64,000 nt of DNA, taken from the NCBI GenBank assembly GCA_037447605.1, contig CM074810.1, positions 3,878,880-3,942,879 on the forward strand. Reading direction: 5' to 3'. The stretch comes from Zygnema circumcarinatum SAG 698-1b (taxonomy: Eukaryota > Plantae > Zygnematophyceae). A program made the translations under genes and the position numbers. A model generated the notes under the pieces. That model was not told the origin of the DNA, searched no databases, and saw only the letters and a program-made list of their open reading frames with translations. Of this stretch, positions 1 to 64,000 are shown one piece after another (positions within the stretch are counted from its first letter, which is position 1; every line of letters starts with the position of its first letter).

Positions 1-44
1 TTTTACACATAGACAGCCTCAGTTCTACAGCGCTGGACCAGCCC

Positions 45-340
45 GTACATAGCGTACGGACACGTTTGGCATTTGGTACGGTACGGATACTCTTGTACCT
101 GGTTGTACCTTTGCAAGGTTGACTGCGGTAACGGTTTCGGTACCGTACAGTTTTTCCCCGACTTCCTTACGGACCGGTGCGAGGTACTGCCTCTAGACTG
201 CGTATGCCACGTCAGGCGGACGGCTTCGGGGGACCACCTTATCCTGAAGCAGTACTGGTGGCCCCTCGAGGAAGATGAGAGCCTGGTACGGCTTCCGCGA
301 AAAGGCTGCGCTCGTTGACAGGGGCCGCCTTGCGGAGTAC
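45..340. promoter_or_regulatory. Dense GTAC (SBP-box/CuRE-type core) cluster upstream of PDK
   Basis: 12 GTAC tetramers counted at 45, 54, 76, 81, 95, 105, 140, 145, 184, 252, 287 and 337; roughly 1 is expected by chance in about 300 bp. The regulatory function is inferred. Confidence 0.5.
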
Positions 341-377
341 TGTTTGCGGACTGCGCGAGGCAGAAGGGTGGCGCACC

Positions 378-419
378 CGCCACGTGGCGCCTCTCGCACT
401 TGCGACGTGCCACGTGGCA
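378..419. promoter_or_regulatory. Two palindromic G-boxes (GCCACGTGGC)
   Basis: CACGTG cores at 381-386 and 411-416, both within perfect GCCACGTGGC palindromes, upstream of the PDK leader. Confidence 0.5.
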
Positions 420-988
420 CTCGCCCCGCCGCTCCCCGCCCGCCGCCACGCGTCGGGCCGCGGGCCGTCCCTTCGCCCCTCCGCCGCCGCTGCAGCAGGC
501 GCCATGGCGGCACGGCGCTGAGGGAGGAGCCTGCCCGCCCCCCGCGGCTTCACTTCCCCCCCCCCCAACTCTCTTTCTTTCTCACTCTCTCTCTCCCCCT
601 CCCCCCCCCTCCCCCCCCCTCCCGCTCTCTCTCTCTCTCTTCTGCGCTCTCTCTATCCCCGGCCCTCCCTCTTTCTGGATAGTGATCGCTTTCTCTCCTC
701 CTGAGAATCTGTCGCTCGCTCTCCGCAGGCGCCTCGTGTGAGAGGGGAGCGCTCGTCTGCGGCGGGAGAGGGAGAGAGAGGCTCTCCCTCTCGCGCCTAC
801 TCCCGAGGAAGCTGCCAGAGCTCCATAATGGCTGCGGCCTGTGAGGCAGGGGGGGCAAGTGGAAGCTGCAGCAAGGAGAGAGGAAGGCTTAGATAGGGGA
901 GGAGAAAGAAAGAGAGTGGGTGGGAGAGAGGAGTGAGAGAGAGAGAAAGTGAGAAAGGGAGGGAGGGAGGGAGAGCGAGGAGGTTGCC

Positions 989-3900
989 ATGGCGGCAGCG
1001 GTAGCGCGGCCTGCGTCTCGGCGGCTGGCAGAAATAGTGCCCTCCAACGTGGTTGCAGATGTGGGTCCCCTCTCCTTTGCTGTCGCTTCCTCGACCTGCC
1101 ATGTGGCGAGCTCTGCTACTTACACGTGGCAGTGCGGGGGTGCAGATTTATCGCTATTCGTTCAAGAAGCAGACAGGTGTCAGCCTCAAGGTGAGCGGCG
1201 GTACCTGCGCGTTATTTAGGGTCAGAGTGGGCGAAAAAATTGCTTCTCAAATGTAGTTAACATTTGCTTGTTCTGCTCTGCACTTCATCGCAAGGTTAAG
1301 GGGGCAATGAAAGTTAAGATTAGGGAAGTTAGGGTTATTGAATGTCATGGTCAGAGGAAAGCGGGGCTCGACGGAGTAAAGGGAAGGGGTGCGAGAGAGA
1401 GGGGACATAGGGACGGAGAGGGTGAAGAGAGAGGACGAGGGAGAGCTAATAAAAGTGAAATTAACATCCTTTTGGGACCCTTTATCTTGGGGGGGGCGAC
1501 GCAGTATATGATGGCCCACGGCGCTTATCCCACCGAGCGAAACCTTTTACTTTCTGCGCAATTTTTGCAGCATGAATTGCCTGTTCGGCTCGCTCACAGG
1601 GTCACAGAGCTCGAAAATTTACCGTACGGACTTTCAACAAAGTCGCCTGTACTGAAGGTGTGGGCTCAATGCACCTCGCTGACTGCAGCTTTAATTACTT
1701 TTCGTTAGCCGGTTGCTTTACTTAATGATAGTTTCAGTCAGCTTATACAGAGGTCAAGGATGAAACTGATTCCAAGGGTCTATGGGTTTGTCAGGTTCGG
1801 GATTGGTATGTCGACTCTTTTAAGGATATTCGGAGCTTTCCAGAGATCCGTGGCAGCCCTGACGAGCTGCGGTTCACTGAACTCATTCATCAGATAAAAA
1901 TGCGGCACAATAATGTCATGCCCACGGTGCGAATCAACACACGGAAACCCTAAGTAACAGAAGAAGGAGAAGAAAGTAGTAGAGAGAAGAAGGAATGGGA
2001 AGGGAAAGGGAAAGGAAAGGGAAAATCATGAGAATAGGGAAGAGTTAGCAGTATCTCTGTCCCTTCATCTCTCTCTTGCTTTCTCTCTCTCCCTCTCTCT
2101 CTTGGACTCTCTCCCATTCCCGCCCTTCTTTCTTTTTTCTTGAACCACCTAAGTTTGAAGTGGGATGTTCTGCAGATGGCTATGGGTATAAGTGAGCTGA
2201 AGCAGGACCTTGGGCAGAAGGTCGGCCTTGACAATCTTCCAGAGATTCATCAGTTTCTGGTTAGTTTCAGGGTTTCTCTCTCCTCTCCCGTTTTCGGTCC
2301 CTTGCTCTCTCTCCCTCCCGTGCCTATCGCTCGACATATTTTCCGTTAATTTTCACTTTCACCAACTCCCTCGCTCCCTTTCTTTTCTCCTTCGTCTTCT
2401 ACTTTCCCTCGTCCTCCCTATTTGTCTTCCTCTCCCTCTCTCCTCTCCCTCCCCTTGGACCACCCCCTCATCCTCTTCCTTGTAAAATCTGGCCGTCGCT
2501 GATTCCGTCAAACGGTGGAGGGTTCGCAGGACCGCTTTTACATGTCTCGAATAGGAATTCGCATGCTCATTGGTCAGTGGCGCTTTTCTTCCTCCCACGA
2601 GATAGATAAAGCAGACGAAATCCATCTTTTATTTTTTCATGAGGAAGCTTTCGACTTTTTCCATTAGAACTGTCGCTACCCATCGCCAACATATGTTGGA
2701 GATTGGGTCGAATTTGATTGGAGATTCATGATATAGAAATAGAATTATAAGACGAGTTTTGAAGCATAGGATAGCGATCTGTATAGTTGAATTGTCCAAG
2801 TGTGACGAGATTTTAATCTTGCTATCTCTTTATGCGTAATACGATATTGCATATTCCATAGCTTGCCGGGAATATGTTTTCCCGAGATGTCAACCAAGTC
2901 GCCTTCAGCTTGATTCAACTTAGGCGAAGAAAACTGTTACATAACATCAAACCCATGGTATTGTTGTGGACAGGGCAGCACGTTGCTCTGCATCAACCCT
3001 CCCCTCCTCCGGGTTACATCGGGTATGGCTCGTTTTCCACCCCAGACCTCATGTTTGTTCTTTAAGACAGCTTTGAAAGCTTCATAAGTTCTGAATGTCA
3101 ACATATTGAGGATTTTTAGGTTGTGATCTGCTTTTTGGGCTGTTCCAGTCTCATCTGCACACGAGTATCTCCAGTAGAAGTGGCGCAAAATGCCATCGAT
3201 GATGCTCGGTCTGCATGCATGAGGACGTACGGATCTGCCCCAGATGTGCACATCTATGGGGACCCGCACTTCCACTTTGCGTAAGTTTCTTCCGTCCATA
3301 TGACGTTGAATCCCACCAACCATAGCATTAAAGAACTTTAAGGGCACCTAGCATTCGCAGGAGACCCTAAGGACAGGAGCTTTTTATCAATCCCAAACTT
3401 TGCAGATACTCTGACTGCCTGGATAGCTCTGGCAACCTTAGAAATGCAACAACCTTAGAAACGGGAAACCCTAGTATTTCAAATCCTTAGTTTTTAAAAA
3501 GCACAGAAGCTTCGGACAGTTTTGGGCAGCTTTAATTTGATTTCTCTTGAGACGAGGAGGGTTTGCATGGCGAGGAGATTTTGCCAGGATTTTTTGCAAG
3601 ATCTTGAATCGTGTGGGATTTCCAAATGAAATGATGATGATGATGATGATGAGATGTGAGCACCAACGGAGACTATTGGTGATGTTGGGTGCGAGCGCAG
3701 ATATGTGCCGACCCATCTCCACCAGATGCTCTTCGAGCTGGTGAAGAACTCCCTCCGAGCGGTCCAAGAGCGCTTCATGGATGCAGACCACGACGCGCCG
3801 CCCATTCGAGTCGTTGTGGCGGACGGCATAGAAGATGTCACCGTGAAGGTACACCCTCCTCTCTCCCCCCTTTTAGGGTTTTTAGGGTTTTTCGAATATT

Positions 3901-4862
3901 CACAGGGACGTGGCTCAAATGTTGCGCTCATTTTTCGTCCCGATTCATGCGTTCGGGGTAGGGTTGGGTTCAGTCCTTTGAGCTCTTCATTTGGTGTGCA
4001 GACAGTCGGTAGGAGAACAGAAACGGGTGTTGAAACAGCCTGCATAGAACTGCTTGCTGTTGTCCTTGCTCGCGTGGAAACTAAAGCTCTTCTTCGCAGC
4101 CACCAAAAGTTTCATAGGCTCGACGATGGAAGGAGCTGTTGGGATTTCTGGAGTTTTCAGGTTTTCTAGGTTTCTAAGGAGAGAGGAGGAATGAAGGAGA
4201 AGTTGAGTGCTGGTTTTCATCTTGCAGATATCGGACGAGGGGGGTGGTATCCCGCGAAGTGGTCTGCCAAAAATCTGGACCTACCTTTATAGTACGGCCA
4301 AGTCGCCTGTAGCAGAAGGCCAAATACAAGATATGCCCAATGTCATGTAAGACAATCGACGCCATAACTTTCCTCCCTTGCTCTCACTCTCTTTCCTCCT
4401 TGTTCAGTGCTCTTTCTCCCCATTCATCGTTTCCCATTCTCCCAACTTTCCTTAACCCGTCCTACCCTTCCCCACTGTTTCTCCTATCTCTTCATTCACA
4501 TTACTTTCCAAAACATCTTCTCGCTCCTTCTCCTCACCTCCTCTCTCTACTCTATCATGCTACACTCTTCACTTCACACTCCGCCTTCCTCCCACCCGAG
4601 TTTCCCTCTCCTTCCCTTAGTGATTCTGCCCACCCGTTAGCAACACTGAAATTCATCAGACCTTCATATTGTCTTCTGAGCCTCGTGTGGAGACGCGTGC
4701 ATGCATGTCCCCAGGGCCGGGTACGGGTACGGCCTCCCCATCAGCCGGCTGTACGCGCGCTACTTCGGGGGCGACCTGCAGGTCGTGTCCATGGAGGGCT
4801 ACGGCACGGACGTGTACCTCCACCTCAACCGCCTCGGCAACGTGCAGGAGCCCCTGCCTTAG
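989..4862 (+). CDS. PDK: Mitochondrial pyruvate dehydrogenase (acetyl-transferring) kinase, about 11 exons
   Basis: The spliced translation gives [93 protein letters not shown] and [21 protein letters not shown]...EPLP*. All are PDK/BCKDK hallmarks, with canonical GT-AG introns (exon 1 989-1060, exon 2 1146-1190, exon 3 1505-1657). Confidence 0.97.
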
Positions 4863-5820
4863 CCAGCCCTCATGCAGGGCGTGCATGCATACATGCATAC
4901 ATGTATGGCTGGCTGGCTCGCCCGTGTGGGCTTTAGGGCACCGCTCTATAATGTAGTGCGGCCAATGCGCCACGCGGATGGGTGGACTGGCCCCTCTCTC
5001 TATGTTCGCTGGTCCGTGAGGAACGGGCGGCTGGCCGTTGCACGCAGTGTTAGAAGGAGCCCATGTGTCCATTCAGCCTTTAACCGGATAGGCCTCCCTC
5101 CCTCCCTCCATAAATAATAAGCCGATCCTTCCCTTTCTTCCCTCCTTTGCTACACCCTTTGCCGAGCTGTCGGGTCCACCAACCAACCATGGCCGCCCGC
5201 CCGCCGGCCCGCCCAGCGCCACTGCGCACGCGCCCCTAAAGTAAAAGTATTTAAAGTTTTAAAGTATTTGGCTTCCCAAAAAAACAAACTGTCAGAACCA
5301 GTTTCTCAAAATGAAACCTTATATTTGTGAACACGATTCATTTTGAGAAATGAGAAATGGATTTCTATTTTTTTTTCTCAATACAATTTTTATGGAGAAA
5401 CAATTGAACGTTTAACAATTACTTATCGTTCGTGTTCAATTTGAATTTTCCTTGGGTCCATCGATCAACAATGAGATTTTTCGGTTGTTCGTACAGAAAT
5501 TGTTGATAGGCTTGCGGGCAGAGCTGTACAAAAAAAGTTAGGCCCGGGTTAACCGGATCATCGCACGGATGAAACGTGCCGAAGATTGGAATCCCACCGT
5601 GTGACCAAACCAATGGTGTCTTTGAACTTTTTCCTTCACACTTTTCGCTTTCTTACATCGAAAAAGTTTCGGCCTCGAGTGTTCAAAGTTCAACCCTGTT
5701 CAATAAGAAATTGAAAATTGAGAAATTACGTAAACTCGTTTCTCAATTTCTCAACCTGTTCGGTTTTACAGTACCGCCCGTCCACCACCACGTGGCGCCC
5801 TCTGTCTGGCGAGTCGTGAT

Positions 5821-8109
5821 TAGGGATGGATTAGTTACGACTATATAATATATATTATATTATACAACTGTGACGACTAGGTAAAGGCTGATATACAGGC
5901 CTCTTCAAATAGGGGATTTCGGCTTAAGATAGGGGACTGTCCCCTAACTTGGTTTTGTAAAAACACGTAAATATGGACTGTACGGACGAAACCGTGCACG
6001 TACGGACGAGAATTTTGTGGAGACCTTACTTCATCATTTCCCAACACTGCTACCGTCGAGTCTGATTTTTTAGTAATTGGATGGGAGAAAGACGAGTTTC
6101 GAAAGAGGTTGACAGACTTTTCATTGGAAGGCATTCTTCACTGCAAACAGTTTGATAGTTTGACCGCTTTTCGAGGGTCTCTTTGAGTAGTTTGCATCAC
6201 TTCTATAGCTGTCTTGATCAGCCTAAAACTCCTAAGGGAGTGGGACCATTTTTCATTTCATTTCTAATTTTAGTTCCTATTTCAGTTTTTCTTTTGTGAC
6301 TACACCTAGAATTTCAGAGGTTATGATTTGGAATAGAGTTTTTGTGAGGAAATTTCAAGACTATGATAGATTCTAAAGTGATACTTGGAGTAATTAATGA
6401 TGGATGGAAAAGGAAATAGAGAGCTTAGGATTGGATCTACAAAGTTTCAGTGCAATTGGGTTTTTGAATAAGCAACTATATGTTGTGATTGCCAAATGCA
6501 CAGTTGTTCTAATTGATTGGTAAAATTTACCAATCTATAAGAGTCGAAGAGGTTGCACCAGTTTTTAAAGCCGTGTTGTTATACCAACAAGTAAAGTTCA
6601 TATACATCATTGCTATCGTGGTTGCAAATGCAATTCATTTCCATTTTGTTTTTAACCAAAAAAATGCTTTTTTGGGGCTTGTGTGGTATTTAAGTTGAAA
6701 TCACGTAAACTAATCTCAAAATCTTACATAAATAAGCTATTTACGATATTTAGGGGATCTCCCCTATTTGAAGAGGCCTGCTGATATATATTAATTTACA
6801 ACGCCTTTACAACATGTGCGATTAGATGCGGTCTAAATACTATTTATGCCGATTGTGCCTATCTTGGCAGAACGCGGCGGGCGAAAACCGGACAAGCGCA
6901 TTTTGCAACTTATTTGGCATGGCAAGATAAGTGGGGTTAAGGGAATTTCTTGAGCTAGTTGCGAGGAGTCTTTGTCACGACTTTTCATGGCGTCGAAATG
7001 GCGAGTGGTGATGAAGGGTTGTGTTGGTGCTGTGGAGTGCACTGCGGCATAGAGCGAGGATCCGGGGATTAGGAAGTGCAGCCTTGTGAAAGGCGTAGGA
7101 TCACGAAGATGTTCCCACCGTGAGTTTGGATTCGATCGCGCCAAGAGCCCTTCCTTGGGGGCTCTCCTCCCCTGTCCTCTCCTCGGCTAGTCTCTTAGCT
7201 AGGCTTCTAGTTATCATTGGTCATTGGGAGGGATGTAAGGCAGGATAGAACAAGATGGTAGCTTGGCATAGTGACAGCAAAGGGAAAACAGGACTCAACT
7301 TAGATAAAGGTTGTATTTTGGAAAGTCACCCCAGCCAGCGGTTGGCTGGGGATTGTCATTACAATGAAAGTATCTTCTCACTGAAATCTTTGTCTGGCTG
7401 GGCTGAATGGGACGTCTAAATGCTATCAGCAAGAAGACTCTTTCTCTCTCTCTCTCTCTCTCTCTATGGCATGGAACTCTCTCTCTCTCACACTTAGCAT
7501 CTGTTGCTGGAACTGAAGAGGAAGAAGAGAAGAACAAGACAACAAACCACACAGCAAATACAAATACTAAGCCCAGCACTAAAAGACAAACTAGCATCAC
7601 TGACATCCCATCTACTTAACACTGACAATAGATCTTGAGCCTTAGCAGTGACAGTCCCTGATTGGCCAACTGCCCACTGAGAGGCCTGACTGACTACGTG
7701 AGGCCTTCTGATAGGTCAACAAATGACAATCGGCGGCATTATGCGGCGCTTCCGAGTGCGCCTTGCTGGATGGTGTGTTGTTCCGTGGGCCGCCAACACA
7801 TGGCGCCGCCTTCTCGCATTCTCCGTCGGCAGCTCCTGGATTACTCCGGTCCGTGACACTGAAGAGGCATATGTCAAGTACAACTGAACTGACGCGGATC
7901 CGTCGAGCGCAGCTCCGTTACGCTACAACGCCAACGCCAAAACGACCTAATTTTGGTATGGTACGAGTACGGTCGTACGGTCGTTAATTGTTCAAAACGA
8001 GTGGGTATAATATATGTAATAAAGTGTTTTACTTTGTAATATATTACTAATTTTAAACCCGTTGTAAAGTATATAATATATTCGGAATTTATAACGCGGG
8101 CCATCCCTA
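5821..8109. mobile_element. Non-autonomous hAT-superfamily DNA transposon (outer element)
   Basis: 9-bp TIR TAGGGATGG (5821-5829) / CCATCCCTA (8101-8109), resembling the Ac-type TAGGGATG end. Exact 8-bp TSD GTCGTGAT at 5813-5820 and 8110-8117. No transposase ORF inside. Confidence 0.85.
5896..6780. mobile_element. hAT-type MITE nested in the outer element
   Basis: Perfect 21-bp TIR CAGGCCTCTTCAAATAGGGGA (5896-5916) / TCCCCTATTTGAAGAGGCCTG (6760-6780). Exact 8-bp TSD CTGATATA at 5888-5895 and 6781-6788. The interior is AT-rich and apparently non-coding. Confidence 0.93.
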
Positions 8110-9026
8110 GTCGTGATATTGACCTCCCGCGGTTGGTCCCGCCCCCAACTGAAGGCCACCATCCGCGGGCCGTGGTTGAATTTCTCCGTACAGTGCGACG
8201 ACTTCTGCGCTAATAACGACAAAGTCCTTGTCAAGTTTGTCGCACGCGTCCAGAAGATACGACCGAGGCCGTCTCGCTCCGCTAGTGGACAAAGAACACA
8301 GAGACGGCCAGGGCGGCGACCTTTGGCAGGTAGCGTCGGGGCGCGTCGGCTGCTCGGCCGTTGGACGATAACTGTTGCCGTTTGGAGGCACGCGCGCGCG
8401 TGCACAGAGAAACGACGAACATGGAGACAGGGGACAGCGCGTGCGGCCGAAGGGGAACTAAAACAAAACAGGCCGCGCGCATGGACAAGGAGCCGCCGCT
8501 TCCCTGCGCTTGGCTGCATGGAGCGGTGGGCTGGCTGGGCCTCTCTCTACGGCGCTTGCCTGCTCGCTTGCAGGTTGAAATGGGCTCGCTCTACGCAGCT
8601 CCGTTCTGTGTTCACTTGATGGCGTCGCCGCCATGGGGCCAATGCCAATGCAAGCCCATTTTTTTAAACAAGGAGTTCCTTAATAGTAACAAGCTATCGT
8701 CTATTTCTTTCACTCATCATTGCATTCCCCGAACACATGTACACATGAGGGGCAACCACGATGATCGCATCGCCATATGGGAATTGAAGCACCTCACTAT
8801 GGCTATGCCGCAAACGACCCAAACAAGGCGCTGATTGAAGAGGGACCGGAGAGACTGGAGGATGAAGCATCTTCGACGCATGGCGGGCACTCAGAGCGAC
8901 TTGCTCCCCTCCCTCTGCTTCTGCAACAGGGAGGTGTCGCAACCCTCACACCCTTGAGCGATTAAAAAGGGTGTGAAGCCCTTCAATAGCTCGAGACGCT
9001 GAACAAAACCCAAACTCTTACGATCG

Positions 9027-10742
9027 CTAAAACCGTTCATCTTGAGAACTGCGCTCACCCAGCTCCCTCCTCCCATGCAAGTGCTCGAACCGCATTGTGT
9101 GATACAGGATGTTCTTGACCAGCGCAGCGCTGCCCTGATCCAGCCCCTCCACAAGCTTCGGAAACTCTCTCTCCCCTGCCCATATTCTGGCGGCCGCGTC
9201 CGCAATCATCCACCCATCGTCCTGCATAGCCTCCATGGCGGCCGCCACTCGCGCTCGGTACGCCCCCTGCTCGCTCCATGGAACGAAGCCGATCGCTTCA
9301 AGGGTGCGGTCCAACCTCCTCACCACCTCTCCAATAGGAGGCACATCGTGCATAGCCATGTGAGCCTCGTTGTCAGTTGGTTCCGAAGAACAAGGCTCAA
9401 ACTCGTGCCCCATACTTGTACTTTTTGGAGCTGCAACTCCTCCATGGCCTTCTTCGGATCTTATTCCTCCATCCGTCTCCTTCTTCGATGCGTCCGCCTC
9501 TGCTTCTTCATTTCCATGACCGTGTCTTTGCGGCTGCTCCGCTGAACCCTCGGCCTTAATGGTTTCGGGCACTCGTCTGTCGTCGCCAGAGCCATCGATG
9601 GGCTTCGTCTTGATAGGAACTGCTTCAGAAAGTTGCCACGAGTCTTTCTCCCATTGGAAGACACTCGGCACTCCGCACTCTGCTCCCATTTAAGAGACAT
9701 TTGTTCGTCCAAGAATCATGAACTGCTCATATTCTCGTCACAAATAAAGGAAATGCCTACTCAAAATAGAGGTTCACATAAATCAAAGGGAAACTTTGGA
9801 GCAAGTGGTGGAAAAAAAAAGAAATGGACAACCCTGATTTTTAAAGCACGTGCAAAGAAGGACAAAGAATATTTACTGAGAAAAATGGATTAAATGCATG
9901 TCCAACGTTTTCTTTTGCTAACATTTTCTGTTTGCAGTTCTATCCATCCAGAGGGTTGTCTGCATTAGTCTGACCACTGCTCACCATAGGCCAACCATGT
10001 CGTTGAGCTGGCCCTCTCAGGTAGAACAGTGGTCCCACTCAAAAGTAATGCTTTTCAAAAGCTTCAAAGGGTGTTTAGCAGTTTGAGCTATATACTCACA
10101 CATTGCGAATGTGAGGCGAACACTACCACATCCTCAAAATGGCATGGATTAGATTGACATGCCTGCAAAAAAGGCTTGCAACCTCTTCTCCACCATTCTC
10201 TTGCAGTCTCCGCCTGTCGTTCGGAGTTCCAGTTCCACTTTCCTGTGCGTCTTTCTCTTGTCGAGGATGAAGAAGGGCAAGCGCTGCACGGCAGCTGCAG
10301 GATACGCTGTCATTGGAGGGCTCACAGCATCGACTAGTTCTAAGAGTTTCTGCATTGAACTCTCGTTTGCGAGCGCTTCTTCAGAAGCTGTTGCAGAACT
10401 GCCATGATGGAGGACCACCTTGTCTCCCAAAAGACTTATAACATCAACAAGGAGAGGATGGTTTATCTCTTTTCTCCGCTTCTGAGGGACGGAAAATTTG
10501 TGGATGAATTTCCTTTGAGCTGCTTCGCACTGTGAGAATCTCACTGAAATAGGAAATCGGCTCTGGAAAGTTCTTAATTCTGAATGGAACGAGTTGCTTT
10601 TGCTTGCATACGACCACTCTGGTGCGAAGTCTGCAGTGCTGTGAAGGAGGGGACGAGGGAGACGCGGAGAGAAGAAATTGTTCTTAGCATGTTTGAGAAG
10701 AAAGATGGCTTGCTTGGAGAATGACCTGCATCGCTGTGGCAT
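9027..10742 (-). CDS. Unidentified protein, possibly mitochondrion-targeted; two ORFs (10149-10742 and 9027-9689) tentatively joined by a GC-AG intron
   Basis: The N-terminus is R/S/F/L-rich like a presequence. The middle (ANESSMQKLLELVD...LPFFILDKRK...VELELRTTGG) weakly recalls DUF4460/TCAIM, but there is no HPD. The C-terminus has GWMIADAAARIWAGEREFPKLVEGLDQGSAALVKNIL. The splice join is hypothetical. Confidence 0.5.
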
Positions 10743-11081
10743 GCTTTCTCACGGGCGAGAGAGAGAGAGCGAGAGAGAGAGACACGGAGCGAGGGGGGTT
10801 CAGAATTCACTCCCCGAAACTGAATTCGCGGTGCGGTGCCGAATCGAAGCGCTATCGCCATCGCTCTCTCCCTTCCCCTTCTCCCTCCCTCCCTGGCGGG
10901 CAGAGGGCCGATCTGCAAACCTTCATGTGGCGGGCGGCAGTCTTGCAGTCTTTTCGCTGAACATCACTCACTCCGCCGGCAGCTTCTCGGGAGCACTTTA
11001 GGGTTTGAGTGATTCGGTAGTCGCCACTCCCAGAGAGACCCATCGGCGACGGGAGAAAAGGCAGACAAGGTCTCGGAATCC

Positions 11082-12390
11082 ATGGACGGGCCCACATCAT
11101 CAAACGATTACGAGCTGCAGCGGCTTCTGGAGGTAGGAGCAAGCTCCTGCGCTTGTGATAAAGGCATTTGAAGTACAGCCTGAAAGGTGGGAAAACTTTT
11201 ATCTAGGAACCTCTGAGGGATCTGAAACGAAAGCGAAGTCTTACCTCCAGGCTGGCTATTGTTCGTTTCAGAAATGGAAGATTCTTTCTTTCTTCCTTTC
11301 TTGGAGCTGATAGGAAGGCCAGTGAGACCTGGAAGCTTTGGAGCGGCTGCAAACCCTAAAGGCGCTTGCTATGCAGGAGAGCTCACGTGGTTAATTTTTT
11401 TTTTCTGGTTTATCTGAATAAAATATAATGCTCAATCTGATAATTATTGCTGAAAGACATGCAAAATTCATTGTGCTTCGCACAGAAGCAGCGGAATCAT
11501 TTATGCAGAAGTTGCAGAGCTCAACGAGACGCACGATTCAAAAGTGTTCATTGTACTTGACCTTGACGAAGAGGCCGCTGCGATAGCTAATGATTGCATT
11601 CGAATTTATGTCGGAATGCATAGGGCTCGTAGGGGTCTGTGAAAGAGGACAATATGAGCCTTACCAGATGACTTTGATCCTTATTCCTTTGGTTCGTCAG
11701 AAGCTTTTTGTGCTGCTCGTTTAATTGTTGGTCGATGGATTAGCTTCTTGGAAAGGGGGCTTGTTGCTGGTAACTTCATTTCTCGTCCTTACATTTCCCC
11801 AATGAATAATACAAAGAGTCTTCAAGATGTTTACTCTGCAACCTCTCTCACTTCGTTTGGAGACGACGGCCTTAAGTGCGCTCAAGGAAGTTGTGGTTTT
11901 TTCAATTTTTGCAACTTCCAGTGCCAAGTCTGTAACGAGAGAGCTGTGCAGGATTCGGCATTTATGTCCTTCACAATCTCCGCGGCTGTGCATGGAACGC
12001 ATTCCTCTTCTCTGCATATCAAGCCCATGCTTAGCGAATCTCTGAATGACATGCATCCAGTCTTCACCCCTTTCCACTATCCCTCTCCCTCTCCCTCTCC
12101 ATTCTATGCCTTCCCATCTCCCACCCCGTCTCCCATCCCCTTTTTATTCCCTCCCCTGCTTGCCGCTGACTGACAAGGAAGGCCCCGTCCGTTGGCAGCA
12201 AGAGAAGCAGAAGGCGATGTTCAACGAGCTGGTGGCGAAGGTGACGGAGTCGTGCTGGGACAAGTGCATTGTGGCCACCCCCGCGGCCAAGTTCAGCGCC
12301 GGCGAGGCCGCATGCCTCGCCAACTGCGCGCAGCGCTTCCTCGAGGTCAGCAGCATCATCCTCCGCCGCTTCGGGGAGATGCAGCGGTGA
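11082..12390 (+). CDS. TIM8: Mitochondrial intermembrane-space small Tim chaperone Tim8
   Basis: Exon 1 (11082-11132, MDGPTSSNDYELQRLLE, GTAGGA donor) and exon 2 (12199-12390, QEKQKAMFNELVAKVTESCWDKC...CLANCAQRFLEVSSIILRRF) give an 80-aa protein with a twin CX3C motif. Confidence 0.95.
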
Positions 12391-13064
12391 GAGAGAGAGA
12401 GAGAAAAAGAGAGAGAGAAAAAGAGAGAGAAAATGGGGGTGGGGGTGAAGCTGTTTGGAAACGGGTCCTTTTGCAGTTGACTGTAGTGGCTAGCCTCGAG
12501 TAAGCGCATGGATTGACATTTCAATCACTTGAATTATAGGCTGAACAGCCTACATGCTCGTAGTCTAGAGTTTTGCTGATGAGGTTCTCTGCTTTGAAGA
12601 TTGGAGTCGACCGCAGGGCTTGAGGCAGGGCTGGAAGCGAACAGTAGCCAAGTTAGGGTTTCAGATAGTGAGTTTTTTCGTGTCGCTTAATAATGGCACA
12701 TCGCCAAGTGAGTTGCACTCCCTCATTCTTTGCCGTCTCCTCCTTTCAAACGTGACACGTGTCTCCATGAAATGAAGAATAAAATACAATCTATTTCTTG
12801 TCAGTTCAATTTACAATGGTCTTGTACAACAGGAAGAGCGGCGTCCCTGGTTTTCTGACTGTGGCGGTCCTTCACAATATGAACAGCACAAGAGGTGCGA
12901 GCAACTCCGCTTGCTGTTAAGTTCCTCTGCTCAGCCGGACTCAAATCCTCTCACACGAATCTCAGAGGCAGAGGGAGCGGGAGAGGAGAGTACGCGGAGC
13001 TTGCCAAAAACCTAAGAGAGAGAGAGAGAGAGAGAGAGTGAGAAAGAGAGAGAGAAAGAAAGGT

Positions 13065-15318
13065 TCATCCGAGCGAGGCCATGTCCCTCGAGACCCAAGC
13101 GCTGGAGGCGAAGTCGGCCGATATCTGCACGCGCAGCGTCTCGTGCACCGTCCCCCGCTCGAGGAGGGCCCACAACCCCAGCGCGGGGCCCTCCCCCTCC
13201 CCCTCCCCCTCCCCCGCCTCCGCGATGGCCCTCAGCGGCGCCACCGCCACGCGCAGGTCGTCGCGGAGGCGCGCCCCTCCGCCCCTCTGAAGGCCGCCGA
13301 GGGCCCACCGCCGCACGCACACGCTGCGCTCCGCCACCCCGCGCTCCGCCACCGCCGCCGCCAGGACCGCGCCCTGCCCGCCCCGGGGACCACCCCCGAG
13401 AGAGAGAGTGACACACACACAACAAGAGACACAGAGAGCGAGAGAGAGAGCGCAGGGTGAGAGACGGGTCAAAGCTTGAGGGAGAGGGAGAGGGAGAGGG
13501 AGAGGGAGGGGGGAGGGGGAGGGGGAGGGGGGAGGGGGAGGGGGAGGGGGAGGGGGGAGGGGGAGGGGGAGGGGGAGGGGGGGGAGGGGGAGGGGGAGGG
13601 GGAGGGGAGGGGAGGGGGGAGGGGGAGGGGGAGGGGGAGGGGGAGGGGGAGGGGGAGGGGGAGGGGGAGGGGGAGGGGGAGGGGGAGGGGGAGGGGGAGG
13701 GGAGGGGGGAGGGGGAGGGGGAGGGGGAGGGGGAGGGGGAGGGGGAGGGGGAGGGGGAGAGGGAGAGGGAGTGGGAGGGAAGCTTGTCGGTATTCTACCT
13801 CCACACGAAGGTGACGAGCCGCATAATGCAGGGCGAGAAGGTTGAGCAAAACGCTGCGCTTCCGACAGAGGAGAGTCTCGACGACGTCCTCGAGGCCCAG
13901 GGCGAGGTTCCGGAGAAGCGCCATGGCCCGCTGGTAGTCGCGCACCTCCACGGAGTCGGCCTGAGCGGAGTCCGCGATCACCTCCGCCACAGCCTCCGCC
14001 CGCCTCCGCACTTCCGCTCGCCGCACCACGTAGGCATCGCGGCCACGGGGCTGCGGCACACCGCAACGCAGGAAGAGGGGGCGGAGGAGGATGATGCAAA
14101 TGGACGAAGGGCAGCAGAGAGGGGAGAAGATCACAAAGAGCAATATGATCAGACAGACGTCAGGAGCATTTCACGGACCCTGGGAATGAAATGTGAGGAT
14201 TTCACGTTCCAAAATTAGATAAGTCAGAACGGAGGAAAATAGTCGCAGGTATTGCGCGTAATTCTTAACCTCGTCGGAAAAGTTAAGGTGGCGCAGGCAC
14301 TTGCGAACTTTCAACGAAAACTGAACACCCCCTCTCTTCATTCAACTGTAGGGACCGCTCCCTTCTACAAAACTAGCGACATTGCTCGAGAGCGTTCGTA
14401 GCTCTCAAAAGTAGCACGAACATCTGGCTAAACAAAACATTTACATTTCTTCAGATCAGGCTTCTTTCAGAAGGACAGGCCTAATCCTCGGAACACATCC
14501 TTGCTCACCTCCGTCGGCCTCGCTTCTTCTCTCTCACACTCCTCTCCCTCCCTCGCTTCCCTTTGGCATAACCGTCGTTGAAACTCTACTGCACGAAAGA
14601 TATCACAGCTGTCTCTCATCATGTCCTTCGCCCCCTCACCCGGAACCCACATCCTCTTGTTGTTTGAAGCAAGCAGCACAGCAACGATTCCAACCTTCCA
14701 TACAATCGTTTCTCCACTTCTCTCGTGATACCTAAGTTTACAGCCACACTAATGAGCAATAATATATTCACACTCTTAATCGTTTTCTCCTCCTCCTCCG
14801 GAAAAGGAAACCCACCCAACCATCGTCGCTGACAAAGCCTTCTCAGGATATTGAAAAGTAAGTACGGAGTCCAAGCAGCGCCACACTCTCTGAGCTTACT
14901 CCACACACAGTCGATAGCATCAGCCATTCCTCACCTTCACGCCTGCAGCGTTCTTTTCTTCTCCTCCCTCTCCTTCTCCTGTCTGACCTCCTCCACCTCC
15001 ATTTTCAATTCTCTTACTTACCCCCCCTACCACTCCCGCCGACTCGCCTGCAGCAGCATCTAGTCCACGCTCTCCTCCCACAACGCCATGGCCTCCATTT
15101 CCCTGAGGATAAACCCTAAAAGCTGCCCCCTCTGCACGGGAGCCGTCTCCAGGATCCTTCACGGGCCACCTCCGGAGGTAGAGCTGCTCCCACAGCAGGT
15201 TGTCAGAGCACGCGCGGCGAAAGAAGCGGCAGGACGCTGCCAGGCAGCACACGCCGCGGGGCCCCAGGAGAAGCGCCACCGCCATGGCGACCTCCTCTGG
15301 GAGCGAGGTCAGATCCAT
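13065..15318 (-). CDS. Plant-type F-box protein (multi-exon)
   Basis: N-terminal F-box LTSLPEEVAMAVALLLGPRGVCCLAASCRFFRRACSDNLLWEQLYLRRWP. Downstream exons RAEAVAEVIADSAQADSVEVRDYQRAM...SVLLNLLALHY and ERSVCVRRWALG...LERGTVHETLRVQIS match a conserved uncharacterised plant F-box family as I recall it. Internal exon boundaries are uncertain. Confidence 0.8.
13476..13775. repeat. (GAGGGG)n G-rich microsatellite in an F-box gene intron
   Basis: About 300 bp of GAGGGG/GAGGG units; this repeat produces the spurious poly-Pro, GE and RG ORFs. Confidence 0.95.
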
Positions 15319-16022
15319 GGTGGACGGACGGCTGGGAGCACAACAGGGCGATGTTCATGCACCCTTTAGGACACGTGGTCATGATGTCACACAACGTCAT
15401 GGTACGTCACGCCCCGTCAGCAGCGCCATATTCCAGTTTTTTCATAGAAACGCACTTGAGTTTGTCCGTACAAAGCGGTCGCACCCTTCGTCCCGTGAGT
15501 TTCCGCAGGAGCGTTCCAAAATGTCGTACGGTAATTTTGATGTGTTTTTGGCCGACTTTGAAACGTTAAAGAAGGCGGCGGAGGTCGACCTAGAGCACGG
15601 CGGATCGCAGTCAGGAGACTCAGGACACGACCGGCCGCGGGCCGCGGGAGAGCAGCGACAAATTCTTGCGGTGGCCCCGCAGCCAATCGCGGGACGTCTA
15701 CAGATCGCAGTGACGCGGAAGTGGACCCATTCGTACGCCGAATCCGCCTGGCCTCGGGCGGGCAGGAAGGTCTATCGGCCGTCAGCGCGATCTCCGGCCG
15801 CCCGCCGCCACTCTGCTCAAGATTTGACAATTTGTCGTTTTAAGGGCAGATCTACCCAGAATACGATACCTCGTGACGCACTTGATGTTATATGACGTCA
15901 CGTAGGCTAGCTCCTGCCAGGAACCGTACGGTCCAGCCTGCCCGCCGGCCCCTGCATGAAAGGGAGTGAGGGAGGGCGGGAGGGAGCGAGGGAGGGGAGG
16001 GAGGGAGGGAGGGCGGGAGGGG

Positions 16023-16032
16023 NNNNNNNNNN
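16023..16032. other. Assembly gap (10 N) inside a G-rich repeat
   Basis: Run of N. Confidence 1.
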
Positions 16033-16114
16033 GAGGGAGGGAGGGAGGGAGGGAGGGGAGGGGAGGTGAGGGGAGGTAGGGGAGGGAGGTGTGAAAGATG
16101 ATGATGCTGCGGGT

Positions 16115-16191
16115 TGTACGGACTGTTGTACGGACGAATGTACGGAAATGTGTACGGACGAGTGTACGGACACTGTACGGGATGTGTACGG
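16115..16191. repeat. Phased array of 7 x TGTACGG (CCGTACA) with 11-12 bp period
   Basis: Copies start at 16115, 16127, 16139, 16151, 16163, 16174 and 16185, separated by variable 4-5 nt spacers. Confidence 0.9.
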
Positions 16192-16529
16192 GCGAAAGAG
16201 AGACTGCGCGTGTGAGAGAGTTCAGGAAGGTCTGTGCAGGAAGAGAAGTGTCAGGCGGAGGAGAAGCGTCAGGCGAAGCGTCAGGCGAAGCGTCGCAAAT
16301 GTATGGTGCTCAGGAAGGAGGATTCAGAAAGGAGAATTCTGGAAGCTTAGACATTGGGTAGAAAAAGAAGCGCTGCGCAGATTTAGAACACAGGAAGAGA
16401 GAAGAGAGGATGAAGTGATTTGTAATGAGGCTTCAGATGAAATAAAGAAGTGTTTATGAGTTATGTGTTGATCTTGTGTGATCATGTGTTTTGTGCATCA
16501 AGCTTGAATGTGTTCTCTTCTTTCACAGG

Positions 16530-17070
16530 AGGGAGGGGAGGGGAGGGGAGGGAGGGAGGTATGGGAGGAGAGGTGAGGGGAGGGATGGGAGGAAGGGAGG
16601 GAGGGAGGGAGGGAGGGAGGGGAGGGATGGAGGGGAGGAAGGGAGGGAGGGAGGGGTGGAAGGGGTGGGGAGGGGAGTGGAGGGAGGGGAGGGGAGGGAG
16701 GGAGGGAGAGAGAGGGAGGGAGGGGAGGGGAGGGAGGGAGGGAGGGAGGGGAGGGGAGGGACGGGGAGGGGGGAGGGGAGGGACAGGAGGGAGGGGAGAG
16801 CGGGGAGGGAATTAGGGAGGGAGGGGAGGGAGGGGAGGGAGGGGAGGGAGGAGGGAGGGGAGGGAGGGGAGGGAGGGAGGGAGGGAGGGAGGGGAGGGAG
16901 GGGAGGGGAGTGGAGGGAGGGAGGGGAGGGGAGGTGAGTGGAGGGAGGGAGGGAGGGAGGGAGGGGAGGTGAGTGGAGGGAGGAGGGAGGGAGGGAGGGG
17001 AGGGAGGGGAGGGAGGGAGGGGAGGGGAGGGAGGGGAGGGGAGGGAGAGAGGGGTGGGAGGGAGGGAGGT
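16530..17070. repeat. GGGA/GGAGG-rich low-complexity tract
   Basis: About 540 bp made almost entirely of G and A on the + strand. Confidence 0.95.
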
Positions 17071-17659
17071 TTGTCCAAGTCACACCATTCATTACATTTT
17101 AGAAAAAGAAAGAACTGTTTTTTGCTTTGCAGTCGCCATTTCCATCTCTTTCTGCAGGCGGGGGGGCGGGCCGACCGCCTGGGCTCTGACAACGTGACGG
17201 CAGTCTGCGCTGCGCATTGCTATAAATCCAATGTGGACGGTACAGTACAGTGCAGTGTCAGCGCTTCGCTGCTGCAGGCTTCCCTGGACCTACCTATCTA
17301 ACCTACCTACCGACTTCCATTACTCCTACTTCCCTCATTGACAAGAAATCTTCCGAACTTTAAGGCAAATCAGAGCTCCTTGAGAGCGCCACGGCCGGCC
17401 TCGGTGCGCACTTGGTGCTTCTACCGGGCGGGGCGGGCTGCGGGCACCACTCCCTCACGCGCACATCATTAATGTTGTGTTGTGGCGCGACGCGAAGCAA
17501 CGACTGCTGCTGCTGCAAGCAGCGTCACGTCACGTTCTCACGGGGCTTCGCAGTGGACTTATTTATCGTATGTGCTGATTCATCCCACGTCAAAGCTATA
17601 GAAGAAATCCAGATTCGCTGCGTGGTGCGTGTTCTTGAGCGTCTGCAGCGATCTGATAT

Positions 17660-20415
17660 TCACGACTTCCGAAACAATATTTCAAGGCGATGCTCATGGC
17701 CGTTGTAAACTTCGAGCACTTGCACTCCCTTCACCTCTGCATGGACGGAAGGCTCAGAACGATCAGCTTGAACCCAAACTGCAATCTAGCAAGAAGTCAT
17801 GACGTGTTATGCCAATGTTGTGTTTTTAGGGAGGGACGGAGGAATGGTGGGAGGGAGGGAGGGTGGGGGGGAGAGAGGGCGGAAGGGAGATGAGAGGAAG
17901 GAAGGCAGGCAGTGAGTGAGGAGACGGGCGACGAGGAGATGATTCTATTTAGGGGTTGCGGGTACGAGAGAGAGAGACGAGAATGAGGGAAGGGGGATAT
18001 GTAGAGGGTAGAAAGGTGCGCCGTGATTGTCTGCGAGTGTCTGCGCCCTTGCAAGCGAGAGAGCGTGAGAGCGAGAGGTCACCTAAAGGCAGCATGCGCG
18101 CCCCTGCAGTAGTGAGCAGCGGCAGGCCCTCCCCCACTTCCTCCCACACCTTCATCCGCTCGGCCACCGCCATTAAGAGCTCTCCTACCGTCTTCGATCT
18201 CCTCCCTCGGCGACGTCCTTTCGTACTTCGCGGGCACTCCGCCGAGGAGGAAGGGAGCGCCGACCGGAAGGTGCTCGCTATGGGAATGGTCTTCGCGCTT
18301 AAAAGAGGCACCACCACAGGGAGCCGCGCCATGGTTTTGCTGCGTCTCGTCACGGGGGGGAAGATGGGTTCACAAGATCCTTCAAACGCGCGATGTGCAA
18401 TTACGTCCCTTTCATCGTTACTCGTACTCTCAGCAGAAAGCAAGCTCTGGGCTTTCGCATATGACGTTTCCAGATACGAGTCCGCGTTTGCACTCGATGT
18501 CGGAGGTTCGTCACAGGTCACGTCGATAGTCAAATGAGTTCTTAATTTCCGAATGCCCCCCCCTGCTGCTTCTTGTGCTGGCGGCAGGTCCGGAGAGTGG
18601 GTGAGCTCTGGGCCATCCTCCTCAAGTTGCTGCTGCAACCATGGATGTTCTGCGGAAGCAAAGACGAACAGACACCACAGGTTCTACGTGAAGCTCATGT
18701 TGCGTGATGGACCTGATTAGCTCTGCGAGTAAAGTGCGAGCTCGTGGAGGCGACAAGCAAACCCTAAAAAACCCTAAACCCCCCCCCCGCTCACCCTGCG
18801 CCTCCTCGGCGGTGATGCGCATGGCGGGGTCGAAGCAGAGCATGCGGCGCACGAGGTCCTTGGCCTCGTCGGACACGTGGCGCCACGGGCCGGTGGCGAG
18901 GTCGAAGACGCCCGCGCGCACCTTCTTGAGCGTCCCCTCCTCCGTTTTGGCGGCGAAGGGCGGCGTCCCCGACAGCAGCACGTACAGGATCACGCCGAGG
19001 CTCCACATGTCGGCCTCGGGGCCGTACGATTTGTTCAGCACCTCGGGGGCAATGTAGTACCTGCAGGCGCGCTGTTGCGATATGGTGAGCATTCTCCCCC
19101 CCGTTCTATGTCGTTTTGACGTTTCCCAGTGTCCTTCTCTACTTTGTTGGCGGGCAGCCACTCAAACTTTCGAAAGCTGTTTTTCGTTTTCATCCAGAAC
19201 CCGGCGATGAAGGGGTTCAGTAACGCCCCGCTTTGATTATGCGCCTACATGTCTCCCTGGACCCACGCAAGAGGGCGCAGAGTGTTGCGGATCGGCTCAC
19301 AGCGTGCCGACGGTCTGCGTGAGTTTGACGCCGGGCGTGAAGAAGGCCGCCTGCCCGAAGTCGACGACCTTCACACGTGTGGCCGAGTCCGCCGATTCGA
19401 GGAGGATGTTCTCGGGCTTGAGGTCGCGGTGCGCGATGCCCGCCGCGTGGCAGTACACGACAACGGAGAGCACTGTGCGCACCACCGCCGCCGCCTCGCG
19501 CTCGCCGTACGGCCCGCTCTGCCGGATGCTGTCGAAGAGGTCGCCGCCCTCGCACAGCTCCATGATGATGTGCACGCTCTGAAGGAGAGGGGAGGGACGG
19601 GGTGAGAACTAGAGGGATAGGGAGGGAGGGAGGGAAGGAGAGGGGAAGGTAAAGAAAATACGAGGGGGTAGGAAAATGGTACGGTGAGTGAAGGAGACGG
19701 GGAATGATAGGAGTATAAGAGATGGGAGCATACACATTGTGAGGAGGTGGGCAGAGAGGGGCAGTAGAGAGAGCGAGACCTTCTCGTCCTCCACGACGTC
19801 GCGGAGAGCAGCCACACCCTTGTGTGCGCTGGCCTTGCGCAGCGCCCGCACCTCCGTCCTGACGGCGGCCGTCTCGGTGTGCGACGCCATGCGGCTCTTC
19901 GGCAGCGTCTTGCATGCCAGCAACTCCCCGCCTGCCAGCGCCCGGCAGGCACGCGTGACGGCCGTGAGGCCCTGCCCGAGCTCCTCGCCCATCTCGTACT
20001 TCTCCTCCACGTCGCTGTAGGGGATCCCCAGCACGTACGTCGCCGACTTCTGCGACCCCGCCCGGCGCAGGGGGTGGGCCGACGCGGGGGACGGGCAGGG
20101 CGCGCCGCCTCGCGGCAGAGGGAGGGGCGACGGCGCGCCCGACGGCGAGAACGGGCGGGGCGAGGGGAGCCGGGGGAGCGCGCCGCCGCGTTCGCCGCGG
20201 GGCGACTGGGCGTGCGCCGGCGCCTGCGCGTCTATGGCGATCAAATGCGACACCATGTCCGGAATCACGCGGGGGGCCGAGGGGGCGGGGCGGGGCGAAG
20301 GGAGCCGGTCGAATGCGCCGCCGCGCTCGCCGCGGGAGGAGAGGGCGTGCGTCTGCGCATGCGACTCTATAGCGATGAGGTGCGACACCATGTCCGGAAC
20401 CGCGCGCGGGCCCAT
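17660..20415 (-). CDS. CDPK/CAMK-group Ser/Thr kinase lacking EF-hands, with a non-canonical C-terminal domain
   Basis: Motifs YEMGEELGQG, LLACKTLPK, HIIMELCEGGDLFD, HRDLKPENILL, DFGQ, VGTL|YYIAPEVL, DMWSLGVILYVLLSGTPPF and EHPWL. No junction or EF-hand region follows. The last exon is inferred at 17736-17660 via a phase-1 GT-AG intron (18082-17737). Confidence 0.9.
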
Positions 20416-21264
20416 GGGGGCCGGGAGGGGAGGGGAGGGGAGGGAAGAGGGAGGGGGGGAAGTGGGAGGGGAGGGGAGGGGAGGGGGAGGGGAGGGAAGT
20501 GGGAGGGGAGGGGAAGGGAGGGGAGGGGAGAGGAGGGGAATAAGAGGAAGAGGGAGTGGGAGAGGGAGCGGAACGGAGGGGGGAGGGAGGGAGCCCGCGG
20601 CTGGCTCGCTTGCTGTGCGAGGGGCGGCCGGCGGGCGGAGGGAGGGAGGGAGGGACTGCGCCCGCGCGCCCGCACGCGCGGGCGACCGAGAACGTCTCCC
20701 CCGGGCGCCGGGCGGCTGTACGGACGCGGCCCCGGCCGTTACGGCGCCCGCGCGAGTTCGCAAATGGTCACGGTGCTCGTACGGAGGTTTGTACGAATGT
20801 CCTTACACGCCGTCGCCGACAGGGACTGGGAGCGCCTGGCGGCGGGCGGCGAAAGGGACAGGGTGGCCGTACGGCGCGGCCCCGCCGACTGGCGGCGTCA
20901 GCGTGAGGTCGCAAAACGTCAAAACTGGAACCGAGTGAGCTTGTCGGGCGCGCTGCGACCCCCCTAAAGCGACAAAAATTGAAGATGGCGGCCGGCTTGA
21001 CGTCAAGGGATTCGGAGGGTGGATTTTGTCAGATTCGGAGGACACGCCCGGCGGACCCGCAAACGACAAAACTGAGACCTGCCATGAGGGCGGGCGGCTG
21101 AGATGGCCGCGACGTTCACAAAACGACAAAATGATTTGTGACAAGCCCCTTTACAGCGCGGGCGGCCCAGCGTTAGGCGGAACCGCCGCGCCCCATGCGG
21201 GCGGCAATTTTGGCGGTTAGCGGTGTCGGGTAAGCGAGGGGGCGATAGGGTAGGGAGTAGGGAC

Positions 21265-21571
21265 TAGGGCTGGCCAACTGTACAAATTTTATTCCTTTTG
21301 ACTTAAATCAGGGAATAGATGTGACCCTTATAATCCGGTTTAATTCTTGGAATTTTCGGAACCACAAACTTTAGTGTACGGTCCCTTCCGGACGGTTCAA
21401 TTTCCGCGGTGGGTCGCCAACCATTGGCGCAGTCCAACCAGCCGCGGCACCGCCCTTCAAGTGACGTGACGTGACGTGACGAAACTCTGAAACTTTCGGA
21501 TATTCGAAGGTTCGAATACTGAAATCTAAAACACTGAATACAAGGGAACCTTTCAGAGTTTCGCATCCCTA
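21265..21571. mobile_element. Short degenerate hAT-type MITE
   Basis: Ends TAGGGCTG (21265) and CATCCCTA (ending at 21571), the same end type as the 5821-8109 element. The flanks GTAGGGAC / GTCCGGAC match at 6 of 8 positions (decayed TSD). Confidence 0.55.
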
Positions 21572-21968
21572 GTCCGGACACGGGAACCACGAGGAGCGCC
21601 TCCGCCAGTCCGTCCGCGGCCCCGACCGGATCGCACGCGTTTGGCCCAACAAGTAAATGGTTCGCCGCTGCGCGAGGTAGTGATGCGCGGCCGCCAACGG
21701 TTGGAAGGCATGTTGGTGGGGGTGGTGGTGGTGATGGTAGTGGTGGTGGTGGTCGGTCTTACAGGCAAATGAAGCATTATTACAATGTCAGTGTAAGGAG
21801 CAAGCCACTGTGAAGTGAGGAGCTCTAAGGTGAACAATGCCATATTGAATAAAAACAATGAAATGCCGTTGAATGTACAGGAAAAGCCGTGCAAGGCGTC
21901 AAAACGCCGGGTGCCGAGTCAGTACATGTTCAAACGAACAAGGACTGCTTCGGAATTCGATTCATAGA

Positions 21969-24900
21969 TCACAAGAAAGTTGCCGAATAATTTTCCCTCT
22001 CGCCTCTCCCTCCCGGTGTCCTCGTACCCTCTCCTATCGTCCCGCCTCCTCCTTCCTTCCTATGCCGCCCCTCTCTTCGCCGCCTCTGACGATTACTCTT
22101 CTCATTTGAGCCGCTTTCTCTATCGGACCTGCGAACTCGACCAGACCTCCCGCTCCTCTGCTTGCCTGCAGCTCCATATTGCCCCCCCGAGCCCTCCCCT
22201 GCCCCCCCCCCCCCATTCCGCTCTGCCCCCCCCTCTCCATCGCCGACAAAAGCAGGGTTTTCTCCCGCAGGAAACCCTTCGGCATCATCACGTCGTCGCT
22301 CAACCACTGCCTCCTCTTCCTCCCCCTCCTCCACCTCCCTCCGCTTTGCCAGCTTCCCGCCGCTACGCCCTGCACTCCCCCAAGAAGAGGTAGCCTCCTT
22401 CAGTCTGCTCCCCAACGACCCCTCTCGCGCCTTGTCCCCGCCGCCATCCCTCCCACCGCGCCCTCTTGCTGCAGGGAGGTAGAAAGGGTCGTGCTTCGCC
22501 CTGTGTTCGGCAAGCAGCGCAGAGGCAGAAAGAGCAGCGGAAGCACTGTTCTCCTCCTCCTCCTCCTCCTCCTCCTCCTTCTTCTTCTTCTTCTTCTTCT
22601 TCAGCAGCTCTCCACCGTCTCCCACCTCCCCCTCTGTGCTGCTCCATGGCTCGTTGGCAGCCCCACTCCCCCCCTCTCGTCTTGGGCGGCCAATTCTCTG
22701 CAGCTCTTCCAAAGCGCCCTCTAGATGAAGGCCCTCCGGGACGGGCACCCGCTGCTGGGCTCCTGCTTGAAGCGGTCTCAGCTCTTTTGAGAAGACTTGC
22801 CGCAGAGCCAATGCAATGGATGGCACTTTCTCTCTCTCGGCCACTACCTCCATCAGAGCGAGCACGTTGCAGACTCGTTCCTGAGCCTCCATATGCCCAC
22901 TTTCTGCTAACCCTTGGACATGATTACCGACAAGCTTGGCCATGGCTTCTAGACTCCCTCTGTCTGCATGGGTCACTGCCGGCCCATTATCCTGCAGAAC
23001 TTTTTGGGGATGTCGATACTCACAACCGGAGCTGCCGCTTGTGCCCACTTCTTGCTGATCTACAACATCACCATGTCTCCCAACCTCTTCCGAGAAAACT
23101 GAACCCTTTGCGGAACCTTCGTCCCTACTTCCCCTGCTTCCACTTTCACTACTGACCACTACCTTCGAAGTAGCCACGGCCGTAATGAACACCTTCAAAA
23201 CTGCTTGCACATACATGGCCTGCACAGACGGCCCAAGGAGCTTCACCTTCGGCTGCAGCAGCGCTTCGAGGGCCGCCATGGAGTCTTCTACGTGTGCCGC
23301 ATATTCCCCTACCACCCACGCAGCTGCTCCGAGGGGGAGGTCCATGGCGGAATGCCCCCCCCTCCCCACCAGCAGGGGACCCTCCTGCAGCAGCCGCAGA
23401 GCCGTACGGACAGCGGCCGCTCTCACTGTTGCCACTCTCACGGGGAGGTCAACGAGCTGCCTCGCGACCTCCCGGCCATGGCTGCTTCCCGGCACGCACG
23501 CCAAGTGGACGAGCACATCGAGATACCATCCGAAGTCGCTCACTCGCTCGTAGCGGCCATGGCTGCACATGGAGAGGACAGCCTTCACGAGCTCATCTGT
23601 GAAAGGGCTGCTTCCGGCCTGCATGTGCTGCTGGAGGACAGTGACAGTAGGGACGAGGTTTTCCGGAGAAATCATCTCCAATACCAAATGCAAAGCGCAG
23701 CGCTGAATGCCCTGATCTTTGTCATCTAGACAAGAGAGGATGGAGCCCTTGTGTTCAGATATTGCAGCAGGATGCGTTTCCACAAGAGTCAACATGGTCC
23801 TGAGGCTTAAGTAACGCAGGTTTGGGTCCATGTCATCCACGAGCTCCCCCAGTTTGAGAATGCAGTAAGCCATGCCTGCCTCATGCTGGGACATACTCTC
23901 TGTGACGCAGCGAATACACTCAAAGAGAAGGGACTTTGCGGGAGTGTTCCGCATAATGTCGCAGAGGGGATCGCCCAATTTCTGCGCAAGGCGGGGCTCA
24001 AGAGGAGCCAAAGCTCGGAAAATCTTCACAAGCTTAATAAGCAGCCAGTTGTTGGAAGAGGTTGTTAGCAGGCGATAAAACTCAGGTGCGAGGTGGAGAT
24101 AAGATTTCGGATCTCGCAGTGTGAGTTCGCAAAGCACAGTCACTGCAATCCGCACCACCCCATCGTCCTCATCCTCGAGCCGTTCAGTGAGTCGGCGGAA
24201 GACCATTCGCAGCCCATCTGGGTGTTGGCGGACCATTCTTAAGAGAGCTAAAGCAGCTTTCCGCCGCATGTATGGGCGGCCGCTGTTCAGAGTGGTGAAT
24301 ACTTCAGGTGTTAACTCGCGTGCCAAATCGGGAGTGGCAATGCAAGCAAGGCAGTTTAAGGCTAATCCGGCTTCGTACATGACAGGGCTGCCCAAATCTT
24401 TCCGCAACAAATTGGGAAGGAGAAGGAGTACTTCAGTTTCGTTGTTGAAGCTCTGACATGCAGCCAGATAGCCAATTTGCTTATTGCTGAAGATGGGTGT
24501 GCTCATCGCTTCCACAGTGGCAAAAGCGGCCCAAGTCATGTCTGCTCCTTGCAGCATGTGCAGATATGTCAGCTTCTGAAGAGCGACTATCTTGCAATGC
24601 AGGTCCATTGACTTCATCTCCCTTCTCACATCAGCAAGCGCCTGCGCCAAGTACTGTTGTTCACCAATGACCTGCAAAAGCCGGCTATTAGTGAAGAGTT
24701 GACAAAGCTTGTGGCCAATGCGAGGGTGCATTGAAGGGGGTGTGAAAGGCAAGCATGAAAGGGAAGGCGAAGTCGAAGGATTGAAGTCGATTGTGATAAA
24801 CATTCGATCGCGCCTACGATAAGGTTGCGGTGACAATCGAGTTGAAGGTTGTCATGCTGTGATGGAAGTTAAGGTGAAGGTAGGGAGAAGGTTCAAGGTT

Positions 24901-25358
24901 TCAAGAAAATCTCCGAAAGTTGTGATGAAGATGCGGTAAAGGTTAAGAGGAAGTCTTCCTTGAAGGTGAAGTGCTTCTTTAGAGGAAGGCAGTGGATGTT
25001 GCAAATAGTGGATAGTGGACGGAGCCAATGGTGACAGATTGCAGTTGCTGAATGCATTCTACACGAGCCATTGCTCATTGAGGGTCTTCAAGAGGACCAG
25101 AGCTTTTGTAAGGTCTAATTTATTTGATTATTGAAACCCCATGAATAAATGCATGAATCACTTGCCTTCTGTTAAGAAAGAAACAGCGCTTCGACTAGTT
25201 TACAGTTGATTCAATCTAAATTAAGGTGATGCACAGAAAAGAAGGATCTGTACCTGTCTCCGCAGGCCCTTCACGAGGTCCGCCAGACTTTTCTGAAAGA
25301 GCATCTCCATGGCCATGGCTGCCTTGCTCGGGCCAGCGGCGCTCCTCCTCATGGCCAT
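21969..25358 (-). CDS. AP3D: AP-3 complex subunit delta (delta-adaptin)
   Basis: Exon 1 (25358-25254, ...EMLFQKSLADLVKGLRRQ) and exon 2 (24671-21969) carry an adaptin N-terminal solenoid: ALQKLTYLHML, KQIGYLAACQSF, NNWLLIKLVKIF, EPRLAQKL, DPNLRYL, DFGWYL and AAAWVVGEY. Confidence 0.96.
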
Positions 25359-25870
25359 GCCTATCCCTGCAACACATCCTCCACACGTACTCGCATGCTC
25401 AAACTCTTGAAATTCATGTTGATCCTGTACAGTGCGCAAGCGTGACTTTACTTGCAGCATCTGAAAGCTGCGCATATCTCCCCACTCGAAACCAAGCATA
25501 AACGAAACACTGGCAATGGGAACCAGTAAGTGCAAACGTCCAACCAACCCTAATCATGAATCCTCTCAAATTCCAAACCCAACAAAGCTTCTCTCTCCGC
25601 CCTGACGCGCGGTCACTTCCGCGGCTTCTTCAGACAGTGCCTTTTCTTTGAGATTCCGACACAAGCCATTTTTCATGTTATCTGTACTCGCTGGAATTAT
25701 TATTTTCCCCCTCTCCTACCCGATGGCAGAAAGGTCTCCCTCCGAGGGCGTCTCCTCCACCGCGTGCGCGAGGGCGCGGCCCTTCCTTCCCGCCGTCAGC
25801 CCTCCCTTCCCCTCCCCCTCCCTCTCTCTCTCCCTCTCCCTCTCCCCCTCTCCCTCCCCTTCCCCGCCAT

Positions 25871-26040
25871 GGCCGCGAGCTTCCCCCGGGGAGGAGAAGT
25901 TGCGAGGAAGGTACGCCGTTCCGTGCTGTACGGATAGATGCGACCGTTGAGACCCTGAACCTTGGCGCTGTCCGTACGGTGCATGCTGGTGTGTACGGTT
26001 CGTACAGAAAACTTCGTCCGGCCCCGTACCGTCCCGTACT
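25871..26040. promoter_or_regulatory. Probable bidirectional promoter between AP3D and EngA with 7 GTAC motifs
   Basis: Lies between divergent 5' leaders. GTAC at 25911, 25928, 25974, 25993, 26002, 26026 and 26036. Confidence 0.6.
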
Positions 26041-26122
26041 TCACTCTGAGGGAGAGGGTGAGGGAGTGGGAGAGGGAGGGAGAGGGAGAGGGAGAGGGAG
26101 CGGGAGAGAGGGAGAGGCCGCC

Positions 26123-29100
26123 ATGGCTCTCCTTCCGCGGCTCCTCTCGCGCTGCAGGAGAGCGCGCGCAGTCGCCGCGTGGCGAGTGGTAGGGGAGGCG
26201 GGTGGCGGTCCGGGCGGACGGGAGCGTGCGGGGGCCGCCTGGGGAGGGGGAAGGAGGGAGCGCATCGCTACGCTGGGCGAGGCGAGGGAGGGGGAGTTGG
26301 ATATGGCGGAGGGAGGGCGCGCATTGGAGGCCGGGTCTGCGGTAAAAATTAGGGTTGAAGGGGAATCAATGGAGCGGGAGACGAGGTATGGCGAAAAGAA
26401 GGAGCTTCCTACTGTTTTTGAATGCAGGGATGAAAGCATGTGTGATGGGGTGGAGGTGAGGCGAGGACTCGGATGTGGATTAATTTTCGGGAAGTCTGGA
26501 AACAATTCGATGTGGGCTGGAAATTCGCGGAGTGGGTTAGTGTTAGGGGGAGGGTTTTTGCAATTTAGGGCGGGAATGGAAGCAAGGTTTAGTACATATG
26601 TCAGATGCGATGTAGCTGACGCGGCAGTTCAGGAGAGATTGGAGGAGCGAATTGACAATGAAGGAGGGAGAGAGGAGGACGACAGCTCGGAAGAGTTTGG
26701 AGAAGGGAGAGAGTCAGATATCGACCCGTCGAGTTCTGTTGAATGGGACGACTTGCTTTCTTGGGGGGAGAAGGGAGGGAGAGGCGATGCCAAGGGGGCG
26801 AGGGAGGGTGTGATGAAAGAAGCTGAGATGAGTAGTTCAGCTCGAACGTCAAAATTACTGAGAAGCAATGACCCTGAAGGATGCGATGGAGCGATGGAGC
26901 CTGAAGGAAGCTCTGACAGCAGCAGGAGACGTAAAAAAAAGGGGAGAGAGAAAAAAAGGAGCAAATATGAGACGCTGGAATTGACGCAGATGGTCACGGC
27001 GGTGATGGTCGGGCGGCCGAATGTCGGCAAATCTGCTCTTTTCAATAGGTAGGGATGATAATGTTAAGGTTTTTATGGCTCTCTCTCTCACTACTCTCTT
27101 CGCATCTCTTCCTCTGCTCATTGTCTGCTCTCCCGCTCTTTTCGCCTGCCTCTTTCTCTGTTGCTCTCCCACCCTTGAGCTGCAAGTGGCCGCGTGGAAC
27201 GACTGGAGGAGGGTTTCTTCCTGCTTGCAGTGCAGGCTGACTGGGAGACACGAGGCCTTGGTATACGACACCCCAGATGGTCACGTCACGCGGGATCATA
27301 AAGAAGGTGTTGCAAGAGTTGGAGATATTCGCCTCCGAGTCATCGACACGGCGGGATTGGATCCTTCTGCTACCTCGGAGAGCGTGCTTGGCAGAACCTC
27401 TCAGATTACACATAATGTGCTGAAGCGCTGCCAGTTGGCATTTTTCTTGTTGGATGGAAGGTGAGGTATTTTGCCCCTTATCCGAAATGCGCCATTTTAT
27501 GTTTTTCACTCGGCCGGAAGTCATTGAGGTATTGTCTGCTTAGGTTGACTGGCTGGGCTCGGTCACATCTGAGAGAGGGGGAGTGGAGATAAATAGGATG
27601 GCGGGAGAAAGGAAGAAGGATAAGACGAGAAGGCGATAGTATTGGAAGAGAGAGAGATACAGAAGAGAGGAGAAAGGAACAGAGAGACGGGGAGAGAAAA
27701 AAGGTGGAGGAGAAAGGTCTCACAATGTTAGAGCTTCCATGAGAAGGCTTTTCATACGTTTTTCAAAGTGGCAGGGCTGGTCTGCAGCCTCATGATGCTG
27801 AAGTCGCCACCTGGCTGCGTCGTGCAGCCCCACATATTCGCGTCGTCCTTTTGGTGAATAAGTGTGAAGGCTTGGACGGCGATCGTGGAGGCCTTCTGCA
27901 TGCGACTGTGGGGGAGGCGCATGTGCTAGGCCTGGGGGATCCTATTCCTATTTCTGCGGAGACAGGAGAAGGCCTTTCTGGCCTCTACAACAGGCTGCAG
28001 CCACTAATGGAGGCTGTGGAGAAGGAGAGAGGAGACTTGGAATTTCACGGAAACGTGGGAGGTGAGTCCGAACAGTCCGTTTTCTCGCCTTTGGGCCGCC
28101 GTTGCCGCAATGGATGTCAATGTATATGCACACGAGTCGAAATTGCTTTGTTACCTTTGTACAACGGGGTCCGTAAAGGCTTACATTAAGGCTAAGCTCC
28201 AAAACTGTGCAGTTCGCCTTTCTGTCATTGAATGCAAAAATCGCAGTCAGCTGAATTGAGATCCGCTTCAACTTCATCCTTCCAAAGTCATTTCCCATTT
28301 CCCATTTTTTTGAGCAGAAGAACTGGTCATTTCAGACGCATCAGAAGTTGTCTCATCGAGAGTCATCACATTGGAGAGAGGGGACAAAGGCAAAGCTGTG
28401 CCTGAAATTCCGCTCCAGCTGGCGATCTGTGGAAGGCCAAATGTGGGAAAGTCGACGCTTATGAATTCTCTTCTGGGCCAAGAGCGAGCTTTGACTGGGC
28501 CTGAACCCGGCCTCACTCGCGATTCCGTCCGAGAAAAGATTCTGTACAACGGAAAGGAAATTTGGCTGGTAGGCCGCATGGCACTTCACTGCCCTCGATG
28601 TGATAGGACGTGGGTCCCTGTTTTTGCAGTCCTATGAATGGACAATGCAACCAACATTTGAGTCTGTAGATAGAAATTCTCCACCCAGCAAATCCTGGAA
28701 GCCATAGGAACCATAATACTGCTAAATATTTTTCAGCCTCGAGCTTGTCATTTTATTTGTTTCTCGGCGGGTTAGGAGTGCTGATGATTGGCTGCGGAAG
28801 TGTGCAGGTAGACACGGCCGGTTGGATTCAACGCGCTGAAGTAAAGGGCCGCGGCCCGGGAGCCATGGCTGCACAGGATGCTCGGAAGCGCTTGAAGCGC
28901 GCACAGGTCGTGGCACTTGTGCTCGATGCTACGGAGGTATGGCCTTGAACATTGGATGAGCCGCATCTTCTATACGTATGCCGTGGGGGGAGTGGGATTC
29001 TTTCTGAAATGACATCCATGTCGTCATCTATAGTTGTTTAGAACAGATTCACGAATGAACAAAACGCCGGGGGCATAGAAAGGATGGTGGCCGGAAAGAA

Positions 29101-29975
29101 TGGAGGAAAGAGCCGCCTAGAGTTAAAAAAAGAAAGAGGAACGAGATGATTTCGTTGAAGGGGGGGTGGTTCAGATTGCCGGGAACAGAGCAACCTTGAA
29201 GCGATCGGAGATGGCCTTAGCGCGGTGGGTGGTGGAGGAAGGGCGCGCGCTGATCATCGTTATCAACAAAATGGACACTCTAGACGAGTCCCGTCACGAC
29301 GCCCTGCGGCACCAGCTGGCAAAAGCTGTCCCTCTGGAAATCAAAGCGGCCCTCCCACAGGTTCGTTCTCTCTCTCATTGTCGTCGTCGCAAGCGGTTGG
29401 TTTCTCCCTGTGAAGAGAGAGACCTTCTGTGGACTCAAAAGCCTCTGAACCCCTGAAAGCCCTATCCTGACGCGGCACGCGATGCAGATTGGCGAAGTGC
29501 CGCTCGTGTTCACCTCTGCCGTCCGGCGGGCGGCGAGAGAGCAGCTGCTGCCGGTTGTTGAGCGCAGCTTTGAGCGCTGGTGCACTCGCCTGCCGACCTC
29601 TGCGCTCAATCGCTGGCTGCAGAAGGTGAGAAACTCCCCAGTTTGGCGCCTTTGTGTTGTGGGTATTCTGCAGCTTTCTTCAAACCTTTTTGTTGAGAGA
29701 GAAGATAAATTGAGGGAGACAGAAAGTTGAAGTTTTGTCGCGTTTGAGTGGCGGCGCAGCTGGTGGCGGTAACGCCCCAGAGCAGCGGCGGCGGATCCGT
29801 GCGCTACCTGACACAGATCAAGGCGCGGCCGCCCACGTTTGTGGCGTTCACGTCGGGCACGAAGACTCTCGGGGAAGCAGAGCTGCGCCACTTGGCGGCG
29901 TCCCTGCGGGAAGCATTCGACCTGGGGGGCACGCCCCTCCGCGTTTACGAGAGGCGCAAGCGCAAGCCGTCCTGA
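26123..29975 (+). CDS. engA: EngA/Der double-G-domain ribosome biogenesis GTPase, probably the mitochondrial type
   Basis: GD1 [22 protein letters not shown]; GD2 [31 protein letters not shown]; KH-like [15 protein letters not shown]. Presequence-like N-terminus [15 protein letters not shown]. Confidence 0.95.
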
Positions 29976-30308
29976 AGAGGCCTTCTCTCTTCTCTCGCTC
30001 TGCAGAGGGACCTGATTCCACTGCACTGCTTGCCAGGCACCTGTCTGTGCGAGCTGGCGCTTCAGGTGTTCTGTCACACTGTCAAGCTGCTTTGTACGAG
30101 AAGCACTGGATGTGAATTTACAACAAAATTGTATAACAAGTCACAAAATGTGTCTACCACTGCTGTAGTTACAGTCAATCTCCTGTGCAAAATTTGTTGA
30201 CTCTATTGACGGGGAACACCTCAACATTAAAATACAAAAAGAGAAAAAAATACATCATCAACTCTTTGAACCGTGACTGAGCTGTACACGCGTAGGCCAG
30301 ACAGGCGC

Positions 30309-32510
30309 TCAAGTGGGAAGAGGGCCGTAGCCATCGTCGGCCGCATCAAATGGGAAGCCAGCAAACAGGCTCGCAAAGAGGAGTCCAAGCGTGACGAAAA
30401 TTGCGAGGAGGAAGTTGCGCACTTTCTGCCGCATCCGAAGGGCGAGGACGCTGCTGAGAGCGGCCAGACCTGCGTCCAGCGCGAGCGCCTCATCCGGGGA
30501 GATGGCAGCCATTCTCAGAACCTCCTTGCGGGCGGCGCTCACAGTCGCGGCTGCCATCTTCACATCCCCCTTGCGGAGAAGGACCCCGAGCCTGCTCAGC
30601 TGCAGGCGGGTCGCCGCTTCCCCTTCTACAGGCGGATAATGACATTTCTTGCCCACCACTTCATTCTGCAGCTGAACAATGGACCGCATGTGAAGCCGTG
30701 CACTCTATGCACCCATCAATACTGATAAGCCTTCCTCGTCAGTTCGAGAACAACATTGAAATCCACGGGATGGAACCGCGATGAAACCATTACTGCCACC
30801 TATCACCCAATGTTTTGGAAAACAAAGCAAAAAAAAAGGACAGTCTCGACTTTTACCGATTCCGTTAGCTCTTGCTTTTTCTAAAATATAAGCATATGAT
30901 AAGCACATAATAAGCACATGAGCATATGAAGATGGCTAACGAAGCGAGCACTTACCTGTCTGACGGCATCTCCACCATCAGAGCTGGACGTTGCCAAATC
31001 CAATAGAGGGCTATGCTTTTGGTTCAAAGCCTTCTCACAAAAGTTCGTGGGAGGCGGTGTCTTGGGTGAATGTTCACTCGAGGCTGTAGCCAGAAGTCCG
31101 GCATTTTCCTCCATGGAATTTGATTCATGGGCTGTCAAGGTTTCTTCAGCAGAGTGACCCCAATAGCCTTCATAAACTTCAAATTTTCCTTGCAAGGCAG
31201 ACTGGATAGATGGCGAAGCGGAAGCCAAACGAAAGGTATTTGCTTGAGCACGGGGCGAATCTTGAACAATAGAACCAGAATCGTTTGCACCTTGCAAACA
31301 TAAACGCAATCCCACATCTTCCTGGCTGCTGCCAGAAGCTTGAGTTCCAGGATTATCTGATTCTGTCATGGAACTTGACGTTGGAGTGGAAGCGGACGAG
31401 CTCTCCTTCGTTCCATCCACATCTCCCGAGAGGAAGGTTCCAGCGGTCGATTTGGCTGCTGATCCTTTATCCCTGCCAACACTGTCACTTTCACCTGTGA
31501 CTGTCGCCGATGAAAGGTTGATACTCTGCAGAATAAAGCAACAATAAGAACATGGCAAAAGCCAGATTAAACAAAAAATGAGGCGAGTTAATCTCCTCCA
31601 GGAAAAAGGGGGAAAGTCTAGCTGTAAAACTTAATTAAACTTCTCATGATATCAAAATTAAATGAACATGTTACTATCAGCCATCCTATGTCAACCAAGG
31701 ATAGCCAAGGCCCTGAAACACTAGCTTCAAGATTTTCGGCATGATGCTCCCAAGCTGCATCATCCACGGAAAGATCATGTGTGATGTTCACGAAACACAA
31801 ATGCACAGGTCAGTACCATCAAATTACACATGAAAGCACAGTTGCGTCATGTCAAGTGCCGAACGTGTAGTGAATCGGGAGAAAAAAAACACGATGTTTT
31901 AAGAAGAAAGTTGCGCATGCCGAACAAACTGAGTGAAACGTCATGCAGCATTGCATCACCAAAAATGAAAGAAGAAGGATACAAGTACGGCGATATCCAG
32001 AATCCCCTTCAATAGTCCAGATAAAGAGGGAAAACGAAAAATGACCTCGAGCAGGGAAATGCGCTGTGTATGATGATCAGGGAACTCCAAAACTTTCTGT
32101 CCTACCAAACCAAATGCCAAAGATGATTTCATTCGTCGCATCATGCCGGTCAGCGGAGCAACCTCGGATGATCATTCCCCTCTCGACCATACCTCTACTA
32201 CTTTCAATAAGAAATCGACGAAGGAAATCAATATTATTGTTTCGTTATTTCTTGGAAAGAAGAAAAATTCTATCCTCTACCGGCTGACAGTTTCAGCAAG
32301 CTTTCACCGGCATGAACTTACAGTTGCGCCCTTCACCTTGGCTGTCGCCACAGCGTTCGGTCTCACGATGTTCTTTCCCTTTGAACCAGTGACACGCGAG
32401 ATGATTTGAGAACCAGAGCTGCCGCTCCCTTCACTACTTCTAGTGCGGCCGGACTTTGAAGACTCTGAGTTCTTCGGAACGGGATGAATGTCTCTCGTTC
32501 TACTGTTCAT
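30309..32510 (-). CDS. Tail-anchored protein with a plant KASH motif (SINE3-like outer nuclear membrane protein)
   Basis: The last exon encodes a TM helix (FLLAIFVTLGLLFASLFAGF) followed by a short tail FDAADDGYGPLPT*. Upstream exons are Ser-rich. The start codon and middle exons are uncertain. Confidence 0.7.
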
Positions 32511-32692
32511 GGCTGAAGCAGCTCAGCGTAGCACACAATGCAAAGCCTACAATTCACGAGATCATCGCTATCGAACAAAACACCTTGCAACAACTCCAGG
32601 GACCTCTTGCAAGCAGCAAGCGCAGCAGAAGCAGCCGTGAATGAGGGACCTCTTGAAAGAAAAGAAAAGCGGTCCTTCAACAGCAATTCTTT

Positions 32693-32743
<51 letters not shown>

Positions 32744-33498
32744 CCTCTGTCCCAATTCAATCAATCCCTCCCTCCCGTGCCGCGCACTGCCCGACTGCCT
32801 GGCGATGTTGGACGTCCCACGCGTCCTCCGTCCCCTGCCGCCCGCCCGCACGCCCGCCTCCAGTCGCTGACGTTTGCTTGCCAGCACTATGGCGTCATAG
32901 TGCCAATTTCGTGACGTCGCATCGCGTCACGCAGTGCGGCACAGCTGGCCTCCGTCCCCCGGAGTTGACGTCACATTTTGCACATATTGACGCCATGACC
33001 GGGTGCAGTGCAGTCCATCCGAATCCGGCCAATCATGTCATGCCACGTGGACGAAGGTTGACGACCGAAAACTAGTTTGTGACGCTTTGTGCGCGCGCGA
33101 TGGCCGATAGGGCCGCAGGGCCGCGAGGGCGGGCGGGGGAGAGAGGTTGCTGGCGGCAAACCAAACAAGCACGGTGGGCAGCGTAGAGCTGCATCCCTCC
33201 CTCCTGCAAAATGCGCGTGGCGGGTCTGCGGCAGGCAGCCGGGCGGGCGCGGCCCTCACTGCCCTTACGGGATGTCGCTAAACCAAAACTGGGCATGATA
33301 TAATGACAACCGCTTCTGGACCGCGTTTCAAGACCTCGTTGATCTCGGACAGATTGGGAGGATTAGATCGTGGCTGCTCTGTCCCCTCTCGCCACATCCC
33401 TTCCTGCCGCTGCTGAAAAGAGTAACACAGGAAGGGACGAGAGAGGTGACAAGAAGAGAGAAAGACTGTCTTCGGAGCTGGAAAATCTTCTTGAAAAC

Positions 33499-34561
33499 AT
33501 GGATTACAGAATCGGACTCTTCCTGTTTTGGAGTCTTTTCTGGAGTATGTGCGCTGCAAGCTTGATTGATGTATCGCAAGCCGCAAAGCTCAGCGCGCTG
33601 TCTGCAAAATCAATGGGCAGCGTATTGGCAGTTGTGTGGGCAAGCCAAGTCATGGCAATTTCCTTCATGGAGGCCTGGGTAATACTCTCTCTACAGGGTT
33701 TTCCTTTTTCCTTTTAAACATGAAATATTTTTCAATTCTGACGAGGCCTGGATCGAACTTTAATGCTGCAGGTGTCTCTGAATTCCCTAATTCAAAGAAA
33801 GCTTTCCAGGCAATTTACAGTTGAATTGGAACATATTCCATGAAAATCAATGACTTCTTGCTATAGTACTCGCCGCGTGCATGCCTTTTCCATATGTTTA
33901 TGAAGAGCAGTTGATTCCCAGTGACTAGATGGTTTGATCGCTTGTCATGAGGAAGTCGTCATGTATGGATGTTTGGATGTAAATAATGGATGCAGTTGCA
34001 TGTTGGAGGTGGTCATGGAATGTCAGTCCGCGAGCAGACTGCCCAGGCGTCGATTTCAGAGCTGTGAAGGCGGTGGACTACCATCTTTCCCAGCATTATT
34101 CAGCCTCCCTTGAGGCTTTATTGGATTTGCAGGTGAAATTTGGCGCACCGTACCTAACCAGACCTGCGGCGTTAGATGTTGGTCGCCGCATCTTCCGGGC
34201 TTTCAACAGCATGGAGCTTGCGCATGCGGTAGCCCTCACTTTTTTTGCTTCTGTAGCCAACAAGGTGTTCCCTGACAGGAAGGCAGACTACGCCATTGGA
34301 GCGTTGGCATTGATATTGTTGACGCAAGTACTCTGGCTCACACCGCAACTCAGCCTTCTTGCATCGCATTGCATTGCCTCTGCAAGGAAAGACGAGCTTC
34401 CAGAGTCATTGCACATTGAGCAAGAAAGGCTCAAACAAGTGATAGCAGGCAAGAATAAGCCTAGCAAAGCCTTGCACGCTTTGTACATCTTCTTTGAACT
34501 GGTCAAGATCGGAGCCCTGCTTCTCCTAGTATCCATCTGGAAGACCTCTATCGAAGGCTGA
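33499..34561 (+). CDS. DUF4149/TMEM205-like multi-pass membrane protein, 2 exons
   Basis: Exon 1 (33499-33678, ...WASQVMAISFMEAW) and exon 2 (34133-34561, VKFGAPYLTRPAALDVGRRIFRAFNSMEL...LHALYIFFELVKIGALL), with a hydrophobic N-terminus and about 4 TM segments. Confidence 0.8.
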
Positions 34562-34885
34562 ACCCAGGTTCCCTCTTGGACTTTCTCCTTAAAGAATTGG
34601 TTGCCATATTTTTTGAGCTTGTATTTCTTCCTTTTACTCCTCTTATGGCTGAACGATTGTCAATTTTTAAAAGTACATAGTTTCACCGCATGCTTCTGAA
34701 AGTTGGTTGACGGCTCGGAAGTTAAGAGATAACGTAGTCCGTGCATAGAAAGTTTCACATGGGCTATGCAAATCAGCTGTTTGCATCATATTTTATTTGT
34801 CATCTCATAGTGTAGTTGGCCTTTCAAATTCCATTGTTCGCTCAAACTTCTCATATTTGGAGATAACGAAACAATCTTGTATGCT

Positions 34886-35617
34886 TTAGTCATATATACG
34901 AGAGAAGAATCGAATATGAAGCCAACGACGTTTCTTCAGCCCTTCCAATCTCAGGGCAGGTCGACACTGTGGCTGGACACTCATGACGAGGCTGGAGAGT
35001 GTCTCTCGCTTCAGACTCTCGTCCGCATGCGGACCATGACTGCCAAAAGGACCTGTGCCAATGTACTCCCATTCCAAAAGAGGGCAACAAAAGGGCTACT
35101 GCTGCCGCTGCTCCTGCTGCACTGCAGAGGGCACAGCACGGCTAGCCCCCTGCTGTGCAGCCACCTACGCCTTCCCACGCGCAGAAGCAGCAGCAGTGGC
35201 TTCCACGCTTTGACTTGCAAGCTCCCTCAAGCAATTCACACCGCAACAGCCCCATCCTCTCCAGAACAGGCGACAGTGTCCCCTGGATAGGCTGCTGCCA
35301 TGGCGTGAAGCTCACCTTGAATCTCATGCTTGCAGTAGTTTCGGCAGTCAGGCGGCCATGCGTTAGATCGGTTCTCAGAATGGCCAGCACAGTCCAGAAG
35401 AAAGGGCCGAGCCAGGCGTGTCGTCCTCTCTTTCTCTCTCTGCCTCTCCGACTCTGAACGCAACGGCGCTGCGCGCGACGAGCGTGCGGTACGCGGCCCC
35501 GCCCCGCCAAAGAGCGGGGGAGAGGGAGGTCAGGCGGCGGCGCTGGCCTCGGCGCTGGAGCAGGAGCAGGGTCCCTACCGCCATAGGCCCGGGCCCAGTC
35601 CCAGTCCTGGCCGCCAT
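34886..35617 (-). other. Possible small unidentified gene divergent from the TRF4-like gene
   Basis: ATG in good context at 35617 opens a GC-rich frame (MAARTGTGPGPMAVGTLLLLQRR...AYRTLVARSAVAFR). Downstream exons could not be resolved. Confidence 0.25.
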
Positions 35618-35930
35618 GCCGGTGTGCCGCTGAAGGGCGCCTGCTGCTCCTGCTGCTGCTGCCGTACTGCGTAGCTTCGATTTCGCGGCTTGCGCTCCCG
35701 ATGGCGATGCAGCACAGCCGGCACGGCTGTGCACCACCCCCCTTTTTTTTTTAAAGGGCAACCATGCGTTGCTTCACTCGCCGTGAGGACGATGAGGCGA
35801 GCCTAATCTGTGCTCTGTCATCACATCAATACTTGGAATGTCCTCAGCACTAGACTTAGGTTTAGGGCTAGTGTAAGGGGACGGGAGGACGAGCATTTCT
35901 GAAACATTAGCCTCGGGCGAAGTGCCAGAA

Positions 35931-38900
35931 ATGGCTGTGAACTCGGAGATAGGAGAGCAAACGCCGTCACAATTCCTTTATGATACTCTTGGCCCTGTTC
36001 TAAGCCACGAAGGAGTGGGAGAGGGCGAAAGAGTCGGCGAGCCCTTCCTTTCCAGGCTCCTGCAATCTCCCACATTAGGAGGAGAGATTGCTGTAGTGGT
36101 GAAGGAGGAGCCCTTCATAGCGGATGATGGGAACTTCATTGCTCTGGAAGATAAGGATGTAGCTTCTGAGGAGGAATGGGACGGTCTGGAAGACGGAGAG
36201 CTGCGCTCGAGAGGCGGTGAAGATGCCGCAGAAGCTCTCCTTTCGAGCCCTCCTCCGTGGCTTGGAGGGGGCCAGCAGGCGCAGGCTCAAAGCCCCTTCC
36301 TGCGGCTGCATCAAGGTTTGCTTGCAGGCATTCACCTGATAGACTTAGTGTTAACAAGCTGCGATGAATTTACCCGCGCGGTATTTTGAATATGTTGAGG
36401 GCAAACGGGGCAGACGAGTGATGCATGAAGGATTAGGGCAGAGTCCACTCTGTCCACTTTTTCATGAAAGGTGGCAGAAAGGCAGAAACTTCCTCTTTCA
36501 CTTTTGGCGACTGAAAGTGGAAGTTGACGACACCAACTGGCACACAGTCTGATTTGGGAACACCATGTCTGGGGGCAAGAGCAGAAATTATTAGATTTTG
36601 CGATTTTGTAGCGCCCACAGAAGCGGAGCAGCGCAAGCGTAAGGAGGCTGTGGCGCGTGTCAGTGAAGTCGTTCAATCTGTATGGCCTAACAGCACTGTG
36701 AGTTAGTTCTGCCTTTTTTTTGTTGCAGGCTCTTCTGAAAGCAAGCGAGAGACAGAGAGAGAAAGAGTTTTTGCGAACAAAGCCGCTTTTAGAAACACTG
36801 CAGATGTTTTACTTGTTTGCCCTAATCCTCTGCTTACAATCATGTAGGAAACATCGTCTCTGCAGCAGCATACTCTGAGTGGTTGGTTTTATTATTGGCA
36901 GGACAGGTGAAAGTCTTTGGATCTTATGCAACAGGGCTATACCTTCCAACAAGTGACTGCGATGTACGTTTTTTTCTCACTGATTGAGAAGGATGTACGG
37001 AGTAGTGAATCCAACCCTATTTTTTAGCTCTTTCTTGTCGTAGACAGATTTTGATAACAATCAGAAGGCACTGCAAGCTTAGAACGGATAAAATCCACAC
37101 CTAGAAAGGCCTAATACATTTTTTTAAAAGCAGCGAAACTACTCACAATTTTTGAAGTCGATTGGGAGGATAGGTGGTGGTCCTTGGCTCTCAATGCAGC
37201 TCTCTACAGCAGGGTTTGCGGGCACTCTCGATCGCACTCACGCGGCAGGGTGTTGCAAAGAAAATGCAGGTAATCTTAAAACGGAGTTCATGCATTAAGT
37301 GGTTTCGCTAGCAGAGGCATTGAGGAACAACTTCAATCGTTTCGTTGTAAATTATTTAGTTATGTGATGTCTCCCCTGAATTAGAGGTGAACGGGGACAA
37401 TATTGCTCAAGTTTACCTGGAATCATTTCCGGGGCTCCCATATTGAAATTGAATAATCAATTGCACGATCGCATTCCCTTTCTGCATGCACGCCTGTTTA
37501 CCTTAAGCCAATAATTACTAGGGTTTTTAGAATAGGGCTCTTTCCAATGGTATAGACATAAGGATGATGGCGGGGTTTCTACAGGTGATTGCACATGCAC
37601 GGGTTCCCATCATCAAGTTTGTGGACGTAGAAACCGACATTGCCTTCGATGTCAGGTTGTTCTTGAAGAAGGCCACTTTCCCTTTCTGTCACCTCTACTT
37701 CTGCTTATTTTTTATGGGAGATGTTTTATCTGAAGAAGGCTCCTATTGGGAGGGGGTAAGCTACTTACATATGCAGCATCTGAATGATGGCTCGGGGATT
37801 GTGCAGCTTTAATGTGTCGAACGGCCCTGATGCAGCAGCCTTCATTCAGGTAACTTCCAACGCGGTTTTTTCCATCTACATGAGCATGTAGGCAGCGTGA
37901 ATGCATCTATCAACCTTATAACATGTTTGGGATTTGCGGCCTAAGCCCCCCATGCCCTTCACATGAAGAGTTTGTCAATTGATGCGGGGTTAGAAAGTGA
38001 ATGTGTGTCTCCTACCGAGTCATCTACGGTGTTGGTCCATTGCAGGCAGCCATGCAGGAGCTTCCGCCTCTCAAACCGCTTTCCATGGTGCTGAAGATTT
38101 TTTTGCAGCAGCGCGAGCTTAACGAGGTTGGTGTCGCCATCACTTGCATGAGCAACCAGGAGTGAGGTGGCTTTTACTTCTAGAAGAATAACCAAGAAAG
38201 CATTTAAGCCACCTTCTCCTCCATGCAAGCAGTAATGACGGGCAATGCATCTTGCATTCATCTTCTCGGGTTGTTGCCAGGTCTACACAGGAGGCATCGG
38301 ATCATATGCTCTTCTCACAATGCTTATGGCACACCTTCAGGTGCGATTCTTCCCTCTTTCCTCCTCTGATCCGAGGGATCAGGTGCCGTATTACATGGTA
38401 CAATGCGATCTGATAACATGCGTGTTATTTGATGATGCGCTGGGAAGGTGATGCAATGAGACGTGCCACAAGTCGGTTGATGTGACATGATTGTGTGCTT
38501 TACGGTTCGACAGTATTGAGTGCGGACAGTCCTGACCCGGGGGGAAGGAGGGAGCGGGGGAAGCAGCTGCATCCCAGTTGGCGTCGGGAGAATGGCACGC
38601 TGGAGGCCAACCTTGGTGTGCTGCTGGTGGGTCCATTGAAGATGATAACGTCCTGCTTCCTATTCATATGTCTCCGTATCATCCGTGGGAATGGCTATAT
38701 TCCAATGAGCGAATCATGGATATGCTGGTTGGATTAAGCCCAGCTCTTTTGAGTTGAGGGCGGTCTTCCAGGCAGGCAGAGCCGATAGAGCTCTTGGGTG
38801 TGGCTAGGGACTACCTGAATTACAATCCAGAAACGTGAAAAAGTCAAAAACATTCGCTTTATTCAAGGAGGGAAAACATAATGTTTTTAGTTAGTGTGGA

Positions 38901-40495
38901 ATCCTGCTGTCCATTTATACCTCAATTTTCAATTAAATCATCTCTGGAAAAGGACACCAGAAGATAGTTAAGAAGAAGGAAAGCTGACGACAGAAGAAAA
39001 AGTTTATTGCGGGCACAGGTTGACTTTTTGGACCTCTTTGGACGTTCCCTGAATATGCATGACGTTGGCATCTCCTGTCGAAATGGAGGGTCGTTCTATG
39101 CCAAGCGCACACATCGGTGCGTACTCTTTCACCAGAGGCATGTTCAGTTTTGATGAAGAACATTTAGATGTAAAGCACATGCATGTGCAGGCGCATGCTT
39201 ATGGAGGGATTTTAGGTGGTTCTAGGATCTCAATATTTTCAGATTGGTCTTAATATTAACATCATCCTGAGTATAACGGAGAGGGGGGGGGGAGTGGACA
39301 GGCCGCCGATGGTGGATCAGCGGAGGCCATACTTGCTGTCGGTGGAAGATCCACAGGTAGGTCGAGCCTGTAGATGTAAATTCCGCTCTGATGCAAAAGT
39401 ATGCTAGGAATCTGAATGCGCCATTTCTGCATGATTTCTGCATTTTTCGGGATAAGTCAAACGTGCGGAGGGGGATGGGGGAGAGGAACCGGGAAGGAGG
39501 GAGGGAGGGCAGCGAGGAGAGTGGGAAGTCGAGAGGGTAATAAGCATGAATCGCCCAGGTTTTGGTCAGCCAAATTGAGTGCATGAATTTGAGAGGCGGC
39601 AGTTTCATGTGTGCATCTTGCAGGCTGCGGATAACGATCTTGGCAGAAATTCGTACAACATCAGCAGAGTGAGAAGTTGTGGCTTTTTTTCTGTTCCCAG
39701 AAGCAAAAGTATCCATTAAACATATTCATCCACACCCCATCTCCCCTTCTTAGCCTAATCAATGTCCATACTCAGCAGTCGTTGGGTGAAGGGATCAGTG
39801 TTACTCTGCAACTAGGCTAAAACGGACCCCTCTGTCACCCTGCCTTGGAGGGAGGCTGTGTTCAGGTGCGCTCCTCTTTCCGGTTGGCGCATCGCCTGCT
39901 GACGACGTACTCTGTAGAGGACGTGCCTGCCGAGTACGGTCTGCTTGCGCGCATTGTGCGGCTCGATGCCGCGCTAGCCGATCGCGATGTTCCGGTCCCT
40001 CCGTCCAGCATTGTAAGAAGGGGAGAGCGCCGCAGCCAGGCTGCAGCAGGGCAGTTGTGGGACAGGTGGGAGATGGGCGAAGAGGGTGATGATGGGGCCA
40101 AGGAGGAGGAGAGGGGACGGGACTGGGAGAGGGGACGGGACTGGGAGAGGGAGGAGGGGGAGTGGGAGGAGGAGAAGGAGAGTCAGAGGAAGTGGGGTAG
40201 GGAGAGGGAGCAAGAGAGGGGAAGAGGGAGAGAGAGGGAGAGGGATGTGCGGCACCAATCACTGGAGCAGAGGCTAACCGCGGCAAGAGCGTATGCTGAA
40301 CCGGAGGAGTGGGAGGTGAAGGATTACTCCTACATGGATCCGCAACGGAGTCGCAAGAGAGGGCGCCATCCCGAGGCGGTGGAGGAGGGAGGGCGCCGCA
40401 ATCGCAGCCGCCCGAGCGGGCCTGCCCCTGCCTCTTCACCCGGTTGGAGGCCACGTGAGGAGAGTCGGCGCCACAATCAGCATCGACGCTTCTGA
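35931..40495 (+). CDS. TRL: TRF4/TRF5-like non-canonical poly(A) polymerase (PAP/25A-associated nucleotidyltransferase)
   Basis: Spliced motifs SPFLRLHQ|EIIRFCDFVAPT, VKVFGSYATGLYLPTSDCD (GS...DxD), VIAHARVPIIKF, LVLKIFLQQRELNE-like PLSMVLKIFLQQRELNE|VYTGGIGSYALLTML, LLSVEDPQ and NDLGRNSYN; charged low-complexity tail. Confidence 0.93.
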
Positions 40496-41675
40496 TGTGC
40501 GCCCGCACTTTCTTGTAAACACAAAACTTTGCGCTTGGCAAAGCGATTGTTGCGAAGGAAAAAAAGCAGCGGAGGGCTTTAAGAGTTAAACACATCGCTT
40601 TGCTGTTGCAAACTGGTGCCTTTCCACATGACCGTTTCTCTCACTGAAAGCTGAAATAATTGTTTCCACTGTTTCATGGGTAAATGAGTTTCTTATCAGC
40701 GAATTCACTCTAGACACTCAAAGATGACGGGTGTGCTGGCTCGAGTATCTTCACGTCGCTTTTTTACTTTGTGTGTCGTGATCTTGCTCCTCCTGCTACT
40801 TGAAATAGAGTTGAAAGTAACTGGAAACTAGCACATGTTCGATCCTAAAGGGAGGTAGAAGAGCGATGTGGTGTTTCCACGCCCTCGGGGTTGAATGTCC
40901 CGATGGTCCTGTAGATTCTTGTACTGCTACGAGCCCGTCAAACTTTTAGGGTCCTCAGAGTGCATGCCATCAACGCTGCCATCGCGGTGTCCTCTCCGTG
41001 CCCTGCTCTCAGGAGAGCACCTCTCCTGAGGACACTCGCGCCTACAAACAGTGCAGCCAAGCTGGTCATAAACACCTGCTGCTACACCGTACGGTAGTGG
41101 GGCCCTCTCTGGACCCGGGGCGGAAAGGGGCGTGCAGGCTCGTCGCTTCACAGACTAACGCCACGGCTTTCGGAGCAGGCATACCAAAGATTCAAACGCA
41201 AGCTACGCTGGGTTTTGAAGGGTTTTGTTTTTTAACGAACCTACGAGTAGCACCTGTAGACACAAAAGCACCCTCACACCACCCATGGCTGTTCTCGCAC
41301 CGCACTGGTTTATTATTCACTCAAACATTACAAAAATCTGAACCCTCCCTCCCCCTCGCTCTATCTCAACCAAATGACTAGGGACGATAAAAAAGGGACG
41401 GCTCGTCATTCGAAAAAATCAATGTACAAGTTCTCCGTTGGTCACGCAGCGCCCAGTTCGAGCAGCCCCCCATGGCGTAATGCCACAACGCAAAGGGCAA
41501 ACATATCTCCGGCCAAAAAGCGTAGACCATCTCGACGAAGTATCTCCATTGTGGTTCCCATTGAATCGGGTCAAAAAGGCATCGGTACACGGGATTGGCC
41601 TAGCTCATTTCTGGACCCCTCCGGCGCCTCACCCTCTGTTGTGCAAAACTGTGCCAAACTCCGATTGGCGCTCTC

Positions 41676-44600
41676 TCATCCGCGTCGCCGCAGTCCGTCT
41701 CCGGAGAGGGAATGTTCAAAACTCCGCAGCTCCGCCTCTGAGTGCGGCATCTCTCGCTGCCCAACCTCTCTCAGCTGCACCAGAATGTCAGCTGCCCCTC
41801 CCTCACAAGTGAGGCTCGCCTCCCGCTGCCACGCCTTGCTGCTGCTGTCGCTGTCATCGGTCACCTCCTCTATCTCGGTCACTCGCGAGCGGCCCACCTT
41901 CTTGCTGTTCGCGCGCTTCAAGGTGTTGCTCATTTCAAACGCCGAGCCGTTCACATCCGGGACAAGTTTGCACTCGACAGCGCCGTTCTCATGAGGATCT
42001 GAACCATTTGAAACAAAGGAAGGAGAAGTGCCCGCCAGTCGCTCCGTCCCATTCTCACGCCCCCCCAGCTCGCTGCTTGCTTGGACCGCCCTTGCCTCGC
42101 TACTCCTTCCGTCATGCAGTTCAGAGCCATTGGCAAGGCTGTGCCGCACATCGGACTGGCAGGGCTCCATCTTTCCGTTAGGTTGCCAATTTTCAATCCC
42201 ATTCCTTCCTGCAGGTCCGCGTGCGGAGTCTGGCGAATCTTTGTCAAGTGCTGACACGGACGCCACGCGGCAGGTTTGGCCATTAGGAGAGACCGATGTT
42301 CGGACAGTCAGTGGGGGAGTCCTCCTGCTTTTGTGGGCTCCTCCTCCATTGCCTTTTGACGAAGGCAGAGTTAACCGCGCCATGACATAGGCGAGCAGGT
42401 CCTGCTGCTGAGCAAATGTGAAGTCAAGGTGGGCATATTCAAACTCTTTGATAGACGTGGTCCGTCCAGCAGCTTTAAGGATCTGATAGTGCTTCTTCAC
42501 CATAGAGGACGGAATGAGGTGATCCTTTCGGCCCATGACGACGTCCACAGGAATGTCAACCAAATGATAGTGCGCGCCGATGTCAATAGGTCGGGGCTGT
42601 CCGTACGCGTCCATGTTCGCTCTCGCAGATCCATAATCGTACATGATGAAACGCTTTGCTCCCTTCATTTGAGCCAAGTGCTTCATAACGCCATATGATA
42701 GGCCCGGCATGTCATGTATGTTATAGTGTGGCTGCCGTAAGGCACCCACCCAGTCAGAGCTATCGCCCCCGACAAAGAGGGAACTGATCAGCACTTGCAC
42801 AAGGGCACGCACTGCAGGCAGGTTTTGAAAGTCCTGAGCAAGTTTATGAAACAGCAGCCGCAGCCCACGTGTCGGAATGTAAAAGCCAGGGATGAAGTAT
42901 TTCATGAAAGAGTCAATGAAGGGCATCAGCAAGACCGCCTTCAGAAAGTCGAACAGTAATGGTGTGGTCTCATGAAATCCTGCCACGACAAAAGGGCCCC
43001 AAAGAAACAATCAACGAACGTTTGCATGTCAAGCTATTATTAACCCTTATCCATCTCGTTCTTCGACATGAGAGAATGCAGTAGTCCTCTAGGCGAATTC
43101 AGGTAGGATGCGGACGAGCAAGGATCGGAGCTTAGGGGTGAAGGTAGAAAGCTGGAGAAGAGCGGAGAAATGAACAGGAGAGAAAACAGGAGATGGGTGG
43201 GGAAAAGGAAGCAATATGTACGCAAAGTGTTGTGGTTTGAAAATAACTGTCAACAGTTCTGTCAACTGTTGCGCTCTGACTGTTCAGGGTGTTAGGAGAT
43301 AGCTGCATTTCAAACCTTTGGGTCTAGGAGCATAAGACACGAAAGAAAATGCTGCATCGTTATAAGATGTGTATCAGAAAAAAATGGAACTGACCTGCTG
43401 GTGACAGGAGAATGAGACGTGAGAAGCGATGGGGTTCCTGCCTCATGCACTGAGTGACAAGATACAGCATGATAGCTGCTCCCCCGAGACTGTGCGCCAC
43501 CCCTGACAGCACATATGGCTGCTCAGCATCGCTACTATGCACATCGGTCTCTGTATCTCGCAATTCTCGCATTTTAGTCTCGTGAATGCATTGCACCATA
43601 GCCCGGATATCATACATGCCGTGCTCATTCACTGAGTAACGCCAGTACCTGCATGAATTGAGGTCCAAGAACAAGAATAACGCTCTTCAATTGCTTGAAA
43701 GCATGCTTGCTGCTAAGGCCATGCAAAACCTGGTCTCTTGAAGGAAAAGCACTAAATGAGAGTACATCCTCGATGCAACTTCTGGTCTCTATTGTCAATG
43801 ATAACTCAACGGACGGCCCCTTATTCTGAAAGCTAAGAGGCTGAAACAAAGCCTGAAACGTGGAACTAGCATTAGGATACGATCGTACTCCTGTGCAGAA
43901 ATGCGCGTATTTACATGTTCCCGAGATGCGTATCCACGCATGTTCCCCAACCAAACGTCAAAGCCTGCACAAGTATTCAAACAATGCAGCTTCACACCTG
44001 CAGCTGAATGAAAAACCTCAATAAAAAATCTTTACACTAGTAATTCAGCAAGCCTTTCGCAGGATGCCGGCCATGGTCATTATTCATATCATCCCTCCAC
44101 AAAAACTCTATCGCTCCCACAACAATTTCCCAGTAGCAGTGCATAAATGTGCTGTGATCAACAACGAAGTTTTACCCTGATCGTATGCGGCAAAGGCCTG
44201 CGATCCCACCACTCCGTTGGAAACCCACCTGCAGCAAGCAAGACAAAGAAACGCATCGGAACGGCAAATCTTCTGAAAGGGACTTTCAAAGGATCAGCGG
44301 AACAAGGGTTGAGACACTGTAACAAGGCGGTGACTTTAAAGTTTCTTTACAGAGAGAGATTTACGAAAAAATCTTCTTTACGAAAAAAGATGAGAAAGGT
44401 TCATGGAAAGGCGAACACACCCAAGGGAGCTGTCAAGCAGCCCATGCTGCAGTAGTACCACCTTCCTCGAATCACGCCTGCCGCATCCACCGCGACTACC
44501 ATTATCATCATTAAATATCTAAATAGTTATTACTATTATCATATTAACAGCCCTGAACGATTCCTTGCCTCCTAAAATGAAGACCGCAATGGGAGACCTT

Positions 44601-46912
44601 TGCAAAGATGATAGATTTGGGTTACTGTGCATACATTAAGTCGGTCTGCCCATCTACACCTCCATGCAATCCAGAGGAGGTCTGGATGCAGAGGTCAAGA
44701 AAAAAAAACAAGGGAGATGTACCGTGGAATGCGTTCAAGGGTGAGAACGTAGCCATCCTTCGTGGTCACCTTGATTGCCTCAAATGGATACCTAAAAACA
44801 TTCCATCAGATAACTTCCCAAAAGATCAGAATTTCCAAACCCAAGCAAGTAAAATGATTATCATGAACACAATTGTTAAACCAAAATGCGCCTTCTCTTA
44901 CCCTGCATCAGAAACAATATCTTCACAGGTACGCGCATCTGTATTCAACGCCTCGGACAAGCGCATTACACGCTGCTGCTGAGGCTGCGCTTTGCTGTCG
45001 CCAAGAGTGGTAGTTTCCACAGTTCCGCCCTGGATGGGCGCTTGTCTCCTCCGCCCGAAAAGGGTGTCAAAAAGTGCACTCACAGCATCAAATGGCGCGT
45101 GCAGTATGCTTCGTACAGTCTCGAATACTCGATCAATAGCCAGCTCCATGAGGAGCTGCAAGTCCTGCAGCCACAACAGCAGAATTCCAAGCCAAGGCTA
45201 AACTACGAGAAACAAAAAAACAGTTCACGAATGGTGTGGGCTGTTCAATGCGCTGTCCAGCAAGGACCACTCAAAAAATTTGACAGCCAACAAGCCAGCT
45301 TTCCTCTGTCAAGAAGCGTGTCCACACACTAGCTGAGACAATTCTGACCTACAACAACGTATTTCTTCACATGTGCATGGTCGGTTATCCACTAGATGCT
45401 CTATCTGTCACATGCACGCAGTGATTCCACGATAATATTGTCCCTTTTGTCCGAAGGTCTGATGCAAACACACTTTCTTCAATTTTTACTGCTGCCTACA
45501 GAAATTTACTTTCGTTTGTCCACAGCCTGCCTGCTGGATAAAAATTGCATAAAGGTATTGCTCGCAGTCCAGACAAAAGTAGGTCCTCCGACACGCGCGC
45601 GTTTGAAGCCAGTCTGCCTTCAAAAGAGGCCAAGAATCTCTAAGCTGAAATTATTAAGAGTGCTTAAAGAGTTTCTCTGGCTGATTCAAGCCCTCCCCAC
45701 CGCCCCCCTTCCTGGTTGCTTGTGTTCTATTTATCGCTTCTTCTCCACAACTGGTAAACACATGGCCCTCCTATGCCAGTCTCCCTCGCTTTTGTCATAA
45801 GGATGAGGCAAGCAAGCTCACCTCAATAATTCCCCTCCTTCTGTTATCATTCAGATGCGTCACATATTCCATGACGTCGTTCAGCCGCTTGCCAAGCTCA
45901 TGGCTGGCGATAGAGAAGTGGCGAGTCAGGCTGCTGTTGCTGCTCGAGCGACTCACCGGCCGATCATGCACAGGGAAAGACTCCGTTGACAAACCGACAC
46001 TGCTCGAGTGGGAGAATTCCTCCACCAGACGTCTTCTGTGGGGCCGTCTCCGCGGAAAAAGGAATGCCAACGGCCAAAAGATGAGCCAAAGCAAACGGCG
46101 CAGAACTTGCAGCCAAGTTCTCGAACGCTGACGGGGCCGCGACCCTCCGCTGCCGCGCAACGTGTGGCCGCCGCTCGAGTGGAAGGACCCGCTCGAGGAG
46201 GAGGGGGAGGAGGGCAGCGAGAGCTCGTCCTCTCTGCCAGACTCGTACTCGGAGAGGGAATCGCCGTCAGAGTCAGACTCGTCGTATATAAAATTCAACG
46301 AAGAAACGCCACTGCGATTCAGACGACAGAAGACACATCAACGGGCTGCTGCTGCTTGTGCTTCCTCCGCCATCATCTCGGGCGAGCGAGCGCGGTCTTG
46401 AATCGGCGGTTTGCAGCAATGGCATATTTCTCACCCGCTACGGGTCTACAAAAGACAAAGCTTCAAATAGCAACTATTTGCTTGCTGAAACTCTTGCCAT
46501 TTTTCCCTTCTTGACGTCCACAAAAAACGAGAAGAATGAAGGGCGGGGGGCGGGAAGGCGAGAAGCTGACTCTTCCATCCAGCGCGGCAGGCGAGGCGCC
46601 TTGAAGGTCGGGCGGAGCTCCCATCCCCTCAGGCCCTCCACGAAGCCGGCGCGGCCCGGCACCAGCGCCAGCGCAAAGGCAGACGCGCCGTTCACCGCGT
46701 TGATCACATTGTTGAACGCTTCTCTGGTGACTGTCTTCACGGACCTGCCCCACCCCAGCGCGCATATACAAGTCACGAACTCCCCACAACATTCAATAAA
46801 GAACAGCAATTCGCATTAATATTGAGAATCTGTCGCTGTATATAGCAGGAGAAGAAAGAAAGATCGCATACTCTTTGGCCACCCCGACGGCGCTGTCCAG
46901 GAGCCGCTGCAT
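41676..46912 (-). CDS. Alpha/beta-hydrolase lipase (acid-lipase-like, with AB-hydrolase-associated lipase region)
   Basis: MQRLLDSAVGVAKE|SVKTVTREAFNN...GWELRPTFKAPRLPRWM, NTDARTCEDIV, GYPFEAIKV, LQHGLLDSS, WVSNGVVGSQAFAAYDQG, FDVWLGNMRG, nucleophile motif AHSLGG and EFEYAHLDFTF. This is the land-plant At1g73920-type family as I recall it. Confidence 0.93.
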
Positions 46913-47146
46913 GGCGCCTCCTCTCTCACGGTGGCGAGCAGCTACGAGTCATGGCCATGGCTACCTCCCGCCAGCTGTACCGTAACCCTAATTTTCGCCT
47001 CGCCTCGTCCCCGCGAGAGAGCCGCGGACGGACGGTCGGACGGACGGACGGACGGAGCCGCCGTGGACGGACGACCGCCCACAGGTGCGCGCCGTCCGAT
47101 CTGGCACATCGGACGGTCCGCTGCGCTCGCCCGATCGGCGGAGCTC

Positions 47147-47215
47147 GCCACGTCACGTCGCGCCGCATGGTCCGGCCTGCGCCTGCCACGTGTCCACGCG
47201 CGTGCCACGTGGCGG
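47147..47215. promoter_or_regulatory. G-box/ABRE-like cluster upstream of the lipase gene
   Basis: GCCACGTCA, GCCACGTGTC (core 47187-47192) and GCCACGTGGC (core 47206-47211), about 240-300 bp upstream of the lipase ATG. Confidence 0.45.
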
Positions 47216-47908
47216 CCGCGGAACACGCGGTGCGCGCACACGCTGGCCACGCGGCCCGCTTCCGAGGCGGCCCTCGCCCGGCCGCGTGGTGTGTTGCCAG
47301 ACGCGAATCGCCCGAACGAGAACGGAACAAAACGGCTGCTTCTAGGGCTGCGTTGTTTGCGCATAGGCGTAGTTTTACGCTCCTAGCTTCTTCTATTGTG
47401 CTTAGGTCCTTTGCGACCAATCCTTTCCACATAATGCTTTTGTCCATGTACATTTGATGGCCTCGCCATCGTGAGTTCAATGCCATTTCCGAACAGAACA
47501 GGTTTGTGCTCGCTCGCACCCTCAGAGAGAGGGGATGGGACCGCGATCCTGGCTTGCCCGAGTCAGGCCGTACAGTAGATTTAGGTCGCACCGACACGGG
47601 CTACAATAGAAATCTGGTTTTTCTCATTTAAAAAAAGGAGGGTAAGACAAATTTCATACATGCCTCGTCCCTGCAATAACCGTCAAATGAGCGCTTTGAC
47701 CAGCACCAGTAGCAGCACTACCGGAGACCGTGCAACAACTTCCAGCTGCATCGGCTGGATCGGTCCCCTTTATTGGGCCAACTCATAACCGAGAGTTACG
47801 ACTGCCGTGCCTTTGTAGGGCCCATCGCCGTGGACCGGCCGACCTGCGGCAGCCCTAGAACGCCTCTCTTTGCGCCGGACGGATCCCCTCCTCTGCTGCG
47901 CTGCGCTG

Positions 47909-47992
47909 GTCTGTCTATCTGTCTATCTGTCTGTCTATCTGTCTGTCTGCCTGTCTGTCTGTCTGTCTGTCTATCTGTCTGTCTGTCTGTCT
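47909..47992. repeat. (CTGT/CTAT)n microsatellite
   Basis: Direct reading of tetranucleotide repeats. Confidence 0.95.
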
Positions 47993-48032
47993 GGTTCGAA
48001 TCATGGTCCCTTCCCCTCGCGTGCCCTCCGCC

Positions 48033-50875
48033 TCAGAGAGCGAGCGTGGATCGCAGCATGAGTGCGTGGTAGGAAGACTTCCCGCTTGCAGCCATCACTA
48101 TTCCCGGCTGCAAGCTGAGGCCCCTTCCGCAACGCAGCCGCACAAACCCCTCCATCTGCAAGGGTGGCGAGGCGCCCGAGTGGCTCCCTGCATATCCTTG
48201 TGAGAACGCTTCAGGCAGTCCGGAGCCCAGACTGAGCCCCCAGCCCACTGCCCCTCGCCCCTTGGTGGGTGTATGGGCGAGCGAGAGCGCCCACAGCATG
48301 CGGTGCCGCTCGTCCTCCGCGAGCCAGTCCGCCTGGTCCGCCTGCGCCCACGCGGCCAGGGTGGTGCTGGGACCCAGCCCCAGGGCGCCGGAGACGGATA
48401 GCGACTGCAGGGCCATTCCGATAGAAGGGCGTGGAGGCTCCCACAGCGCAGACTCGCTTAGAGGGGGGCTCGCGTTGGTGGCTGCTGGCCTGCTCCCCTT
48501 ACTTTCACCTAGGAACTGCTTTGGCCGCCACTGCAGCTTCGGCAGAACCAGAGGACCCATTTCACTCCAGTGCAGCCCCCCGCTGGAGGGCGCGGGCGGG
48601 GCCGGCCACATGCGGTTCAGCACGGAGAAGGAGAGCAGCAGGCGATCGTGCGGCTGCAGGGCGATCTGGGCCAGAGTGGCTGCACAGAGCCCGCTGTCGT
48701 CGGAATCGGGCAGAATGCGCGGGAGCGGTTGAACTGACGCGCCCCAACCACTGAGGAACTGAGCGCATGTGAGAGTGGCGATGCTGCCTTTCAGAGAAAC
48801 GCCAACTGCTGATCCCTTGGCATTGCCGTGAAGGGGCGCTCCTTCGCTAGCAAAGCGTGTCAGTGCCCGCCCCTGATACAAAAAGGAAAAGCATCAATCA
48901 GACCGAGCAAGGATGCCACCTTTTCAAAACCCCCTGCCCAAGATCATCTACTCCGATGGAAGGTACACAGGTATTGAGAACCTTATAGCAGTCAGGTTTC
49001 CTATAAATCGTACCAGCTACATCTCCCTCCCCCACCCCCCATCCTTTTCCTCCTCCCCACCATTTCCTTCATTATGACGGATGTTTTAGTCAGCATTACC
49101 CCCACTGACGTTGAAGTAACAAGAAAAAATTGTATAGAACGCTGCCTAGAATGGGAATATGGCGACAATATAATATATATATTATATTATATATATAATA
49201 TTCGTTCTTTCTGAGCGAAGAGTAGAGCACCTGTAGAGGATTAAGTGTTTCCGCCATGTCCCAACCATGCGCCCCCAAGGGCGCAAACCGTAGTAGCAGC
49301 CCCGGCTGAATGTGCGCTGTGTAGAGCACCTTATGCAGGGTGATCGGGCCTCCAAGCATGATGGGACTGGTGGCTTCACCCAACCCTGCCGTGCATTCGG
49401 TCAACAGCACATCAGCTTCGCGGCATGGGGTTTCAAACCGGAACTTCACTCCCAAACCGGACCTCATGCCTGCTCTCTCCAGAAGAGTTCGCGCCTCCTG
49501 GCTCTGCTCTTCTTCCGCAGGAAGGAATGCAGCGCCGGCATTCACCTCCCCTGTAAGGCGTGTCCGCACTCCGCCCCCTTCTGAGGCTGCAGACGGCCCT
49601 GAACCCAGGCGCCTCAGCCCTGTATGAAGTTCCAATTTATCGACACGTTCCCGCACATTCAGCAAATCTGAGAATGCCTCTCGAACGAGGCGCCGAAGAG
49701 CGCTCACCTGAACCCCCCAAGAAACAGGGAATTTCTTAAGACTTGTTCTCATTAATTTTGCCTCATATGCTCATTTACATGCATTGGCAAGTTCCCAGGA
49801 CACTGGGAACGTACAAATGCTGTGAAAGAGTATGCTTGACCAGCAATAATAAACGGAGTAATAAGGCCGGCCAAATCAGAATTCAACCCTTTCAGTGCAT
49901 GCATCAAACACATTTGCCAAGCCACAGCTCAGATCATACAGAGAGTGACTCCTCTCTTCCCACCTCTGAACGGCGCGCGAACGCCTGCTCATTCGGGCGA
50001 CGGTCGAGCAACTGTATGGCGAGGAGAGCCACCTCGTCAATAAGATTTTGGCGTTCCAACTGTGCGTCCACTTCCTTTTTCTTCTCAGGTGTCATAGCAG
50101 CAGTGTTCCCACGCCGCTGCCCTGTAATGGCGTACATCATCCCTGCCAAAGCGCCAAGAACGTGGTCCACCGGCAGCTTCCTGGGATCGTCACCTGCGTC
50201 ATTTCTGCTTGACCCGAACTCCATTTCTCGTTCGAATGTAGAAGAAGGAGACGCGTCACCCTCGACTTCCTCCTCATTCTTCCCCCCTTCAAGACTCCTT
50301 GCCTTCATGACTGACCTCCCCTTCGGCGACATTGACGCGCTGCCGGGAAAGTCGACAGTCACAGTCGGTACACTTTCGTCCGGTGCTTCCCCTTCCTTTT
50401 CATTTTCACCCTTTGCTATCAGCGCCTTCTCTCTCCCTCCGCCCTCCTGCCCTCCACCCCCTCCGCTGCTGCCTCCCCAATCATTTCCACCGTCGCCAGA
50501 CCCGCCGCCATTTTTCCCATCTCCACCAGTAGCTCCGCCTCCCTCTCCTTTCCCTCCTCCCGCTGAATCTCCATCGAGACTGCTCCCGGATTTGGAAGGA
50601 GTCGATTTTGAGGTTTTCGACCCCTTTGAGGGCGGCGAGCCCCCTTTACGGTTCGCCCGAGGAGCTCTCGGTCTGCGGCTGCCGCCTTCAGCGAGATCTG
50701 CTGTCACCAAGGCGCGGTGGCGAGAGGCGGCACTGCCTCGGCGGCCATGGATGCAAGGGAGCTGGAGCTTGAAACCATCGTTAGGGTTAGGGCTATTGGA
50801 GTTTGGATTGTGAACAGCCTGCTGCAGCGGAAGGGACGAGAGCCATCGCTGCTGAAATGAAGAATACAGCGCCAT
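48033..50875 (-). CDS. Putative plastid-envelope beta-barrel protein related to cyanobacterial SLH/OprB (SomA-type) porins, 3 exons, about 740 aa
   Basis: Exons 50875-49964, 49707-49231 and 48872-48033 join in phase 0 at canonical GT-AG sites. The protein has a transit-peptide-like N-terminus, a poly-Gly segment, a coiled coil LRRLVREAFSDLLNVRERVDKLE, then RTRLTGEV, and C-terminal alternating strands LQMEGFVRLRCGRGLSLQPGIV...LMLRSTLAL*. The gene model is solid; the family assignment is inference. Confidence 0.8.
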
Positions 50876-51143
50876 GGTTCTGTGGGGCCGCGGATGCGTT
50901 ACACACGGGAAGAGTATTAAGGGAGGAAGGATGGCGGCATTGCGAGGAGAGTGGGAGGCAGACGTGGGAAGCGACACCTCCGGGGCCAAGGGATCAGCGA
51001 GGAGGCGGAGCAGGAGGGAAGGGGAGGACGCGAAGGAAAGGAAAGGAGGGAAGGAGGGAAACCGCGCCCGCGCCAGGCGTCACCGTCGGTCACCGCCTCG
51101 ACCGCTACTGCCGCGGAGCCGCGGAGGCGGAGCGCGGTGAGCC

Positions 51144-54100
51144 ATGGCCATGGCGGCCATGGCGGCTGCGGCGGCGCTCGGGGGTGGGAGCGGGGGCGGG
51201 GGCACTGCGCTGGAGGAGGCGACGCCGCGCGGGGGGCGGGACTACGTCTTCATCATCAACCCCGCCAGTGCGCCCGCCTGCCATGGCGCCCACTCTTTTA
51301 TGGCTCTTCGGGTCATGAACTAGGCATTTCTCCATAGCTGTGTGTCAAAAGCTAGCCGTATTTACATTGACGCATACTGTAATTATTTATCAATGCAATG
51401 TATTGTCTCTTACCTTAGAAACTTTGTTGTTGGTTTGTGCTGAGCAATGAGCCACGTTGTAAAGCTCGTTTTTTTTTTGTTTTACTGGAGAGGTTGATAG
51501 CGAAGGATGGCATGTTTACACGCTGTATTTTTCTGTTCAATATTTTTAGATTCTTTTGTCGACATATTTTCACATCTGGCATAAATCAATGCACGCTTCC
51601 GGATATTGAAAAAGTTGTCCTACTTCGCATCTGCGTATGTTGCTGTTGCGGTTATACCTCCCCCCGCACTCTCTCCCTCTCTCTCGTTCTCACTCGTTCT
51701 CTCTCCCTCGACAGGTGCGAATGGTCGGGCTGCACGCCAGTGGAAAAAGATTGTTCCATTGCTGAAGAAGGCTCTGGGAAACGACTGCAATGTGAGATAC
51801 TGTTATTTCCCCCTCGCCGATTGCTCGCTCTGGTTCGTCGTTGTTGTTGTTGTTGACCTTAAAAATCCTCTCTTTACATCCCTGTTTTCGTGATCTTTAG
51901 GGATTCCTACTGATGGGAAACCACCGTCAGTGTTTTGCTTTGGCTAAATTATCAACAGTGATCTTGAGTGCATTTGGAAAATAGAAAACCTGTGAAGCAT
52001 ACATTATATTCAAGACGCACCGTCAGCTTTCGGAGATGCGCAGGTGGTGGAGCAGTTCACTCGGCACGAAAAGGATGCAACGGAAATGGCGCGGAAGGTG
52101 AGCTTCGGTAATCGCACAATATGTGAACCCTAGCAAGTACCAAATGTTAGGATTGGGGAGTTCTCCAAACCAATTTTTGTTGTGAGCACTTTTGCAGAGA
52201 TTCTGTTTCGATTTAGTGCTAAATACCTGCCACTCTTACGAATGCTTGTTTGCACCCATAAGCATCTGAATTCACGCTCATGTTTTGTCAGTTAGAGATT
52301 TTTTAGCAATTGTTGAATTCTCCTGCTAGCAGCTATTGGTGTGGTTTTTACTTGTTGATGGGAAGCCTGCCTCATATTGCAGGCGGTGATGGACCGAGCG
52401 CATGCAGTTGTGGCGGTTGGAGGAGACGGGACCCTAAATCAGGTGCACTGAAGAGCTTGATTGAAGAAAAACATTTCCTGCTTTGTACCTTGAATTTGAG
52501 TTTGTATGAAGTTAGCATTGCCTTTGCTAGAGAGAGTGGCTTGCATGAGCATTGTAAGCCAGCTACACCATGAGAATCTAACGTTCTGGATTAGTTTGGG
52601 TTTCCTGCAGATTGTAAACGGCTTTTTTTTGGATGGCGAGCCTGTGGCGCCTTCTGGGGGCGAAGGAGATGGTGTACGCACGGCCTGTGGGGTGAGCTTC
52701 TAGGAGGCCCGCCAAAAAAAAAAAAAAAAAAAAAAAAAATGGAGAATTTCCCAGTTCTGCTCTCTCATCCTCTTCGGTAATGCTTTCAAACATTGCCATG
52801 CAGTTATGCTGCGATTGTTTGCCTGTTATTACGTCTGAACGGTAGTGCTATGCAAAGTCTGATAAGGCAGTCCAGTGTCAGGCTACTGTGCGAGAGTGCA
52901 TTCAGTATGCTAACATTCCCTTTTTTCTGGGGGCATTGTGGCAGCTCATTCCATTGGGGACCGGCTGCGACTTTCCTCGAACCTTCGGCTGGTGAGTACA
53001 TTTGTTTGTTAGAGTCTGCGGTTTCAAAATCTTTTGGAATTTGGAAGCTAAAGGTGTTTTTGACTCTGGCAGAGAACAAACTTTGGCATGGATGTTTACT
53101 AACCTGAGTATGTTTATAGTCCAGTTTTCTATTTCTGTGGATAGAACCTTATGTTACTTTGCACTCCCAACCCCAGCTGTTTGCGCATGCCTCACTGGAA
53201 GATTGTGATGTCCCTTCCATGTTTTGCTCTGGAAATCAGCGGTGGCTTGTGAACTCTGATGTTGCCCATTCTTCAGGTGCTGGCCAGCATGCCAACAATG
53301 AGCAATGAGCAGAACATCCTCCGACGTGGACTGCCATGGTGTGCAGGAAGAGTAACGACATCAAGGGCGCTGTGGAACGCATCAGCAGAGGTCTGCTGCC
53401 TCACTCGAAAGCCAAACTCTCACGTTCGTGTTACTGTAATCTGAGAATGCTGACGATTATTGCTGACTTTTGACAGCATCATAGGCCTAACCTGTGGTGT
53501 ATCGATTTTACAAAGGTTATGGGAACTGCCGCAGGAACGGGGGGTGAGCAACCGTTCTTGTCGAGGTTTACAGTTCTTGAGCCGTTTTGGATGAACAGGT
53601 TGTATCCCTCTCTGGTCATGGAACTGCAGGAAAGACGAAGCGACTGGACGTGGGAAGGGCTCGTTGCGCTGGCCTGAATGCGGCTCGCATGTTTGTCAAC
53701 GTACTGGACATGCACCTGTGAGCATCACACCACCCAGACATAGGTTCCCTTACTTTTTCCTTCTAGCGTGGGGCGATAGGCATTGGGATGTGTGGTAGGA
53801 GACCAAGACCGGGCTTCTTCATGACAAGGGGAGCCGAATGTATGTCTACATAATTGCACGTCTCTGTAGTTACGAGTGGAGGACGATCTTTTGGAGTTTG
53901 CAGGAGTGCGCGCACTGGCCAGGTGGCCAGTAAGTTCAAATTCCTTGGTCCTCTGTGCTACGTCGTGGGCGCGGTGTTGGCGTTCCTGCAGCACGTCAAC
54001 CGTGACGTCATTCTAAGGGTGCGCTGCCTGCTGCTCTGTTAGCGTTGGTTGCGGGCGAGCCCTCCGCCATGGCTGCCGTTGTGACAGCTCTTGTGGCTGC

Positions 54101-55033
54101 GCTGGGCTGCAGGTGGATGGGGAGCAGGGGGTCCTTGTGAAGGCCATGTCAGCCCTTGTGGTCGCAAACGGTGCCTACTTTGGAGGTGGCATGAAAATTG
54201 CCCCTACTGCAGATCCCTTTTCCGGGAAACTGGATGTGAGGTTCTACATGCCTAGCCGATTCTTGGGCATCATTTGAGGCAAAATCCCCTTTCAAGGAGT
54301 CATTTCCAAAAACAAGCCCCTTCTAACTAGAGCAAGCTAGAGTAGACGACAACTGGATCTGGAAGGGAAGGGTGAAGGGAAGGCGATTGATGAATGCCTC
54401 GATGTGGCGGACACCCTTCATTTTCAGTTTACAAAACTCGTATGCATGCAGTAGGCCCCCGCTTTGACTGCTTCATCGCATGCACCGATGCAGATAGTGA
54501 CCCTCATCGGATTCAAACTCCTCGACTTCATCCTCAAGGGATGGCACCTTTTCGCGGGGAGCCATTATAACCTCAAGGGCGTAACTCACAGAAGGTTGGC
54601 TCCTTCTGCACTATCGTCCCGTCGGTCCTGCAACTGGCAGGGGCCTCCATGGCCATGCATTCGCTTGCTCGAGAGCCTCTGGCCTGCACCATGGTCGTTG
54701 CGGGATGCATAGCAGGAGGTTTACAGCTCGGGAGAGGAAAGGGGGGTTGGGGCTGGGGGACCGAGTAGTGGTCTGAGGATGTGCAAGATTGCACATCCTC
54801 AGACCACTACTCGGTTCAGGGGAACATAACCATGTCCGTCACATTCGGTTCCATGCCCTGCTCACGAGATCCATATTTGGCGATTGCTTTGCCGTGGCAG
54901 AGTGGCGAGGTTGGAGGTGGGAGACCCATCTATGGGGCCATCCACGATAGAGGTGGAGGCCGATGGGGAGTTTTTGGGCCACTTGCCCCTGGCCGTGGAC
55001 GTTCTGCCGGGGGCCGTCGACTTTCTGTGCTAG
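51144..55033 (+). CDS. LCBK2: DAGK-catalytic-domain lipid kinase (YegS/BmrU-like; sphingoid long-chain base kinase 2 type)
   Basis: YVFIINPA|SANGR, AVVAVGGDGTLNQ|IVNGFF, LIPLGTGCDFPRTFG, VANGAYFGGGMKIAPTADPFSGKLD and EADGEFLGHLP..VLPGAVDFLC*. Confidence 0.9.
54760..54815. repeat. Perfect inverted repeat (27-bp arms, 2-nt spacer) in the last LCBK2 intron
   Basis: ACCGAGTAGTGGTCTGAGGATGTGCAA-GA-TTGCACATCCTCAGACCACTACTCGGT. Confidence 0.95.
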
Positions 55034-56124
55034 CCCACTGACAGTAGCGTTAGACTTAGGGAGTTTTTACTGTAAAGCTGGAGCCTAAGGGCGGAAGTTG
55101 GTAGATTTGTGACTTGTTGTTGGTTTGTTCAACTAGCAGCACCTATTGCTCTTATTGTTGGTGTTTGTGGAACACGGCTGTGGAGGCGTGGCTGATGATC
55201 TGGGCCGCAAGGACGAGTTGCTGCCAGTTTTCTAGTCGGTGGTAGCGGCACTCCTTTCTGCCCTCTGCGACGCGTGCAGAAAACAATAAATGAAAAGAAC
55301 TAGTCGTTGTTTCGGTGCTTCTGTGTCTTGGGTGTATGGTTGTGGTCTTTTGCATGTGTCATTGGGTCTCTGCGACAATGCGTCTGTTTGTCTTTGGGTC
55401 TTTGTGTATGGCAGATCCGAGATGCACTGCCGCACTGAAGAAATGCCGCACTGCCGCAGGCGTCCTTTCATTCCTTTGGCGATGGACGCCCTGCTCAGTA
55501 CGGCACTGTGTGCGCACGTCACGTCACGACTGCATCCCGTTCGCGTTCAATCTGACTCGCCGCGCGCTATGGCCGTGGCCGTGGCCGGCTTCCCTTGCTC
55601 TCGACCGGCACGGCTTGCGCCCGGCCATAACCCACCCGCCTTCCTTCGCAGACCTTCCTCCGCGAGTGTCTCTCAGTCCCTGGCTTCCTTGTTTTCATGC
55701 CGATTGTAGTTCGGACTGCTTCTACTAACGGAAACTTTCATTGAACTCGCGATGGTGAGGCCATCAAATGTACATGGACAAAAGCAAAATGTGGAACCAC
55801 GAAGGACTGGTCACAAAGGACCGAAACACAATAACACGAAGCTAGGAGCGGAAAACTACGCCTAGGCACAACAACGCAGCCCTAGAAGCAGCCGCGAAGG
55901 TCACCGATGTGAGGCACATCGCGAGCAGGGAGCGGCGGAAGTCCACCAACACGATCACCAACAACCGCAGCACGCCGAAGAAGCGTAGAAGCGAGGCAAC
56001 GCTGAAGGGCGACGGAAATGCGCTGTCGATAAAAGGTAGCCAAGATCGCCGGAGGAGGGCGATTCCTTCTACTGCTTTAGTTTTCACTCCGTTTAGTTTC
56101 ATGGACCTCCTTTGGTTCAATGCA

Positions 56125-56392
56125 GTCAGTCAGTCAATCAGCCAGTCAATCAATCAGTCAGTCAATCAGTAAGCCAGTCAGTCAGTCAGTCTGGTCCAGC
56201 TCGCTCAGTACCGCGTTGTGGTTCCTTTCTGCTCGCGCCCTCTCCCTACTCCCTAGCACCCACCGACCCCTGCTGCTGCTACTGCCGCCGCCGCCACCGC
56301 CGCCGCCAGTCTGTCTGTCTGTCTGTCTGTCTATTTGTTTTTCTGTCTGTCCATCGGTCGGTCTGTCTGTCCGTCCGTCCGTTCGTCCGTCC
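56125..56392. repeat. (CAGT/CAAT)n and (CTGT/CCGT)n microsatellites
   Basis: Tetranucleotide runs at about 56125-56190 and about 56309-56392. Confidence 0.9.
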
Positions 56393-56634
56393 GAGCGAGA
56401 GGGCTGTCTGCGCCCGCCCGCCCTCGCCGGCCGCCGCGTGGCGCCGTACAGCGCAGTCGACCGTACGAGGGCGTTATCTGCGTGGGATATTTGCACGTAC
56501 GGAGTGTGCCGTATATATGTACGGTTTCGTACAGTCGGGCGGTCCCTCCCTCTCCTAGTCGCCCTCGCGCTCGCCCGAGGGAAGGAAGGAGGCTTCTCAG
56601 CACGCGAGCTCGCACGTGCGCAGATCCCCCGGCC

Positions 56635-59358
56635 ATGGCGCAGGCACACAAGGCGGGCCCGCAGGTCGCACTGCCGCAGGGGAAAGCGGGCACCTCTTCG
56701 GGCGTGCCGGAGGGGCCGGAGAAAGGGAGGAATGGGACTTCTCCCACGCCTCCCCGGCAGGTGAGCACCTTGGAGGAACCCTAAACACTTAGACAAGATA
56801 TTACAAACCGAAGCTCTTCTTGCTGGAATCACATCAGCAATGCCATAATTTCAGCATCTCTGTGGTATCCTTCTTCCGCATGCGTTCAGGGAGTTGTGAG
56901 GAGCTTCAGGCCGCTACGGGAAACGAAAAATCTCTTAATTTTTTTTTGAAAATGAATTGCTATCACTGGTTGCCTTCCATCACGCCGTGTGCATCCACAT
57001 CTGCGTGCGCTAGAAGGTTATGTATCACTATCGCATGAGCTAGGCTACCGTTGCTCGAACGGTAGCCTTGGAAACGTTCAAAGCATGGGTAAACCAAGAT
57101 ATGAATTCTCAATGCTGGAGAAGACTTTCGCAACAGGCTGCTCAGGCTGTCTCTTACTGCAAGCGGCGTGGGGGAGGGCATGCGTGGACTGCGTGGATGT
57201 GTGCGTCAGGCGGCAAGCTCCGGCGCGGGGTCAAGCGGGGGGCAACGGTCGGGGTCCATGGGCGCATCTCAGGGCCTCTCGGCAGCGCCAACCGGGAAGC
57301 AATCTTCAGCTGCGATGTCGCCAGCTAACGCCGCATCACCGCCATCAACGACTGCAGGGAGCCCTCCGGCGGGAGGCACAGGGGCGGCTGGAGCCTCGAG
57401 TCCGACAGCCTCAGCTCCGGCCAGCAGCGCAGCAGCTCCTGGAGAGAGTCGGAAGATTTCGTGTGAAGATATACAATTGGTAGGTTCCGAAACGCTCCTA
57501 TGGAAAGCATAGAGCTTCCGTAATATGTCGCAGCTGGACTAGGTCACCGGTATTTGTAGTTTATCCAACTGTCTCCATTTTCGGTTGTTTCTTTTTTTAG
57601 GTTTTTTATCTGATATGCGCAAGGTTGTAATCGGGTGGGAAAAGACAAGCGCCTGTATTTTGTGAAACTTGAGCGCTCTGATGCATTGTGTACAGTGGCA
57701 ATAAGCCCGGCCGAATGATTGAGGTTTCATAATCCTCCCTATAGTGCTAACGTCACTTCGGAGGACGTTGACCACACTCTCCTTTTGTCCTCTGAAGCAT
57801 GGCATCTAAATCTAAAAAAAATTGGTGAAACGAAAAGGACTATCCCAGATATTTACGCAGAGTTCGTGTAGTGCTGCTTTCAGCCGCTAATGTTGTTGCG
57901 GAGAGGAGGGGAGTGCATCTGTCAACAGGTGCAAAATCTGATTGAGCGGTGTCTCCAGCTGTACATGAACCAGCGTGAGGTTATGACCACACTGCAGCAG
58001 CAGGCACGCATAGAGCCCGGCTTCACAGGCCTTGGTAGGCTGTTTTCTTCCCAATCGTGTGGCTTGTTTAAGGTGAACTCTTGTTTAAGATAGGCCCGGG
58101 TCTTGGAGCTTAAGTTTGTGCAACGGTATCTCGTTTGGGTCATTTTTGCTGTTGCCTTTTGCCTTCTTTGTCTTTGTTCTCTGGAAGTGCTTTGCCTTCT
58201 GCTAGTGATGTATGCTCGCCGTTTTGCATTGCAGTTTGGCAAAAGCTGGAGGAGCAAAACCCCGAATTCTTCAGAGCATACTACACACGCTTAAAAGTGA
58301 AGGAACAGATGCTGCAGTTCAACCACTTACTGGAACAGCATTCCCAGCTCTTGCAGAAGCTCCGCATGGCTCCACCTCCGGGCGGAGGGTCGCAGAAGAT
58401 GATGGCGCCGGCCCCCGGCCTGCCCTCTGCCATGCCTCCACCCGTCCATGGGGCCCCGCTCGGCTACCCCATCCACCGCCCTGCAGGACTCGGCTGCCCG
58501 CCCATGCCCGCCCATGGGGGCATGGGCCGTCACGCGGGGGGCATGACCATGCCTCCCCCACATGGGCCCATGCCATCTCCATATGCGCCGCATGGAGGAG
58601 GTAGAACACGGCCGTAAGTACACTTCACAGCTTCACATTTCATGCGAAATTGAGTTTGGAAGGAGTATGAGATGTACATTGTAGTACATGGAGCTATTCT
58701 GGGTTTGTGAATCATACAATTGGGATGGAGGCAAGTAGGAAATGAGTTCACGAAGGTAGAGCAAGGAGCTTAGTGATCTGGAAACTACGCCTCGGGAACT
58801 TAATCCACGGTTTTCCTGCAATTCTCCAAGTAACTTCCCTCCTTATGATGTTGCTCGGCATCGCAGTGGGCTTATGGACATGCCTGCGATCGGGGTGCCT
58901 TCCACTGGGCTTCCTGCCCACTCTCTTCCGCCGCACTCCCACCCCTCCGCCAACGTCCATGGCAGCCCATCAGAGAACGGCCACCACATGGGCGGAGAAG
59001 CCGCGGGCATGGACGGCGGCGCAGACGAGGCGGGCAGCAGGGGGGGCGGCGGAGGGTCGGGCGGGGAGCTGGGGGGGGGCGGCAGCGCCTTCCCCTTTGC
59101 GAATACGGAGCTCGGGCTCGGACTGGGCCTGGGCCTGCCCTTGGCGCTGGAGGGGCCCCCCTTTGGCGGGGGAGGGGGGGGCGCCATGGGGGGCCTCGGC
59201 CATGAGGCGGACGTGGGCCTCCCCCCGGCAGCTTCCCGGGAGAGTCTGGGCGGGCTCGGGCAGCTTCCACGCAACTTCAGTCTGTCTGATCTCGCGGCGG
59301 AGTTTCCGTCAGGGATTGCCTCTGATGGTGGGCCGCATGCCATTCTCATTGACCTTGT

Positions 59359-59392
<34 letters not shown>

Positions 59393-60056
59393 TAGGAGAT
59401 CGCAGGAAGAGCAGAATGGAGGGTTAGCGGATGAAAGAAACGGCATACTCATATTGTGATGGGTTTCGGTTTGTTGGTTTTTCAAATGTGAAGGGTGAAT
59501 CTGTTAGTTGGTGCTTGAATCACCATAGTTGAGATCTGATAACATGCCCCACACATTCTATTTTCTTGAGAAACGAAAGCTTTTTTAGTGTTAATCTGAT
59601 AGCTACAGAATTCATCGAAAAACCTGTCATCGCGCATTCATCTTCTTGATTCGATGATTGGAATGAGCCTGCTTTCGTACCTCTCGCGCATCTCGTCGTT
59701 TTGTTGCATCCATATATCTCAAACTGTTGAAGGGCGTAGTGAGACCTCTGCGGCGATGAGCCTGCCATTGAAAGTGACTGGTGTGTGGGCGGTGCAGGGG
59801 GCATGATGAGCGCATTAGGGAGCTCCCCGCCGTACATCCCCGGGTACACTGAGGCTTATCTGCGATCTCCAGACAAGGATGGTACGCTGACTTCTGCACT
59901 TCTCAGTTGTGGGCTTCATAGCAGGTTGCTGCTTGGACTTCGTGAAGTCTCTCAAGCTGAGTGAAGGGAGCTAAAGGGAGAACCTGGTGTTGACTTGCAG
60001 AGGACGAAAAGCTGCTGGATCCCATGAACGAGATTGATTTCAGTGACCTTAAATGA
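56635..60056 (+). CDS. Plant-specific TIGR01589 (A_thal_3526) family protein
   Basis: RKISCEDIQL|VQNLIERCLQLYMNQREVMTTLQQQARIEPGFTGL|VWQKLEEQNPEFFRAYYTRLKVKEQMLQFNHLLEQH, a Pro/Met-rich middle, LGQLPRNFSLSDL and a tentative final exon EDEKLLDPMNEIDFSDLK*. Confidence 0.9.
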
Positions 60057-60471
60057 AGATGTTGGGCGTCTGGAAATACTCTGCCGACCTCCCAATGCGT
60101 GCCAACTGTTGGTGCCCTCCTTTGCGGCTGCAGAGCCCTTGAGCCCTTGCCTTTCGGAAGCCCTCAATCGGCAAGGCAGCAGCTTCGTTAAGCCGTCCCT
60201 GCCTCCTAGCCCCGGGCTGCTGCTGGAGGACGGGAACGTGGGAAGATAAGAGTCGGGGCTACAAGCGGCAAGAGCTACGGGCGAGGATGAGGGTCTGGCC
60301 CTTGCAGGCGCTATTCGGCTGCTTGCCGAGGCGGGGCATTGGAGGCAGGTCGTCTCCATGGTCGCAGCCGCTGCTGCTCAGCACAGAGCGAGCGCACGCC
60401 CTTCTGCCCTCACTTTCCAAGGCGGCACCTCAGCCCCGCGGGCGGGCGAGGGGAGTGGCAACAAAGGACGG

Positions 60472-60571
60472 NNNNNNNNNNNNNNNNNNNNNNNNNNNNN
60501 NNNNNNNNNNNNNNNNNNNNNNNNNNNNNNNNNNNNNNNNNNNNNNNNNNNNNNNNNNNNNNNNNNNNNNN
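60472..60571. other. Assembly gap (100 N)
   Basis: Run of N. Confidence 1.
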
Positions 60572-60811
60572 AAAGGGCCACAAGGGCCACAAAGAGGCCA
60601 CAAGAGGCCACAAGGGCCACAAAGAGGCCACAAGGGCCTGAGGCCACAAGGGCCTGAGGCCACAAAGAGGCCACAAGGCCTAAAGAGGCCACAAAGAGGC
60701 CACAAGGGCCTGAGGCCACAAGGGCCTGAGGCCACAAGGGCCTGAGGCCACAAGAGGCCACAAGGGCCTGAGGCCACAAGAGGCCACAAGGGCCACAAAG
60801 AGGCCACAAAG
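60572..60811. repeat. Minisatellite of AAG(A/G)GGCCAC and AAGGGCCTGAGGCCAC units
   Basis: Mixed 9-16 bp units next to the gap; the true length is unknown. Confidence 0.9.
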
Positions 60812-61115
60812 GACCAAGTATGGTTAACCGTCTGATTAGGACTGTATTATTTAACTGTTTTTAAGGTGATTGGCTGGGAAAGCAAATCTGAAATGGAGGG
60901 AAGGTGTGTCTCATCCAGCACAGAGGCAGCTTTGTTCAAATGCAAGGGGAAAGAAATGTGTCCACGCATTTAAACTGATAATTCTATCTCAAACAATTGA
61001 CCACAAAATACTCTCATTCGTTCATTGTCAGCTAGTTTACAAAATACATACAATCGCGTGTTCTTAGAACCACTATACATGCAGCCCCACAGAATAGTTA
61101 CATTGACGTTGCTGC

Positions 61116-63281
61116 TCACGAGACCGACATGAGGTGAGCCAAAGCCCGTTCTCTATCGTTGTCATACATGGCCAGTGCGGTTGTGATCGCATCCGAGGGG
61201 AAGCCCATCTCCTGGAGCAAGTCGTATGAAGAACAGAACTCCACTACCTGAAAGACAAAGATGACATCCTTGTCTCAGCACAATCAAAACTTCCCTCACG
61301 TGGAGGAGTTCCAAAAAGCACTCATTCCTTCCTTGCTGAACCGTCGCAATGAACTGAACGGAAGCTCGACTCCAATACCTTTGGCTGCACATCGCCGTAG
61401 GTCGCCACCGCCGTGGCCACCGCATCACGCTGCATGCCCATTTTGGTGTACTTTGCGACTACTGAATCCTCTGCGGAATGTGGAAAGCCTTCCTGAGCAA
61501 CACATACTGCGGCCTTTGTCAATATTTTAAGCACTTCAAGGCTTAATCCCACACAAAACAGCAAACGAACTCCTCCAATGGAAATGGTGTGCTTTTAAAG
61601 ACCGTTGACGGGCAATCATTAGCGTCAAGGTTATCATACCGCTGCATCTGTCAGATATGTTGAGGGCTCGCCCCTCCTGAGAGCACTTTGGCTCGCCATC
61701 TCCCAGTTTTGCTCGTCAGCTTCTTCCAAGATTTTACGCTCCAAATCAAAGTCAAACTGAAAATTGGTGTGAGGTATCTCACCATTTTGAGGTGATAATT
61801 GTACCTGCATGTACCCATGAAAAATAGATTAAATGCTTACAAGACGCAGGTCTGCTTCTTCTGCCCAAACGAGCTCTAAAGAAGACTGGAAGAAGAATCT
61901 GCTTAAGGGTTTTAGGGGTTTTTAGATATTAGGTTCAGCAGAAGCAGCTTCCCAGCAGGTAAACGGATTCGGGAGCCATCACTGTCGGGTTTTGTGGAAA
62001 GTCACATTGGACTTTGGACAACGAGTGAAATTGATTCAACCCATGGCGGTGCCATCACAGTGCAGGAGGGGGAATGCAATACAAGACCAAACTCGTCAAA
62101 CCAGCTATACCAAAAGCGAAACAATGGTAACATAGAAATATGGCATTCCATAACATAATACACAAAAACGGCTGAAATTGTTTTGAATGTGACGTTAACC
62201 AAAGTATCAGTGTTTTTAGACATAGACAGGCAGAAACAAAAAAAACGCCATGTCTGTTCAGTGGAGGTACATAGCAAATCTGTCTGATTTTCGACCGTGT
62301 TCTGCTCAACATGGCCAAAAAAACAACTGCAGGACAGACCTCGACCTTGTATCGACCTGGATGGCAAACAGAGCACGACGAGGCATAAGGAATGCATCTT
62401 CATCAGATTGAGGGACCTGTCATGAAGGAGCACTACGACCTGATCAAAGTCATGAAGGAACTCCTCGGGAAATGGATAAACAACAATCGAGTACAATCGC
62501 AAACAAATAACTCTTTGAGGCAACCTAAGGCTGCAACGATTCCAAAACCCAGAAAAGCAAAACAGGATAATAAAATGAGCATCATCCAAGGAAAATAGAC
62601 ATGAAAGGAATACTCACTGGGGGGGCAATGCGATAGGAAGGCCGAATTCTAACTCTTATCCCCACAGGCCCACCTGTCAATGCCTCACTCCAAGATATGA
62701 AAGGCCCACATAGCCTTTAGTCCCGCATCAACTTTTGCGTTGTTTGGACAGCCTTTACAAGGTTAGCACTATTCATTCTGGAAATTGATAAAGCCCAGCT
62801 TCCTTTTGACATGCAAAACAGGCCATGTGACAACCATTCTCGTGACTTAGGCTGACAAAGAAGGTAACCCTCTGATATGCAACCTCAGTACTTCCATGAT
62901 TCCCCATGCCAGCCCACCCATCTGCTAAGGAAAGATCTAACACTAGGACGGTAAAAGAGAAAGGAAAGATGGTATCTGGGCAAATGTTTTCAGGGTTTTC
63001 CAGCATCTGCAACTTCATCAGCTTTGCTCGCAACGAGATTTCAGAGGCTTAGAATTCCTAGAGCTTCCAGGGGCCGGTGGATAGCAATACATACCATGTG
63101 AAGCCGGAGCAGGAGCAGAAAGAGGTGCGGGAGGGCGCAAGGGCCCCCTCACGGGCTGTGCCACCTGAGGGTACATGCCCGTGGCGGAGGGCGCAGAGGA
63201 ATAGCCTCCTCCTGCGGGCTGCGCGCCCACCTGTGGGTATTCCACCCTTTGAGTGCCATCTCGCCTCCAATACTCCGCCAT
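61116..63281 (-). CDS. UBA-domain protein with a UMA-like motif (UBAP1-like)
   Basis: Pro/Tyr-rich N-terminus MAEYWRRDG...YPQV; GIRVRIRPSYRIAPP|VQL...FQFDFDLERKILEEA; DSVVAKYTKMGMQRDAVATAVATYGD; final UBA LLQEMGFPSDAITTALAMYDNDRERALAHL. Matches the plant At5g53330-type family as I recall it. Confidence 0.88.
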
Positions 63282-64000
63282 CCAAGCAGGGAGGCGGAAC
63301 GCCCTACTGCCACCGAAACGCTGTCGAGTCAATTCACGACTTCCAAGGTTGAAGTGTACCAGTATTCAGCCGTGCTGGACGAAGAACTGCAGACATAGAA
63401 CGTCTCAGCAAAGGCTGGAAAAACTTGGTCATGGCGCTGACAGCAGCAGAATGCGATGCCTCCATAGCGTGATCCAAGTAGAAATCATGCGTCCTTGGTG
63501 TACAGGACGAGGAGTGCATGAACGGAGGTAGAACGAAAGGGGCGAAAGAGGGAGCTGGCGAAGGAGCTAGATAGAGAGAGCGCGAGGAAGAAATGCAAGA
63601 GAAATGAACAGATAGCTGCTGGCAAGAAATAACGGTCGAACAGTTTCTAAATGATCAGGGACGAGAATAAAGATGGGCTACAGATTGTGAAGGGCCAGTA
63701 GAGAAGGAATTACAAACTGCGATGCGGAAGGGAGGTAAACGAAAAGGAAAAAAATCATGAAAAGTAGAATCCTCGAGCAGAAAATGGGAGAAACGAAGAC
63801 GAGAGAAACAGCCTACCTTGGATTCCCCTTGGCGCCTTGTCCCCTGCGAGCGGCAGCCGCAGCGAGAAGAAATACAGATTCCACAAACCTGCAAACCCAA
63901 CATACACTACGGTAATCCTGAAAAGCTTCTGAAAGTCATAACCCTCGGCCGAAGGGTACAAGTACTGCCAAGAACATACGGCAACCCACCGGAGTGCAGA

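Follow-up and report, generated by a model that had tools for sequence, protein, structure and literature searches.

A minus-strand locus in a 64,000-nucleotide stretch of DNA from Zygnema circumcarinatum SAG 698-1b (the window) raises the question of whether a nuclear gene of a green-lineage alga encodes a relative of the main outer-membrane porins of cyanobacteria, and whether such a protein may be a leftover channel of the chloroplast's bacterial ancestor. A sequence-only reading had proposed that the locus resembles cyanobacterial SomA/OprB porins and might specify an uncharacterized plastid envelope channel. Our analysis supports the homology; plastid outer-envelope location and channel activity are inferences.

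Gene Structure and Family

The peptides that prompted the proposal are present on the minus strand: LRRLVREAFSDLLNVRERVDKLELHT and RTRLTGEVNAG lie in one open reading frame, and LQMEGFVRLRCGRGLSLQPGIV and LMLRSTLAL* lie in a second; these are exons 2 and 3 of a gene encoding 742 amino acids (Table 1). The sequence-only reading covered these two exons only; a first exon adds 304 residues. The splice sites are canonical GT-AG and phase 0, with a GT donor directly after 49964. A 2845-nt contig from a related species (L081, from Logan SRR8128905) carries an uninterrupted open reading frame for a 743-aa protein (P0123), which is colinear with the window protein across the first junction (between RRSE and VSAL). 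The contig aligns to the window in three abutting blocks (50102-49962, 49709-49231, and 48862 to 32 bases past 48000), confirming both introns.

Table 1. Coordinates of the gene and its features in the window
Feature	Coordinates	Strand	Description	Alignment to L081
Gene	48033-50875	-	Three exons, 742 aa	
Exon 1	49964-50875	-	912 nt, 304 codons, ATG at 50875-50873; transit-peptide-like N-terminus, Gly-rich tract, two conserved helices, and first residues of the coiled coil	3' part, 1004-1144
Transit-peptide-like start	50696-50875	-	First 60 residues; start MA, 9 Ser/Thr, 6 Arg/Lys, only 2 acidic residues	
Gly-rich tract	50441-50560	-	Residues 106-145; 24 Gly in 40, with interspersed Asp/Glu/Asn	
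Intron 1	49708-49963	-	256 nt, GT...AG	
Exon 2	49231-49707	-	159 codons; coiled-coil helix and roughly the first five barrel strands	1141-1619
Exon-2 part of N-terminal amphipathic helix	49612-49707	-	VSALRRLVREAFSDLLNVRERVDKLELHT; hydrophobic residues in 3-4-3-4 heptad spacing	
Intron 2	48873-49230	-	358 nt, GT...AG, with an AT-rich microsatellite	
Exon 3	48033-48872	-	279 codons plus TGA at 48033-48035; roughly barrel strands 6-16, one long disordered loop, and C-terminal strand ...ALMLRSTLAL	1630-2457
Region encoding predicted 16-stranded beta-barrel	48036-49557	-	Residues about 355-742, interrupted by intron 2	

The protein belongs to a Viridiplantae-wide family. We found 302 land-plant relatives, and a phmmer search with exon 2 found 81 relatives, the best 95% identical; a land-plant member (P0003) is found directly with exon 3. 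Named members cover Aquilegia, Paspalum, Ginkgo, Welwitschia, Adiantum, Selaginella, Riccia, Chara, Mesotaenium, Closterium, Chlorokybus, and the chlorophyte Myrmecia; the nearest named relatives are the zygnematophytes Mesotaenium and Closterium. Weak phmmer hits of 415-595 aa carry no SLH or OprB domain and are divergent algal members rather than cyanobacterial porins. The sequence-only reading had also noted a resemblance to an uncharacterized land-plant family, and this family exists: an October 2026 preprint calls the angiosperm members BUL16, "Barrel of Unknown Localization 16" (Proctor, Montezano, Copeland, Slusky; bioRxiv 10.64898/2026.07.15.738633). No Arabidopsis ortholog or proteomics evidence was found; the only Brassicaceae entry (Thlaspi, P0038) clusters at 90% identity with Brazil nut on a 53-kb contig and is probably contamination.

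Predicted Fold and Relationship to Cyanobacterial Porins

AlphaFold2 was applied to residues 292-743 of P0123 as a proxy; the exon-2-encoded part of this protein is 95% identical to the window, and the protein is about 80% identical to the window protein over residues 229-742. The model has one long helix (residues 5-44 of the domain, pLDDT 83-89) and 16 strands (mean pLDDT 79.6, pTM 0.72), so that the predicted fold is a transmembrane barrel, not a soluble or helical fold. The top 50 Foldseek hits in PDB are all outer-membrane beta-barrel porins or channels, almost all 16-stranded, plus one engineered protein of porin size (E 3e-8 to 1e-6; TM on the target 0.44 to 0.65); they include the SLH/coiled-coil porin OmpM1, the coiled-coil porin DcaP, and OprB (4gey).

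Direct family scans were largely silent. Pfam OprB (PF04966) does not match the window exons at any E up to 10 and matches one of 40 relatives, at E 0.036; no other Pfam model matches. A profile of the family searched against PDB sequences returned only chance hits to influenza polymerase (E about 1.7). The NCBIfam cyanobacterial "iron uptake porin" model (NF033921, por_somb) gives only 9 bits with exon 2 alone, on the helix, but with near-full-length domains it is hit by 36 of 40 members; the best E is 1.7e-12, and the proxy scores 24 bits (E 1.3e-5). These scores are significant for homology, although they fall far below the model's 100-bit cut-off (the best member scanned individually, P0172, reaches 39 bits). 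The matches are colinear, with the helix on profile positions 62-120 and the barrel on 163-462 of 485.

Searched against 5.8e9 proteins, the family profile returns one hit outside the family (P0216), which carries Pfam SLH and OprB domains (E 2.8e-5); profile-profile alignment (hhalign) of the family with this protein gives 97.6% probability. Alignment with 76 cyanobacterial porins gives 99.3% (E 1.8e-20) over 375 columns, running to the last residue of both, and addition of six further cyanobacterial orders raises this to 99.7% (E 2.8e-25). The barrel alone gives 98.5% (E 3.7e-15), and the helix alone gives E 2.8e-6 against the coiled-coil linker of the porins. The window's own protein is barely seen by a narrow Nostocales-only profile (7.5 bits; 39.6%), but gives 95.0% (E 3.7e-8) with the broader set. 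The cyanobacterial consensus given in the sequence-only reading was accurate; porins retrieved here carry TTTRLTGEV after the coiled coil and end in YVGTLRTTF.F.

The resemblance might in principle reflect convergence or an artifact of beta-barrel composition and periodicity, as pairwise identity is only about 20% and the Pfam OprB and PDB sequence searches are negative. This is very improbable: reversed sequences, which keep composition and strand periodicity, score E about 0.1 (probability below 1%), and column-shuffled controls score E 0.16-0.66. The alignment is end to end and colinear, with matching motifs in the helix, the first strand, and the last two strands; in addition, each of the four other NCBIfam families reported is hit by a single member, and none of those is a porin family.

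Inferred Origin, Location, and Role

The explanation that we favor, with moderate confidence, is that the locus is an intact, spliced nuclear gene encoding a precursor whose C-terminal 440 residues form the predicted helix and barrel, and that this module descends from the SLH-coiled coil-OprB porins that dominate the cyanobacterial outer membrane. The most economical history is transfer from the plastid ancestor to the nucleus, followed by loss of the Sec signal peptide and of the peptidoglycan-binding SLH domain and gain of a eukaryotic N-terminal extension. An OprB-type porin is one of only three outer-membrane proteins conserved across cyanobacteria, with Omp85 and LptD (PMC4365693); Omp85 has well-known plastid descendants (Toc75 and OEP80), and plastids carry barrels named after or compared with LptD (LPTD1 and TGD4). 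In the literature searched, no paper links an OprB porin to a plant or algal nuclear gene.

Horizontal transfer from a non-cyanobacterial bacterium into an early green-lineage ancestor is an unlikely alternative, although no red-algal or glaucophyte member was identified among the named hits. In the absence of a rooted tree with non-cyanobacterial OprB proteins, a cyanobacterial donor rests on the shared coiled coil next to the barrel and on the specific match to the cyanobacterial subfamily model, the only bacterial family model matched, while the general Pfam OprB model is almost silent. All tblastn relatives of the bacterial hit on plasmids are cyanobacterial.

The N-terminal 300 residues are low-complexity and diverge even from the closest relative. 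By composition alone, the start resembles a chloroplast transit peptide and not a signal peptide; the same pattern appears in P0123, P0124, P0125, P0172, P0208, P0210, and P0151. A comparable Gly-rich tract (18-26 Gly per 40 aa) occurs in about 12 of the 19 other long-form relatives listed, with weaker ones (10-15 Gly) in the rest; it resembles the polyglycine envelope-sorting part of the Toc75 presequence (PMC5147994). In algae, the liverwort, and the fern, the extension looks like a Toc75-type bipartite presequence, whereas seed plants have only a short N-terminus. It is inferred that the precursor engages the chloroplast import apparatus, that the glycine tract stops it at the envelope, and that the barrel is then inserted into the outer envelope from the intermembrane space, probably as a trimer held by the coiled coil, as in bacterial coiled-coil porins. 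There it would serve as a narrow channel for small inorganic solutes such as metal ions, and possibly also as a structural tether; the substrate is an analogy with annotations that are themselves mostly inferred.

The same barrel could instead work in another membrane, such as the mitochondrial outer membrane, or be dually targeted. The authors of the BUL16 preprint could not assign it to the chloroplast, angiosperm members lack any presequence, and one database entry is named "acyl carrier protein 2, mitochondrial-like", although this looks like an annotation accident. We consider this unlikely given the cyanobacterial ancestry, a family seen only in Viridiplantae, and the presequence plan of the long forms; BUL16 also passed the preprint's mitochondrial filters, and many plastid outer-envelope barrels appear to lack presequences.

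A mainly structural role, in which the coiled coil and extension link the outer envelope to the inner envelope or to plastid peptidoglycan, is also doubtful. The coiled coil is the best conserved segment (nearly invariant L, R, L, R, E, F), and cyanobacterial SLH/OprB proteins are proposed to stabilize the outer membrane through the wall (PMC8707739). Long forms keep two conserved helices upstream of the coiled coil (..DWLAGL.. and ..AL.AE.A..L..L), in the order and spacing of the two SLH helices, including a shared Asp-Trp. However, no Pfam SLH hit was found in exon 1, hhalign of the upstream region against the SLH part gives 0.2%, a relaxed alignment lays the helices on the SLH helices but adds no score, and the AlphaFold2 model of the fragment is of low confidence (pTM 0.35). 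Seed-plant members lack the extension yet keep the whole barrel under conservation, which argues that the barrel itself is functional; the two roles are not exclusive. An SLH remnant is unsupported. It survives only in a speculative and improbable reading, which adds to the survival of the OprB-type porin across Viridiplantae as this family that the long forms of algae, liverworts, lycophytes, and ferns also keep a degenerate two-helix remnant of the wall anchor, tying the outer envelope to plastid peptidoglycan, that was shed in seed plants.

Plastid outer-envelope channels are poorly understood, and the characterized solute pores seem to have no accepted cyanobacterial ancestors. If this family sits in the envelope, it gives a concrete candidate for ion or metal passage across the outer envelope, a step that apparently lacks a known channel, and it would offer a second natural example of Toc75-style bipartite sorting.

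Comparison with Known Systems

The cyanobacterial SLH-coiled coil-OprB porins (SomA/SomB of Synechococcus, Slr1841/Slr1908 of Synechocystis; PF00395 plus PF04966) align colinearly with the family through the coiled-coil linker, the first strand motif (T.L.GEV), and the whole barrel down to the C-terminal strand pair (..E.....G....L.PG........RS.W.L against ..E..YR....NI..TPG........RTTF.F). The window gene differs in being nuclear, with spliceosomal introns and a eukaryotic N-terminal extension, and in having no Sec signal peptide and no detectable SLH domain; scores fall below both curated family cut-offs, and the terminal residue is usually Leu, not Phe.

BUL16 is the same protein family, with a 16-stranded barrel and a variable, low-confidence N-terminus; its representative, PIA58738.1 (P0100), aligns full length with the proxy at 29% identity. 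The preprint reports BUL16 as restricted to Magnoliopsida and absent from Chlorophyta, and its main text does not contain the words cyanobacteria, OprB, or SomA. Here the family extends to gymnosperms, a fern, a lycophyte, a liverwort, streptophyte algae, and a chlorophyte, and it is linked to cyanobacterial porins, which gives this recently named orphan family an ancestry, a much wider taxonomic range, and testable hypotheses; the window's member is a long form with about 300 extra N-terminal residues.

OmpM1 of Veillonella parvula (8byt/8bys) and DcaP of Acinetobacter baumannii (6eus) are among the best Foldseek matches (E 3e-8 to 1e-7, TM up to 0.64 on the target); each is a 16-stranded barrel, probably preceded by a coiled-coil stalk that forms a trimer. 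There is no detectable sequence relationship, and OmpM1 carries an SLH domain, which is absent here.

The characterized plastid outer-envelope barrels (Toc75/OEP80, OEP21, OEP24, OEP37, OEP40, and TGD4/LPTD1) are separate: the COB classification of the preprint keeps BUL16 apart from all of them, and no Omp85/POTRA or other Pfam domain is found. They share with the window protein the proposed compartment and the general role of beta-barrel pores, and the presequence plan, a transit-peptide-like start followed by a Gly-rich tract, recalls Toc75.

Gene structure and genomic context

The sequence-only reading had proposed a nuclear gene resembling the SomA/OprB porins of cyanobacteria, a candidate plastid envelope channel, and the peptides on which it was based lie in two minus-strand ORF pieces (exons 2 and 3). 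Inspection of the minus strand reveals canonical GT...AG boundaries in phase 0, together with a third, upstream coding block that starts with an ATG (exon 1); the three exons joined together encode a protein of 742 aa. The observation is thus confirmed.

The gene model is confirmed independently. A phmmer search with exon 2 identified P0123, a 743-aa protein whose matching stretch is 95 % identical to exon 2 and which is colinear across both junctions. Its only source is a 2845-nt Logan contig (SRR8128905) with an uninterrupted ORF. This contig aligns to the window in three abutting blocks, separated in the window by 256 and 358 nt, with DNA identity of 68-77 % in the blocks and protein identity of 80 % over residues 229-742, indicating a different species whose coding sequence has stayed conserved. 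The neighborhood is eukaryotic (for example, an adaptin N-terminal-region ORF), and the gene is not bacterial contamination.

Features of the porin-like gene and its surroundings in the window
Feature	Coordinates	Strand	Remarks
Exon 1	49964-50875	-	Upstream coding block; starts with ATG
Two conserved helices upstream of the coiled coil	about 49976-50149	-	Residues about 243-300 of the protein
Exon 2	49231-49707	-	ORF piece
Exon 3	48033-48872	-	ORF piece
AT-rich (TA/TATAA) microsatellite	49150-49200		Inside intron 2
(GTCT)n microsatellite	47909-47993		21 copies; about 40 nt downstream of the stop codon, probably in the 3' UTR or flank
Adaptin N-terminal-region ORF	21972-24836	-	955 codons, uninterrupted; E 2e-96; AP-complex large subunit; notable for having no intron over 2.9 kb
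ORF with partial protein-kinase domain match	19612-20763	-	E 1.9e-6, below Pfam's threshold; overlaps the 135-bp tandem repeat
135-bp tandem repeat	20152-20430
Long G-rich GGGAGG / GGAG-type arrays	13480-13779, 15961-16089, 16528-17069, 20423-20562, 26048-26117		The 16-18 kb one explains the GC-skew peak of 0.52
Compound tandem array	60572-60809		GGCCACAA-type units; periods of 10, 16, 26, 72 and 88

Family membership and homology to cyanobacterial porins

Neither Pfam nor NCBIfam recognizes the exons at a significant level. Exon 3 retrieves a land-plant hypothetical protein, which in turn retrieves 302 mostly "uncharacterized" plant proteins of about 360-430 aa with no Pfam domain. Named members span the green lineage, including angiosperms (among them the monocot Paspalum and the holoparasite Orobanche), the gymnosperms Ginkgo and Welwitschia, the fern Adiantum, the lycophyte Selaginella, the liverwort Riccia, the streptophyte algae Chara, Mesotaenium, Closterium, and Chlorokybus, and the chlorophyte Myrmecia bisecta. 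The window protein is closest to P0123, an unnamed transcript, then to a EukProt transcriptome protein, and then to Mesotaenium and Closterium. Two family members are named "Bacterial surface antigen (D15) domain-containing protein" in UniRef; the precomputed Pfam column is empty for both, and no Omp85 (D15) match appeared in a scan of 40 other members; the name is probably an automatic mislabel. The only Brassicaceae member seen (CAH2050335.1, "Thlaspi arvense") sits on a 53-kb contig and clusters at 90 % identity with a Bertholletia excelsa protein, and is probably contamination. If the family is absent from Arabidopsis, this might explain why it is uncharacterized.

An October 2026 preprint (10.64898/2026.07.15.738633) describes a cluster called BUL16, "Barrel of Unknown Localization 16," whose representative PIA58738.1 is exactly one of the proteins in our alignment. 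The preprint separates BUL16 from OEP21/24/37/40, OEP80, TOC75, TOC159, and TGD4, and states that its localization cannot be assigned; its main text does not contain the words cyanobacteria, OprB, or SomA. BUL16 is reported there as restricted to Magnoliopsida and absent from Chlorophyta; the members found here in Riccia, Ginkgo, Adiantum, Selaginella, Welwitschia, Myrmecia, and Chlorokybus contradict that.

Forty diverse members were aligned from the helix to the C-terminus (alignment A1), and five lines of evidence agree on a relationship to cyanobacterial porins. When each member was scanned individually against NCBIfam, 36 of the 40 hit NF033921 ("por_somb, iron uptake porin"), with a best E of 1.7e-12 and an E of 1.3e-5 for the proxy of the window protein (P0123), whereas each of the four other families reported is hit by a single member. 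The matched stretches are colinear, with the N-terminal helix on profile positions 62-120 and barrel segments on 163-462 of 485. A search of 5.8 billion proteins with the A1 profile returned family members plus one outsider, P0216, a 506-aa protein carrying Pfam SLH and OprB (E 2.8e-5 for the whole database) that is 70 % identical to a Chroococcidiopsis gene; hhalign of A1 against P0216 gives 97.6 %. We then translated 76 full-length porins from 80 cyanobacterial loci. Profile against profile gives 99.3 %, E 1.8e-20, over 375 columns, in an alignment that runs from just before the coiled coil to the last residue of both families and leaves the SLH part of the template (positions 1-136) uncovered; the barrel alone gives 98.5 %, E 3.7e-15, and the helix alone 88 %, E 2.8e-6. 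Finally, the addition of six porins from other cyanobacterial orders, taken from plasmid records annotated "iron uptake porin" or "carbohydrate-selective porin OprB," raises the value to 99.7 %, E 2.8e-25, and the window's own spliced protein alone then reaches 95.0 %, E 3.7e-8, over 398 columns.

There are weak points: Pfam OprB is almost silent, the NCBIfam scores lie far under the 100-bit membership cut-off, and a search of PDB sequences found nothing. The controls are clean. Column-shuffled templates give E 0.16-0.66, and reversed sequences, which keep composition and strand periodicity, give E about 0.1 and probability below 1 %. Chance resemblance is effectively excluded; a non-cyanobacterial donor is not.

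Predicted fold and N-terminal extension

AlphaFold2 was run on P0123:292-743 with A1 as the alignment (mean pLDDT 79.6, pTM 0.72). The predicted structure has a helix at residues 5-44 followed by 16 strands, with one long disordered loop at residues 270-318. In a Foldseek search against PDB, the 50 best matches (of at least 500 counted, 254 with E at or below 0.001) are all outer-membrane beta-barrel porins or channels, almost all 16-stranded, plus one engineered protein of porin size, with E values from 3e-8 to 1e-6. They include OmpC/OmpF, VhChiP, PorB, and Rhodobacter porin, as well as the SLH/coiled-coil porin OmpM1, the coiled-coil porin DcaP, and OprB (4gey) at rank 26. The interpretation of the sequence-only reading is supported for homology and fold, but remains open for location and function.

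The first 300 residues have no domain hit and diverge quickly between species, but a plan still recurs across long forms. The long forms start with MA or similar, in a stretch rich in Ser/Thr and basic residues and poor in acidic ones; this is followed by a tract with 10-26 Gly per 40 residues (at least 18 in about 12 of the 19 other long forms listed, and 24 in the window protein), usually between residues 60 and 230, and then by two conserved helices (..DWLAGL.. and ..AL.AE.A..L..L) and the coiled coil. The first two elements mirror the presequence of Toc75, in which an import signal is followed by an envelope-sorting part whose polyglycine acts as a rejection signal for further transport (PMC5147994). 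This evidence on location is indirect and rests on resemblance alone, and residence in a different membrane is not excluded. The two helices look like the two helices of an SLH motif in order and spacing, including a shared Asp-Trp, but hhalign gives no support for this, and an AF2 model of the fragment is uninformative.

Inferred function and comparison with known systems

Cyanobacterial SLH/OprB proteins are the major outer-membrane proteins; their SLH domain binds the wall and their OprB domain forms the pore (PMC8707739), and mutants point to roles in salt, copper, and iron passage (PMC9705863; 10.1101/2021.01.14.426630). Two of the six "iron uptake porin" genes from cyanobacterial plasmids sit beside ion-transport genes (a P-type cation ATPase and a nitrate ABC transporter at one locus, a potassium channel at the other), which fits an inorganic-ion role but is only anecdotal. 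By descent, the plant and algal protein is most likely a narrow trimeric channel for small inorganic solutes in the plastid outer envelope, with the coiled coil projecting into the intermembrane space, although every step beyond a homologous 16-stranded barrel with a coiled coil is inference, and a mainly structural role is not excluded.

In full-text searches, which mostly did not cover subscription journals, no paper was found that links OprB, SomA, or Slr1841 with the chloroplast, plastid, outer envelope, or Arabidopsis; earlier mention elsewhere cannot be excluded. The family is of high interest for chloroplast envelope biology, tempered by the preprint that already flagged the angiosperm barrels and by the absence of any localization evidence. 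In terms of the three outer-membrane barrels considered by Simm et al., it would be the plastid-era descendant of the third, the OprB-type porin. The protein is homologous to SomA/SomB-type porins and is inferred to work like them, but it fails three of their defining features (SLH domain, signal peptide, and curated score cut-offs). It should therefore be described as a derived eukaryotic offshoot and not as a member of that bacterial subfamily; it is a member of BUL16.
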